A stretch of 64,000 bases of DNA from Blasia pusilla (lineage: Eukaryota): contig CM114271.1 in the NCBI GenBank assembly GCA_050084515.1, positions 15,128,001-15,192,000 of the forward strand. The letters run 5' to 3'. Made by a program: the position numbers and the translations under genes. This document shows positions 1-64,000 of the stretch, piece by piece. The notes beneath the pieces are model-generated. The model did not search any database, had not been told where the DNA came from, and saw only the letters and a program-made list of their open reading frames with translations. Every line of letters starts with the position of its first letter. Position 1 is the stretch's first letter.

Positions 1-987
1 TAGATGTGAGGGCCGTAACTAAACATATAAAGCCCAAAAATATAGATATGCTGAAAAATTAAGGGGTTGTCTTCCAAAATCTCCACTAATCCATTGTGGA
101 AGGGTAAGTAAGAGGAGGTGATGCCCACACTACTTTTCATTATTCAATCGGCATGGTTTTGGCTAGCTAGGAGATAACTTTGTGGTGGGATTCTCATACC
201 AACGGGGATCTTAACTTCAAAGTTTGTCTTTTTAGAAGTTTTTGGATCTTGAATCATTCGTCACTTCCAAAAATCTGTCCTTTCCTATCACTATTTTTCC
301 ATCCTGCCTAAAAAAATGTATATATTACAAAAAATTATAGATAAAAATGGAACAAAACATGGAAGCATTAATTTGAAAGAAAAGTCAATAAACGCGAAGC
401 CCAACTCTGAAAAAGAAAGAAATAAAAATAATCAGATATGCAATGGTGTGAAATCTGCTCCCTATATGAATCCCTACCAGGGTCGGTGAGGCTAGATTTT
501 TATTAGGGTTCAAGGTCAGATTAGCCTCCCCTCCTTGTACTTAAGTCCCCAACTCGCTTTGCCCTTGGCACTTATTTTCTTATCATTAATAAATAATAGT
601 AAAATAATTATTATTAAGTAATAATTGTGAAATACTCTTTTTTTAAGAACAGAAAAGACCGAAACGTCGGTGGCAGGGTCGACAGAAAGGACGTTACGGT
701 GGCGACGACGAGGCTCGGCGCTTTGTCGCTTGCTCCGTAAAGGTCCAGTTGTCACGTAGTTTGGGCAGCTTCGTGGCTTCGGGAAGACGCTCGGTCTGAA
801 GAAGAAACCGCAACAATGATGAAGAAGATTTCACGAAAAGCGGGAGGCAGGGGACGGGAATCGCTCGGCGCCGCAGCGAAAGTATCCGGTGTTCTTTTTC
901 GTATGCGTCGGCAGATGATCGCAGGAGCATCTGGAGCAGTTGGTGTGGGAGGAGGGTAGTGGAGTTTGCAGAGGAGAGTGCTGGAGA

Positions 988-1044
988 ATGTTGTTGTGTA
1001 GGCGCCCGCATGTTGTGGCGCGATGGCTGAGATCGGAGGTGTAG
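988..1044 (+). other. Upstream ORF in the DnaJ 5' leader (MLLCRRPHVVARWLRSEV*); frame open from 919
   Basis: ATG at 988, TAG at 1042-1044, in the GC-rich leader upstream of the DnaJ ATG at 1581. Confidence 0.45.
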
Positions 1045-1580
1045 GGGAGTTCGCGGGAGGAACACGGTGGTGAGGATAGAGCTGCTCGCGGGTATGTGTG
1101 ATTTGAGAATTCGTCGGTTCGCCTGTGGTGCGTAGGCGTCATCGTCGACATCTTCGTCGTGTTGGTGTGCGTGTGTGGAATAACTATGTACGTCTCCACT
1201 CTGTGCGGCTGATGCGATCTCTCGTTCTTTCTTAGCGCGAGTGAGGGTTTGATTGGATCTCCTGGTGATGCGGCTGCTCTTACGGCGAATTGGCGAGGGA
1301 GCCACTAGGAACAGGGAGTGGTCGAGAGTGCCGAGAAGTTCCGAAGCAATTTGAGTAGAGAGGACCGCAGGCGTCCTTTGGAAATGAGTTTAGGCGACGG
1401 CGTGCTGAATTGTGCTGTTATTGTTGTTGATGTTGGTGGTGGTGGTGGACAGTTGACAGTAGAGGACTTTGGACTGGATGAGCGGGATTCCTCCACGCTG
1501 AAGGCGGTCATGGTTGGGAATATTGTTCGGACTCCTCTCGCGGTGATGAACTGACAGGAGAAACTTAGGTCGACGCTGAC

Positions 1581-4474
1581 ATGGGCTGGGAGAATGGCGG
1601 CGAGTCTAGCTGCCGCGGTTTGAATCTGGTCTCCGACGGTGAAAAGGTAGGCCTCGTGACGTGCTCTATGCCGTGAAGAAATTGTGGCTGGATGGGATTT
1701 CTTTGCAATCCGGTGGCAGAGAAAGGGGCATGAACATCCCCTGGCGACGTGCCTTGTCTAGAATCATACGGAGCATGTTTACAGATTTTCACCATTACTC
1801 GGTGCCTTTTTTCTCTCTTAATAGAGCTGACTTGACTTGACACAACACATCGGGTGGTACAAGTGGCGCAGTCTGAGAATTTAGAATCGTTACCGGAAGC
1901 CATTGTCGACCTGCTAGGAATTTATAAGACGTGTGCGACCGCGCGATGAAGAGGGTGTTGATGGGATTAGGTTTTTCTATAGCATTGACAACCTGGTCTT
2001 GCAACGGAAACGAATAGAATACCTACGAGATAAGGGTCGTGGTAGTGGCCAGAGTATTTCTTTGTCTCGAGGTCGGGAATGTAGTTGCTTCCAATACGCA
2101 ACAGATTTTACTCCCACGAAATAGTCCAAGTTCTGGAGAAGCCGCTTCGTACAAGACAAGAGGTGTGTCATGGAGTGGATTTCCAAAGCGTGGACGGAGA
2201 TTTCCGCAAGGAAACTGCGGGGGTCCTCCTTAGCGTGGTTACTCTGCTCCCGGCTGTCCTTCTCCTTCTAGTTTTGCAACGATTCGAGTACAATCAACCT
2301 TCCCAGCCTTGCTTGGATCTGCAAGGAGTTTCCAACGTCTCCTGATTTGGGATTTAGAATCTGTCTGCCGAGCGTATTGGTTAGGTGAGATGAAGGGGTC
2401 CCTTCACTTACTGTCAAACCATTCTCCCCCTTCACGTAATCCAGAGGTGTTTCAGGTGTGCGTTGTGCCACTCTATTCGAACGGCATGATTTTGATATCC
2501 TTTGACACGTACCCATCTGTCCTACCAATCTTGAGTTCTGGAAGTGAGGAGATTCCTGTTGGAAAGGTTGTGTTGTTGTGGCAGTCCACTCACTTGATTG
2601 TAGCGGTTGGTGTAATCATATGGAGGCTGGCAACACTGGTTTGGCCCTGATGGTACTTGCTCAACGGATTTGGGAAAGTTCGTGTGGCCTGCACTTCTGT
2701 TTTACTACGTTTCTGTGCTTCTGTCTCAGCTTAGGTAGTGACTGGATTTGAAAGCTTCATGGTCATGGAGTAGATATCATCAATTGGTCTTTATCATTTT
2801 CATTGATAGAAAGAGCTCATATTGGCGGGCTACGCTCGAATTCTGTTGCACTGCTTGCTTAAGATTTTTCTTCCATGCGATAAGATCCTTCAACCTACAG
2901 TGAACCCGTTGAAGACTTCTCCCTGAGTTAGACAGATTCTTATGGCCCAGTATCACTCCTCCAGCACTGAGTGCAGCAGCTTGGTGTTATTATCTCACTG
3001 TACATTCGGCTGTGTTTGCTCAGGACTTCTACAAGGTTTTGGGAGTGAACTATGATGCAACCGACGATTCAATTCGCAGTAACTATCTGCGTCTGGCCCT
3101 GGTAAGTGCATCGTCTTTGTGTCTGGTCCTAGGTTTTAGAAAGGAAAAGAGAATCAACCCATGTTTACTCCCAAAATTATGTCCACCGTTTGAGTAAGTC
3201 TCACGAGACAAAATTGGGATGTGTTGTATGTTGCCAGAAGTGGCATCCAGATAAGCACATTGGCGAGGATGGAGCTACCCTGAAGTTCCAAGAGATCAAT
3301 GAAGCATATCGAGGTGCGCTTATGAGCACCATGTTAATATGTGTTTTGCCATGAATCTGCAGAGTGTGTTGCTCAACACCAATTGCCAAGTTGAAAGCAA
3401 ACTAAAGCAAGGGATGAGTGTGTGTTCAGGCAATTGTGTTGTGGCTATCTAAACTGGAGCATATCCCCGCTCAGTTCCAGGAAGAAACAAGCATAGGATA
3501 TGTGGAGCAATACTTTTTGAGCAGTACTTAGTTTTGGATGCTCTACTATAAACCATGCAACTGAGTTTATTCAATTTAAAGCTCGTTTGGTAACAAAGTT
3601 GATCTGTGTGCTCTGTGTCAGTCTTAAGTGATCCTGCAAAGCGTCTTGACTATGACATGAGAGGAGATTTCGTCCAGGAGTACACCATTATGGTAAGCCC
3701 ATGTTTTTCTTATTGTGGAGAGCCAAGATACATAAATGATATGGACTGTTGAACAGACTATGGTCATCTTGAAACATTTTCTCATTGGCTTAGATATTCA
3801 CAGTAGAAAGAGCTACAGTCTACTCGAAAATGGCTGAGCTAATATCACCAATAGCCACATGTGTAATAAGATTTTGCAGCCATAACTCAGGTGAAGTATC
3901 TAAAAGAGCTATTTGGCTGAAACTCAGAAATTCGAGATTTGTGGTTCATTTCATAAGCCCTCAAAGCAAAATTGCCCCTTGTTTTGTTTAGTGATTTCTT
4001 TTCTTCCTCCTCCTGCATCCACCCCAGTCAGTAGCACAGCTCAACCAGAGTGCAAGGTTGATGGCATGAAGGCTTTGTTGGGAAGTACTTTATAAGTTTT
4101 GTGGAAGGAATCTCTGGAGTGCTCAAATTAGCAAGTTGCTGACAAGGAGGAAAGTTACGACTCTTTTAATCTTAAGGGTCTGTCGGCGTTCCTGTGTCTT
4201 GCAGGAATATTTGAATCGATTCAAGGGTTTGATCTTGACATGCAATGGCTTAGGTATCAGTAATCATCAACAAACTAAGTGGTATGGGTTTTCTCCATGA
4301 TCCTAAAGGTTTTTCGTTGAAATTCAGACAGTGCTGTTCATGTTATTGTCGGAGTGGGTCGAGAAAATTAAAAAGTGTCTTCTACCCTCCTTTTTTTTGA
4401 GCTAGAGTACAACATTTTTTTTTATGTGCAGGGCGCCACACACCTTGCGGGTTGGCCGTGAGTCATCACATTGA
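1581..4474 (+). CDS. Small DnaJ/Hsp40 J-domain protein (At2g33735/At1g72416-like), 6 exons: 1581-1646, 3024-3101, 3238-3313, 3622-3692, 4205-4281, 4432-4474
   Basis: GT-AG splicing gives MGWENGGESSCRGLNLVSDGEK|DFYKVLGVNYDATDDSIRSNYLRLAL|KWHPDKHIGEDGATLKFQEINEAYR|VLSDPAKRLDYDMRGDFVQEYTIM|EYLNRFKGLILTCNGLGISNHQQTKW|APHTLRVGRESSH*. It has the HPD motif and the family tail EYLxRFKGLILTCNGLG. The first exon is the least certain. Confidence 0.88.
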
Positions 4475-6086
4475 ATAATTTGATGGTAAACAAATGCAAA
4501 TGCATGTGGAGCTTGTACCAATAGTGTACCACAGGACAATTTATCACTCCCTAGGCCGTCCCAGATGTAGGTGACTAACTAAGCACCTATACAAGGAATA
4601 ACTCATGTAAGATAGTCGTTGGATAAATTCTACAACGCAAGCATTGAGGCGGATCCTTATATGTCATTCAACAGAGATTAATCTTGGAGCACATGGGAGA
4701 CCAAGCCAACAGGAGACATCTGTGAGCTCATACATGAAGGAAGAACTGTGCTAATTGTGCGCCGTAGAGTTCCTGCAAATGTCCCATTGCAATTATTTTA
4801 GAGGCATCTCGAACCTTTTGTAGAACTACTGATTAAGTGAACAATATGGGTGGCTCTGAATGCAAGAGATGCCCCAAAATATGGGACCAGATATCCTCAG
4901 TGGTAGAGTCAAATCTAAAGTACAGAAGGGCAATATCAGTCTCAGGAAACCAGTAAGTTGCTGGTAATATGTGAGGACTCAGAATTCACTCTGTTAGAAC
5001 AATCTCCTCGCAAGATGGTGGTAAATGGAAGGGTCTATGGCTGGTGGGGTCAGTTCTCAGCCAGCCCCTTCCCTATGTTAGCACGGCGCCTGTGTCGATG
5101 GTATTAGTGCTTTTTAGAATCACACGGGCACAATATTGGGGGCAAGAATATAGGTTGTGTGTATGTTGCATGTGACATAATGATTGGCCCTGCTCGGTAA
5201 TGTAAACATCTGTGACTCACTCCATCTATCTTTCCTTCTGCACAACATCAATGGATGCTGTAGGCATATATTGACCAGAAGGTGGCGGTGACCAGTACAG
5301 TTGCAAGGAGATTCTTGAACAAGTGGAAGGCTGACTAGGAACTTTCTATGTTAACTGAGTATATAGGCTAATACAATATTTTATCCCTTGACCTCAAACT
5401 GAATATTGCATGATGTGTCCAGCCAGTACGACAGGGTGGCTGGATTTGGACCTTTCATTTGAGGGTTTGGTTTATACTGGACACAAACTATCATAGTGAT
5501 ATGGCTCTTGAAATGTTTGGTTGATTGTGGGTTGACACTTGCTCCACGACTAATATCTCTGGTGGATTATATCCCTGCTTCAATGCCAAAGATTTTCTGG
5601 GGCCAGATCCCAGTGTTGTCCTTGTTTGTACACGCGCGCACCATGCCTGCCAGACTTTGCCTCTGGAATGGATTGTGGCGCGAGTTTCGTACTTGAAGAA
5701 CTGGTACTATATTCTTCTTATCCGTTCATTTGCAGTCAGGCAGTCTTGCCTGAACACTCCAGTAGAGAGTGACTATCTAGAACTTTCTTGATGCAGCAGT
5801 TGGAATCTGAAGAACTATAACATACTTATCAGATGGTGAAGTCATCTAAAGTTTCCTGTGTCTGTTAACATCTCATGGATATGAGGCGCCACAGTTCAGC
5901 ATTTGGAGATACTGCAGACAATGGAAGATTGCATTCCTGGTTGCGTACTGGAACTATGGCGGCTAAAGGTGATTTGTACATTCTATACAAATGTTCATCT
6001 ATCTATGGATTCTTGCTCATGCAGGGCTCCTTGGAGACACGAGCTGGACACTATAATTGCTGTCACAACGAGTGTGATATACGCAT

Positions 6087-6170
6087 ATGGATCCACTCAT
6101 TGCCAACAGTCCTTCATGGATCCACTCATTGCCAACAGTCCTTCATGGATCCACCCATTGCCAACAATTC
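6087..6170. repeat. 29-bp tandem repeat, about 3 copies (ATGGATCCACTCATTGCCAACAGTCCTTC)
   Basis: Two identical copies at 6087 and 6116, then a diverged partial copy at 6145. Confidence 0.9.
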
Positions 6171-6599
6171 GCAGTGTTCATAAACATCATCAATTTACTA
6201 ATTATTCTCTATGAACAATCAATACTTGGAATCATAGAGACTTGTGAAGGAGGAGGAGAAGTTATTTGCCTGAATTCCTTGAGTAGATCTCTAAACACAA
6301 AGGAATTGCCCAAGTGCTTGGGGAGGAAAGATTGACCTTTCAAATATGTCTTCATGGGTGCCCCAAGTGGTGCTCCTGCAGCCATGTGCTTTGATTGGGG
6401 TGCCATAATAAATGGTAAATGGTAAATATATCAAACTAGTGAGACCTTAAAGAGTCAAAAAGTTACAAAATCATATTACAAATTATTCATTCATTGATTC
6501 GGAAAAAAATCTTAGAGACCTCTTAGTTAGTGCCTAGAGTACTTGAACGATGAATAATGACATCTATAATGTAACATCTTAAATCATAAGACACTAGTA

Positions 6600-8800
6600 A
6601 TAATAAAAAATAGAAATTCTTCACATTTATTTTATGAGTTAGTCTAATTTCTTCATACCTTGGACATGTAACAAACACATGCTCTTCATCCTCAATACTC
6701 TCTCCGTCACATAACTTATAGATTCGTTCACTTCTATCAATATTATGTCATCATCCTTCCTCAATTCCTAGTCTATGAGACCCAATTCTATGTCATGCGA
6801 TAATATGACGTAAAAACGTGGAGATCCCCGTAAGAAGGTATCCTTGTTCACAATATACAAGCATAGGATTAACATGAAGTTGATAATATTCTATTTTGGT
6901 GCCTGCACTCCTCCAAATGATGTTGAGAAATTGCTTCTGTAGATGTTCGTGGAGTGTCATCGGTTTTAAGCCCCAATCTCGTTGCACCACATTCCACTTT
7001 GAAGACCAAGTCACCACATCCACAATCCACCCTATGGAACATGTGGCTTACAAAGCTGGATGACGGAGGCGAGAAACATCAAGAGATCTCACCCTTGCGA
7101 TATAAGTGATGGTCAAGTAGAGAACTTCAGCCTCTAGAAGAAGACAACCTGTTTCTGCAAGAAGAATGACATAAGGAGTTTGGTTTCTTACACCCAATTC
7201 TTGTTATAGAAAGATCTTTTGTACCCTCTCCACACGCTCCCAACATGTCTTCTTACTACTAAGGTCCCAAACTTGGGTCCCATATAAGATCATCGGCAAT
7301 ACTAAGCTCATAAATAAGAACTTCTTAAGACCCCATGATATAAGATAAGCTCTTCTACACCGATTTAAAAATGAATATACAACTTTGTAACCAACTTCTA
7401 TTCTCTTTTGCACGCAAAGTATCCAACTATAGTCATGAGAGAAATCAATGTTTATATATTTGTAACTCTTCACTTGTTCTAATTGTAGACTTTTGTAAAA
7501 GAACGAGAACTTGGATCTCGTACCCACTATAATGACTTTAGACTTCTCCATATTAACCTCCATCTGATTCTGGGTACAAAAACTTGCCAAAGTGTCGAGG
7601 TGTTTTTGTAAACTAATGTCATAACGTTCTGATAATATGATATAATCTGCATACAATAGAGCTTTGATGACAAAGTCTCCAAGCTTGACACCTTCACTAT
7701 CATATTCCTCCAACCACTTTTCGATATCATCTATGAAAACTCCAAAGAGTGCAGGGGAGAAGAGGCAACCTTGATAGTACTTAAGATCTCTTGAGTTTGT
7801 GAATCTTTGATCTTGGCTCGAACAGAATGGTACAACGTGGCCACGGCAACAAGGAGATTTGGTGGTACCCCAATGGATTGCAACCTATCCCATAAGAGCT
7901 TACGAGGTATGGTATAAAAAGCTTTGTTGAAATCTATGAAATTGCAAAATAAAGCTTTCCCATTGCCCTTAGATTTCTCCCATAAAACACGTAAGACCAA
8001 GATATGATCGATGGTGTTGTACGTTGGGCGAAAACCAACTTGGACCCGTGCTCTCTTTTAGAAAGACTTTGTCCATACGCTCAACTTTGATTTCACCAAT
8101 TTCCCAAACAGCTTGGCAAAGACACTACCCACCATGATAGTGCAATAGTTTGTCACCAAATCCTTCCTTCTTGATTTGTGAATAGGAACAATCTTCCATA
8201 GCGACCAAGTACAAGGAAAACCATAGATAGTAGCATCATCCAATACTTTGGTGAGGATCGGTCTGATAGAATCTCCTCCCCACTTGAGAAGTTCAACCGA
8301 AAGGCCATCCAAATCCTCGCATTTGCCATTTGCTAATCTTCTTAGTTTAGTCATCACCTCTTCTTCAAAGAATAAGCCTGGTATGCCTCCATAACGTGGC
8401 ATAGATGTAGCATGGGGAAAGAAGTAGAGCTTTTCAATAAAAGATATCAAAGACTTTGAATAAAGAGTAGGTTTTGAAGATTGTACTACTAACCGTCTCT
8501 AGAATGATTTGGGGTCGTCATGGAGTTCCCTTCTTAAGGACTCTTGCTTCCGCTGTAAGAAAGCTCGTTTCTGGGATTTCACCAAGTGTTTGTAAAGGCT
8601 TGTCATGATTAGATGACTTTGGATATCCAAAGATTTGTCTGCTGATCTTAACCTTGCTTGTTTGCATTCAAAGTCAAACCACCCATTACAAGGCAACCTC
8701 CTAGCACTTCTAACCCTGAAAGACTTCATCAACATACCAAATTAGAGGTGCACTATTGAAATTTTAAGACGACCAAACCTCTCAACCGAAGATTTGGACG
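6600..8800 (-). mobile_element. Decayed non-LTR retrotransposon (LINE, RTE-X-like) ORF2: reverse transcriptase plus C-terminal CCHC finger
   Basis: Minus-strand fragments IVPIHKSRRKDLVTNYCTIMVGSVFAKLF, GFRPTYNTIDHI, FIDFNKAFYTIPRKLLWDRL, LLYADYIIL (YADD-like) and LEQVKSYKYINIDF, plus LCDGESIEDEEHVFVTCPRY near 6650-6715. Many stops and frameshifts. Boundaries approximate. Confidence 0.9.
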
Positions 8801-11089
8801 TATGCAAACACACTCCATAATATGACCCATCTATGAATTAATACATACAATCATCAAATGAAAGAATGTCAATGGGAACTAAAAACTCCCAAGGAAAACC
8901 TCTATTATAGCATTGTCACTCTTTTGTCATTTTGACTTCTATTGACTCCTAAAGACTTCAAGAGTAGCAAGGAATTCAAAGCCCAAAGTTGCACACGCAT
9001 GTTAGAAAGTAAAAAATCAGGCGAGGGACGTGCATAGGAAATTCATTATAAAGTAGTGCTTTTCATAGTCTCTTGCCTTGATTCAAATGAATAATTAATA
9101 AATTGAGTACCATCTAAGAGGAGGAAGACTCTCTCATATGAGTGTGAGTGTTGACCATATAAAGTGTTCGTGGAGAGCTTCAAGGTTTCAAACAAGAAGC
9201 AATTTACTTTATTTCAAGTTGTTAATTGTGTAGGCTCCTTGAGTTAGTTTCTTCCCTCCTCCTCTACTTGGGATGTTGTTGCCTTTATTTGTCCTCTTTT
9301 GAGGTTTGTTTTTATAATAGAATAGATTCTACTTTACTTTGCTATCTACCTTATTTGGTTGGCATACCTGATATGGTGTACTTACCTATGCAACAACTTT
9401 GTGCGATAATATAGGCTATTAAATATGTTCACCATATAAGTATTGGTTAAATATCCATAGATCATGATCCCATCAAGTTCCACCTTCAGAAGTTGCATGA
9501 CCACTCAATGTACATGGTGCATAACAGACTCAGCTCTTGGGATGTGGACCTAAGAATATTTTTCTGAAAGATCACAACTTCGAAATTATTGGGATACTCT
9601 GGGAGGCTTGGAAATATTATTACAGACAAGTCTGATGAGGAGATCAAGCTTAGGCATGGAAAGTTGGGTATGGCAACAAGTCAAAGAGAAATACATGTTG
9701 GATAATCGATTCCATCCATAACCTATGGAGAATACGATACTTACAGTCCTCCACTTTGAGCAAGGGTGCTCAAAGTGGCCGTTCCCATAGTGCACCGGGT
9801 TTTTATGAATGCCCACGGCTGCATGACTCCAATGGTAAGTTTGCTGATATGGGTTCTTGGACTTGGTGGTGGATTTTATGAGGGCGAACTTCTATGGTAA
9901 TATAGTAATGGTGGTACTTTCCTTAGATACATGTCTTAGCTTTCATTGAGATCTCACTTGTGTACTCCATTTTCACCATCTTCCACATTCATAACCAAAT
10001 GTTGTATCCAGGTCCTCTGATTTTTGGACGCATTCCCATGCACCATAAAGAAGCACAAGTTGTGGTAAAAATTATAAAGAACACAAAAAATTTCAAGTAA
10101 GGTGGATCCCTTCTTGTTTTTAACACTTCCATTGGTTACTTCATACGCAACCAACTTGGATTGGTAGAATTGTCAAGAGAGATCCAGTTTTTAATGGAAA
10201 AGAAATCTCAAAAGAGGAGAGAAAAAGGCAATAGCATCCCAAGAAGGGAAGTAGGAAAGAATGCAAAAAGAAATGCAAAAGGAAAATGGTGACAAACCAA
10301 CACAAGGACCGTCTAAAAAAGGCATGTAATTAATAGTTTGAAACAAATTTGACATCAACATAGAGGTTGGTTAGATGTAAATGGAGGGCGAGATGAGTCA
10401 AGAGTGGTTGACAACCATTTCGATTTGATAAATCAACACCAATTCTTATGCATAGTATAATGTTATCGAGATGTAGTGTAGAAAATAAGTAGTGATATAG
10501 GGGGAGAGAGAGAGAGAGAGACTATGAGAAGGGACAATTTTAGAATTATGAGGTTAGAAATACCAGATGTTGCTCTTTGCATTGTGATTTTTTCCCAAGT
10601 GGCTCGTTAGGGATAGGAGGTTTCATCCCCATTATCACACAAGGTGCTATACTTTAGTTGCGATCACGTGTTTGAGGTTTTATGGTTCCAAGGGATCTTT
10701 TGGTCCATAACTTCAACTTCATGAATGCCCTCAAACAATGGTTCGTGCAAGTAGTTCTTCACCTTTGCTTGTTCAAGATACACAATCAAAAGAGAAGTGT
10801 TAAGCATTTTCATGACTTTCTCAATATTGTTTTAGTATGAAGACCCTCCTATTGTATTTCCTTGGTTATGGTCTAAAAAGACTTTGATATAACAACAAGA
10901 GTTTTACCCACCACACTTCTATTCCATTCTAAGGGTATTGTGTGATCAAGTGAAGTAGCCCTAATACCACTACATAAAAAGAGGCAATATTAATGAATGG
11001 AGGCATAAGATTTGGATGTTCAAAGCTTGTCGATTTTGAGCCTTGTAGCATGGGCTCCACATTATTCTTCACTAATCTACTTTTCATAT

Positions 11090-12356
<1,267 letters not shown>

Positions 12357-12397
<41 letters not shown>
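12357..12397. repeat. (CT)n microsatellite
   Basis: CT run directly after the LINE fragment. Confidence 0.95.
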
Positions 12398-12402
<5 letters not shown>

Positions 12403-13030
12403 TCTCCTTTGTATCCCGATGGGTTTTCCATCCAAGTTTATATTCAAGACTTTGCTTTAAAAAAAAACCTTAAGAGGATGATAACATTTTAAGAAGGGAT
12501 ATAACCAAGAAAGGCATAATGAAATGCAAAAAGAAAGTATAATGAGCCTCAAATGTGAATGGACGAGGAATTAAACCACCCCCAACTATTTCGGATGTAT
12601 CAATGCCAAAACTATCAAAACTTGTGCTCTATGTAACGTTTAAAATGCTTGGCCCAAAATAAATAGTGAGGATATGTTTTCAAACACACTTGTAAACAAA
12701 AAAACAAATCGTTTGTTTTGGTGCCGCTTACACCAAAATGTGATTCCATATGGTTTCCTTGTGCCAAAGGGCATGTGAATGAGCGTAGCCTGCACTCGGG
12801 AAAAGCTTAGGATGCTCTTCAAATTTATTCGTGTCTGGCGGAGGAAGTAGAATGATGATGATGATGGATGTTGAAGTTCGCTTTTGAAGTCTGCGTGCTT
12901 GGACAGGAAACGCCATTACAATCCGCCGCTGAATCTCAATGGATTCCTGTCCGTCCCTGTGAACGCTCGCCGTCTGCGATCGGAAGGAGCTCATAGAAGT
13001 CTTCGCAATCTTCCCGTCTTCTCAGAAAGG

Positions 13031-16000
13031 ATGCAGCAGTCGCCGATGTGGAAGCTCGCGAAGCCAGCACCACTGCCATTGGGGCTGCTGGATGGAAGAG
13101 GCAACAAACGGAAGGGGTTTGCGCGGCATGGCCAAGCATTCTGCTCTTGGAATCGACCCGCGAAGATGGAGAAGAGCGTGTGGATATGGACGAAGAATAA
13201 AGAGGTGATGACAGCATCAGTTGAACGCGGATGGAGCACTTTCATCTTCACTCCAGAGACCGAAATGCTTGCAGACGCATGGGCATGTAATTGAAAGTCC
13301 TCTTACCTTTGGTCTTACCTTTGGCCGCCTTAGAATGCGGATGCTCTTCCAAATCTTCCAACAGATTCTGTAGGCCTTTCGTGGGTGCACGGAGCACTGA
13401 ATTTCGACATTTCAGCTCTAAGAGAGATGTGGGATGGCCGATATAACTGGCCGGAGGTTGAGAGGTTCTGATGGGTAGGCTACGGGCAATTTCGTTGTGG
13501 CCCTCGGGTTCTTACCCCGACAGTGGTGTTAGGATGAGGAGATGACAATTGCCAGTTCTGATCTGTTTCCACTCAGAAAAGAAAAGCCTGTCTCGCTGAT
13601 GAATGCAGAGAAGAGATCTTTAAGCATACATTGGACTTTACGAGTGTGTAGATCTTTGAAATTCCATGGAAGGAGGAGTGAAGGAGGCTTTTAGTGATGA
13701 ATTAGAGATAGGGAGATCAGGAAGGAAGAGCATCCATTTTCAAGCCAGATTTTTCGTGTATGTGGGCAGATCAAATAAACGCTCGTGTATGCAGCGTTGA
13801 GCAGGATACAAGCATTGTTTCTGCGGGATGGGCAATTCAGGACTAAGGAGACTGAGAAACCCCTTGCTCTTTTGGGCCAAGTTTCATCAGGCCTTGCCCA
13901 AGATGATGTGAAGGCCTTGGCTGGACAGGCTGAGATTGTTGTGATGAGTGCCTTTGACTGGCAGGTGAGTGAGGTGTAGTTGTCCCAGTAATATGACCTT
14001 CCACACACCGTTCTGCTCATGGCGAAATTCATTTTCACGCTAGTGAATCTTATTCACATGGTACGGGTGTGGGTGTCCACAAGTTCAGATATTGTTTTGT
14101 TTTCTTTGCGAGGAACAAAAAAACACATGGATCACTGGTCCTCCTGAGAGCTGTAAACTGGGTGAACAGTTTCGAGGAGGACCAGTGAACTAGGCTCTTT
14201 CTTACTCTTACAATCATTCCATGCAGAAACTCTGAAAATGTGGGAGAGAGCCTGGAATGTTTGCAGCACTGATAAATGGACTAACTTATGTAGAATTGTA
14301 CGTAAATAGAGTAATAGAGTAGAAGAACTTCCTTGGTTTAAACACCTGAGATTCTGTATGTCTAGATGGATTGGATGGATGCAGCTGAATTAGGGATGGC
14401 AGGTTTTTTTATCATTACCTGCGGTATCTGTTGCATTGCAGTCATAGCTCAGTGAAGCAGGAAAAATTTCCTAGAAGGTGTGAGCGATGACAAAAATCTC
14501 GAGGGTGCAAGCATTTATGAGGTTATTCTTTGATGGTCATCTAGTTTGAAATCCTCAGTTTCTGTGGCAACTCGGACAGATTATCTCAGCTGAGAATATG
14601 ATTGCGGCATTTCAAGAAACCAAGTCAACTCTTTTTGCGACTGCTTCAAATGCTCTGGAAGCAAGACTCTACTTTGAGGTCAGTGCCATTCAACATTCAT
14701 CACGAGTTAAAGAACCTCAACAAAGTCCACAGTGGTATCGAAGTGAAGATAGTTGAAGTTCTTTGGGTGGATCAGTAGAAATGTCGAATGGTTGGGTGTT
14801 CTCCTTGCTCTTTCCTGGCCAAGTATGGCTTAATCGTTGCTTGACTCCTTGAGCTCCCCTTGTTACTTGCTTTATGGGTTTTACCGGTCCTCCATTTCTG
14901 GATGGATGAAGTTTTTGCTCTTTTTTGTCTAGTGCACTTAAGAATCTAGGTAAGGTGACTATGGAGCTCCACTTTACTGGTGTGGGTTACGAGTAAAGCT
15001 TGGTTGGTCATAGGAAGTTGCGGTGAGTGTCTCGTTGGTGGAGCTGACTCTGTATGTGAATGAGAATTGGGGGGTTTTGGGGCATAGGCTTTAGAGAGAG
15101 GCACGGATGGGGTGATACTTCAAACGGAGGATCCGTCTGAGATATTTTCATTGAAGGCAAGTGGTTTTCGCTTCACAGGGTGGACCCTAGCAACACTCTG
15201 CCGGCCTCTTGGTAGAGAAGTATATACAGGAAGAGGATAGCTGTAAGCTGGTGAATTGCAAAGAAATAATTTCCTCATCTCATGCACACTTTAGTGCTCG
15301 TAGATTCTTAAGGGACTACTTTTGTGTGGCACTTGGTGTGGAATTCAATTTGAATTGGTGTGGTTGGTTTGATGAATTGCATTTCAATTTTGCAAATCAT
15401 ATGGGACAAATTACACAGCAATAACTTTGGCACTAAACATACAGACCTACTTGACATCAAAGGCTGAGAACGAGAGTACCATCGATTTATGTGCCGCTTC
15501 AGTAAGCCGAGTGGATCCAGTTGGAATGGGAGATAGAGTCTGTGTGGATCTGTGCAACATCATGACCCCGGGTGAGGGTCTTCTGGTGGGTTGAACCTTA
15601 CCGTAAATTTTGTAAGTGAAAAAAAAACTCAGTCCATGGCCTATTCAGATCCATTGTATTCGTACTTTTCATTGGCTAGACAGGTGGTCATTGACTTGAT
15701 AATGGCAGGAATAGGAGAATCTCAAGCATTTTGGGATAAACCATGTGAAAATGTTCTCTGCCTCACTAGATTTAACAACTTCGCTTTTCCCCAGTAGGCT
15801 ACTTGTTGATTGCTTGATGTTTTTATAGAGATCTACTGTGGTGCCTTTAAGAAGATCAAAGTTTTTTTTCTTGGTCTTCTCGCAGGTGGGTTCATTTGCT
15901 GGAGGCCTCTTTCTGGTACATTCAGAGTGTTTGTCATCTGACTATGTCGCCAGTCGCCCCTTTCGAGTGAATGCGGTATGTCTCTTGTATTAGATTGCTG

Positions 16001-17131
16001 TCTTGGAATTTGATCCTACCTTCATAACCTCGAGCTTAAGTCCTGTATGTATAAGCTCATTCCCGATCAGTTGGGACCATGATAGTGCTCGACTTCCCAA
16101 TTGCCCCTTGTTGCTTTCTGACCAGGTTTTTGCCATTGGCTTTCTATTGTAGAGGTTGTTTCTCTACTTGCTCTTTCAGTTTGTTGCAACTGCTCTTGCT
16201 AGACATACGATTGAATTAGAATCCTAACACCATGATCACATGGAGTGAGTCACCACAAAGGACTGGTCGACATGAGATGGGAAATGTGGTGCAGGTTGGA
16301 TTTTGACAACATCGGCAGGAGATCTTGCATGTGAAGAAGCTAAAGAACGAGATTTCAAAATGGCTTAATTGCAGGGTCCTGTACATGCTTATGTTGCGGT
16401 GCCTGGCGGGAGGACTTCATATCTTTGTGAGCTTTCCAGTGGTGCAGAGGTGTTAGCTGTGAATGCTGAAGGAAAGTCGCGGCCAGTGACCGTAGGACGA
16501 GTAAAGATTGAATCAAGACCCTTGATTCTCATTGAAGTTGAGGTACCCGTCGCTCAAACTTGCCTTGGCACTTGATATTCAAGTTGTCTAGTCACTAGTG
16601 TTGACTGCTTGTGTTTTGAGCTATGGTGTGGCCTGGAAACGACTTGTAAGAAACTTGCCTTGTGTGGGTTTGTTCCATGTGGTTGCAGCATGAAGGTTCA
16701 AAATATAGCCTCCTCCTTCAAAATGCTGAAACAGTGTGTCTCATATCTCCAGCTTCCAAAGGTACAGTATCTTTTCTTTATTCCTTCTGTTCATATCTCA
16801 TACTACTGCTTCAAAAGAAGAATCTAGATGTAGGTAGCACTGGATTGAATTGGAGCTATAGTTACCTGAGGGTCTAATCCACACTATGTTGTCTATTCTT
16901 TGGTTATAGCAGCCAACTGATAAATATGATGTATTACTCGCTAAGAAATCTCAGGAGTTAATTTGAGGATAATACAGTCCTGATTTGCCTGCAGAGTCTC
17001 CAGTTGGATCTTTACAGAGCACTCCCATCCCTGTAACGAAATTGAAAGTTGGGGATCAAGTACTCCTTTCAAGGCAAGGCTCTGCTCGGCACACTGGTGT
17101 TCAAATTGAAGAATTCATTGTTGAAAAGTAG
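13031..17131 (+). CDS. 3-dehydroquinate synthase II homologue (archaeal AroB'-type; At3g28760-like), probably plastid-targeted; 9 exons: 13031-13286, 13795-13964, 14580-14678, 15088-15156, 15445-15585, 15886-15975, 16375-16542, 16689-16761, 16995-17131
   Basis: Spliced product contains [151 protein letters not shown] and [15 protein letters not shown]. The frame is intact across all junctions, and intron 4 is GC-AG. Confidence 0.93.
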
Positions 17132-17167
17132 CCCACCACGTGTTGCTGGAGTGATGCTTCTTCTTGT

Positions 17168-17495
17168 TATTGCTAAGCTGGTAACACCAGAATTGTTCAA
17201 CACATTCAGTAGCCTAGATTCATTGCCCAAAGCTGCTGCACTGGTAAGTAATGTTTATTTGGGATCCCAATCAGGTGAAGTAGATGGTGTGGTGAAGAGC
17301 TTCTTGGTTGACACTAGGAAGCTCCGCACCGACACATTATTTGGTCAGCATTCGCACTATATGAGAGTGTCTCCCTCCTCTCATATGGTACCTTCTCCAC
17401 TTCCTCTCTCTATGCCCATCTCAGTCTAAAGCGCCGCCCAACCAGGGCGCGGGGTCTATGGTCGCAAGGCTACAACAGGCACTACTTAATGAGTA
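17168..17495 (+). mobile_element. Second copy of the LINE 3' end (matches 12026-12356), about 37 bp after the DHQS-II stop codon
   Basis: Near-identical runs AAGCTGGTAAC(T/A)CCAGAATTGTTCAACACATTCAGTAGCC, CACTATATGAGAGTGTCTCCCTCCTCTCATATGGTACCTTC and GCACTACTTAATGAGTA occur in both copies. Confidence 0.88.
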
Positions 17496-18989
17496 GAGTC
17501 TTGAGCCATCTGAATTGTCCATGTCGGATGCATTACTGCAAGCCATGGATGAGCAAGGGTTAAAGGTTGTTGCTGCAATGTTATGAGCATCTCATAGGTG
17601 GGGAAACAATTTTGCACACGATAAACAGTGTGTTTCAATGATGGAGTGTACTCATTTCTGATTGTGCCCCACAAATGTATCATTATTATTGTTTTTTCTG
17701 CCAAGTTCCTATTATGAGGGTTTAGGGTCATTGGTGGGCACTGGAACCCACCAATGACCACCATTAATGCCCATATTCCCCTCTTCAACACTTTCCATTG
17801 GTGCCATTCGGCATTACTCTATTTCAAGAAAGATCATATATTGGAAGGTCATCAATTTTATGGCAACACCTTGGAGACGCCTGTAGGCATGTATGTGTTA
17901 AGGCTATACTCCGATTTTTTTGTTGTCCAACATTGCAATGCCAATTAGTCATCACAATGCTTTCCATAATGCCACATTCCAATCATGAACTCTTAACAAT
18001 CTTGCAAATCCACTGAAATTAGGGCCAAATTGGTCATTTATACAGGCTTCTCATTCCTAGAGCTCCGCCATTCGTCTATTGAACACATCATGATCTCTCC
18101 TGCTGATACATGGCCCGTAAGAAGTGGTGTTTCATGGGCAGACGTGTATGACAACATAGAATCATTACAACTTCTGCCATGTTCTACCGACATTTATGGT
18201 GTTTAGTTTTTGCTACCATAACTTCGTGGTTGACTCATAAGTGGAATTCTTGCATTGGAGACTTTCTAATTATCTACATGGGAGTCTTTTAAGCGGATAC
18301 ACAACTCAAATATGCTGTTCACTTTACCAAGATCAACTCGGGCACCTCTTACACGCGTTATGGGGCTTATCTCAATTGGCCCCAAACGTGGAAAATGTAG
18401 CGAGGAAATAAAAGTGATAATCCGTGAGGAAGAACAGACTTAAAAACCCACAAATAACACCTCGTCAAACTTCACGTCTTATCGCACTCCAGTTTCTGAC
18501 ATTCAATGGCAAAAAAAGACTTTTCCTTTGTCGAAGTGAATCATCCCCATTTCGTAAGGTATGAATAGCCAGTTTTCATCGGCCCATCTTATAACCCATC
18601 GGGATACAAAGGGAGGTACCACATTGGCACAGATTACATTTGCATAAAGCAAAGGATTACTTGCAATTACAAGTGTGCATGGCATGCGATTCTAAGACAA
18701 ATTTTTTTCTTGTTGCCTATGAATGAAAAATATTTTCACGGTCCAAATGAAGGAACCACCAAAAAGACAATTGCCCTTTGAGTTGTGCTTATCTGCTGGC
18801 TCCAAAGGGGAAAGCTTTGAGATGTCCTAATAGACTCCCATGGACAGGAGTCAGGATCTACTCTTGCAAAGTCCCAACGTGTGATAATCCTCCTCACGTC
18901 AAAGCTCAAGATGTTCTCTGCTGTCTGGTAGGGCCTTGCGACAGAATGCCCCGTAGCAAATTGTTCTCCAATCTGCTTGGGTTTCGCAT

Positions 18990-19620
18990 TCATCCGATCT
19001 CAGACACAAGATTTGGAGCTCCAAATGAATGGGTTTGGGTTCTGTTCTTGGGATCTCCACTAAGCGAATCTCAGACAGAAGATTTGAAGCTCCGACTCCA
19101 TGTGCTAGGGTTCTGGTCCTGAGTTCTGTGCACGACCAGATCTCAGATACAAGATTTGAAGCTCCCAATCAATGTGCTAGGGTTCTGTTCCTGAATTCTA
19201 TGCTGGAGCAGATCTTAGACACAAGATTTGGAGCTCCCGATCGATGTGCTAGGGTTCTGTTCCTGGATTCTATGCTTGACCAGATCTCAGACACAAGTGT
19301 CGGAGCTCCGAATCCATGTGCTAGGGTTCTGTTTTTTAGTTCTATGCTTCACCGGATCAGTTCTATGCTTCACCAGATCTCATACACAAGATTTGGAGCT
19401 CCAAATCAATGTGTTTGGTTTCTGTTCCTGAGTTCTACGCTTGGACAGATCTCAGACACAAAATTTGGAGCTCCAAATCAATATTCTTGGTTTCTGCTCC
19501 AGGGTTCTACGCTTTATCAGATCTGAGACACAAATTTGGAGCTCCAAATCAGTGTGCTAGTTCTGTTCCTCTGTTCTAAGCTTGACCACAGCGCTGAATC
19601 CTTGACACAAGATTTGAAGG
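18990..19620. repeat. Minisatellite, ~69-bp unit, about 9 diverged copies (CAGATCTCAGACACAAGATTTGGAGCTCCAAATCAATGTGCTAGGGTTCTGTTCCTGAGTTCTATGCTTGAC-like)
   Basis: Recurring GATCTCAGACACAAGATTTGGAGCTCC and TGTGCTAGGGTTCTG blocks; seen as a 23-aa periodicity in ORF 19029-19526. Confidence 0.9.
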
Positions 19621-22321
19621 TGAGAATCAGAGGTGCGCCATCAACTGCCCGCACCAATTGGCCTATCGCTTGCTGAGGAGCTTCTTTCCAAATCGTCGGG
19701 AACTCGCGCTTCCCTCGGCTCTACGGGCCTTGAAGAAGCAAGCAACCATGTGCCGCTGGCCAGATCCAGCGATTGCAAATGTGGACAAGGTGAGATCGAC
19801 GATGTTAGCATGGGTGATTCACGAGACTTTGACGTCTGTGCACAACACATTTCGGAAATCCCGACCAAATTTGGAGGATGCTTGCGGCAGCGGTCGTCAG
19901 TCATGATCTATGTGTGGATTCCTCCCTGTGATGATCAGCCAGTCCGTTCGAGCGCTGGAAGGGCCGCTTCCCATCGACCGTCACCTTCAAATCCGCTGCG
20001 AGTTTCCGGATCCCAGCTTGCGTTGGAACGTGGAAACCTGAGGGAATCAGACTGCTGGCGCTGACTGCTTCCGTGCTCATGACTGCGAGAGCACAAACGA
20101 AAGACCTGAGCTGTAGAGGCATTTCTCCAGATCTTAAGCAGATGTGCGATTTAGTTTGCACACGTTTTCGCTGGAGCTCGGAAAGCCATTCCGTTCGGTA
20201 ATCCGTCTTGCACAGGTGATCCACTGTTGCGAACGGAATGATCCGATCGCAATGATCTTCACAGTTGTGGAACTGCTCAGCGTCTCTTTCACAGATGCGC
20301 TCCGTCTCGGAAAGCGCTCACTCCGCTGCTACGCAAGATCCGCCACGCAAATCGAGGCACCCGAATCCGCACAACTTTTCCCCTATCCAGACCAAACCGA
20401 AAAGCGCGAAAATGTCGGCCGCCGGCTCTTCCGCCCCACTGCAAACGCCCTCCTCCTCCACCAGCAACGCAACAGAACTCCCGAAGCTCCAGGAAGAAGC
20501 ACGGATATTCTCTTCACCCCCAACCCGACAAAATCATAAACGCACCAAACCTGCGAGGCGAGAATCCTAGCTGATCGCCAGAGCACCCAGCCGATCTCCG
20601 GTTACAAGCAACGGCGTTTCTTCACAAAATCTACAAGCAATCCCGACTGCGTCACGCTCTCCTCCATCGTGAGCCTGCGTCGAAATCACCACGCACGCGC
20701 TCCGCCCATAGCTCCAGCAAGAAATATGGCTGCAAAATCATCAAAATGGGAAAGATGCGTAGAGGGTTTTCCGAGTCCAGTCAATCCATCGGCCTGTAAC
20801 AACCTTCTTTTAGCATCTTAATGGCATGCTAATTCAAGAGGGTCTTCGAAAGTTTCAGTCCCAAAAGCGCGAATTGAGAGGGAGGACGACATTCCCGGGA
20901 CTGTCAACATATAGATTGACTCACGTAATGCTCGGGATTTCTTGGCATCTGTCTCATTTATGGTCCCTTACTACTAAACCCCAAACTTGAAAGTTTTGGG
21001 AAAAACGGCTTTCCCACGTGCCACTCAAATCATTTTCAATTATAACTTTTAATTTTGAAATATAAAATTCAAGGTTCAGTTCTTATCAACTCAGTGAAAT
21101 CATGAAAACTCAAGACCCAAGGCTTTGGGATTCAACTATTGAACCCGTATGACATCTACAAGCTCCGAAGACTTTTTTCTTCTTCCAATCCCAATAGCAA
21201 TTATAGTGAAAACTAAGCGAGGCACCGATCTTATCTTCTCAAGTCTCCAAGATGTCAACAATATCTCTCTCCAATCTCCTCCTTGATCTCTCTTGATTGC
21301 ACATAGCTTCGATCAGCAATCAATTATTCTCCAGCACCCCCGCGCACTAAACCTCACTTTTTGAGAGCTCTAGAAATGATCTTGAGGTGATTCAAATTTT
21401 GACACAACTCTCGCCTTCCCAGTTTCCCAATTTTGTCTTAATCTCTTTACGCTCACTAATCGAACTCTAAGAAAGCTCTAAAATGTCATCTCAAACTTTC
21501 TGCATTAGAATTCTGACCCCCCTTCACTTGACAGTTTCTCCCGTGCTCTCTGTTCCTTATCGCGCTCAAAACTCTAGTATTGTGAAACGACCTTCTTCTT
21601 GGCTTTTCAACGTGTCCTTGATCTCCCCAAATGCTTCCCACTTTCTCCTCCAAAACGCGTTTTAGTCTCCCCTAACTTATCCTTACAAATCATCTCTAAG
21701 GGACTTTTGCCATTTGGCTATATTTGAATGGTAGAGAATCTTTCCTTCTTCCTTGGTCAATCTTACTACTTGGTCAATTTAACTCAAGTCATTATCTCTT
21801 CTTTCCTTCAGATTTTCTCTTGACCAAATATTTACCAAGATTCTTTGGCCGTCCACAAGATTCCAACGACAATGTTACTTTTCGGACGACAGCTCCCCGT
21901 AATTGACTTCCTCCTTCCATCTTCTTTTCTTTTTAACTTCATAAGTCTTATTCTTACTTTACAGGAGTGTAGCCTTCACATTTCTTCTTGGCTAAGACTT
22001 ATAATTTCCCCGTAAGTATTACATGAAATGCCCGTCTTGCTTTACTAGGACTTTCCTTATGGGATCTTCTAGCTTATACTTCTAAGGCTCCAAGTTTCGA
22101 CTTAGATGATCAGACTAACTTGTGGTATGAATCTTCATATCCCAATCAAGTTTAGAATATACATGCGCATTTAAAGTGCGACAAATATTCGGTTCGCGTG
22201 CATTTTATTTATTTGACGCGTCGCATCGACTATTTCACATGTATAAACACTGCGACACTTAATAAACAATGAAAGAGATCTTGAGGAGGTTTTCTCTTAT
22301 CCCATCCTCTTTTTATATATA

Positions 22322-22521
22322 CTAGCTAGGACCCGTCAGGGTACCTTGCGATGCACGGTACCCTCCACTGTGCCTAATCCTAAAGGCTCCCATCCATTCC
22401 ACCGCCCCTAACCTCCCTTCCATTACCTCAATGCCCATACCATGCATTTTTTATTAAAAGGACAGGTGGTAAATTCTTTTGTGTTTCCATTTGAAAACTT
22501 CTCCTTTGTTAATAGTATAGA
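22322..22521 (-). mobile_element. Complete 200-bp non-autonomous Helitron
   Basis: The minus strand begins a|TCTATACTATTAACAAAGG (22521) and ends GGGTACCGTGCATCGCAAGGTACCC (hairpin)-TGACGGGTCCTAGCTAG|t (22322). This gives a 5' TC, subterminal GC-rich hairpin, 3' CTAG, A-T target site and no TSD. Confidence 0.85.
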
Positions 22522-23649
22522 TACTAAAGAGTTATATGAGAGTGATTTTGAAAATTATAAAAGCTTCTTTTTCTTTTCTCATTTAATTTAATTGTCTCGT
22601 TTTAATCGGATTCCCTCTCTTGAAATGATAAGTGTCAACACAAGAAAATCCCTTAGAAGACACGTGGAAACACCTAAGGAGGGTTTCCTCTAACCCTCTT
22701 ATCCTCTTTTAGCTATATAGATAATATTTTGGGTTGTTCCCTTTCCTTAGGAGGCAAGGCTTGAACAACTTTTTTTTGACTTATTAGTTTCATACTGAGA
22801 CTTAGTTCATCCCCTCAGATTTCATGATTTCCCTCTTGTCCACCCCCTAGGTTATTGGTCTGAGTTATTAGTTGGGATTCTTTTTTATGAATCGATCATT
22901 TTAGTGGTCTTTTTGGGTTATCTAATTCTTTTCTGAACTTCATTGGTGTTACCCAGTTATTTTTTGGTTTTGTTTTGTTTTCATCGATTGATCGGAGTGT
23001 TGTGATCCTCATTCCATTTCTCGCTCATCAACCACCACTATATCCTGCAACACATATTTAATTGCAAGAAAACCTAACACTCTATGTACTCAAATTAAAA
23101 CACTTCCCCCAACCATCAGCAACCTATGATTCCAGAAGTTGTACAGATCCACGCCATCACGCATCCCTCCCGGAAAAATTTCTTGCCCCAACGGCTAGAC
23201 CCCGATCGGCTCCTCCGTTCCTGAAAATTTCCTGCCGTAATGCCCCGCCCTATTTTTCTGCCCTAACGACTAGACCCTGATTTCTGTCCTCCCTCCCCAT
23301 CAATCTCCGCCAACCTCTTGCGGCCGCCACGTATCCTTACGTTTGTCTGTCTCCATGGAACTAAGGGTTCCGTCCGCCCAGGTGTGGGTGCCCTCTTCAT
23401 TCCGAGTGTGGATGTCATGTGCCCATACGAGTCGCACGGCCTTCCCGCTTCTGTTTTTTAATTTTTATTTCTCTTCCTCTATTTTTAAGGTTTTTCCAAA
23501 AAAGTAAATTTTCACGATTCCTTACACTTAAATATTTTTTTATTCATTTCATTTCAAGTATGTAATTTTGAAAAAAAAATCAGTAAATTATCCTTCTTTT
23601 CAAACAAAATTGTGCTCACTTTATGTCCTTCTTTTGCTAAAATCTGCAT

Positions 23650-25012
23650 TGTGCTCTTTTGTAGGGGAGTTATACTTTTCCATGGAGAACGTTGAAAGAC
23701 TACTATTACACAATGTTACTAATCTTCTATCCATTGCAACGAATGCGAATGTTTATCGGAATGATAAACGAGCAATGGCTCAAAGAAGATGACGTGCACT
23801 TAAATTACAACCAAGCGCACCAATTGTTCCCTCTCTCACGTATGTTGTTCTTTCCATGAACCTAAACTTCACGCAATTTTTGGGAAGTTTTGCATTATCT
23901 ATTCTTACATTGCATCCTAATATCCTTATTAGCCTACCAATTCCTTCATAACCTCAAGATTTACGAGACATTCGAAAGGTTCTTCAAGGCCAAGCACAAA
24001 GGAGAAAGCGTGCACTTCATTTGCAACCATTTGACCTAATTATCCCCTCTCTCACGTAACTTCTTCTTACCATATAACTACTAATTGTTCATTTTTTTTT
24101 CTCATTTTCACTCCAACTTATAGTTTTATACTTAAATTGGATGTTCAATATTCTTTATTGATTCATTTCTATCTACACTCGTGCTTTATGCAAGACAAAT
24201 GGATGCCAATTCCTCCACATCCTCTTCATGTACGTGATGTTCGGAAGGCTCTTCGTGGAATTGCACAACAACGTTAATGTACTGTTCCTGCTCAAAAGTT
24301 AGCATTGCAAAAGCAAAAATAAAGAGACTACCAAAGAGAGTATAAACGAAAGCGACGTGCGATTCAAAACAATGTTAATCGTGTTCATCCTTTTGTCCCA
24401 AATACAAAAATTCCACCATGTACAAATGTCATTCCACAAGAGCTAAGGTATTTGCCTAATTCCTTATCTCATACTTTATGTCATATTTTCAAGTTGCGTA
24501 GACTTTTTCTCCATTTTTTCTATAACTATACTTATGTCTACGTCCTCAGAGTTGGAATGGCTGAAGACATACCTCATTGTACACCTCAATCCATTCGTAC
24601 TATTCCATTAGGAACCCCCTTGGCGACTACTTCTCATGTTCAAGAATGCAATGTTCTTACTTTGCCTCCAAGTACATTGCCTAATATTCTAGCGACCTCA
24701 TATATTGGCTCTACAATTGAAGAGGTAGTTCCACCTATAAGTATGATCAATGCTCGAAGGATTCCAATGCAACCTAAATATAAGAATATTGCACGGAATC
24801 AGAAATTCCAAGAAGGTGATATTAACAATCTTGGTGTTTGAGAGAATGTACATTCCATCAGTGGTCGTCATACTATTGGTCTTATGGATGATATGTGTCC
24901 ATCTTGCTTTGCTATGCATTGGAAATGTGAAAAAGTGAAAAACACGCGTTTCAAGAACTTCCCTTTCAAGACGTATTGTGAGCATGGCCGATTTCAACTA
25001 CCCTTTCTTTAG
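23650..25012 (+). pseudogene. Helitron Rep/Helicase N-terminal fragment (Zn-finger motif), truncated
   Basis: 24842-25012, in frame with ORF 24452-24841 across one TGA, reads HTIGLMDDMCPSCFAMHWKCEKVKNTRFKNFPFKTYCEHGRFQLP. This matches the Helitron GxMxxxCxxCxAxxWxxE...FxxCCxxGxxxLP motif. The left boundary is approximate. Confidence 0.7.
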
Positions 25013-26949
25013 GTGTCAAGTGCAGGGTCACTTCAAAACCTTTCATTCAGAGAGAGAGAGGTAGGAAGCGGATGAATCTGAGAGCACGGGGCTCCTTCAT
25101 CTGGGTCGGAGAGTGAGAGCTTGCTATTTTTAGCTTCAAATCAGAGCATGAGATAGTATCCATACTATTTTTGAGCTTCAAATCAGAGAGAGATATAGCA
25201 GCCATACGCACTTGCTGTTTTTGAGCTTCAGATCAGATCAGAGAGATAGAAAATGTGGTCCAAATGAAGTGGGCGGGGCTTCTCCAAACTCATGGGCACT
25301 TGACAGTCCATCTTCAACATGTATTAGACCGTCTCATGGGGAGTGTGTTTATACACACACTACTGAGTGTTTGTATAAACACACTTCTGTGTGTACATAA
25401 AGCATGTGTACACGTGGAAGTGAATCCTCATGTAGAAAGTGTCATCATGCCATACATGAAAACTGGTCCATGGTAGAAAATAAAAATTGGAGTATAGAAC
25501 TGTTACTATTGTCAATGCAATGAAATAGTACAATAGATGGGTCCAAGTACTTCGTTGGTAGAGTATAATGACACGCCCATTATTATGCGAAGTATATTAC
25601 ATTATACTTCTATGCTGCTAGAGTCCTTCACCCAAGAGTACAAGTTGATGAACATTCATCTGCCTTGCTGTCACTCGAGGTCAATCAAGAAGTTATATGA
25701 GTCGGAATCATCTGAACTTGCAAAGGACTTCATTTGAAAGGGATGAGCCTTGCAAATTTTAGGTCCAAACGTATCCACGTCTGGATCTGGGGACGGCCAA
25801 GTTAAAGAGGTCTCTGGAGAAACCTTAGAGACCTCTTTCTTCATTGGGTATGACTTCACTTCTCTCTTGTAGTCAGAGTACCAAAATGAACTTGCGTGCA
25901 AAAATTCCATGTCTTCTGCATTGAGAAGCATGGGAGTAGGATAGTGCTTATTGTCATCTTCGAAAGATGTTGTGTCATCACGTAGACTCGAGAGGAAGTC
26001 TGTTGAGTAGGAACATTCTCCATCATTAGTAGTAACAAAATGCTTAGTCTCCTTCAAAGGCAATCTCTGTGGAACAGGAGGGATTTTGGGTGTGGGAGAG
26101 TGGTCATTTGCACTTGCAAACTCATTTTGTAGTTGGAAGAGTTGTGCTTGGACAAGCCTCCGAGATGGTCCTTCCGTTTGCTTCTCTTGGGTGCGTTTGA
26201 ACATTGGTAACGCTTGCACCCTCAAGACGCTCTTTCCTTTGCTGATAGTAGATTTCCGAGCAGTGACACGAGTAGTCATGGTTTAGAATAGTAGCACTTA
26301 CTAGAAATATGATGCAGATGTTATGTCCTCAAGCATTTCATAAGGGCTTCTTGAGAATGTTTCAAATTAATGAAATGAAATGAAATTTTTACATTTGTAA
26401 ATGGAATGTGGATGTAGTGGAATGAACTCACACCTATTGTGCTTGTTGGATCTTTTTGTTATAAGAAGGATGATACCGAGAACGTTTGAAGTCTTGGACA
26501 TGGGCCCACATGTGAATGCTCTGTAACGCGTATGGAGACTATACTGATATTCGTTGTTAGAGAACCACGTCGATAGGCACACAGAAAAAGATATGTAAGG
26601 AATGGTGCCAAAGAAAAAGCAGATTTTATAGTAGATTTTTCTCATCCCGTCGGTAGGGTTGGAGCAAGTAAGGTGGTACTTTTCAATTGCAACAACCCTA
26701 CATCTACTAAAAAAATGTTTAGGGCAAAAACAGTGTCTATATGCAAAAATGACGCCTTAATAAGAGAATAAAAGGTAATTGAAACAAAGTTTCAGATTTA
26801 TCAATATTGAATGAAAATGATAATCTGACATTCGATGAAAGTGGGTGCGGTAATATTGAAAGTGATCTGACATTCCGAGTGAGAATAAATGCATTGATGA
26901 TGATGAAATTCACACGTGTGAAGAAAGTGAGGAAGTCGTTGATAGAATG

Positions 26950-28900
26950 CACACGTGTGAACCACATGCTTTCCTATTCTGCTGAAAAAAAATGGTTCCC
27001 ACTTCTATGTGAGAAATATCTTTGGACCAATAAGGGATGAACATGTTTGAAGTCTTTTCTAGGTGTCAAAATTTGGGGCATGGACACAAAAAGAGGCTAA
27101 CGCGCTTAATAGTATGATAAGCAAATTAGTATATCTCGTATTCAAAGAAGGATTGCAAGAAATCATAGGCCGTAAGTATGTCAAGGACTCATCTTTCCAT
27201 TCTATAGTGACTTGGATCTTGAAAACCATAAATTCATTATTGATGGTTGCACCATCTAATAATGGCTTCTTAAACCTTCCATGTGAAGGATTTTCTTCTC
27301 CATAAAAAGTAGCCAAGGTTTCCATCACTTTCACACCCCAATCTTTCAAACCACGCATATGGGATGGCATATGAAGGGGATTGAGGATCCTCATTGCTCT
27401 GAGCAAACCATTGTCCTCAAATCTCTCTTGCAATGCTACACATATTGCCTTAGAAAAATTCCTCTAGTAGAAAACTACATCCTCCAAATCCTTACCTGAT
27501 ATTTCCCTCTCCATTTGGATGGAATGGAAGAAACACCCTCTAATTTCAGACTGTAGACACTTCAAATACCCATTAGTTGGCCCATAATTTGGAATTAAAT
27601 GGAAGCCCCTACAGTTGGATACTAGTTGGGCATTTATGTTTACACTCTCATGGATGTAATTCATTTGAACATGTGCAATCTCAATGTTAACAATGGAAGC
27701 CACAATAGTAACATCTACAAATTTCATATGAAATATTTTGGTGAGTGTGGCCATAGAATAAAGGATGTTAGCCAAAAAGTAAAGAAAATAAATCATTTTA
27801 AATTATCTTAACTTTGAAATAAAGAAGGTGCTATTCCATCATCATCATTGGGATCAATTCCTTGGAAGTACACTAAGACAAATTCCAAACTATCACATAG
27901 TGTTGTTATTGCTTGCCACCTACTAAGCCATATAATTTTATGATAACGTTTCATACACTTCCGAGAATCATTCAACTCTTACTAAATCGATGTCAATGTA
28001 GACTTTTTGTTTAGAGGTCCTCTTAAAGTAAAGAGAAACTAAGTTCAAAACATGGTCCATCTCATTACTCATTTCCTTACATATAGGACTTTTAGCTGCA
28101 GCAAGGGCAACTAGATTAGTCCTATGTGCCTCACAATGCACACTAGTCAAAAAAGGTTTGGAATTCCTCTTCAATCGAGCAAAAACCTCATTTTGTGACC
28201 CAATAATTGTATTGGCTCCATCGGAGCTAAACCCTACCAAACGATCAAAATCCAAATCGCATTCCCTCAAGAAAGATATGATACTATTTGAAATGGATTC
28301 TGCATCCTTGTTCTCAACTTGAATCAATCCAAGAAAGGATGTGACTACCTACCCCTCATATATGTAAATAGCAAAGGCTACAAGATGACCTGTTACAAAG
28401 ATATCAGTACTATCATCAACCATAAGTCCATAAAATGGGCAAAGTCTTAATCTATTTAAGACTCTTTTCTACACAACCTGACTTATGCATATTATCATTG
28501 ATGCAAAAGCTTTGTCACCTTGGTACATGGTCTTAGTTATGTTGGTAGAAACAACCTTGAGTAGCTCACAAAGACTCGTAAAACATGAGATTGCTATATT
28601 CTGCTTAGCAACAAAGAAAGCAGCTCCAGGGAGGGTTAACAAGGCTTCATCACATGCCGTGTAGAATGAGGCTATGGCTTTTCGAGGTCTTTTTACCCAT
28701 AGTGGTAAGCCCAGGTTAATCTACCATGTTCCTTGGATTTCCCATGATCTATGAAAGTTCATACTTTCACATTCATGGCTCCATGAGTGGCGATGGCTGA
28801 TATTCCCTTACTATCTCTACATATCTTTCAAAATACTCGTCCGGTATGGGACTCAAATTCTACACATTCAAATGCGGAATACCATGCGTCTCAAAGGGAG
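26950..28900 (-). mobile_element. Decayed hAT-superfamily (ZNF862/ZBED-like) transposase
   Basis: Minus-strand fragments FYGLMVDDSTDI (~28400-28440), LVGFSSDGANTIIG, LTSVHCEAHRTNL (CxxH), YFLANILYSMATLTKIF and LQERFEDNGLLRAMRILNP, with stops and frameshifts. No TIRs identified. Confidence 0.85.
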
Positions 28901-29749
28901 TGGAGGTTTAGAGTAGACTTAATGCAAAAAACCTACAAGGTAGAAGGATGAGGGTAGTAAAGTTCTCACAACAATGTATCAACAATAATGCCATCAAGCT
29001 TGCAAGGGAGAAATAAGGAGTGAGCATACAAGGGAGGGTGAGCTCCGCCTACTAGTCAAATTTGAAAGACTAAGAAGTTTGCCAGCTGGCAACGAGAGAT
29101 ATTTCAAACTTGAAGCCTTTTGTTCGAGCCTTCTATCTAAGACGCAAAAAGAGAGAGACAAACCACTGATTTGCAGCAAGAGAGAGTCAAGGACTCGGGC
29201 ATAATCTTAGCTTCTTCCACTGCTCTGCAATATCAAATGAACACAAACAGAGACAACTTGTAGCCACAGTTTCAAAAAAGTGCAACATGGGAGAGTATGA
29301 GAGAGTTAGGTGTCACAGTGGCCCCACATATGCCTAGAGAGAGAGAGAGAGAGAGAACTGACATAGAGCTTCCAAACCTTTGAGAATCCAAATTAAAAAT
29401 GCAATTTCACGTGTCAAGATGTCAAAGCAGAGAGATGCAGAGAGTACAAGAAAAAGGTAGAGCTACCGAAGCCTGATTTTTCCTGAGTCAAGGATCGAGA
29501 ATCCACGACTACAAGAGATCAAAGCACAAGAGCGATTGGGGCATGAGAGAACAGAGCGTGAGTCGCGAGAGATTGGGACACTAGGGATCCGGGACTAAGT
29601 CGAGTAAAGAAAATCAAGGCATAAAGTAAGGCTCCCTCGCTAGCTATGGGAAACTACCCCCATGCTCAGAACCCAATCTAGAGCCTGAAACTTCAGCAAA
29701 CCCTAGCAACTAGCGGTTGCAGATCCCATGTCGTGCGCCTACTCTCCTT

Positions 29750-32700
29750 GAACGTTAATCTTGTTGTTGCGGAAGCATGCGTTCAATAGGTCACGCTCTC
29801 AACGCTGATCTGCATCCAAACACACACTGTGGTTAGTCGGGTCTTGGATCAATGAGCGGGCTAACTTTCTGAGTTCTCGTCTTGGTCTCTCATCAAGCTC
29901 ACCCTTCCTAGTTTCGCGGTTTACAACACGGGCAAGTTTCAAAAGACTTGGGAAAGACTTTCTAGTTGGTTTAGGAACCTCAAACGGCGTTTCACGCTTG
30001 GTGGTTCCAACTGTCCAATAGAAATCCAATGAGTCCCTAACCGAGACTCACACAAAGTGAATCTCGGGTTGGAATCCAAGTGTGGCGTACAAAGTCCACT
30101 CCCTTGGATCAGGTTTGGGTTTCGAGTTCCAATGCCAAACTCTCGTTCCATCCCGTGTGTTGTGTACATACAAATCGCTACACAACATACATCGCTGTCA
30201 TCGAACACACACAAAAACACACACGATCCCATGCTAACTCATGGCATCCATACACAGAGGCGAGAAGTACCAAAATATCTCCAATAAAGTAAGATCCAAT
30301 CTCTCTCTACACCATCTCACACCATAGCTCTTAAAGGTCTGCACTATCTCTCATGTCAAACCAAACCCACTCTCCTAATGAGAGGCTTGGGTTACACTCA
30401 CATGGCAAGGGACCATAGCTCCGTCGCCTCATGCCAAGAGGTTCAACAAAGAGAGAATGAGCTCTCAAACTCTCTCTCCTTGAGGTATACCCCTCCCCTC
30501 TCCCAAGCTCTCTCCATGGTAACCTATGCTCCCAAGTCACCTCCTTGGCTCTTGACCTGATGTAGGAGGTTAAGAGCCACCTACCAAAAATAGAAAGTCC
30601 ACTATCCCCAACATGGAAACTTACCCGAAATAGTAAGTTTCTCTATGTGGCTCCAAATGAGCCGAAACAAAGGGGAAACCTGCTCTCTCAAGTTTCTCGG
30701 GGCCTCAGCAAGTCATTCTGACCTCATGGGTCTGTCCTCCACTACTCGTGAAGACACTCTACTAGATCCCACCGATCTATCATAACAGCCGTGACACGTG
30801 CTTCTAAGACATCGTTTGGCGCTCAAAGTGGGGATTCGTGCTCCAAGACATCTTGGAGAGACTCCTCCCTTACTAGTACTTCTGGGGATCTTCGGGGTCC
30901 CCCTACCTTTAGGGAAAGACACCCGTGCCTCTCCAACTGGCCCTCAACCCGATTGCTCTCACAATTGTTTTAGGCCAATATCACAGCTTGTACTTATGCG
31001 TTTGCTAAGATCTTTGGTGTGTTGGAAGCGTCTCAACATAAGCTTTCCAACACGCTCTTACTTTTTGCAAACGCATCTTGGGGCTAGACGTTATGGTCCA
31101 AAACAAAGTAAAATTCCCCAAACGCTAGTCGTGTTCCACAACTGGTTCTCACCTCCTTGGCAACCAACCTTCCAAGACTCAACTCATCTCAAGTCTTGGC
31201 TTGCGTTTGGTCTAGGTTTCCTGGTCGCGACCACTAACGCATGAAACACACAACTCTATTCCGTGTTTCGTCTCTTGGACTTTTCCAAGAGACCTTTCCA
31301 AATGCCTCTCCAAAGCTTAAACATCGCAGCGTGAATCCACTTGAGTTCTGATGTTCTACTTGGCGCCTATTTGGTGTTTTTTGGTTATGAGGGTCGCGAC
31401 ACCCGGAATCCACAAATCCACCCTAAACAAACCCTAAAGAGGTAGTAGAGCCGCAAGGCCCGCAACACGCTCCCCTTCCCCTTCCGATTTGTGAATCTCG
31501 AATGATCTAGACTGGGCTTCATCTGCCTCTTGGGCCCTACACCCACGCGGGCTCCCCATTCCTCCCCCGCATGCAACCGACACCTTGCATTTCTTGGAAG
31601 ATTCTTGCCATTAGCCACTTTCCCTATCAAAAAATTAACCGGTAGCTCGACAATTGCAGCATCTTTTTTCCCGACATTATACATTCTAGAAGGCGCATTG
31701 GCGGTTTAGAGCATTCCTGTTTCAGCTGTTATCCCAAATTCATGAAGCCAAGTCCTGTTCTTGGTCTCTTGAAATCGAAAACCTTCACACGGAACGCCGG
31801 TTCTATTTTAACCTTGGTGGGAGGTGTTTCATTTATTTTTAACCATTGGTTGCCATGCAACCATTTCTCCAAATTAGTTAGATGAGACCCTCTATTTAGA
31901 TGTGACAAGTATCACAATATATATGAGGTAATTGGAAAGGATGGATGTTGTGTTGGAGTCTCTTGTTCATAAGGGATGTTGCTCTTCATATTATAGATTT
32001 GTACAATGGATTTAGCAAAAAATTATGGAAATCATTTTGCAATCCTTTTTTCTACTTCTTTCCAAATTTTCATCACGTGATGTCCTCGCTCTATCCGACG
32101 CATCTAATGGTTATTTTCACTCTCCTAAGCACTCTCCACCAAGTTGTAGAAGAAGTTTTAATTTTATTTATTGTCTTAGCTCCTCCCCCCCCCCTTGCGA
32201 GCCCCTTTCTCTTAATCCTCCTCCGACCTTCAAGTGCACAAGACATTTATTGCGTGCAGACAATAAATGTTATCAATTCTAGTATATCCCTTAGTGGTTA
32301 GGAGAGGTAGCGGAGAAGATGGAAGGTAGTGATTCAAGATCAAAAGCGAAAAGACTTTGGGAAAAGAGTCTAACATCAACTTTTGGATAGATGAAACTAC
32401 GTAGTGGTCAAATCTTATGGAGAATTGCATCCATATTTTTGGATGTCATTTTTCAAGGACATGGAACTACTAAATATTATGGAGATTGTATTTTCTCGAC
32501 TACTAATAGGGATAGAGGTGTCAATGCATCTCCAATGCAAGTTCATTTTTGCCAAGAGCGGAAACTTTGTGATTCCTTTGCGATCGTCAATTTTCAAATC
32601 ATGTTTGTGCAAATCCATTGTAGTTTTATGGAGCTTTGCCAGTCAACGTTTTTTTGCAAGTCATGATAACTATTTTCCATTTGTGACTGTAACAACTTAT

Positions 32701-34400
32701 ATTGAGCTTGCAATAGACTCTCAAATGTGATTGCAAGTCTGACTCAAAAATGGATCGCAAATAGTTGCTATTGACACTTGCAGTGCTTTGCGACTATGGG
32801 ATGTCATATTTGAGTTGTAATAGACTTGTAATTGAACTTTTGGATTGGAAAATAGCAAATCCTCTTCCATTAATCATAAAAGGCTCTCTAGCTAAGAGGG
32901 GTGGGGTTCTCATTTCGTGCTCGTGATTTCTGTTTGGTACCAGAGAAGATGGGGAGTGTTTTGAAGAGTCAAGAAGGGGACAAGGTTGTGTTTGAAAATG
33001 ACGTGGCTATTGGGGGGCGCAATAAGGTATAAGGAGTTCTATTTTCATTTGTTCATTTGGTGAGAGGAATGTACTCACACATACGAATGAAGTTCTAATT
33101 TCAATCATAGTACCTCCAAAAACATTGAATGACATCTCAATCTACGAAGACTACATTGCGTTTAAAAGCGAGCATATGGTGGGAAGACTTTGAAACTACA
33201 AGAACACAAAAAGGAGGAAATATATGCTTGATGTGAAAGAGCCTCTAATCTTTGAGGAGTATTGTGGTGAGATATATGCAACACAATCGGAAGAATTATG
33301 ATAGACTCAATGTCTGAGCAAGCATACCGATTGATGCAATTATGAAAACTCATCAACAATTCAAAAATGATTGTTGTATGAATGTGAGGCGGACTAGGGA
33401 CTCACTTGATTGTACATATAAATTATCCATTGGATTGTAATAAAATGATGCAATGTTCGCGTGATGTGTTGTGTTAGTCATTCTACATAGCCACACACTA
33501 TCCACTTTGCGAAGCTTGTATACTCCTAGGGATGCGTGTCACAACATACTTCCACCCATGAAGGGACGGATGAAGACTTAGATTGACTTACCTCCCTATA
33601 GGTACTTCCGGGGTTCTCCAAGGGAACCCCACCTTTCCCATTGTCCCCCCTCAAGTTCTTCATTTCGGCCCTCAATCCAAATATGGTTCGCGACCCACAG
33701 ACTAATGTTTGACTAATTATCCATCAAGATGGCGTGGCGGAGGCTTCTTGTAGGTTATGAAAATCTTGGCTCCCCAAACGTATCTTAGAGCTTAGACCCG
33801 CATTTCATGTGTCTCATGGCTAGCCCCCATCTTGAATCTGCGTTTGGCATCTCATGGTTGTCTTGCTGGCCTCTGTGATTTGTGACTAGTCTCATGGTGT
33901 CTCGCCCATCTTGACAACTCTCATGTTCCTTGCTTCTTGTCCCTGACTTGGCACTTGGCTCAAAGGTCTCACCTTGCTTTCCTTGCCTTTGTCTCAACAA
34001 GTAGTTACACCCCTTTCTCACCTAAGGCTAGTCACTAGACACGTATGCGTCTCGCATAGAATTAGTCTTACGGTTGGTTCTACCGCCCTTCCTAGTCTTG
34101 CAACTAGCTAGTCTAGGTTTCAACTTTGGTGGGTTACACTATCGTCTTTCCTCCTTGGATCCATGATCATGACTCAATTCTTGGATTCCCGATAGCATGG
34201 GCTCAATAGACTTAGCTATCCACGATATAAATTGATCCTCAATATGAGGGAAGATAGGTTTGAAGTATATTGACAACATTCTTCACTAGCCCATGCTTGG
34301 AAGACTCAATTGTGGAAAGAAAAGCCTCTCCAAGCCTCCTCTTGGGATATAACCCTCTCAAGGCCCCAAGAAGGTGACTTATATGCACAAGTCACATTAA
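29750..34400. mobile_element. Degenerate, probably nested LTR-retrotransposon-like debris
   Basis: LTR-end-like motifs (TATCATAACA ~30788; GTGTCACAACA ~33545 next to a purine-rich tract on the minus strand), a PBS-Met-like TGGTACCAGAG (~32935) and a gag-start-like MKLRSG (32391). No intact gag/pol and no paired LTRs found. Confidence 0.3.
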
Positions 34401-34600
34401 CATGTACAATAAACACATAACACATAAAAAAAACCTCTAAGAGGGTTCTAGAAAAGACCTTAGAGGGGTTTGCCTCTTTAAGGTTTTTTCATTTTGACAC
34501 ATGCCAAAATGTCAATTTTATCCTCTCCACACCTCTAGGGTTCTAGAAAAGACCTTAGAGGGTGTCATTCCTTAGTCTAAATGGGGATAGATATTTATGT

Positions 34601-34603
<3 letters not shown>

Positions 34604-34683
<80 letters not shown>

Positions 34684-34720
34684 GTGGGTGGGTGGGGGGT
34701 GGGTGGGTGGGTGTGGGTGT
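34604..34720. repeat. Compound microsatellite (GA)n-(GT)n-(GGGT)n
   Basis: Seen directly in sequence. Confidence 0.95.
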
Positions 34721-36863
34721 GTTTACTTCCAGAAAAATAGTTCTTGAGTTTTGGGGATCCTTTCTTGTTTCTAAATATCCAGTCTAAGGTTTTTAGTTTT
34801 AGCCCTTAACCTAATAAGTGGATCATGTCTCTCAACTATGTGTGTTGGTTTACTTGGCCCCACGGCAACTTAGGTGAGTCTCATGACTAATATTGTCCTT
34901 GAAAATTCATCATAATGCCTCACCCATTATTTTGTACGTCTTCTAACTAATTGGGCATCTTGATTCCTAATGTTGATGGGAGTTCTTGATGTTGTTTGTT
35001 AGGTGTAACTAGTCTCAAGGCATTATTGACCATCTTGATTAGTCTCAAACTTTTCCCCCAAAAGTCTTTCCGTATTTGATGTATTTCCCATCAATAATAT
35101 GGATAAAATACATCAAATACGACGTTATCCACTCTCAAACTTTTCCCCAAAACTAAACCCTCAATTTTCCAACCATCCATATGATCTCATCTTGTCACTT
35201 AGTCCCTACGAGTGGTTTTAGCTCTTGCAAATAAGGTATGTCTATTGGAGAATGTGTGTCTAACTAGTCATAGATGCACGATATTCGTTGTTCCTTTTGG
35301 TATCTTGAGGTTTATCTCATGGTATGCTTCCTCCTCTCAATTAACTTGCAAGACTAACCCCTCAATCCACATGAATCAGCCTAACAATTGTCATGACCCA
35401 CAACACATCTCATGACTTGTGCAATTCATGCTTTTGGTTTCCCAAACAACCCACCACCTCTTTTATCTTACAATTAGTCTAGAATAGATTTTGCTGGATA
35501 ACATGGTTCTTCCCTTGACTTGTGATCCAAACTTGCCTATGGTGTCTCTTTTAGCATGCACGTTTGAGACTTAACTATTCGTGACATCAATAATATGGAT
35601 AAAATACATCAAATACGACGTTATCCACTTAAATTTGTATTTTTGTGAAACCTTGAGTCATGTGTTACAATTCTAAGTTATACTACAAGGATACATCTAT
35701 AAAGGAAGTCATTATATTCTCCACCATAAAGTTGACGCATGATATAATCAAGTTAACCAATACTTTAAAAGTTTGTCTACATCATTAAAGAATTCGGATC
35801 AAGAATCTCTACAATAGATTTTTAAAATGAGATAGGCAAAATTTCAGGCACCTGTTGTTGTGTACTAGAAAAGGGAAATAGATATGAAATAAATTAAAGT
35901 TCAAATGAACAAAACTTGGATCATGTGCATCCACTGATATGAAATAATCAATTGTAAATGGGTTTACGTTAGATTTTTTTTTGCTAAAATAGAGTCCAAA
36001 AAATTCAGACTTTCTTTGCCAAAAATTATGTCTTGCATACACATGCAGAATTTTTTTTCCTTAGAAATAGTTGTAGAAATTACACCACAAAAGAAACCCT
36101 TGATTTTACCTCGCCGAAATTTCACATCCTTTGTGTTAATTAATTTTTCTATTTGCACTTCTTATTTACATTGTCATTTCTTCCATGGCCAACATGAAAT
36201 ACCATCCATCTTAAACTATAGAATTAGGAACATTAGAGATTAAAGAGTGTAGAACATGTTATGATCAATACGTATCTTAACTTAAACCAGTAAACGTGCC
36301 TCTACGATGCACACTAACAAGTTAGCACCTTCCATGTTTATCCACTTCACATAACTATCATCTAAGATCATGGGTCCATGCAAATTTGTAACAACTCCAC
36401 TAAAAATACCTACGGTTGTCGAAGCCCAAATCTCGTAGATAAAATCGTCCACGGACATAGAATCCAATCTTAGTAAGGTTTGAACCTACTATTTTTTTTT
36501 TTTTTTTTTTTTTCCTTTTTTAAGAAAGGTTTCAATTTTTGGGAATGAAAGTTAATTTTTTCCCTCAATCTTACTTATTAAAGAAACTTAAACTATTTGA
36601 TGAAAAGTTTTGAATGGGATACGTTTAGGCTAGAACCTCTCAACTACTTTGAGTGGAAATAGGTAAGATTTCCGATATGAAAGAAAAATTTGAAATCACC
36701 TTTTTATGGTATCGTACTAGTTAAGACCCACAAGGGACCTACCCTCCCCGTATTCCTTGCCTCGTGGTGAATTCTCCATGAGAAAAACGTTTCCTCTATT
36801 AATTATACCTGCTCCTCCTATACGTATACGCCCCTGGCCTGCCCCGTGGTCAGATGTTTCGGA

Positions 36864-36872
36864 ACACGTGTC
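36864..36872 (+). promoter_or_regulatory. G-box/ABRE-like motif ACACGTGTC about 600 bp upstream of the enolase ATG
   Basis: CACGTG at 36865-36870, flanked by TTCGGAA/TTCCGAA. Short motif that could occur by chance. Confidence 0.25.
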
Positions 36873-37454
36873 GTATTCCGAAGCTGTCGCCATTTCAAAA
36901 TAGACCCCTCCGCAAATTATAGTTTATGTTAGTGGCCTCACCGGAGTCGCCGTCGATTGAGCTGTTCGCCGCCGTCTACTGTTCTTACTGTCCCGTCGCG
37001 ACCGTCGGGAGGTGCACGCTGTCCTGGATCCGGGGCTCCGATTCGCCGTTGTCCTCGGTAAAGCCGCTCGCTGGCCTTTAGGGCCTTTACTCAGTCCTCC
37101 CCCCCCGTCGTCATTCCGTAGTCCAGCGTTCCGCTCCGGAGCCGTTTCCTTCCATCCATCGACACGCTACTACTGTACCCTGCACAGGACTAGGCAGTCC
37201 CGTGTGGGAGTGCACAGGACTCTGCAGTTCCTTCCTTAGGAGCTCAGACGGGCGGAGCGGACACAGCAATTTCAGAGGAGAGCAGAGGCGTACTGGGCCG
37301 AGGAGCTTCAGAGGAACGCGCAGAAGCTCAGGAGAATTGAGGAGAGTGCAGTGGTGCGTTGGCCAGACTTCGATAATTTCTGGCATTGGGAGTGTTTGGC
37401 AGGAGTGGAGGTGGTTGGTTGGTTGGGAGTTTCGTGGATTGATCGACTGATTGA

Positions 37455-40459
<3,005 letters not shown>

Positions 40460-42375
40460 GTGAACCATATTAGCTGTTAATATTATTCTGTGGATCATTC
40501 CACTTTTTATACCAGCGGGAGAAAGTTTTACAACTTATCATTGATAATGAGTGTACTCCACATGAGGCCATGTGAGTGGGGAGGTAGCAGTCATTTTCAG
40601 GGAGAGCTTCTGAGTGACCACCATTGTATGGTAATTTTTCAAAAGCCTTGGGTAAGTGAGAACAATTCTCATCTCTGCCAATCCTAGTGAGGATCAATTT
40701 TGATCGTCTGTTTCAAGCAATGATAGGCTTGATACTAGAGGACAGTGTACCACTCGAGTAATATACGAGGAGCCCTGCAGCTAAACACCACCATTCAGTT
40801 ATGAATGTAAAGCCTTTGAGTAATGTTTGGTGCGGTTTTGTTTTTTTCTCTTACCATGAGTATGCACCCATTTTGGTTAAACCTGTCTGCATGTTTAGTT
40901 AAAGAGCAAATATGGTGACCTAGTGATGCCAGTAGGCCTTGTAGTTTGGCAGGCTTTGTCAGATCATTAATGCTGTGCCATTTCTTACTTCAAGAGGAGA
41001 ATCTGCTTACATGTATTTTCCTTGCACAAATGGATTGCCTTCAGTAATTATTCAGCTTCAATTATGCCGACGCATAGTATAGATCATAGCAATGGTTGTG
41101 GTTCTGTATTCTGTTATTACCTTTTTGCAGAAGTGTGTAGCTTGGATGGATAACAAGTTGATGGTGGGTGGTACTGAGACCAGACAACTACTTTCCAAAA
41201 TGGTTATCTGGATTGGTGCCTGTCTGGTGACAATCACGAAGACAATTTTGGCAAGTGGTTGTCCTGTCTAAGTAATCACAGCAACAATGAAGCGAAAAGA
41301 TGAGAAAGGACTGAAAGTGCGACGGTGTCAACAAGGAAAGATGCCCATCATGGTGTGTAAATTGGGGTTATTCATCTCAGCGTCTCGTTGCCAAGAGTTG
41401 TTGGTTTTAGGTTGACTTGAGGATGAGCTGGGTTTCCAAACAGTTCAAGTAGTGCAAATAGGAAAGGAAGGGTCAATGAGATTTGTAGAAGTACATAGGT
41501 TGACAAAGAAACACATGGGTCAGTTTGGAAATATTGTGAAATCTACTTTCACTCATTGTGAACTAGTGAGATTCCCATCGGGGATAAAATTTGGTAAATT
41601 AATAATGTGTACATACCAAAAAAAATTTGTTACTTCCATTTCATGCAACAATATATACCGGAACTTGTCTATTTTTCTTTCTTGAATGCACAAATGCTCC
41701 CAATCGTAATGTGCATGATATGCGAGTGTAGAATTTGAAGCGGGGCCCCATGTGTCTTTCATGGAGATGCATGCAAGAAGCTGCAATGGATGAGGAGTAT
41801 CACCTCGAAACCAGTAAACAGTAGAGCTTGTTTAGTAGCAACTCTTCGAGCAAGCGGAAAGCTTTATGAAGTAACCAAGAAATGTAGCCTTACTACACGA
41901 CACCTTTTTGTTTAAATTTTCGCAATGACATGAAGACCTTGAATATTCGTTTTGAAGGGGAATGAATGGCCCTACTAAATCTAATTTGCATACCGACACA
42001 ATACAATTGAGTCTACGATGCATTTAAAGATGCCCTCAATCAACACTCCTAAGGAAGATGTGGAGTAAATAATCTTAACGAACCTACTACCACAGGTGAA
42101 AATTTTAAGTTGAAAATTGAAGATACGAAATAAACGCCCTTAAGCTATCACACCTGGCGCACACTGATTCATAAATGTCTACCTTTGTGGGTGATAGGTG
42201 TCGAGGTATATGGTGTTTGAAAACCGAAAAGAGTAGATGGTAGATCGAGGACCATCAACCTCATGAGGGCAAATACAAAAATAGAGTATCCCCATAAATC
42301 AAGGTAGTCTAAGGTCAATTGTGATAGTTTTCTCCGTCTACATCTAGACAATTATTGACTTTAAGTGTTAATTGG

Positions 42376-42680
42376 CGAAGGCCATACTTTGTCCCGGAAT
42401 CGCATTGAAGGCGCCTAGGGTAGCGTCTACCTCGAGCTGGGTCGGGCCTAGGTGTCAGGTTTGGGAGCCCCGGGATGGAGAGGTCGCGACGGAGGGTAAA
42501 GAGGTCACGACGGAGGGTAAAGAGGTCGCGGCGGAAGACATGGAGGACGCGTTCCGGAGACGGACGGATCTAAACGGACGCCGTCCGGAGACGGACGGAT
42601 CTAAACGGACGGCGCTGAACGGACGGGACGGGAGGGTAGGGAGGACGGGGAGGGACGGACAACGTCCGTTCTTTACGGCG
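42376..42680 (+). repeat. Left terminal inverted repeat of the MULE
   Basis: Inverted match to 54860-55098; includes internal short duplications (GAGGGTAAAGAGGTC, CCGGAGACGGACGGATCTAAACGGACG). Confidence 0.9.
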
Positions 42681-42699
42681 TTAGGGCTCTCGCGGCTGG

Positions 42700-43200
42700 C
42701 CGACTCGCGCTCGAGGTTCTCGTTCTTCGTCGACTCGCGCTCGAGGTTCTTCGTGTTCTCGTTCTTCGTCTCTCGTTTGCTCGAGGTTCTTCGTGTTCTT
42801 GTTCTTTGTCTCTCGTTCGCTCGAGGTTCTTCGTGTTCTCGTTCTTCGTCTCGCGCTCGAGGTTCTTCGTGTTCTCGTTCTTCGGGTTCTGTTCTTCGGG
42901 TTCTGTTCTTCGGGTTCTCGTTCTGCTCGTTCTGTTCTTCGTGTTCTCGGGTTCTCGTTCTGCTCGTTCTGCTCGTTCTGTTCTTCGGGTGCTCGTAATC
43001 TTCTTCGTGGTGCTCGTTAATCTTCTTCGTGTTCTTTGTTGTTCTTCAATTGAGCTATTGAGGTTCGTTCGCGTTTCGCTGTTCTATCAATTGAGCTATC
43101 AATTGAGGTTCTCGTTCTAGTCGTTCTTCGTGTTCTCGTTCGTGTTGTTGTCGTGGCTTCCGGGTCTTGTTCTTCATGGCTTCCGGGTCTTGTTCGGAAA
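42700..43200. repeat. Subterminal low-complexity tandem repeats (CTCGAGGTTCTTCGTGTTCTCGTTCTTCGTC- and GTTCTGCTC-type) inside the MULE
   Basis: Directly visible; A-poor and CpG-rich on the + strand. Confidence 0.85.
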
Positions 43201-45738
43201 TCTTTCGCTCCCCTGTGCTCCGCAGCTTTTGCGAGCCTCAGCAGCGCCCTTCCCTCACTTAAGTGAGACCGGGTCTTGTTCTTGACGGCTTCCGCTCACC
43301 TCTGCTCCGCAACTTTCACGAGTCTCAGCTGGTCCTCAGCCAGGACTCGTAGCGTGTATTCCTGAACTAACGACTCCGCCGTTCGGTTCGATCGGGCCAT
43401 GACAGCGCCAGCGTTCGGGTTATATATCGACACATTGTGCGTCTAAAAGGTCACCTCTGCTCGGCGCTCCTTTACTCACGCCTGCTCCATATCTCTGCTG
43501 ACCTCTGCTCGGCTGCTCGGCTGCTCGGCTCTCCTTCACTTACCTCTGGTGAGTGAGTGCTCTCTCCGTTCGCCCACCCCGCCGACTTCTCTCTCTCTGC
43601 TCTTGTTAGGCTTACGTGTGGGCGATTGATTCAAAGTTTACTTATATAGTCCGACCTCTTAAAGTAGGGATTCAACAAAGCTTCGCTCAAACCATAAACT
43701 TGGAACCCTCAATATCTGGAGTGAAGTGCATAAACAGAGAGCAGAAACCCATGAGGTCACAAATTCTGATGGTCTTCATCCTAAAATCCGCTCTTCTTGC
43801 CGGCACTAGAATGAGTGGAATCACATCAGTTTGGCAGAGTTTTGGCATTCGTCAACGTGAACAGTACTACTACTATCTACCAATTTCACATCTATGGACG
43901 ACACTAATGTGTCGAGTTTGCTCCCAGGAGTTTCACCTGCAAGAAAATACACACAGCTTTCCTATCAGCACATAAACCCGAACTTCGCATTAACCCCACA
44001 CTTTGTCGAGCGTAATTCGAAATTGGGCCTTTAGCCCAGTGAAGCTTCGAGCTCCCATGATAGCGTCACATTTCAATTTCCAGCATTCTGGGTAGTGACT
44101 GGGTTACACTTACTTGCAAGACCAACCCCAAGTACTAAGTCGCCAATTCCGAGCGTAATGGAATTTCTTTGTAGTTCTGTCGTTCACTTGCGACCACCGG
44201 AACTATCCATGGACTCCATGGCAACGTGGAGAAAGGCATTGGCCCTGCATTTCCCACGCGTGTGTTACAAAGACTCTGCGCGCCGCCCTGCCGAAGAGCT
44301 ATGTCGAAAATGTTGAGGTAAAACTTGACCTTGTCGGCGGGGGGGTGTCTTTGGGAGCGATCGAAAGACTGATGACATCCACCCCATCTTGGGCCGCCTG
44401 AGAAATTTCAGAAATCCATGACGTTAGATGAATTGTCAAAGGTTGGATGTGTTTGTAGACCACAATGAGCCAGAATCAGGATATTCATGAGTAGTCAAAT
44501 TCTCTCAAGTAAATTGGGATCTTACAAAAACGAGCATGAACGTATCATGGTTGAAGTGCGCGGACTATCAAAGATGTGGAAGCTGCAAATCTACCCTCCC
44601 GTCCCATCCGTCTTCCGTCAGTTCGGCTGTAAGACCATCTATTCCACTTTCGATCACCGGGTACCTGTGCCTTGTACATGTTGAAACAATGAGAATTCAA
44701 TGGGACTCCAGAACAGTTTCACCACATAATTTATGACTCTGAGGTCTGATCTGGATTACCATGTGTTTCATATGAAGTTGACCATTGCTTGCTAGTGTCG
44801 AACTTGTTTGCTTTGGTCTTAGACCCAGTTTCCATACTCTTTTACTAGTTAAATTTGTTGAAGCTCATTGAAGTAATTGTCTTGGTTTCAATGTTCTGAC
44901 AAGGAGGGTTTCCATACAAATTTCCAACACGTAACTATGGGCTTATATATATTTAGGCATGCTGCATCCTTTGTATATGTGGAAGTCACTTGCTTAGTCA
45001 TTCTGATTTGCTAGCAGGTAAATCCGCCCCACCTCAATTGATAGCTTGTACCATGAAAGCGTTCAGTAATTGTGCTAAGCCTTTTTATATTTAGATTGGA
45101 TATAGACAGCATCTTGTGATGGCAAGTGTCATCATGAAATGTTTAAGCTCAATCAGGACTCGTTTGGAAGATAGTGTTGGGTAAAGGTGTAGGCTGCTAT
45201 TAACTTCAAGTCCATTCTTAGGCGTGCTTATGTGTGCGCAGTTGATTAAAAGTTTAGTTATTTAATCGGACATCTAAATCCAAGTGTGTCGGGAGCGAGG
45301 TATAGCTACCACTTTTGTTGTTTTCAATCCAACAGTGGTTGGAAGTTTCTATCCCTCCTGATTATTGTGGGTTGTGGATATGTTTGAGTGTGCTGGGATT
45401 CTACAGGCTTTTGCTCAGAATAAAGGCAAACAGAATTTGCCTAGACATTCTGATGTGCTAGCAGATAAATGATCCTACCATTCTAGCATTAAAGTCACTC
45501 TGATTTGCTAGCAGGAAAACAAATTCGGCAGGTAAATGAGCTACCCTCCCTTCCTTCCATCCGTCAACACGCTTTGCTTTGCTTATGCTCGAGCATCGAG
45601 ACTCGAGAGACGATGGATCTATTCCACGAAACATCATCTCTGGGCAGTATTTTTGTGACATGATTCTTCTTGAATTTTGTCTTATTTCAAGGGTTCTAGA
45701 ATGTTGTTGAATTCTGCTTGTCTCTGATGTTGTGTAGG

Positions 45739-48700
45739 GTTGAAGGTCATCAGTAACATTGCAAATCCGCCATCGACAGTTACGTATTTTGAGGCAGTAG
45801 GGGAGGTAGGTTTAAAGCCACCAAGGATCAACACATTAGGCCCATATCGGGTCAGCCGATGTTTTTACATGCCAAGGGGTTGCGGTTGTTGGGAATTCAG
45901 GTTAACAAACCTGAAAACATTACTGGTCTTCTATCAGGGAACCAGGGCAATCTTCAAACATGGGTCAGCCCCATAGTACATAGCAGTTCTAGTTCAGATT
46001 TGTTTCTAGGGTATATTGTGTGCAAGCGCTTGCATCCTCACTCCATATTGTATTTGGATGAGTGGATTGTCTTAGGGTTTCCGTTGGAAACTTATAAGTG
46101 TCTAGAACAGGCACCGACACATGCTGGATTTAATGTTGCATTCTCACCCAAGGCCCGGTTGGTGGGGGACCATGTATGGTTAGACTCTTACTTCCAGAAG
46201 AAGGGACAGACTGAATTTCTAGTGGTGGAAAACCAGGAGGTAAGATGAATGTTGTCTGAATTAAGGACATTAAACATTTGATGGGGGCATCCAAACAGAA
46301 CATGCTTGCCAAGATTGTTTGTACAATCCGGTTAAAGAGGAGAGTGTCCACCTCTGAGGAGAAGGACCCTGTTCCTTGGGTTATCGGAGTTACTCCTAAA
46401 ACTATCTACCTTATCGACCAGACTGATGTGGATGACAAAGCACTGATTGGGAATGAGCACATTTCAGATTTGTCCAAAATCTTGAGTTCCATGACCCTTC
46501 TGAATTTATCCCGTGTATTCCTCGGAACCTTATTTCTTCTGGAATTGTTTGTTTTACGGAGTTTAGCGTGATTACATTTGCGGTATTTACATGGTACACC
46601 TGAATTCCTCATGCATGTATGTTGTTCCCGTTGGCAAGGCTAACCAATTCGAGTCTTTTGTCGTCTTGTGTTTGGCGGGTAGTTGGGGCTCCTCAAGACC
46701 TTGACCACGTGGGCCATGTTAGGTTTAGGGTAGAAGTAGGTTTTCTTATGTTTGTGTCCTTCACACATTTACATATTTTGGATTCTTTGGGATGTTCATC
46801 TGATTCTTAGTGTGTCTATATGAAGTAGAAATTTGTCAACTTTTCAGATATAGATGACCGGTGACAACCAGAAATCTGCTTTTGGCTAAAGTATTATAGC
46901 CAAAACCAGAATTTTCTGGGATGGAATTTGAGGATATGTATCCTACAAATTTCGGTAGGAGCTTGGGGTATGGATGCGAGAGGAATTATGTATCTACATT
47001 CTAGATACAGAATTCTAGCTTACATTTTTTGCTTTCATTTTTAGAAGTAAGTTTTTAAATTCCATCTTTGCATTCCGACTTTAAATTCTAGCTATGCTTG
47101 TATCTGTTGGTGTGTTTACATGTGAGTGAGAACTCGTTGTGGATACACTCCAGGTTGAAGCCCAACCAGCAAACATGTTTGCTGCATTTAGGGGCAAGAG
47201 TGTAGGTCCTCCAGAGAAACCAGCCGCACAAACCTCTCTTTGGCGGGACCCGGTCGAGTGGGTTCATTATTGCTACTCAAAGGAGCATAAGCAATTCATG
47301 TGCCTGTGCTCCAAGTGCATCGAGTACTTTCGTGGGCCAGAAACTTTTAACTCGCACATTGAATCACATTGGTTGAGGCCGGTGCCTGGAACACCAAGGG
47401 CGAGTGGTAAGAAGAAGGTGGAAGCAGACTATGACCGAGACGACATGGAGGATGAAGATGATGGTAGGGGTGTAGGACTTCTTCTTCTTCATACGCAGTT
47501 AGTGAGATGGTAGCAATGTTTGGTGTATGTGCTCTATGATCCTCAAGACTTCATTCATTTATGTTCCAAAATTGTGCAGGGAACTAGGCTACCCCATCTG
47601 CAGCCAACTTGCGTCTGCGAGGCACCGCAAAGAACGCTGAGCTCATCATGAGAGAAAATAGAAGAAGGCTGTTGTGTTCGAGAAAGCGAAGGAGCATTCG
47701 AAACGGGCAGCGGACCCGTTTGTACCTATGCCCATTTTGCCAGATCTTTTGATTGCTTTTGAGGGCTATAGGGACGAAGAACACGGTCATATCTCATGGG
47801 CAGGTTTAGCTAGGATACACGAGTATGAGAAGGTCCGAGAGGAGCTAGAGGGTGCCCTTGTGTGCCCTATCACCACTTTGTCGAGGGGATGGATTGAGTC
47901 GGCCGCCCGGCTTCTCCTACTACTATCCCTGTAGATAGAGGTCAGCGTTCCACCCATTGGAGATGCATGGCCGCTTTCCATCATCTAGCCGCATGATGTG
48001 GATCATGGACAAACAGAACCGTATCGATGGGATGTTGGAGCCGAAACTAGGCAAAGACATCAGGTTGAAAATTCCTGCATGTTCTAGATGAAATGCGCCG
48101 AGCACAAAGGCATGCATGGTACATCGGTGAGGAGTACTACCTCCCACGCTTCAAGTTTAACTACAAGATCTGGAAAGAGAAGAGTAAACCTAGCATTCTT
48201 GCCAAGTTCGGGGACAAAGTTTCTCGCATGTATGTGGATGGGGTCGGCTGCTCCCTTGCTGATGCGGTTGTCGGGTATAGTCTTTGCTTCATTTCATGCA
48301 AATTTCTCAGTATGAATTGTTGAAGAGTTGTGAGTTCATGATTTCCCATTGTATCCCTTGTGATTCCGCATTGTCTCTAACAACTTGTAGATGTGCGGGG
48401 TGGCTGGATGTGGAAATCATAGATTCCAGTGACTCGACTCGGATGGTACACATCTCCCAAGTCCCCAACCCACCACACATAGTACCGGGCACCATGTGAT
48501 ACAGGAGGAGCAGGCGCCAAGCGAGGGTGGTGAGGAGGGTATTGCGGGAGATCATGTCAACCAGAGTGAGGAGGACACTGTTTTGATTCAGATGCGGAGG
48601 AGACCAGTGACGCTTCGGACACGTAACGTGCGTGGTGAGAAGGTGCAGAAGCGAGGTAAGGGTGCGGTAGGATCTCGGAAATCCCGCCGGCTGAACCCGG

Positions 48701-49925
48701 AAGTTGACATGGAAGTGGGTGAATCTAGCCCGGTCATGGATAGTCATGGGCCAGGTGATGATGAAGGCCCAATTAAAGACTCGCATACCCCCGATGAAGT
48801 GGTCTTGCAGGCGGATCCACAAATCAAGGAAAGAGCACCCAAGGGCATGACTAAAGAAGAAAAAGTCCGAAACAGGAGGATGATGATGGCTTCACAACAA
48901 GTGTCTTGCATTTCGCTCATTTCGCCGATGACATTGTTTTATTGTATGTCTTGGACCATCTCGTAATTGTGCTTGTGTTGATATGTTGTAATGTGTTGAG
49001 AACCTGCAGATGGGACTCGAAGGACCGGGGCACAAGCCATGAAGACCCTTTGGTCTTTTACCTTCACAGGACGGTATTGAAGGGGTTAATCTTTGACCAA
49101 TTTCAGGCCACACCTTTACCCGAGTTCTCAGACTCCAAAGATTGCGGCCTCTAGATGGGATGTCTTCAAGTCCTTGACCACCACGGGTGATCACATTTTG
49201 GTGAGTGTGTAGATGCATCATGCTATTTTCTTGTTATGATTATCCTTTCATCTGGTCCTTGGCATTTAATCTCTCCGACTGTGTGTGAACTTTCATTGCA
49301 GAGAGGTTCTTTGTCATACTTTTTGATGTGTTTCTCGGCGATTATGACGACATACCTTTGGACCACTTGCAGGTAATGTGTCCCTTCTCTCTTTGGTCTT
49401 ACTTTCCCTGGTGTCAATTCTTTACAAATGTGTTGTGTATATGACAGTTACTACTATCTAAACATGCTTCTGTAGCGTATGTGTGTGCAGGTGACTTTCT
49501 GCAGAAATTTTCAAGCATTTTGGCGGGAGTTCATATCATCATATTTTGCGGATGTTTAGGACTTAGTTCATGATCAGGGCGATTCCTTAGAGTAAGTATA
49601 GGAGAGTACCTACCTGGCACGTAGGCTCTGAAGTTCTGTCTTTCTGCTTTGGACAAACCAGAAACGGGCAGATTTCTCTTCTTAATGTATGGCCTTATGG
49701 TTCATGAATCTGAGTAAGTATAGGAGAGTACCTACCTGGCACGTAGGCTCTGAAGTTTTGTCTTTCTGCTTTGGACAAACCAGAAACGGGCAGATTTTTG
49801 TTCTTAATGTATGGCCTTATGGTTCTTCTATTTTGTGCAGGTGCAATGCAGGCCGTTTGGTGTTGTGCTTCTGGGGCACATTTTCCCTTACCATTTTCTG
49901 TGTTATGAAGGTCTATCCAAGAAGG
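45739..49925 (+). pseudogene. Decayed multi-exon cargo/accessory gene of unknown family inside the MULE, convergent with the transposase
   Basis: Coding-like blocks bounded by AG/GT sites: 45739-46239, ~47150-47470 (C2H2-like FMCLCSKCIEYFRGPETFNSHIESHW plus an acidic stretch), 47580-48280, ~48390-48900, 49010-49200, 49300-49372, 49490-49591 and 49841-49925. Interrupted mainly by TAG/TGA stops and frameshifts. The 5' end may extend to ~43600. Confidence 0.5.
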
Positions 49926-51163
49926 TTAGGTTACCTTAGTTGGGCTATAGGTCATGGTCTGCTGAACTATTGTGGATGAAATGGTATGGACCAAAAGGAT
50001 ACCATTGTCAATCAAATTAATCATACAACTTGTAGAGCTATTCTTGATCTTTGTCCCTAAGTTTGTACTCTTGAATGATACCTTAACAAATTCCTCCTTA
50101 CCTTATTCCGATGTGTCTTACATGTTATGAATGATCACATGTGCTTCCACCTGTAATTGGTGGTAAACTTTGTAATCCTGTGAGGATCAATGTTTTGTCC
50201 CACGCTTGTCGATTCCTGAATTTCCAAGAAAGTAAAGCACTCATGTGTAATCACCTCATGAATAGATAGAGTCCATGACACCCTGTTCAAAAATAAAAGA
50301 CAAATGGTGAAACACTCGAGAGCAAATACAAGTTTAGTGATCGAAATGCAAAGGATGACACGAAAAATGTATGAAATGAAATGTGGGTGTTCATTCATGA
50401 ACACCTCAAAGGCTGTGTTTCAAGGGCATTTGCTTCATATATCGGACAATCAATTCTAGCCTTCTTGTTGCGTATCCCCCAGTCGTCAATCCACTGTGAC
50501 AATCTCGGTTAGATACAATTTTAATCAAGCCCTAATTAGGGGAAGGTCACCTCACACCGCTAAATGTTTACGAAGAGGCACGACCCTCAGGGGTAGGGTT
50601 CATGGGCCTTCTGAGGTGTTTTTTTTTTTAGTTACGACTATAGAAGTAGTCAAAACTATATTACAGAAGTTCTCTAAAATTGACACAAGCGTGTGGCGGT
50701 GTGGACATGACCCTAAACGCGAAGCGCACGATGTTGCGGACGTGGTTCGGGTTCAAACATACCTCGTACGTTTACTACATCCATAGAAAACCGATTGTGG
50801 TAATTACTAAGGTTTGGATGCTTGAATATTAATTGAATTGGGTTCGAATACAACTATTACTATACAAAACCGTGAAGACAAGTTACTATGGTTCGCAATA
50901 TGGCCTACACGATGGTTACTATCGTTTGGATGCTTGCTTAAAAACAGAACATGATTGCTCGCCGTACATGAAAATGGGACATGGTGGACATGAACATGAG
51001 AAGGGAACACATTTCTCCTGCGTAAACATCCGGTATATAAAAAATACTTTTTTTTTAACACCACATTTCTTGTGTTGTGTGCTAATATGTGAAATTCCGA
51101 AATGCTTCATGAATCATGAATCTAGGAATCATGTACTACATACAAATTATCGGGTCTTCTTGA

Positions 51164-54100
51164 CTACTCATCCGTTTGACTACCCTCCGCAACATATCGC
51201 TCTTCATCCAACAGACTATCAAGTATGACATCTGCAGTGGTTCTCTTTGTAGTAGTGCTGATTTTGTAGTTCTTATGTGGCCTTGTATCAACCAGAGGCC
51301 ATTTTGATTGTTGAGTATTCTCCTTAGTTGCCTCGCTATCATATTGGCTCACGATAGCGTCCAAATCAAGATGATTACATGCATCTGCTTCCAATTCCGC
51401 CTCCATGTTCTGATATTTTGATCGTTTCACTCTGGGAAAGGACTCCACCTGATTCATTGTTGCTTGGGGTTGATTCTTCCGTGTGGAACGTGTGGAATGT
51501 GAATTCCTTCTCTGATGCATCCGCTCAAACCAACCCATCCGCCGACGCAGCCGACGATCTTGAGAATTGCCTCCAACAAAGGGTTCAGGGAAGTATTGTC
51601 CAATGTTCATTACATTTTTTGGAAGTTCTGTGTTCGTCTCTATCCGCGCCTTCAGGTTCAGAAGTGAGTCCATATCCTTCTGCAAAAAAACATACAAATG
51701 TTCAAGAAGAACACTGCAGAATGGGACTCCAATGGTTGTGGCCAAGAATTTTTCCACCATCTCTCGAACATCTTCCTGAGTTGTTGCTTGTGATACAACT
51801 GTAGGAGTAGTAGCTTGCACCTCTTTTGGATAACCAACACCGTAAGACAAGTCTGATTCCACTGGTGTGTCTCCATGTTGCTCTTGTGCATGCCTTTGCA
51901 CCATGTTTTCCAACCCACCAGCTTTGCTACCAAAACGTGTGCCAAGGAAAGACAACAACTCTACTTCAGAGTGCCCACTCAACAGTAAGCACTTCACCTG
52001 ATACAATTAAAAAAGTCTCAGTAGGCTGCATGTAAAATCCTCGTACATCTAGTGCAGGAATAAGACATACTTAATACATAGGACTGTTTGATTTCAGGTG
52101 GGACTATAGCTTGGTCACCAAATTTGGGGTGCAAGAAACACACCTGATGTTTGCACGTGAATCCTTCATTGGCACGAGAGTATGTACAAGCAACATCTTT
52201 CTTGTCGTAGTCAACCACATCATGCCAATAGTCGGGCTTGGAGCAACTCTTCACCATTGCGCATTTCCTCCCATCTACCAATTGAAATGTGAAATGTGAA
52301 TGACTTTCTGGATTGCCTTGGAAAATCCATTTCAAAAATCCCAAAAGAAATCTTCTATTTCCCCGCATAAGATCTGCACAAGCCATATGAACTTCCTGGT
52401 GGGTTTTGTAGGCACGCTAGAAGTGAGATGCATCTTTAGAGTGTGGTGCCACCTTTCTATCGCGGCATTTGTATCTTGATTGGATCTTGCATGCTTACGA
52501 TAGCCCTTTGCCCAAGTAACAATCTTAGGATGCCAATAGTTTAAATAGTATTTCACAAAGTGACGTTCAGTTGCAGCCCACTTGCGCATGAAACGATACG
52601 AGACATCCACAGGATTTGGGACAGGCAACCATTGCTTAATTAATATGAACCCTACTCCCACAATGGACATAGCTGAGAAACAATGAAACCAACTACTATT
52701 ATTGACTCACATAGAACATACCTTCTTCACGTGAGTACATGATACCAACCAAGTCCCTGTTCATGTCTACTTTTGTAATTGGACAACGGACTCGTTGGTG
52801 CAATTGCTTTAACCAATTCTTCCTGACATGCCATAGACACAGGTCTATGGGAACATCAGGGAAGACTTCTCTGATTGCAGATTGTTCCTCTTTGGAGTCG
52901 TCAACTATGAAGCATGACGGTTTCCAACCGGGGCTACCAACCGACGCAAAATCTCTTGTCATATATGATATGGGCCAATGCATCCACTAGATCCCGATGT
53001 TGATGCCTCTGTAAAATGGCCCATACTAGAGGTAATCCGTTCTGAAACTTGTCAAAACCCAGGAACGTGAATAGCCGAGCATCTGTGAACATAGAAAAGA
53101 GTGTGTTCAGGAATCCGATTGTTCATGTACATATCTATTAAAGTGAACACAACGTTCCAAATGTTACCATTTCTGCCAGATCGTGCAGCAATTTTCAAAT
53201 GATAGCACGGAAGTAATGTAGCCTATAAACTCCTCTAAGAGAATGACATTACAATTCTGAGAATGTTTGAAATTACCTCATATGTGTTTGTACCATGAGT
53301 GGCATCCATGGAGATGGCTCCACCGTTACCAAGATGCAAAAGATTTTGAAGCATCCAAGGTGTAGAAATGACCAGGATGAAAGGTTGGCCTAAACTTGAA
53401 ATGGCCTCCTTGTAGTGTATGACATTTTCAGGATGAGCTGCAACCCAATGTTGGATTGCAGTGGCGTCATCGGTTCCATCATACCCCCCTTCGCGTCTTC
53501 GCATTGAATGCTTGATATTAAGGATGTCTTGTGGTTTTAACATAGCGTCCCTGCCCCAAGCTTGTGCTTGATTAGGATTATCGAGAATGTGTTCACGAAT
53601 CCATCTCCTATGCTCCTTCATGATATTTAAGGGGCTCACGTTCACTCGCAATAACCGTTCAACAAAATCCCTACAATGAGAACTCAACTTCGGGGCAATA
53701 ATAGCATTCGCAATGTCCAAAGTCCTGTCTAAGTCCCCATGGCATATACAGCCCGCCTTATCGACATGCTTGGAATGCATATGCCTCAACATAGAACACC
53801 TAGGGCGGTCCTTTGAGGTTACAACGGCAAAGTGAAATTGGCATCCACGTCCCTGAGACAGCCCAAGCCGTGTACTTTGGCTTTCTGGCCTACTACCCTT
53901 ACCTCCCTTTGCATGAGTTTGAATCAAAAACCTCGCTTGGCAGAGAGGTCCAGACGGTATTCCTATGATCCTGGGGTCCATATGAACACCAGTATCGAAC
54001 TGTAACATGTATGTTCCCTGATTTGTCGGTATTCCTTTTCCTAAATGTGGTCTGGAAATGTGGTCTTTGTTCTTCACCATGAATGAAGTCTTCAACCCTA

Positions 54101-54228
54101 TCAGAGGGAATCCATGCCTCTTTTCTATTGCCATACCAAATCAAATGCTCGCTCAAAAAAGGACCAGGGAGAGGGTTTTGGATGACATTGCATTCAAATG
54201 CAGCTGAATATTTCTTGAATTTCACCAT
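51164..54228 (-). pseudogene. MULE DDE transposase with SWIM finger, At4g13970/At1g60560-like; frameshifted
   Basis: VIQNPLPGPFLSEHLIW..IPSDRVEDFIHGE..RYWCSYGPQDHR; RGCQFHFAV..KHVDKAGCICHGDLD; PFILVISTPWMLQNLLHLG..SMDATHGTN (D1); LFTFLGFDKFQNGLPLVWAI; WKPSCFIVDDS (D2); LCLWHVRKNW (CxxH); DTNAAIERWHHTLK (E); degenerate SWIM CTYSRANEGFTCKHQ. Frameshifts near 53920, 52960 and 52340. Confidence 0.9.
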
Positions 54229-54859
54229 GGCTATAAGTCGTTTCGAGGATTCAAGTCAGGCTCCAATTAAAGTGCAGACTTCAAGTGCAAAGGCTTAAAG
54301 TGTGACTTCTGTCCCATTCGACAGGCAAGACCGGACAAGATACATAAATGGAACCGAACACCAAAATTATAGTGCACATAATAATAGACATGTTTTCCTG
54401 GATTACGATCTAAGCTTTTATGTATCACCATGGCTGAATGTGTGGCACTGATAGCTACTTACGTGCAAATTGGCAAATGATACTCACGGACGCAAACAAT
54501 CTCTTACATGAAAGTTACGGAGTGGACCCCATCCGCCTAATCTGGCTTGAAATCCGCGGTCCGCAGCTAGCAGCAGTTCGACTTAGAACTTATCAAGCTC
54601 GTAATGAAATGCTAATACGCTGATAATCAGCTAATCACGGTCTCTGCTCTTCCTCGTTCCGTGTTTCTCCTCGCGCGCCCTTCGTATTTCTCGGTTCCGG
54701 GTCTTCCGCTCGTAATCAAATGCTAATCTGCTCGTAATCAAATGCTAATCCCTCCGTGTTCGGTTTCTACCGCTCTTCTCCGTTCGTTCCAAAATGATCG
54801 AATCCCCTAATTCCCGCCCTAATACCCGTCGACAAATTCTGTCATTTGAACTGGACCGA

Positions 54860-55098
54860 ACGTAGTACGGACGGACGCCGTCCGTCCGATTAGCGCCGTC
54901 TCGTTTAGATCCGTCCATCTCCGGACGGCGTCCGTCTCCGAACGCTGTCCTCCCTGTCCTCCGTCGCGACCTCTTTACCCTGCGTCGCGACCTCTCCATC
55001 CCGGGGCTCCCGAACCTGAAACCTAGGCCCGACCCAGCTCGAGGTAGACGCTACCCTAGGCCCCTTGAATGCGATTCCGGGACAAAGTATGGGCTTCG
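54860..55098 (-). repeat. Right terminal inverted repeat of the MULE
   Basis: Reverse complement matches 42376-42680. Confidence 0.9.
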
Positions 55099-56192
55099 TT
55101 AATTGGAGGCAAAGTACTCATTAGAAGAATCGTTGTAAGCCACTTTATCAAAACTTGACTAGTGTGTAACAAAGAATTGAATATTTTCTCATTTATGAGG
55201 ATCTTATAAGTTGTTGAGATAATTAAGATCCCGCAATAATGGTATTGTTGGTAAAAATATTTTCTTGATGTTGGAATGTGATGCATTAACGAGGGAGGCT
55301 TTTGAAAATAAAAAGTATAGGCTTTTACGTGCATTCCCATTTGTACTCATTCTTTTAATTAGACCTTGTTTTCATCATCGAGCATGCCAATCTTGGCCTA
55401 TCCCTATTTCTAATGGATTTGGAGCTTCTTGTTCCATTTCCCGACATGCTCACCTAAAATCAATTCCTAAACTTTCAAAGTCCTATCACACTTCACAATA
55501 TTTCTTCGCAAATTTTCATTTTATCTTGCGTTTAGCTATCAAATGCAAATGAAATATAATTTTTTTTAAAAAAATTTCTATTATTATTAGAGAGTTTTAT
55601 TTATTTATTATCCATAAAATTTTTAATTTCAATGATTAGTACGATAGCCGTGAATAAAAATAACTCAAATTTCAAAAGAGATGAAAAAGAAGGCACATGT
55701 CATTCAATTAGATTATAGGAGAGTGTCTTCTTATTTATAAATCATGTTTATAAATTTGAATTTGAAACATGGTTAGTACACTAGTGTTCTTTCATGTCAC
55801 ATCTTCAAAAGGAATTAAAAGAGATCTCTTATTAATTTCTAAACGAGTATGCGGAAACCACATGGAGTGGCCTTTGTTTCCGATTAAGAATGAAACTTCA
55901 AGAAAATAAAATAACTAATGAAGGGGGTTTAAAAACAAATCGTTCTTATGTTCTTTCATCAAAAGCATACGAACATGGAACTTACCGCGCCAAAAAAGAA
56001 AGTGGAATGATTCGAAATGAAGCGAAAGAAGTCGAAGAATGAGGGAGCGGATTTTAAATGGGAAGAGGGTCGAAAATGAGGAGAAACTCGTCCATCCGAT
56101 GACCAAACTAATGGAAGAAGTGGACGCGCAATTCCTTAACGAGTTCCGGAACGACGAGAGAAGTTCCGAGGAATGACAGACGGATGCCCTCC

Positions 56193-56310
56193 GAAATTCG
56201 GAGGAATCACGAGACGAGTTTCCTTTTCTTGATCGGAAGCAAATGCCCTCAGAAATTCGGAGGAATCATGAGTCGAGTTTCCTTTTCTTGATCGGAAGCA
56301 AATGCCCCCC
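56193..56310. repeat. ~59-bp tandem duplication upstream of the quinone oxidoreductase gene
   Basis: GAAATTCGGAGGAATCA(C/T)GAG(A/T)CGAGTTTCCTTTTCTTGATCGGAAGCAAATGCCC occurs twice. Confidence 0.85.
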
Positions 56311-57081
56311 GTGATGTCTCCAGGAATGAAAGCGAAGTTCTGATGAATGATGAGCTGCGAACGAAGACCCTTTCAACGAGTAAAACTGTGTCACATGTCG
56401 ACACAATTTTGACTTGCGCATGCGTGGAAGCACCCGACCTCTCACAAGTTCGTGCGTCAGAGGACGAACAGTTATGGCCTCCCGATCCAAGAATCCACGA
56501 GCCGTACACATCATCTTGAGTAGCGGAGGCAATAGCGGAATCCGGTCGTACAGGAAAGTTACTGAATAAACTAATCACGACGGTCGTGCATAATTGAATC
56601 TGTCCATCTCTCGACCACAGAGGCCGAGGCAGAGGCATCACCTAAGGAAGATGCTCAAAACTTGAAGTTCGTTCACAGCCTTTCTCGTAAGAGGAAGGGG
56701 AATTTCTCTGCATGTCTGGACTTCGATGAACTACTAGTGCGAAGGTACGGAAGCTCTGCATTTTGGAAGTGGTCAGAGGAGGACGAGGAAGAAGAAGAGG
56801 GAGCAGAGATCGCACGCAGACTTGCGCGGGTGGTCACCACCGCACTTGTAGCCGAGCGCATTAGTTGCGTTTGCCACTGTCTGTTGGCGGGGCCTTCATG
56901 CGACGGAGCTTGGGGATCGTGGAAGTCAGGGAGCAGCAGCTGGAGGAGGAAGGTTGAGTTCTATTGCACGGATCGTCAGGCTCGGGGGGCTGCACAATTC
57001 TGGTTCAAGGAGGTGGTATCCAAGGAGGACAGAGCGAGAGCGTCGAGCGCAGGAAGGGCAGAATCAGCGGCAGCCGCAGCG

Positions 57082-60072
57082 ATGGTGAAGGCACTGAAAG
57101 TGTACGAATTGGGAGGCCCAGAGGTGTGTGAGCTGCCGGTTCTATCCTTTCTCGTACTTCTGAATATCTTCGTGTGCGTAGATGTGCGCATCAGGTGATT
57201 AGATAGAACAAGCCTGCAATTTTGATGTCGAGGGAGTTGAGTCAAGAGCTCCAGCGTCGAATCGGGAACGAGGAGCGCTGTGGATGTGGCAGACTTTGCT
57301 CAATTCAGTTATAACCAAAGCTCAGGAGAGTAATCCAAGAGGGCCCAGGACACGGCCGAGAATTCTCAATTTTCTCGATTGACCAGTAACTGCTTCTGGA
57401 GGTTTTGTGTGGTTCGTTCTTTCGTCTTTCGGGTTGTTTCTGATGTTCTAGAATCGCCGATAGCCTGGACACTATTTCTCTAGTAGTCCCACTGCAGTGT
57501 TTTCTACTGCAGACGGGTTGAAGCAGTCGAATTGACTTCTTCAGGTCTCGTGTTCGATCTTGCGATCGCAGCTAATGCGTTGAGGGTAGAGTCCATAGGT
57601 TCAAGTCAAAATCTACGAGCCCTTTAACTTGAGCAGTTTCTACCAAGTTTCCAAAGTGATTTGCTCCACTGAGTGCTGATAGAGTGGATTGGATTGTATT
57701 GGATTTGTCTTAGTCCCGATGAATTGTGAGTGAATTGTGAGATCGAAGTTCCGTGGATGCGGTGTTATTGGATTGTATGGGAGTGGTCTTAATTGAGATC
57801 AATTGGAAATGAATTGTGATGCCGAAGTCGTCTGGATACGTTGTTCAAGAAATATGCCACGGGTTGGAGTATTGGATATGCGTCAGGTTCTTTGGAGAGT
57901 CTGAACAGCTGAGGGGTCTGCTTATCCCGGCTTCATGGAGGCTTTGTCTGTTTTGCAGGTATTGAAGTGGGAAGATGTAGAGGTGGGTGAGCCTGGCGAA
58001 GGTCAACTGCGCATTCGACACACTACCATAGGTCTCAATTTCATCGATGTGTACTTTCGTAAGGGAGTGTACAAGGCTCCTCTTCCATTCATACCTGGTA
58101 GGCCTCAAAATTCTTGGATATTGGCGTTTGTGAAGGCTTTGAAACACACTCTCCACTGGAAAAGTGTCGTGTCAAGCACTTACGTTAGGTTTTAAATCTA
58201 CCGGTGATTGTAACCACCGGATTTGCAGATTGAGGTCTTTCAGCTCGTGAAGTCCATAAATTTAATCTATATAATACGCTGGTTTCAATAGGAGATCATC
58301 GCTTTTCAGAGTGAAGTCCATAAATTCTATAGCTTTTTTAGGTTACTGAGGAGGGCTTTCAGTGATTATGTTTTATGGTAACAGGAATGGAGGGAGCTGG
58401 AGTGGTGACAGCCGTTGGGCCCGGATTGACAGGAAGACAAGTGGGAGATAGGGTGGCGTATGCAGGAGTGATGGGTGCCTATGCTGAAGAACGGATAATC
58501 TCAGCTGCATCTGTAGTACCAATTCCAAGTAATATTGATGATGTCAGTGCAAGTGCCATCTTACTCAAAGGAATGACTGCTCTTGTACTTTTACGCCAGT
58601 GCTTCAAGGTGTGTACTCCCATTGAGACCGTGGAGAAGTACTTGCTGTGGTGTTTGGTACATCCTGAATTGGAAAGGAAGAGATGGCTTGCCATGGCTTA
58701 TATTTTGAGTGGAAGTCTTAAAACTGAATGCTGGTACAGAGAAGCAGGGGCAGCTGTTCCTATGTCAGTGCAAGCAGGAGATCCCTGATGCTTCACTTTG
58801 TGCTTCTCCTGAAGGTCACAGAGTGATGACCTTCAGGACCTATCCTTGACCGAGTCAGTTATGGTAAGATAGTGTGACAGTAGGATATCTGGCTATCTTG
58901 TGGTGGAAATGAGTCCAAAGTCTAGAAATATCTATGCTTGTTGCAATTAATCAATGAACTGCAGTCCAGCAAGGACCTGAAGTGAGTCCGATTGAATCAC
59001 TCAAAGATTGATTCTATCCTCGGAAGAAGAACTTACTCTGAAGGGAGGACAGAGTTGTGTCAGTACAGTTAAGAGTGTGGAGAGAGCATTCTGTCATGAC
59101 TCTTTATGTTTTACAAGGGACCTGACAGTGGTTGCCGGCTTAATGTCTATGAGTGCTGTATCTTAGAGCCAAGAAGGTAATTCTTCTGAGTGTATGATGA
59201 TTTGTGTAGGTTGAAGGGGGGCATACTATTCTTGTACACGCTGCTGCTGGTGGTGTTGGATCCCTGTTGTGTCAGTGGGGCCGAGCCCTTGGAGCCACTG
59301 TGATAGGGCTGGTGTCAACTGAGGAGAAAGCTGCTCAAGCAAAAGAGGATGGTGCTCACCATGTTTTCCTGTATTCCAAAGGGGATTATACAGCCAAGGT
59401 GAAAGAAATCACGAATGGAGTAGGAGTGCAAGTTGTTTATGACTCTGTTGGGAAAGACACACTGCAGGTATGGCTTTGGTAGAGAATGTGAAATGTATTC
59501 TATTGATTTCACCTTTCTTGAAAACACTGTTTTAATCACAGCTGTTTATTACGAGCCATTGTCACTGCAACCAGGCACAGCATTTGCTATATGTATCCTG
59601 GTGATACGTGATTTCATTAATCAGCGCCTATACTTGGAATTGCCTTAATATGGATCCAAGCCTGTGTCCCGAGGATATTCAGTCATTTCCTATGAGTAAA
59701 GGCTTTTACTGTTCTTGTAAGCAAATACTCATGGAACTCTGATGTATGCAGGCCTCGCTGGAATGTCTCGCTAAACGGGGATACCTGGTGTGCTTCGGAC
59801 AGTCTTCTGGATCTCCTGATCCTTTACCCTTGTCAGATCTGGCATCCAAGTCCCTGTTTCTTACCAGACCTTCAGTGATGCACTACACCTCCACGAGAGA
59901 TGAACTACTAGCAGCTGCAGGGGAAGTTTTTGCTGCCCTTGCAGGAGGTGTCTTAAAATTGCGTGTTAATCAGACCTATCCTCTGGAGCAAGCTGCAGGT
60001 GCCCATTCAGACATTGAGTCACGGAAAACCACGGGTTCTACTGTTTTTCTTGTAGAGGGTGCAAAAGCATAG
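57082..60072 (+). CDS. NADPH:quinone oxidoreductase, zeta-crystallin/MDR QOR family (At5g61510-like); 5 exons: 57082-57123, 57959-58097, 58385-58608, 59210-59467, 59752-60072
   Basis: MVKALKVYELGGPE|VLKWEDVEVGEPGEGQLRIRHTTIGLNFIDVYFRKGVY..PGMEGAGVV..LLKGMTA..ILVHAAAGGVGSLLCQW (AxxGxxG NADPH motif)..VVYDSVGKDT..FGQSSG..KSLFLTRPS..IESRKTTGSTVFL. All introns GT-AG and the frame is intact. Confidence 0.95.
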
Positions 60073-61652
60073 AATTGAAGCTGCTAATTATGTAAAGAGA
60101 CTCTTACCAGCAACCTTGATTGTCGTCTTCAGACTTGTCCATTCTGGTGGAGAGTGGGTAATAGCTAGCCTGGCCTGAGTTTAAATCATAAAGTTTGGGC
60201 TGAGGTATGAGAAATTTCAAACAGGGTACTTATCTATGTTCACAGGTTGATTATCCTTGCATACGTCTAGGCATCACATACATAACTGTGTTACGTTTTC
60301 CATGAATGATTTTCAATTCTTTGCACAAGTACTGACATTCGAGTCCAGCAGGAGTTTCACAAAGTATGAGTATTTAAAGATCCTTTGTAGTTTATGCTTG
60401 TAGGGTAACACTAGCACTGTACCCTGCAGTTACACTCACATTTGTGGAGCAATTGTAAATGACTTGATTAGTTCTGATTCAGCCTTTCCCAACATCCACT
60501 CCACAAAATTGTCAAGTAAGGCCGAGCTTCAAAACTGGCAGAAAAAGTTCTGGCAGATAGGCTTGCTTGGGACATGATTAGCAGTCGCAAAATTTAATAG
60601 CCAAAAGTATATAGTAAATCTCAGCTGTCAAATTCTATAGAAACTGCATTCAGTGACTTTGTGGTTAGATAGGGCAGATTCTCTGGCAATTCCAAATGAG
60701 TGGTGATTGAAGAAGCCAGATAATGCCTTCAGCTCACAGTTAAGTAAATATCCCTTCAGTAGGCCTTGTATTAGACAACTTTAACCAGAGCTCTTATTCC
60801 CAGTGAGTTTAGAGCCAACCTCGCTTGAACCCTGGGTTCAAGGTCAGATCTCTGTCAAATCATCCTTAATAAGGGGGGCCAATATCCCTTCACGAGCAAA
60901 GGAAGGTAAAAATCAAGCAGGTACAATTTTCAGGTCCCACATTCCAAGCATGGTCCGGCACCAGAGTTGTGAGCGCAAGAATTTAACCTGCCACTAAAGC
61001 AGTGACTACATCAATCAGAAGAGAATCAATCATTTAGACTCGTCCTGTAAATCTCACTGACGAAAGAGTTGTAATGTCTTTCACTTGGAGGTGAAAAGGA
61101 GTTCATAAGATTTTGCTCAGCCCAATTTGACCAAATCACTTTTGCATGTACATGTTGACAGAAACACTTAACACTGGCTAAGAATCACGGATACCACATT
61201 ACCTTACCCTGACAATTATGCCTCTCAAGGAGGTCAAGATTGCTAGCTTCGATTCATTAGGCCCAACTCCTGTGAAGTTGCACGAATTATAAATTCTACA
61301 CTATAGTAAGGCCACAAGAAGAGCTTTGAGGAGCCAGCTGTGATCCCTTTGAATCCAAACTTTCTTGGTAGATTTACTGTCCAAATGATAACTCATCCAT
61401 AGAAACACTGGCAGACAGGCTGAAAACGGATGTAGACTGTTGGCTTGTGGAAGCACCGGGGTGACCACCTACATGACCAGCTCTTGACAAAGATTGAAGT
61501 GAGGGAGAGCATTTGAGTAGGCGAGTTTCAATTTATTGTCTTTTGTGAACTGCTACATACACGAAGCGACTGCTGGGATTAAAAAATCAGGGGTTTCAGG
61601 AATGTGTTGCCAGAAGTGATGGTATACTACAATTTGATATATATGATCATGA

Positions 61653-64000
61653 TTAATATCTTTTTCTGTGAAGTTCCTCTGTAGCTCGTCGAGCAAGCTG
61701 CTTGCGCTGAATCCTTCCAGCCTCTCCCCTGGGAATTGCCTCCAGGAAGATAACTCCCCTGATCTTCTTGTAAGGAGCAACCTGTACATTTGACCAGCTT
61801 GTGAATTACAATGCTTGGGATAGAACTGGATGTTGTCATGTGTTTCTATACACCGCTGCTGCAGTTACAGCTGCTAATAAAAGAAGATGGAACATGTAGA
61901 CCCACGTCCTATGCTTAAATTTACAATGTTGATTTCTTAGGATCTTCGCTCTTTGTGGCAACAATTCCTCATGACACAATGCTGCTGCAGCAGTTTCTAG
62001 ATTGGAGACAGGCTTTCTTTGTAACCAGAGGGTTGGGATCCAATCATGAAGAGATGAAACATATTCTCCAAGTGCGGCAATCCAGGATTTCTAACTGCAG
62101 AAAACATTACGTGAAGTCACATTGATGGGCACAATGACGCACAAGGCAGAAAGACACAGATGCAAACAAAATGTTATGACAAATAGCATACCTCTGCAGC
62201 AACAAGACTAGTGATATCTGATTCAGTCAGTGAACTGTTGGGATTTTGCACCACACATGCAACTGGAACTTGACCTGACTCCTCATCAGGCACTCTGCAT
62301 CCATCCACATCAGCAATCACTACTTAGTCTACGCCCATAAAATAATCTGTTCGAGTTTTCCTTGGCGAACAAGATTTCAAAGTACTATGACAGGAGATGG
62401 CTACTTGGAAGAGTGGAGAGAAGAAGAAGAATTGATTTGTAGTCCACCAAAGCCTAACTGGCGTATGGCACCCCTTCCACATATGTGATATTCACATCTA
62501 GATTTCAAACATTTCTGTTCGAAGTTCCCATAGAGGAGATTAGGTTTCAGAGTGAAGGCCTGGAACTTATTATTGACCATTGAGCAGGGAGCATAATGAA
62601 GGCACACACACATGAAAGGCACACAAGGCTTGCTATCTCTCAAACATGGACCATCCATGCCCTAGGTAGGAGACAAAACTGCTTTGAGGTTGAGACTGCC
62701 CCGCACTGTCCAGGGGAGAGAAAAGGGGACCTCGTTGAGAGGACCTTATGACTGTTCAGCTAACCTCTTGGTCATCTACCACTTGATGACCAAGAGGTTA
62801 GCTGAGAGATAATCCGCTTGTATGTCGGAAGGAGTGACTAGACTCGATTTGAATCTCAAATGGAAAAACTACGCAAAGATCACTGAAAGACTTGGAGGGG
62901 CAGAGTTGATTGCTGATGAGGGCTTCATTACTCACTCACTAGTCCTGATTGTGGGATCTAGAATCACCATTACTTTTCCATTTATTGGATGAGCAACACA
63001 ACCTGTACATGCAAGTATCTAGCTGGCGGCCTAACATAGATAGAGTGCTTACGGGACCACCACAGCGTCCAAGATCCCAGGATGCTGAAGAAGCACTTTC
63101 TCAAGCTCTGCTGGTGCAACCTGCAGAATGGACATTTGCACACGAGCTCTTTATAGGGTTCCAAGTTGCTCAATAGATAACTGGCAGATGTGTGAGGTAA
63201 GTATGGATAGCATTTTGAGATCCTGTCACTGGCACTCCAGGTCTCCACTTTTTTGTCAGGAGAATACTGTAGCAGTCTTTCATTCCTTTTCTGGGCCTCA
63301 AGAAATTTTATTTGGTGTAAGAAAATTTGTTTTGACGTCCTGAAATTCTCGCACAATTTGCTCGGGGGTAGTTGATCTGGGCCCCCGTGAACAATAACCA
63401 TCTCATTCAACCATCCGCTCAATCTCAGGCTACGACTTGTACTGGGTGAGTACAGTCTCTCTATCTCAGTGCAACAAAAACCTTGGGAATCAAGTCACTG
63501 GAAATGAAGGAGGACCTAGTGGTTATCGTACCAAGTATAAATCAAGGACATACTAACCTGGTAGGCCTTATACTTGATGAGTTCCTTTATCCGATCAACG
63601 ATGAACAAAGCCCCTTCCTCGTCAAAGTAAGCCAAGTCCCCCGTGTGTAGCCAGCCCTCAGTATCAATGGTAGCAGCTGTGGCCTCCGGATCATTGAAGT
63701 AGCCTGCATCCACCATGGATAACGAGCTTTAATGCAGAGGCGAGAGTAACGCACACTAACTACATTACATGCTCCAGTCGTGCAGAATGTGAGGCTCATT
63801 GTATTGCAGCGAGGGATCCGACATTGCTGAGATGAAAAATTGACGGATCACTCGTGGAAGTCATTCGGCACAGTAGGCCCAAATTCGGAATTTCAATGAA
63901 GAGCGAGAAGCTGTGGAGGTTGTGCTGTTGCTTACCTTTCATTATCTGGGGTCCCCGTAGCCATAGCTCTCCCTCTTCGTGAGGAGGAAGAAAAATACCG
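61653..64000 (-). CDS. 4-coumarate:CoA ligase-like acyl-activating enzyme, 3' part (5' end beyond window); exons 63936->64000, 63558-63703, 63053-63120, 62192-62294, 61653-61781
   Basis: [99 protein letters not shown]..|[42 protein letters not shown]. The 68- and 103-nt exons are typical of plant 4CL genes. Confidence 0.93.
62420..62750 (-). repeat. Dispersed ~300-bp repeat, copy 2, in an intron of the 4CL-like gene
   Basis: Reverse complement matches 11090-11384. Confidence 0.75.

Follow-up and report, generated by a model that had tools for sequence, protein, structure and literature searches.

Mutator-like elements (MULEs) such as MuDR, Jittery and Muta1 combine long terminal inverted repeats (TIRs), subterminal repeats and a target-site duplication (TSD) with a transposase that contains the PF10551 core, the catalytic signature D, D, CxxH, E, and a C-terminal SWIM finger. 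In flowering plants, FAR1/FHY3 (FRS) and MUSTANG embody the same concept as host families, being transposase-derived proteins with a zinc-binding N-terminus, a MULE core and a SWIM finger. MUGA is reported in flowering plants only (PMC4948706).

The window analyzed here, a stretch of 64,000 nucleotides from Blasia pusilla, contains an element that resembles MULEs in each of the features listed above. The region is very probably a defective copy of a MULE family of the autonomous type, with a transposase that belongs to a land-plant lineage including host-like SWIM proteins of flowering plants, of which the window element is a collateral relative. Taken alone, it is a defective DNA transposon of an ordinary kind, and its value is comparative, in that it relates a group of poorly characterized flowering-plant genes to catalytically complete, mobile elements of living plants.

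Structure of the element

The element occupies positions 42376-55098 (12,723 bp; minus strand, by the orientation of the transposase gene) and is delimited by TIRs, a TSD and the loose ends of sequencing reads. The 8-bp duplication TTAATTGG is found as an exact match on both sides, at 42368-42375 and 55099-55106; given the base composition of the window, two fixed 8-base sites would match by chance with a probability of about 1.8e-5. The left TIR (42376-42525, plus strand) is about 150 nt long without gaps, with weaker similarity on to about 42607, and repeat comparison places the right TIR at 54949-55098 (minus strand). The complete inverted-repeat arms, 42370-42525 and 54949-55104, are 156 nt long and 92% complementary; on its outer side, each arm includes six bases of the flanking duplication, a partly palindromic sequence. 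An ungapped comparison of the two ends, inward from 42376 and 55098, gives 3, 5, 7 and 11 mismatches over the outer 50, 100, 138 and 150 bases, respectively, and a 25-base word of the TIR is present at two places in the window, with 0 occurrences expected. The recomputed coordinates, the 7 mismatches in the outer 138 bases and the exact duplication agree with the original prediction of a 12,723-bp element with long TIRs, and 42376-55098 is confirmed as a real element of an ordinary transposon kind.

The TSD of plant MULEs is usually 9-11 bp long, and 8-10 bp in some clades; at 8 bp, the TSD in the window lies at the lower limit. A hAT identity, which the 8-bp duplication would suggest, was rejected because the element has long TIRs and encodes a MULE domain.

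Inside the left end, subterminal tandem repeats with periods of 14-43 nt, rich in G+C, extend over 42479-43145. An open frame of 127 codons on the plus strand (47130-47513), opposite to the transposase, encodes the motif C-x2-C-x12-H-x3-H and is a possible second gene; it has no Pfam match, and an Atlas lead to BED/C2H2 fingers scores 0.88, under the 0.9 line. None of 19 further open frames in the element has a Pfam match, and the fetched proteins do not match the window outside 51257-54264. A scan for bacterial promoters and terminators, which is unsuited to eukaryotic DNA, returned nothing.

Transposase gene

The remnant of the transposase gene is located on the minus strand at 51164-54228, from an ATG at 54228-54226 to a stop codon at 51166-51164, and comprises about 860 codons in seven pieces that are collinear with Riccia proteins and align along their full length. 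PF10551 (MULE) matches the window at 52699-52986 with an E-value of 9.6e-08 (32.8 bits, cut-off 27.6), and the domain is likewise recognized in 19 of 36 relatives. The catalytic motifs D (MDATHG), D (IVDDS), CLWH and E (IERWH) can all be read in translations of the minus strand, where they align with the motifs of the relatives, and so are the N-terminal blocks on which the original prediction was built.

The gene likely contains three introns with GT...AG ends. Intron 1 (53083-53276, 194 nt) directly follows the codons for MDATHGTNTYE and falls in a gap between homologue matches; the putative intron 2 (52673-52721, 49 nt), read by eye, would keep the frame if spliced; intron 3 (51998-52143, 146 nt) interrupts the SWIM finger after CKHQ. 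The introns explain only part of the order in which the homologue matches change frame (-2, -3, -1, -2, -3, -2, -1). Four frame-breaking lesions are found: near 53910, at 53082-53081, near 52950, and at 52341-52296, where a deletion or rearrangement (52296-52341) is accompanied by an in-frame stop codon (52334-52332) and by read joints or loose ends at 52296, 52320 and 52330; at 52296, most other copies seen in the reads have at least 34 extra bases. In addition, a Cys-to-Tyr replacement has turned the CxC of the SWIM finger into CxY. The transposase reading frame of the window copy is thus interrupted, as had been claimed, and with its four lesions the copy is unable to encode a functional enzyme.

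Copy number

Whole-genome reads of the same species were used in two sets, X9 and X10, which are equal in size and possibly one data set filed twice. Read depth is about 51-53 within 45.6-55.0 kb versus about 0.65-0.8 in four flank bins, so that the interior of the element is about 60-80 times deeper than its flanks, with flank depth below 1x. Loose read ends occur exactly at 42376 (16 in X9) and 55098 (16 in X9, 18 in X10), and their consensus agreement at the tips is just 0.41-0.44, which points to many different flanks. A deep interior combined with reads that diverge exactly at 42376 and 55098 indicates one copy of a family that is present at many sites, and the expectation of TIR-bearing copies elsewhere is borne out by these heterogeneous junctions and the depth ratio. 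In X9, 2029 of the 3702 placed reads are at least 95% alike. No read joint that skips 42376-55098, as an empty site would produce, was detected, at a flank depth too low to reveal one. The element is therefore supported as a member of a multi-copy family with little-diverged copies; the family comprises tens of copies in the genome, a figure that comes from reads with a flank depth below 1x and not from the assembly. A multi-copy family with a defective copy in the window is what is seen in MULEs in general, and PF10551, the D/D/CxxH/E signature, long TIRs, a TSD and several copies in the reads place the element in the MULE superfamily.

Depth within the element is uneven: the left 3.3 kb, where most copies may differ, is covered at 4-17x versus 33-83 farther right, and the depth changes abruptly at about 45.65 kb. 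One contig joint in the reads skips 43829-44619. Both features would fit a composite unit, in which the left 3.3 kb (42.4-45.65 kb) lies outside the common structure of the family, either as a module of one subfamily or as a later insertion. Against this stand the equal numbers of junction reads at the two tips (16 and 16 in X9) and the outcome of repeat searches, which found no second TIR pair or duplication inside the element. A composite origin, which is a possibility that we consider rather doubtful, is compatible with the MULE explanation.

Relatives of the transposase

A HMMER search with the family profile identifies 3178 proteins at E<=0.001, 110 of them at E<=1e-30. The closest relatives of the window pieces are liverwort proteins, with 38-45% identity. 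Six flowering-plant proteins are among the matches listed, with E-values from 1e-55 to 1e-76; in five of the six the alignment starts at profile position 9-10 and ends at about 611-616, and BLASTP alignments with the window pieces show 29-33% identity over about 415-447 residues. One set of these proteins, from Perilla, is annotated as "SWIM zinc finger family protein" and the others are uncharacterized. Word-indexed protein searches yielded nothing at near lengths and otherwise Riccia proteins only, the flowering-plant relatives having surfaced in the full HMMER search. In the next-best families (green alga, insects, sponge; E-values from 1e-26 to 1e-30), the match begins only at about position 180-240. 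The nearest relatives outside the family are ZSWIM1/3-like MULEs of algae and animals instead of plant MuDR.

The flowering-plant SWIM genes (from Perilla, Salvia, Amborella, Magnolia, Hevea, Pterospermum and Rehmannia) share with the window the N-terminal blocks identified in the alignment, the core of about 600 positions and the SWIM finger; they lack the C-terminal tail that the window and Riccia elements have in common. The predicted resemblance of the transposase to SWIM host-like proteins is accordingly upheld by about 430 alignable residues along with the N-terminal blocks. As for the anticipated grouping of the repaired protein, the N-terminal blocks are indeed shared with flowering-plant proteins annotated as SWIM, but the window is not nearest to these.

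The Pfam MULE matches of the flowering-plant proteins are below the curated cut-off. Of their aligned sequences, all 11 have the first D, all 10 have the second D and 9 of 10 have the E, whereas the His of CxxH is replaced by Arg in all 10; the window retains CxxH, in accord with the claim that this motif is altered in the host genes. Elsewhere in the family, the first D and also the E have been lost from a Cryptomeria protein, and neither the Cys nor the His of CxxH remains in a Riccia member (P0017).

Phylogeny and origin of the flowering-plant SWIM genes

The sequences for phylogenetic analysis were hand-picked from the 150 matches listed, and the trees contain no FAR1, MuDR or MUSTANG sequences. 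Two tree methods recover the same two clades with a support of 99 each; the branch that joins both clades against the outgroup is weak, with a support of 14 in one tree and 91 in the other. The window falls in a clade of liverwort elements, outside the flowering-plant clade. The sister clade (II) consists of the flowering-plant proteins, proteins from Taxus, Cryptomeria and Adiantum, and two Riccia proteins, including P0017. The lineage extends to liverworts, ferns and conifers, compared with the restriction to flowering plants reported for MUGA (PMC4948706).

Within clade II, the flowering-plant sequences form one clade with short branches, in which Amborella is the sister of two subclades that each include several orders, one with Perilla-type proteins of about 717 aa and the other with Hevea-type proteins of about 935 aa, and their sequence clusters contain 1-7 members from a single species or close relatives. 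With these small clusters and a tree that resembles the species tree, unlike the family of the window, the flowering-plant clade looks like a set of host genes derived from such a transposase, and the fixed His-to-Arg replacement agrees with this. The window copy itself is not an immobile low-copy gene lacking TIRs, given its TIRs, its duplication and its multi-copy family. Judging by the Perilla annotation string, the flowering-plant clade presumably includes Arabidopsis At1g60560 and At4g13970.

A literature search, which did not cover the list of recruited Arabidopsis genes of Hoen and Bureau 2015, found no paper that calls the flowering-plant loci MULE-derived; their earlier recognition as such is possible. 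SAME1 of Brassica napus (MULE-derived, 2026) was set aside because it is Brassicaceae-specific and has a different layout (PMC13110187).

The flowering-plant SWIM genes might be the tip of a host-gene lineage that was recruited from this MULE clade before seed plants, perhaps in early land plants. This tentative scenario is suggested because clade II spans a liverwort, a fern, conifers and flowering plants, and because P0017 lacks the Cys and His of CxxH. If true, these genes would represent a third host family of MULE origin that predates FRS and MUSTANG, with a mobile sister lineage, including the element in the window, that is still multiplying in a non-seed plant.

Alternatively, the flowering-plant SWIM proteins could be low-copy or decaying transposon copies that have never been domesticated, as the 18 Taxus members in one 90%-identity cluster, spread over several contigs, and the loss of the first D and the E in Cryptomeria might suggest. 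This is unlikely in view of the position of Amborella as sister to two multi-order subclades with short branches, the small clusters confined to one species or close relatives, the same His-to-Arg change in 10 of 10 sequences and a positional counterpart of At4g13970 listed in Brassica rapa (PMC6265505).

The common N-terminal blocks and collinear core, together with the CxxH that the window has and the host-like proteins have lost, would also fit a scenario in which the family of the window is the very transposon lineage that gave rise to the flowering-plant SWIM genes by recruitment; this seems quite improbable because both trees place the window outside clade II, with a support of 99 for each clade. 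The window element is better described as a collateral relative of these genes in a sister clade, with a real but indirect link to them. Of the original prediction of a lineage related to the ancestor of the host genes, common family membership stands; the conifer, fern and two Riccia proteins, however, are closer to the host genes than is the window.

It is very unlikely that the element is an ordinary MULE of the FAR1/Jittery or MuDR type that resembles the SWIM genes in the general MULE core alone, an option consistent with the common MULE plan of N-terminal zinc module, core and C-terminal SWIM finger, with an 8-bp duplication listed for the Jittery subgroup and some MULE clades in PMC6446971, and with FAR1-like Atlas clusters at 0.87-0.89, because the match to the flowering-plant proteins begins at profile position 9-10 and that to the next-best families only at about 180-240, none of 30 matches looked up by name is FAR1, FRS, MUSTANG or MuDR, and neither PF03101 (FAR1 domain) nor PF03108 (MuDR domain) is matched in the window pieces, in any of 36 family members at E<=0.01 or in any of 10 relatives at E<=1. 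Search ranking and the absent Pfam matches exclude, indirectly, membership in FAR1, MuDR or MUSTANG. The lineage of the window and the SWIM genes very probably consists of land-plant MULEs defined by their N-terminal module, which differs from those of known MULEs in matching neither of the two Pfam domains.

For the flowering-plant SWIM zinc finger genes, the family provides a mobile relative through which their origin can be studied. Between these genes and the mobile forms, D, D and E are kept and one conserved position, the His of CxxH, differs, which offers a starting point for dating the recruitment, for finding the target of the N-terminal module and for asking which activities were lost or kept.

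Proposed mechanism and predicted folds

By analogy with characterized MULEs, an intact family member would encode a transposase of about 860-940 residues, in which an N-terminal zinc-binding beta-sheet module of the WRKY-GCM1 type and a helix-turn-helix module would bind the long TIRs and subterminal repeats. The RNase H-like DDE core with CxxH, followed by the C-terminal SWIM finger, would excise the element and join it to target DNA cut with an 8-bp stagger; for the cleavage chemistry, Muta1 is the analogue (PMC5499845). The insertion of the window copy, at about 2.2 kb downstream from an enolase gene, duplicated TTAATTGG; the copy then acquired the four lesions and the Cys-to-Tyr change and would now be mobile only with enzyme from another copy.

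Alignment of the N-terminal module reveals conserved C, C, H, C, H columns. A sequence search against solved structures returned MAT1 alone, at chance level, and an Atlas search with the N-terminal piece leads to unnamed eukaryotic clusters in which a minority of members are labelled ZSWIM1/3 or FAR1, a lead only. A Foldseek search with the N-terminal model detects no match at E<=0.001 (WRKY18, probability 0.82, E-value 0.35). In structural comparison, residues 46-176 of the model of a relative (P0028) match DNA-bound Aft2 with Z 5.8 (73 residues aligned) and WRKY33 with Z 4.5, and the helix-turn-helix modules of SETMAR, Mos1, Tc3 and ISCth4 match the N-terminal model with Z 5.1-6.0; all these are weak matches with Z<8, a range in which, by the warning of the tool, a match may reflect merely a common arrangement. 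From the models we infer that the N-terminal module may bind DNA. For the catalytic region of another relative (P0008), the best fold matches are ISCth4 of the IS256 family (E-value 1.2e-4) and the hAT transposase Hermes (E-value 1.2e-3); the identity is just 12-16%, and these bacterial and insect elements, respectively, have other end structures than the element in the window.

Structure and copy number of the element

The Mutator-like element (MULE) at 42376–55098 (12,723 bp; minus strand, by its transposase gene) is confirmed by its terminal inverted repeats (TIRs), a target-site duplication and read ends. The inverted-repeat arms are 156 nt each and 92% complementary, and an ungapped recount from the tips bears out the figure given in the original prediction, 7 mismatches within the outermost 138 bases; a 25-base TIR word is present within the window solely at the two element ends (expected number, 0). 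The exact flanking duplication that had been claimed, TTAATTGG, lies directly outside both tips (42368–42375 and 55099–55106), and a match of this kind at fixed positions has a chance probability of about 1.8e-5. G+C-rich tandem repeats with periods of 14–43 nt occupy 42479–43145, inside the left end, and a 122-bp unit is tandemly duplicated with 97% identity at 49590–49825.

Public reads with the same species label were aligned to 41000–56500, with about 1 in 100 of each whole-genome run sampled (X9 and X10, of the same size and perhaps a single data set). Mean depth is about 0.65 (X9) and 0.8 (X10) in four flank bins, and about 51 and 53, respectively, in 18 bins at 45653–54958, giving an interior to flank ratio of approximately 60–80, which the very low flank depth leaves uncertain roughly twofold. 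Loose read ends fall exactly at 42376 (16 in X9) and 55098 (16 in X9, 18 in X10), and their consensus agreement is just 0.41–0.44, as expected from many copies in different flanks. The depth and the varied flanks at both tips point to further genomic copies. Among the read joints listed, none skips the element, which at such coverage carries no information on an empty site. A contig from another sample, X1, spans the left junction (41984–42447) with one letter changed. Identity reaches 99% or more in 230 of the 3702 X9 reads placed and lies at 95–99% in a further 1799. Depth over the left 3.3 kb (42376–45652) is 4–17, against 33–83 over the rest of the element, so that this arm may be absent or different in most family copies; agreeing loose ends on both sides of 47627–48074 (0.86–0.98) indicate a different sequence there in most other copies. 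The element belongs, as a defective copy, to a multi-copy MULE family with little divergence among its members.

The transposase gene

On the minus strand, the transposase reading frame opens with an ATG at 54228 and closes with a stop codon at 51166–51164, and relatives align to it in seven collinear pieces (54198–51368; frames -2, -3, -1, -2, -3, -2, -1). Three GT...AG intervals that coincide with frame changes, 53276–53083, 52721–52673 (short and unconfirmed) and 52143–51998, are read as putative introns, and the remaining frame changes as lesions. The latter comprise a shift by one base near 53910; a surplus of two bases where exon 2 begins (53082–53081), a place at which other copies have a shorter stretch (X10 loose-end consensus of 14 reads, agreement 0.97); a frame shift near 52950; and a rearranged stretch at 52341–52296 containing a stop (52334–52332), with at least 34 additional bases at 52296 in most other copies (supported in X9 by 12 joint reads plus 28 loose ends, and by a contig in X2). 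With four frame changes beyond the putative introns, this copy is frameshifted, as had been noted. The only Pfam domain above the cut-off is PF10551 (MULE, E 9.6e-08), and all the catalytic motifs listed in the original prediction, D, D, CxxH (CLWH) and E, are present; the SWIM finger reads C-x-Y, compared with C-x-C in relatives.

Antiparallel to this gene, in the high-copy part of the element, is an open frame (47130–47513, plus strand) with the pattern C-x2-C-x12-H-x3-H, which has no Pfam match and a weak Atlas lead (0.88) towards BED/C2H2 fingers. This frame could be a second gene of the element.

Relatives and phylogeny

Matches in word-indexed protein searches are confined to Riccia sorocarpa (42–43% identity). 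A HMMER profile of five Riccia proteins and four window pieces identifies 3178 matches at E<=0.001, 934 at E<=1e-10 and 110 at E<=1e-30. Names were checked for 30 of the best 150 of the 3178: Riccia (8), Calypogeia (1), Adiantum (2), Cryptomeria (1), Taxus (1), one record without a name, six flowering plants (Perilla, annotated "SWIM zinc finger family protein", Amborella, Magnolia, Hevea, Pterospermum and Rehmannia), and 10 weaker matches (E 1e-26 to 1e-32) from an Ostreococcus-like alga, a scale insect, a beetle, a sponge and six records without names. None of these 30 is named FAR1, FRS, MUSTANG or MuDR. All nine Pfam-scanned weaker matches (all but P0104) contain PF10551, with Ulp1 protease (4), C2H2-type fingers (4) and PHD fingers (2) as additional domains.

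The window pieces share 38–45% identity with the Riccia set and 29–33%, over about 415–447 residues, with the flowering-plant set. Alignment to the profile extends from positions 9–10 to about 611–616 in five of the six flowering-plant proteins, whereas weak outgroup matches start only at position 180–240 or so; hence the N-terminal 200 residues define the lineage. The N-terminal blocks singled out in the original prediction are visible in both liverwort and flowering-plant groups (family alignment A5), and neither PF03101 (FAR1) nor PF03108 (MuDR DNA-binding domain) matches any of 36 family members scanned. The MULE and ZSWIM1/3 Pfam matches of the flowering-plant proteins are below the cut-offs, which may be why these are annotated by the SWIM finger only.

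Trees were built from 48 hand-picked rows (34 family members of adequate coverage, the window transposase with its pieces joined by X at the breaks, and 13 outgroup MULEs, with FAR1, MuDR and MUSTANG sequences left out; 717 columns) by two quick methods without bootstraps, IQ-TREE (quick search, LG+C20) and FastTree, which agree on two clades. The first (support 99) unites the window, 10 Riccia rows, Calypogeia and one row without a name, with the window sister to six Riccia proteins (support 98). The second (support 99) contains Riccia P0017 and P0074 with Adiantum and one row without a name, then Cryptomeria, Taxus and the flowering plants, where Amborella is sister to two subclades, Perilla/Salvia and Magnolia/Hevea/Pterospermum/Rehmannia. 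Support is weak (14 in IQ-TREE, 91 in FastTree) for the branch that sets the two clades together apart from the outgroup, and two long rows, P0021 and P0050, are unplaced. The proposed link with the SWIM zinc finger genes of flowering plants is real at the level of shared lineage, marked by the N-terminal blocks, but the relation is collateral, with the window in the other clade.

Catalytic residues across the two clades

In the 11 flowering-plant rows, the first D is kept in 11/11, the second in 10/10 (one row gapped) and the E in 9/10 (Pro in Amborella; one row gapped). The CxxH histidine is replaced by Arg in 10/10 and the cysteine is Ser in 7 and Cys in 3; therefore, the statement in the original prediction that this motif is altered in the host genes holds for these homologs. 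The window retains C-x-x-H, as do most of the rows that group with it in the first clade. In Riccia P0017, which belongs to the clade of the flowering-plant genes, Ser and Tyr replace Cys and His, making this protein a candidate old host-gene copy outside seed plants. Taxus chinensis P0034, from the same clade, represents a 90%-identity cluster of 18 members on several chromosome-scale contigs; its alignment row lacks the region of the second D and CxxH, which suggests a multiplied but defective form in this conifer.

Structure models and predicted mechanism

The model of the family protein P0008 (mean pLDDT 73.4) is matched by ISCth4, a transposase of the IS256 family (E 1.2e-4, probability 1.00), and by Hermes (E 1.2e-3), consistent with a predicted catalytic region in which a helical insertion interrupts an RNase H-like DDE core. 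The N-terminal fragment model of another relative, P0028 (mean pLDDT 76.5), gives only middling matches: its beta-sheet part (46–176) resembles Aft2 bound to DNA (Z 5.8, rmsd 2.7, 73 residues aligned) and WRKY33 (Z 4.5), and residues 193–264 resemble helix-turn-helix modules of SETMAR, Mos1, Tc3 and ISCth4 (Z 5.1–6.0), with a phage small terminase as the top match (Z 6.8). A Foldseek search with this model yields no match at E<=0.001, the best rows being NAC and WRKY18 domains. Aft2 presumably has the WRKY-GCM1 fold. Together with these weak matches, the presence of DNA-binding domains of that fold in MULE transposases, described in PMC1702500, suggests that the N-terminal module would bind the TIRs and subterminal repeats. 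By analogy, the cutting chemistry might follow that of Muta1, which involves a hairpin on flanking DNA and a DDE triad with a conserved W (PMC5499845).

As a transposon, the element is ordinary. In the literature searched by locus name, At1g60560 and At4g13970, presumed kin of the flowering-plant proteins, are only listed, one locus per paper, and searches on SWIM, MULE and domestication found no description of the family as transposase-derived. According to PMC4948706, neither MUG nor FRS is close to the novel recruited genes that Hoen and Bureau reported in 2015. Earlier recognition of the SWIM family as transposase-derived is possible.

Other features of the window

An enolase gene in several pieces (37455–40080, plus strand; Enolase_N, E 1.7e-31; Enolase_C, up to E 3.1e-42) lies upstream of the insertion, with its end about 2.2 kb away. 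Some of its pieces overlap in different frames, so this gene, too, may be interrupted, or it may have short introns. A reverse-transcriptase fragment (RVT_1, E 5.1e-10) at 7204–7884 on the minus strand points to a retroelement remnant elsewhere in the window.
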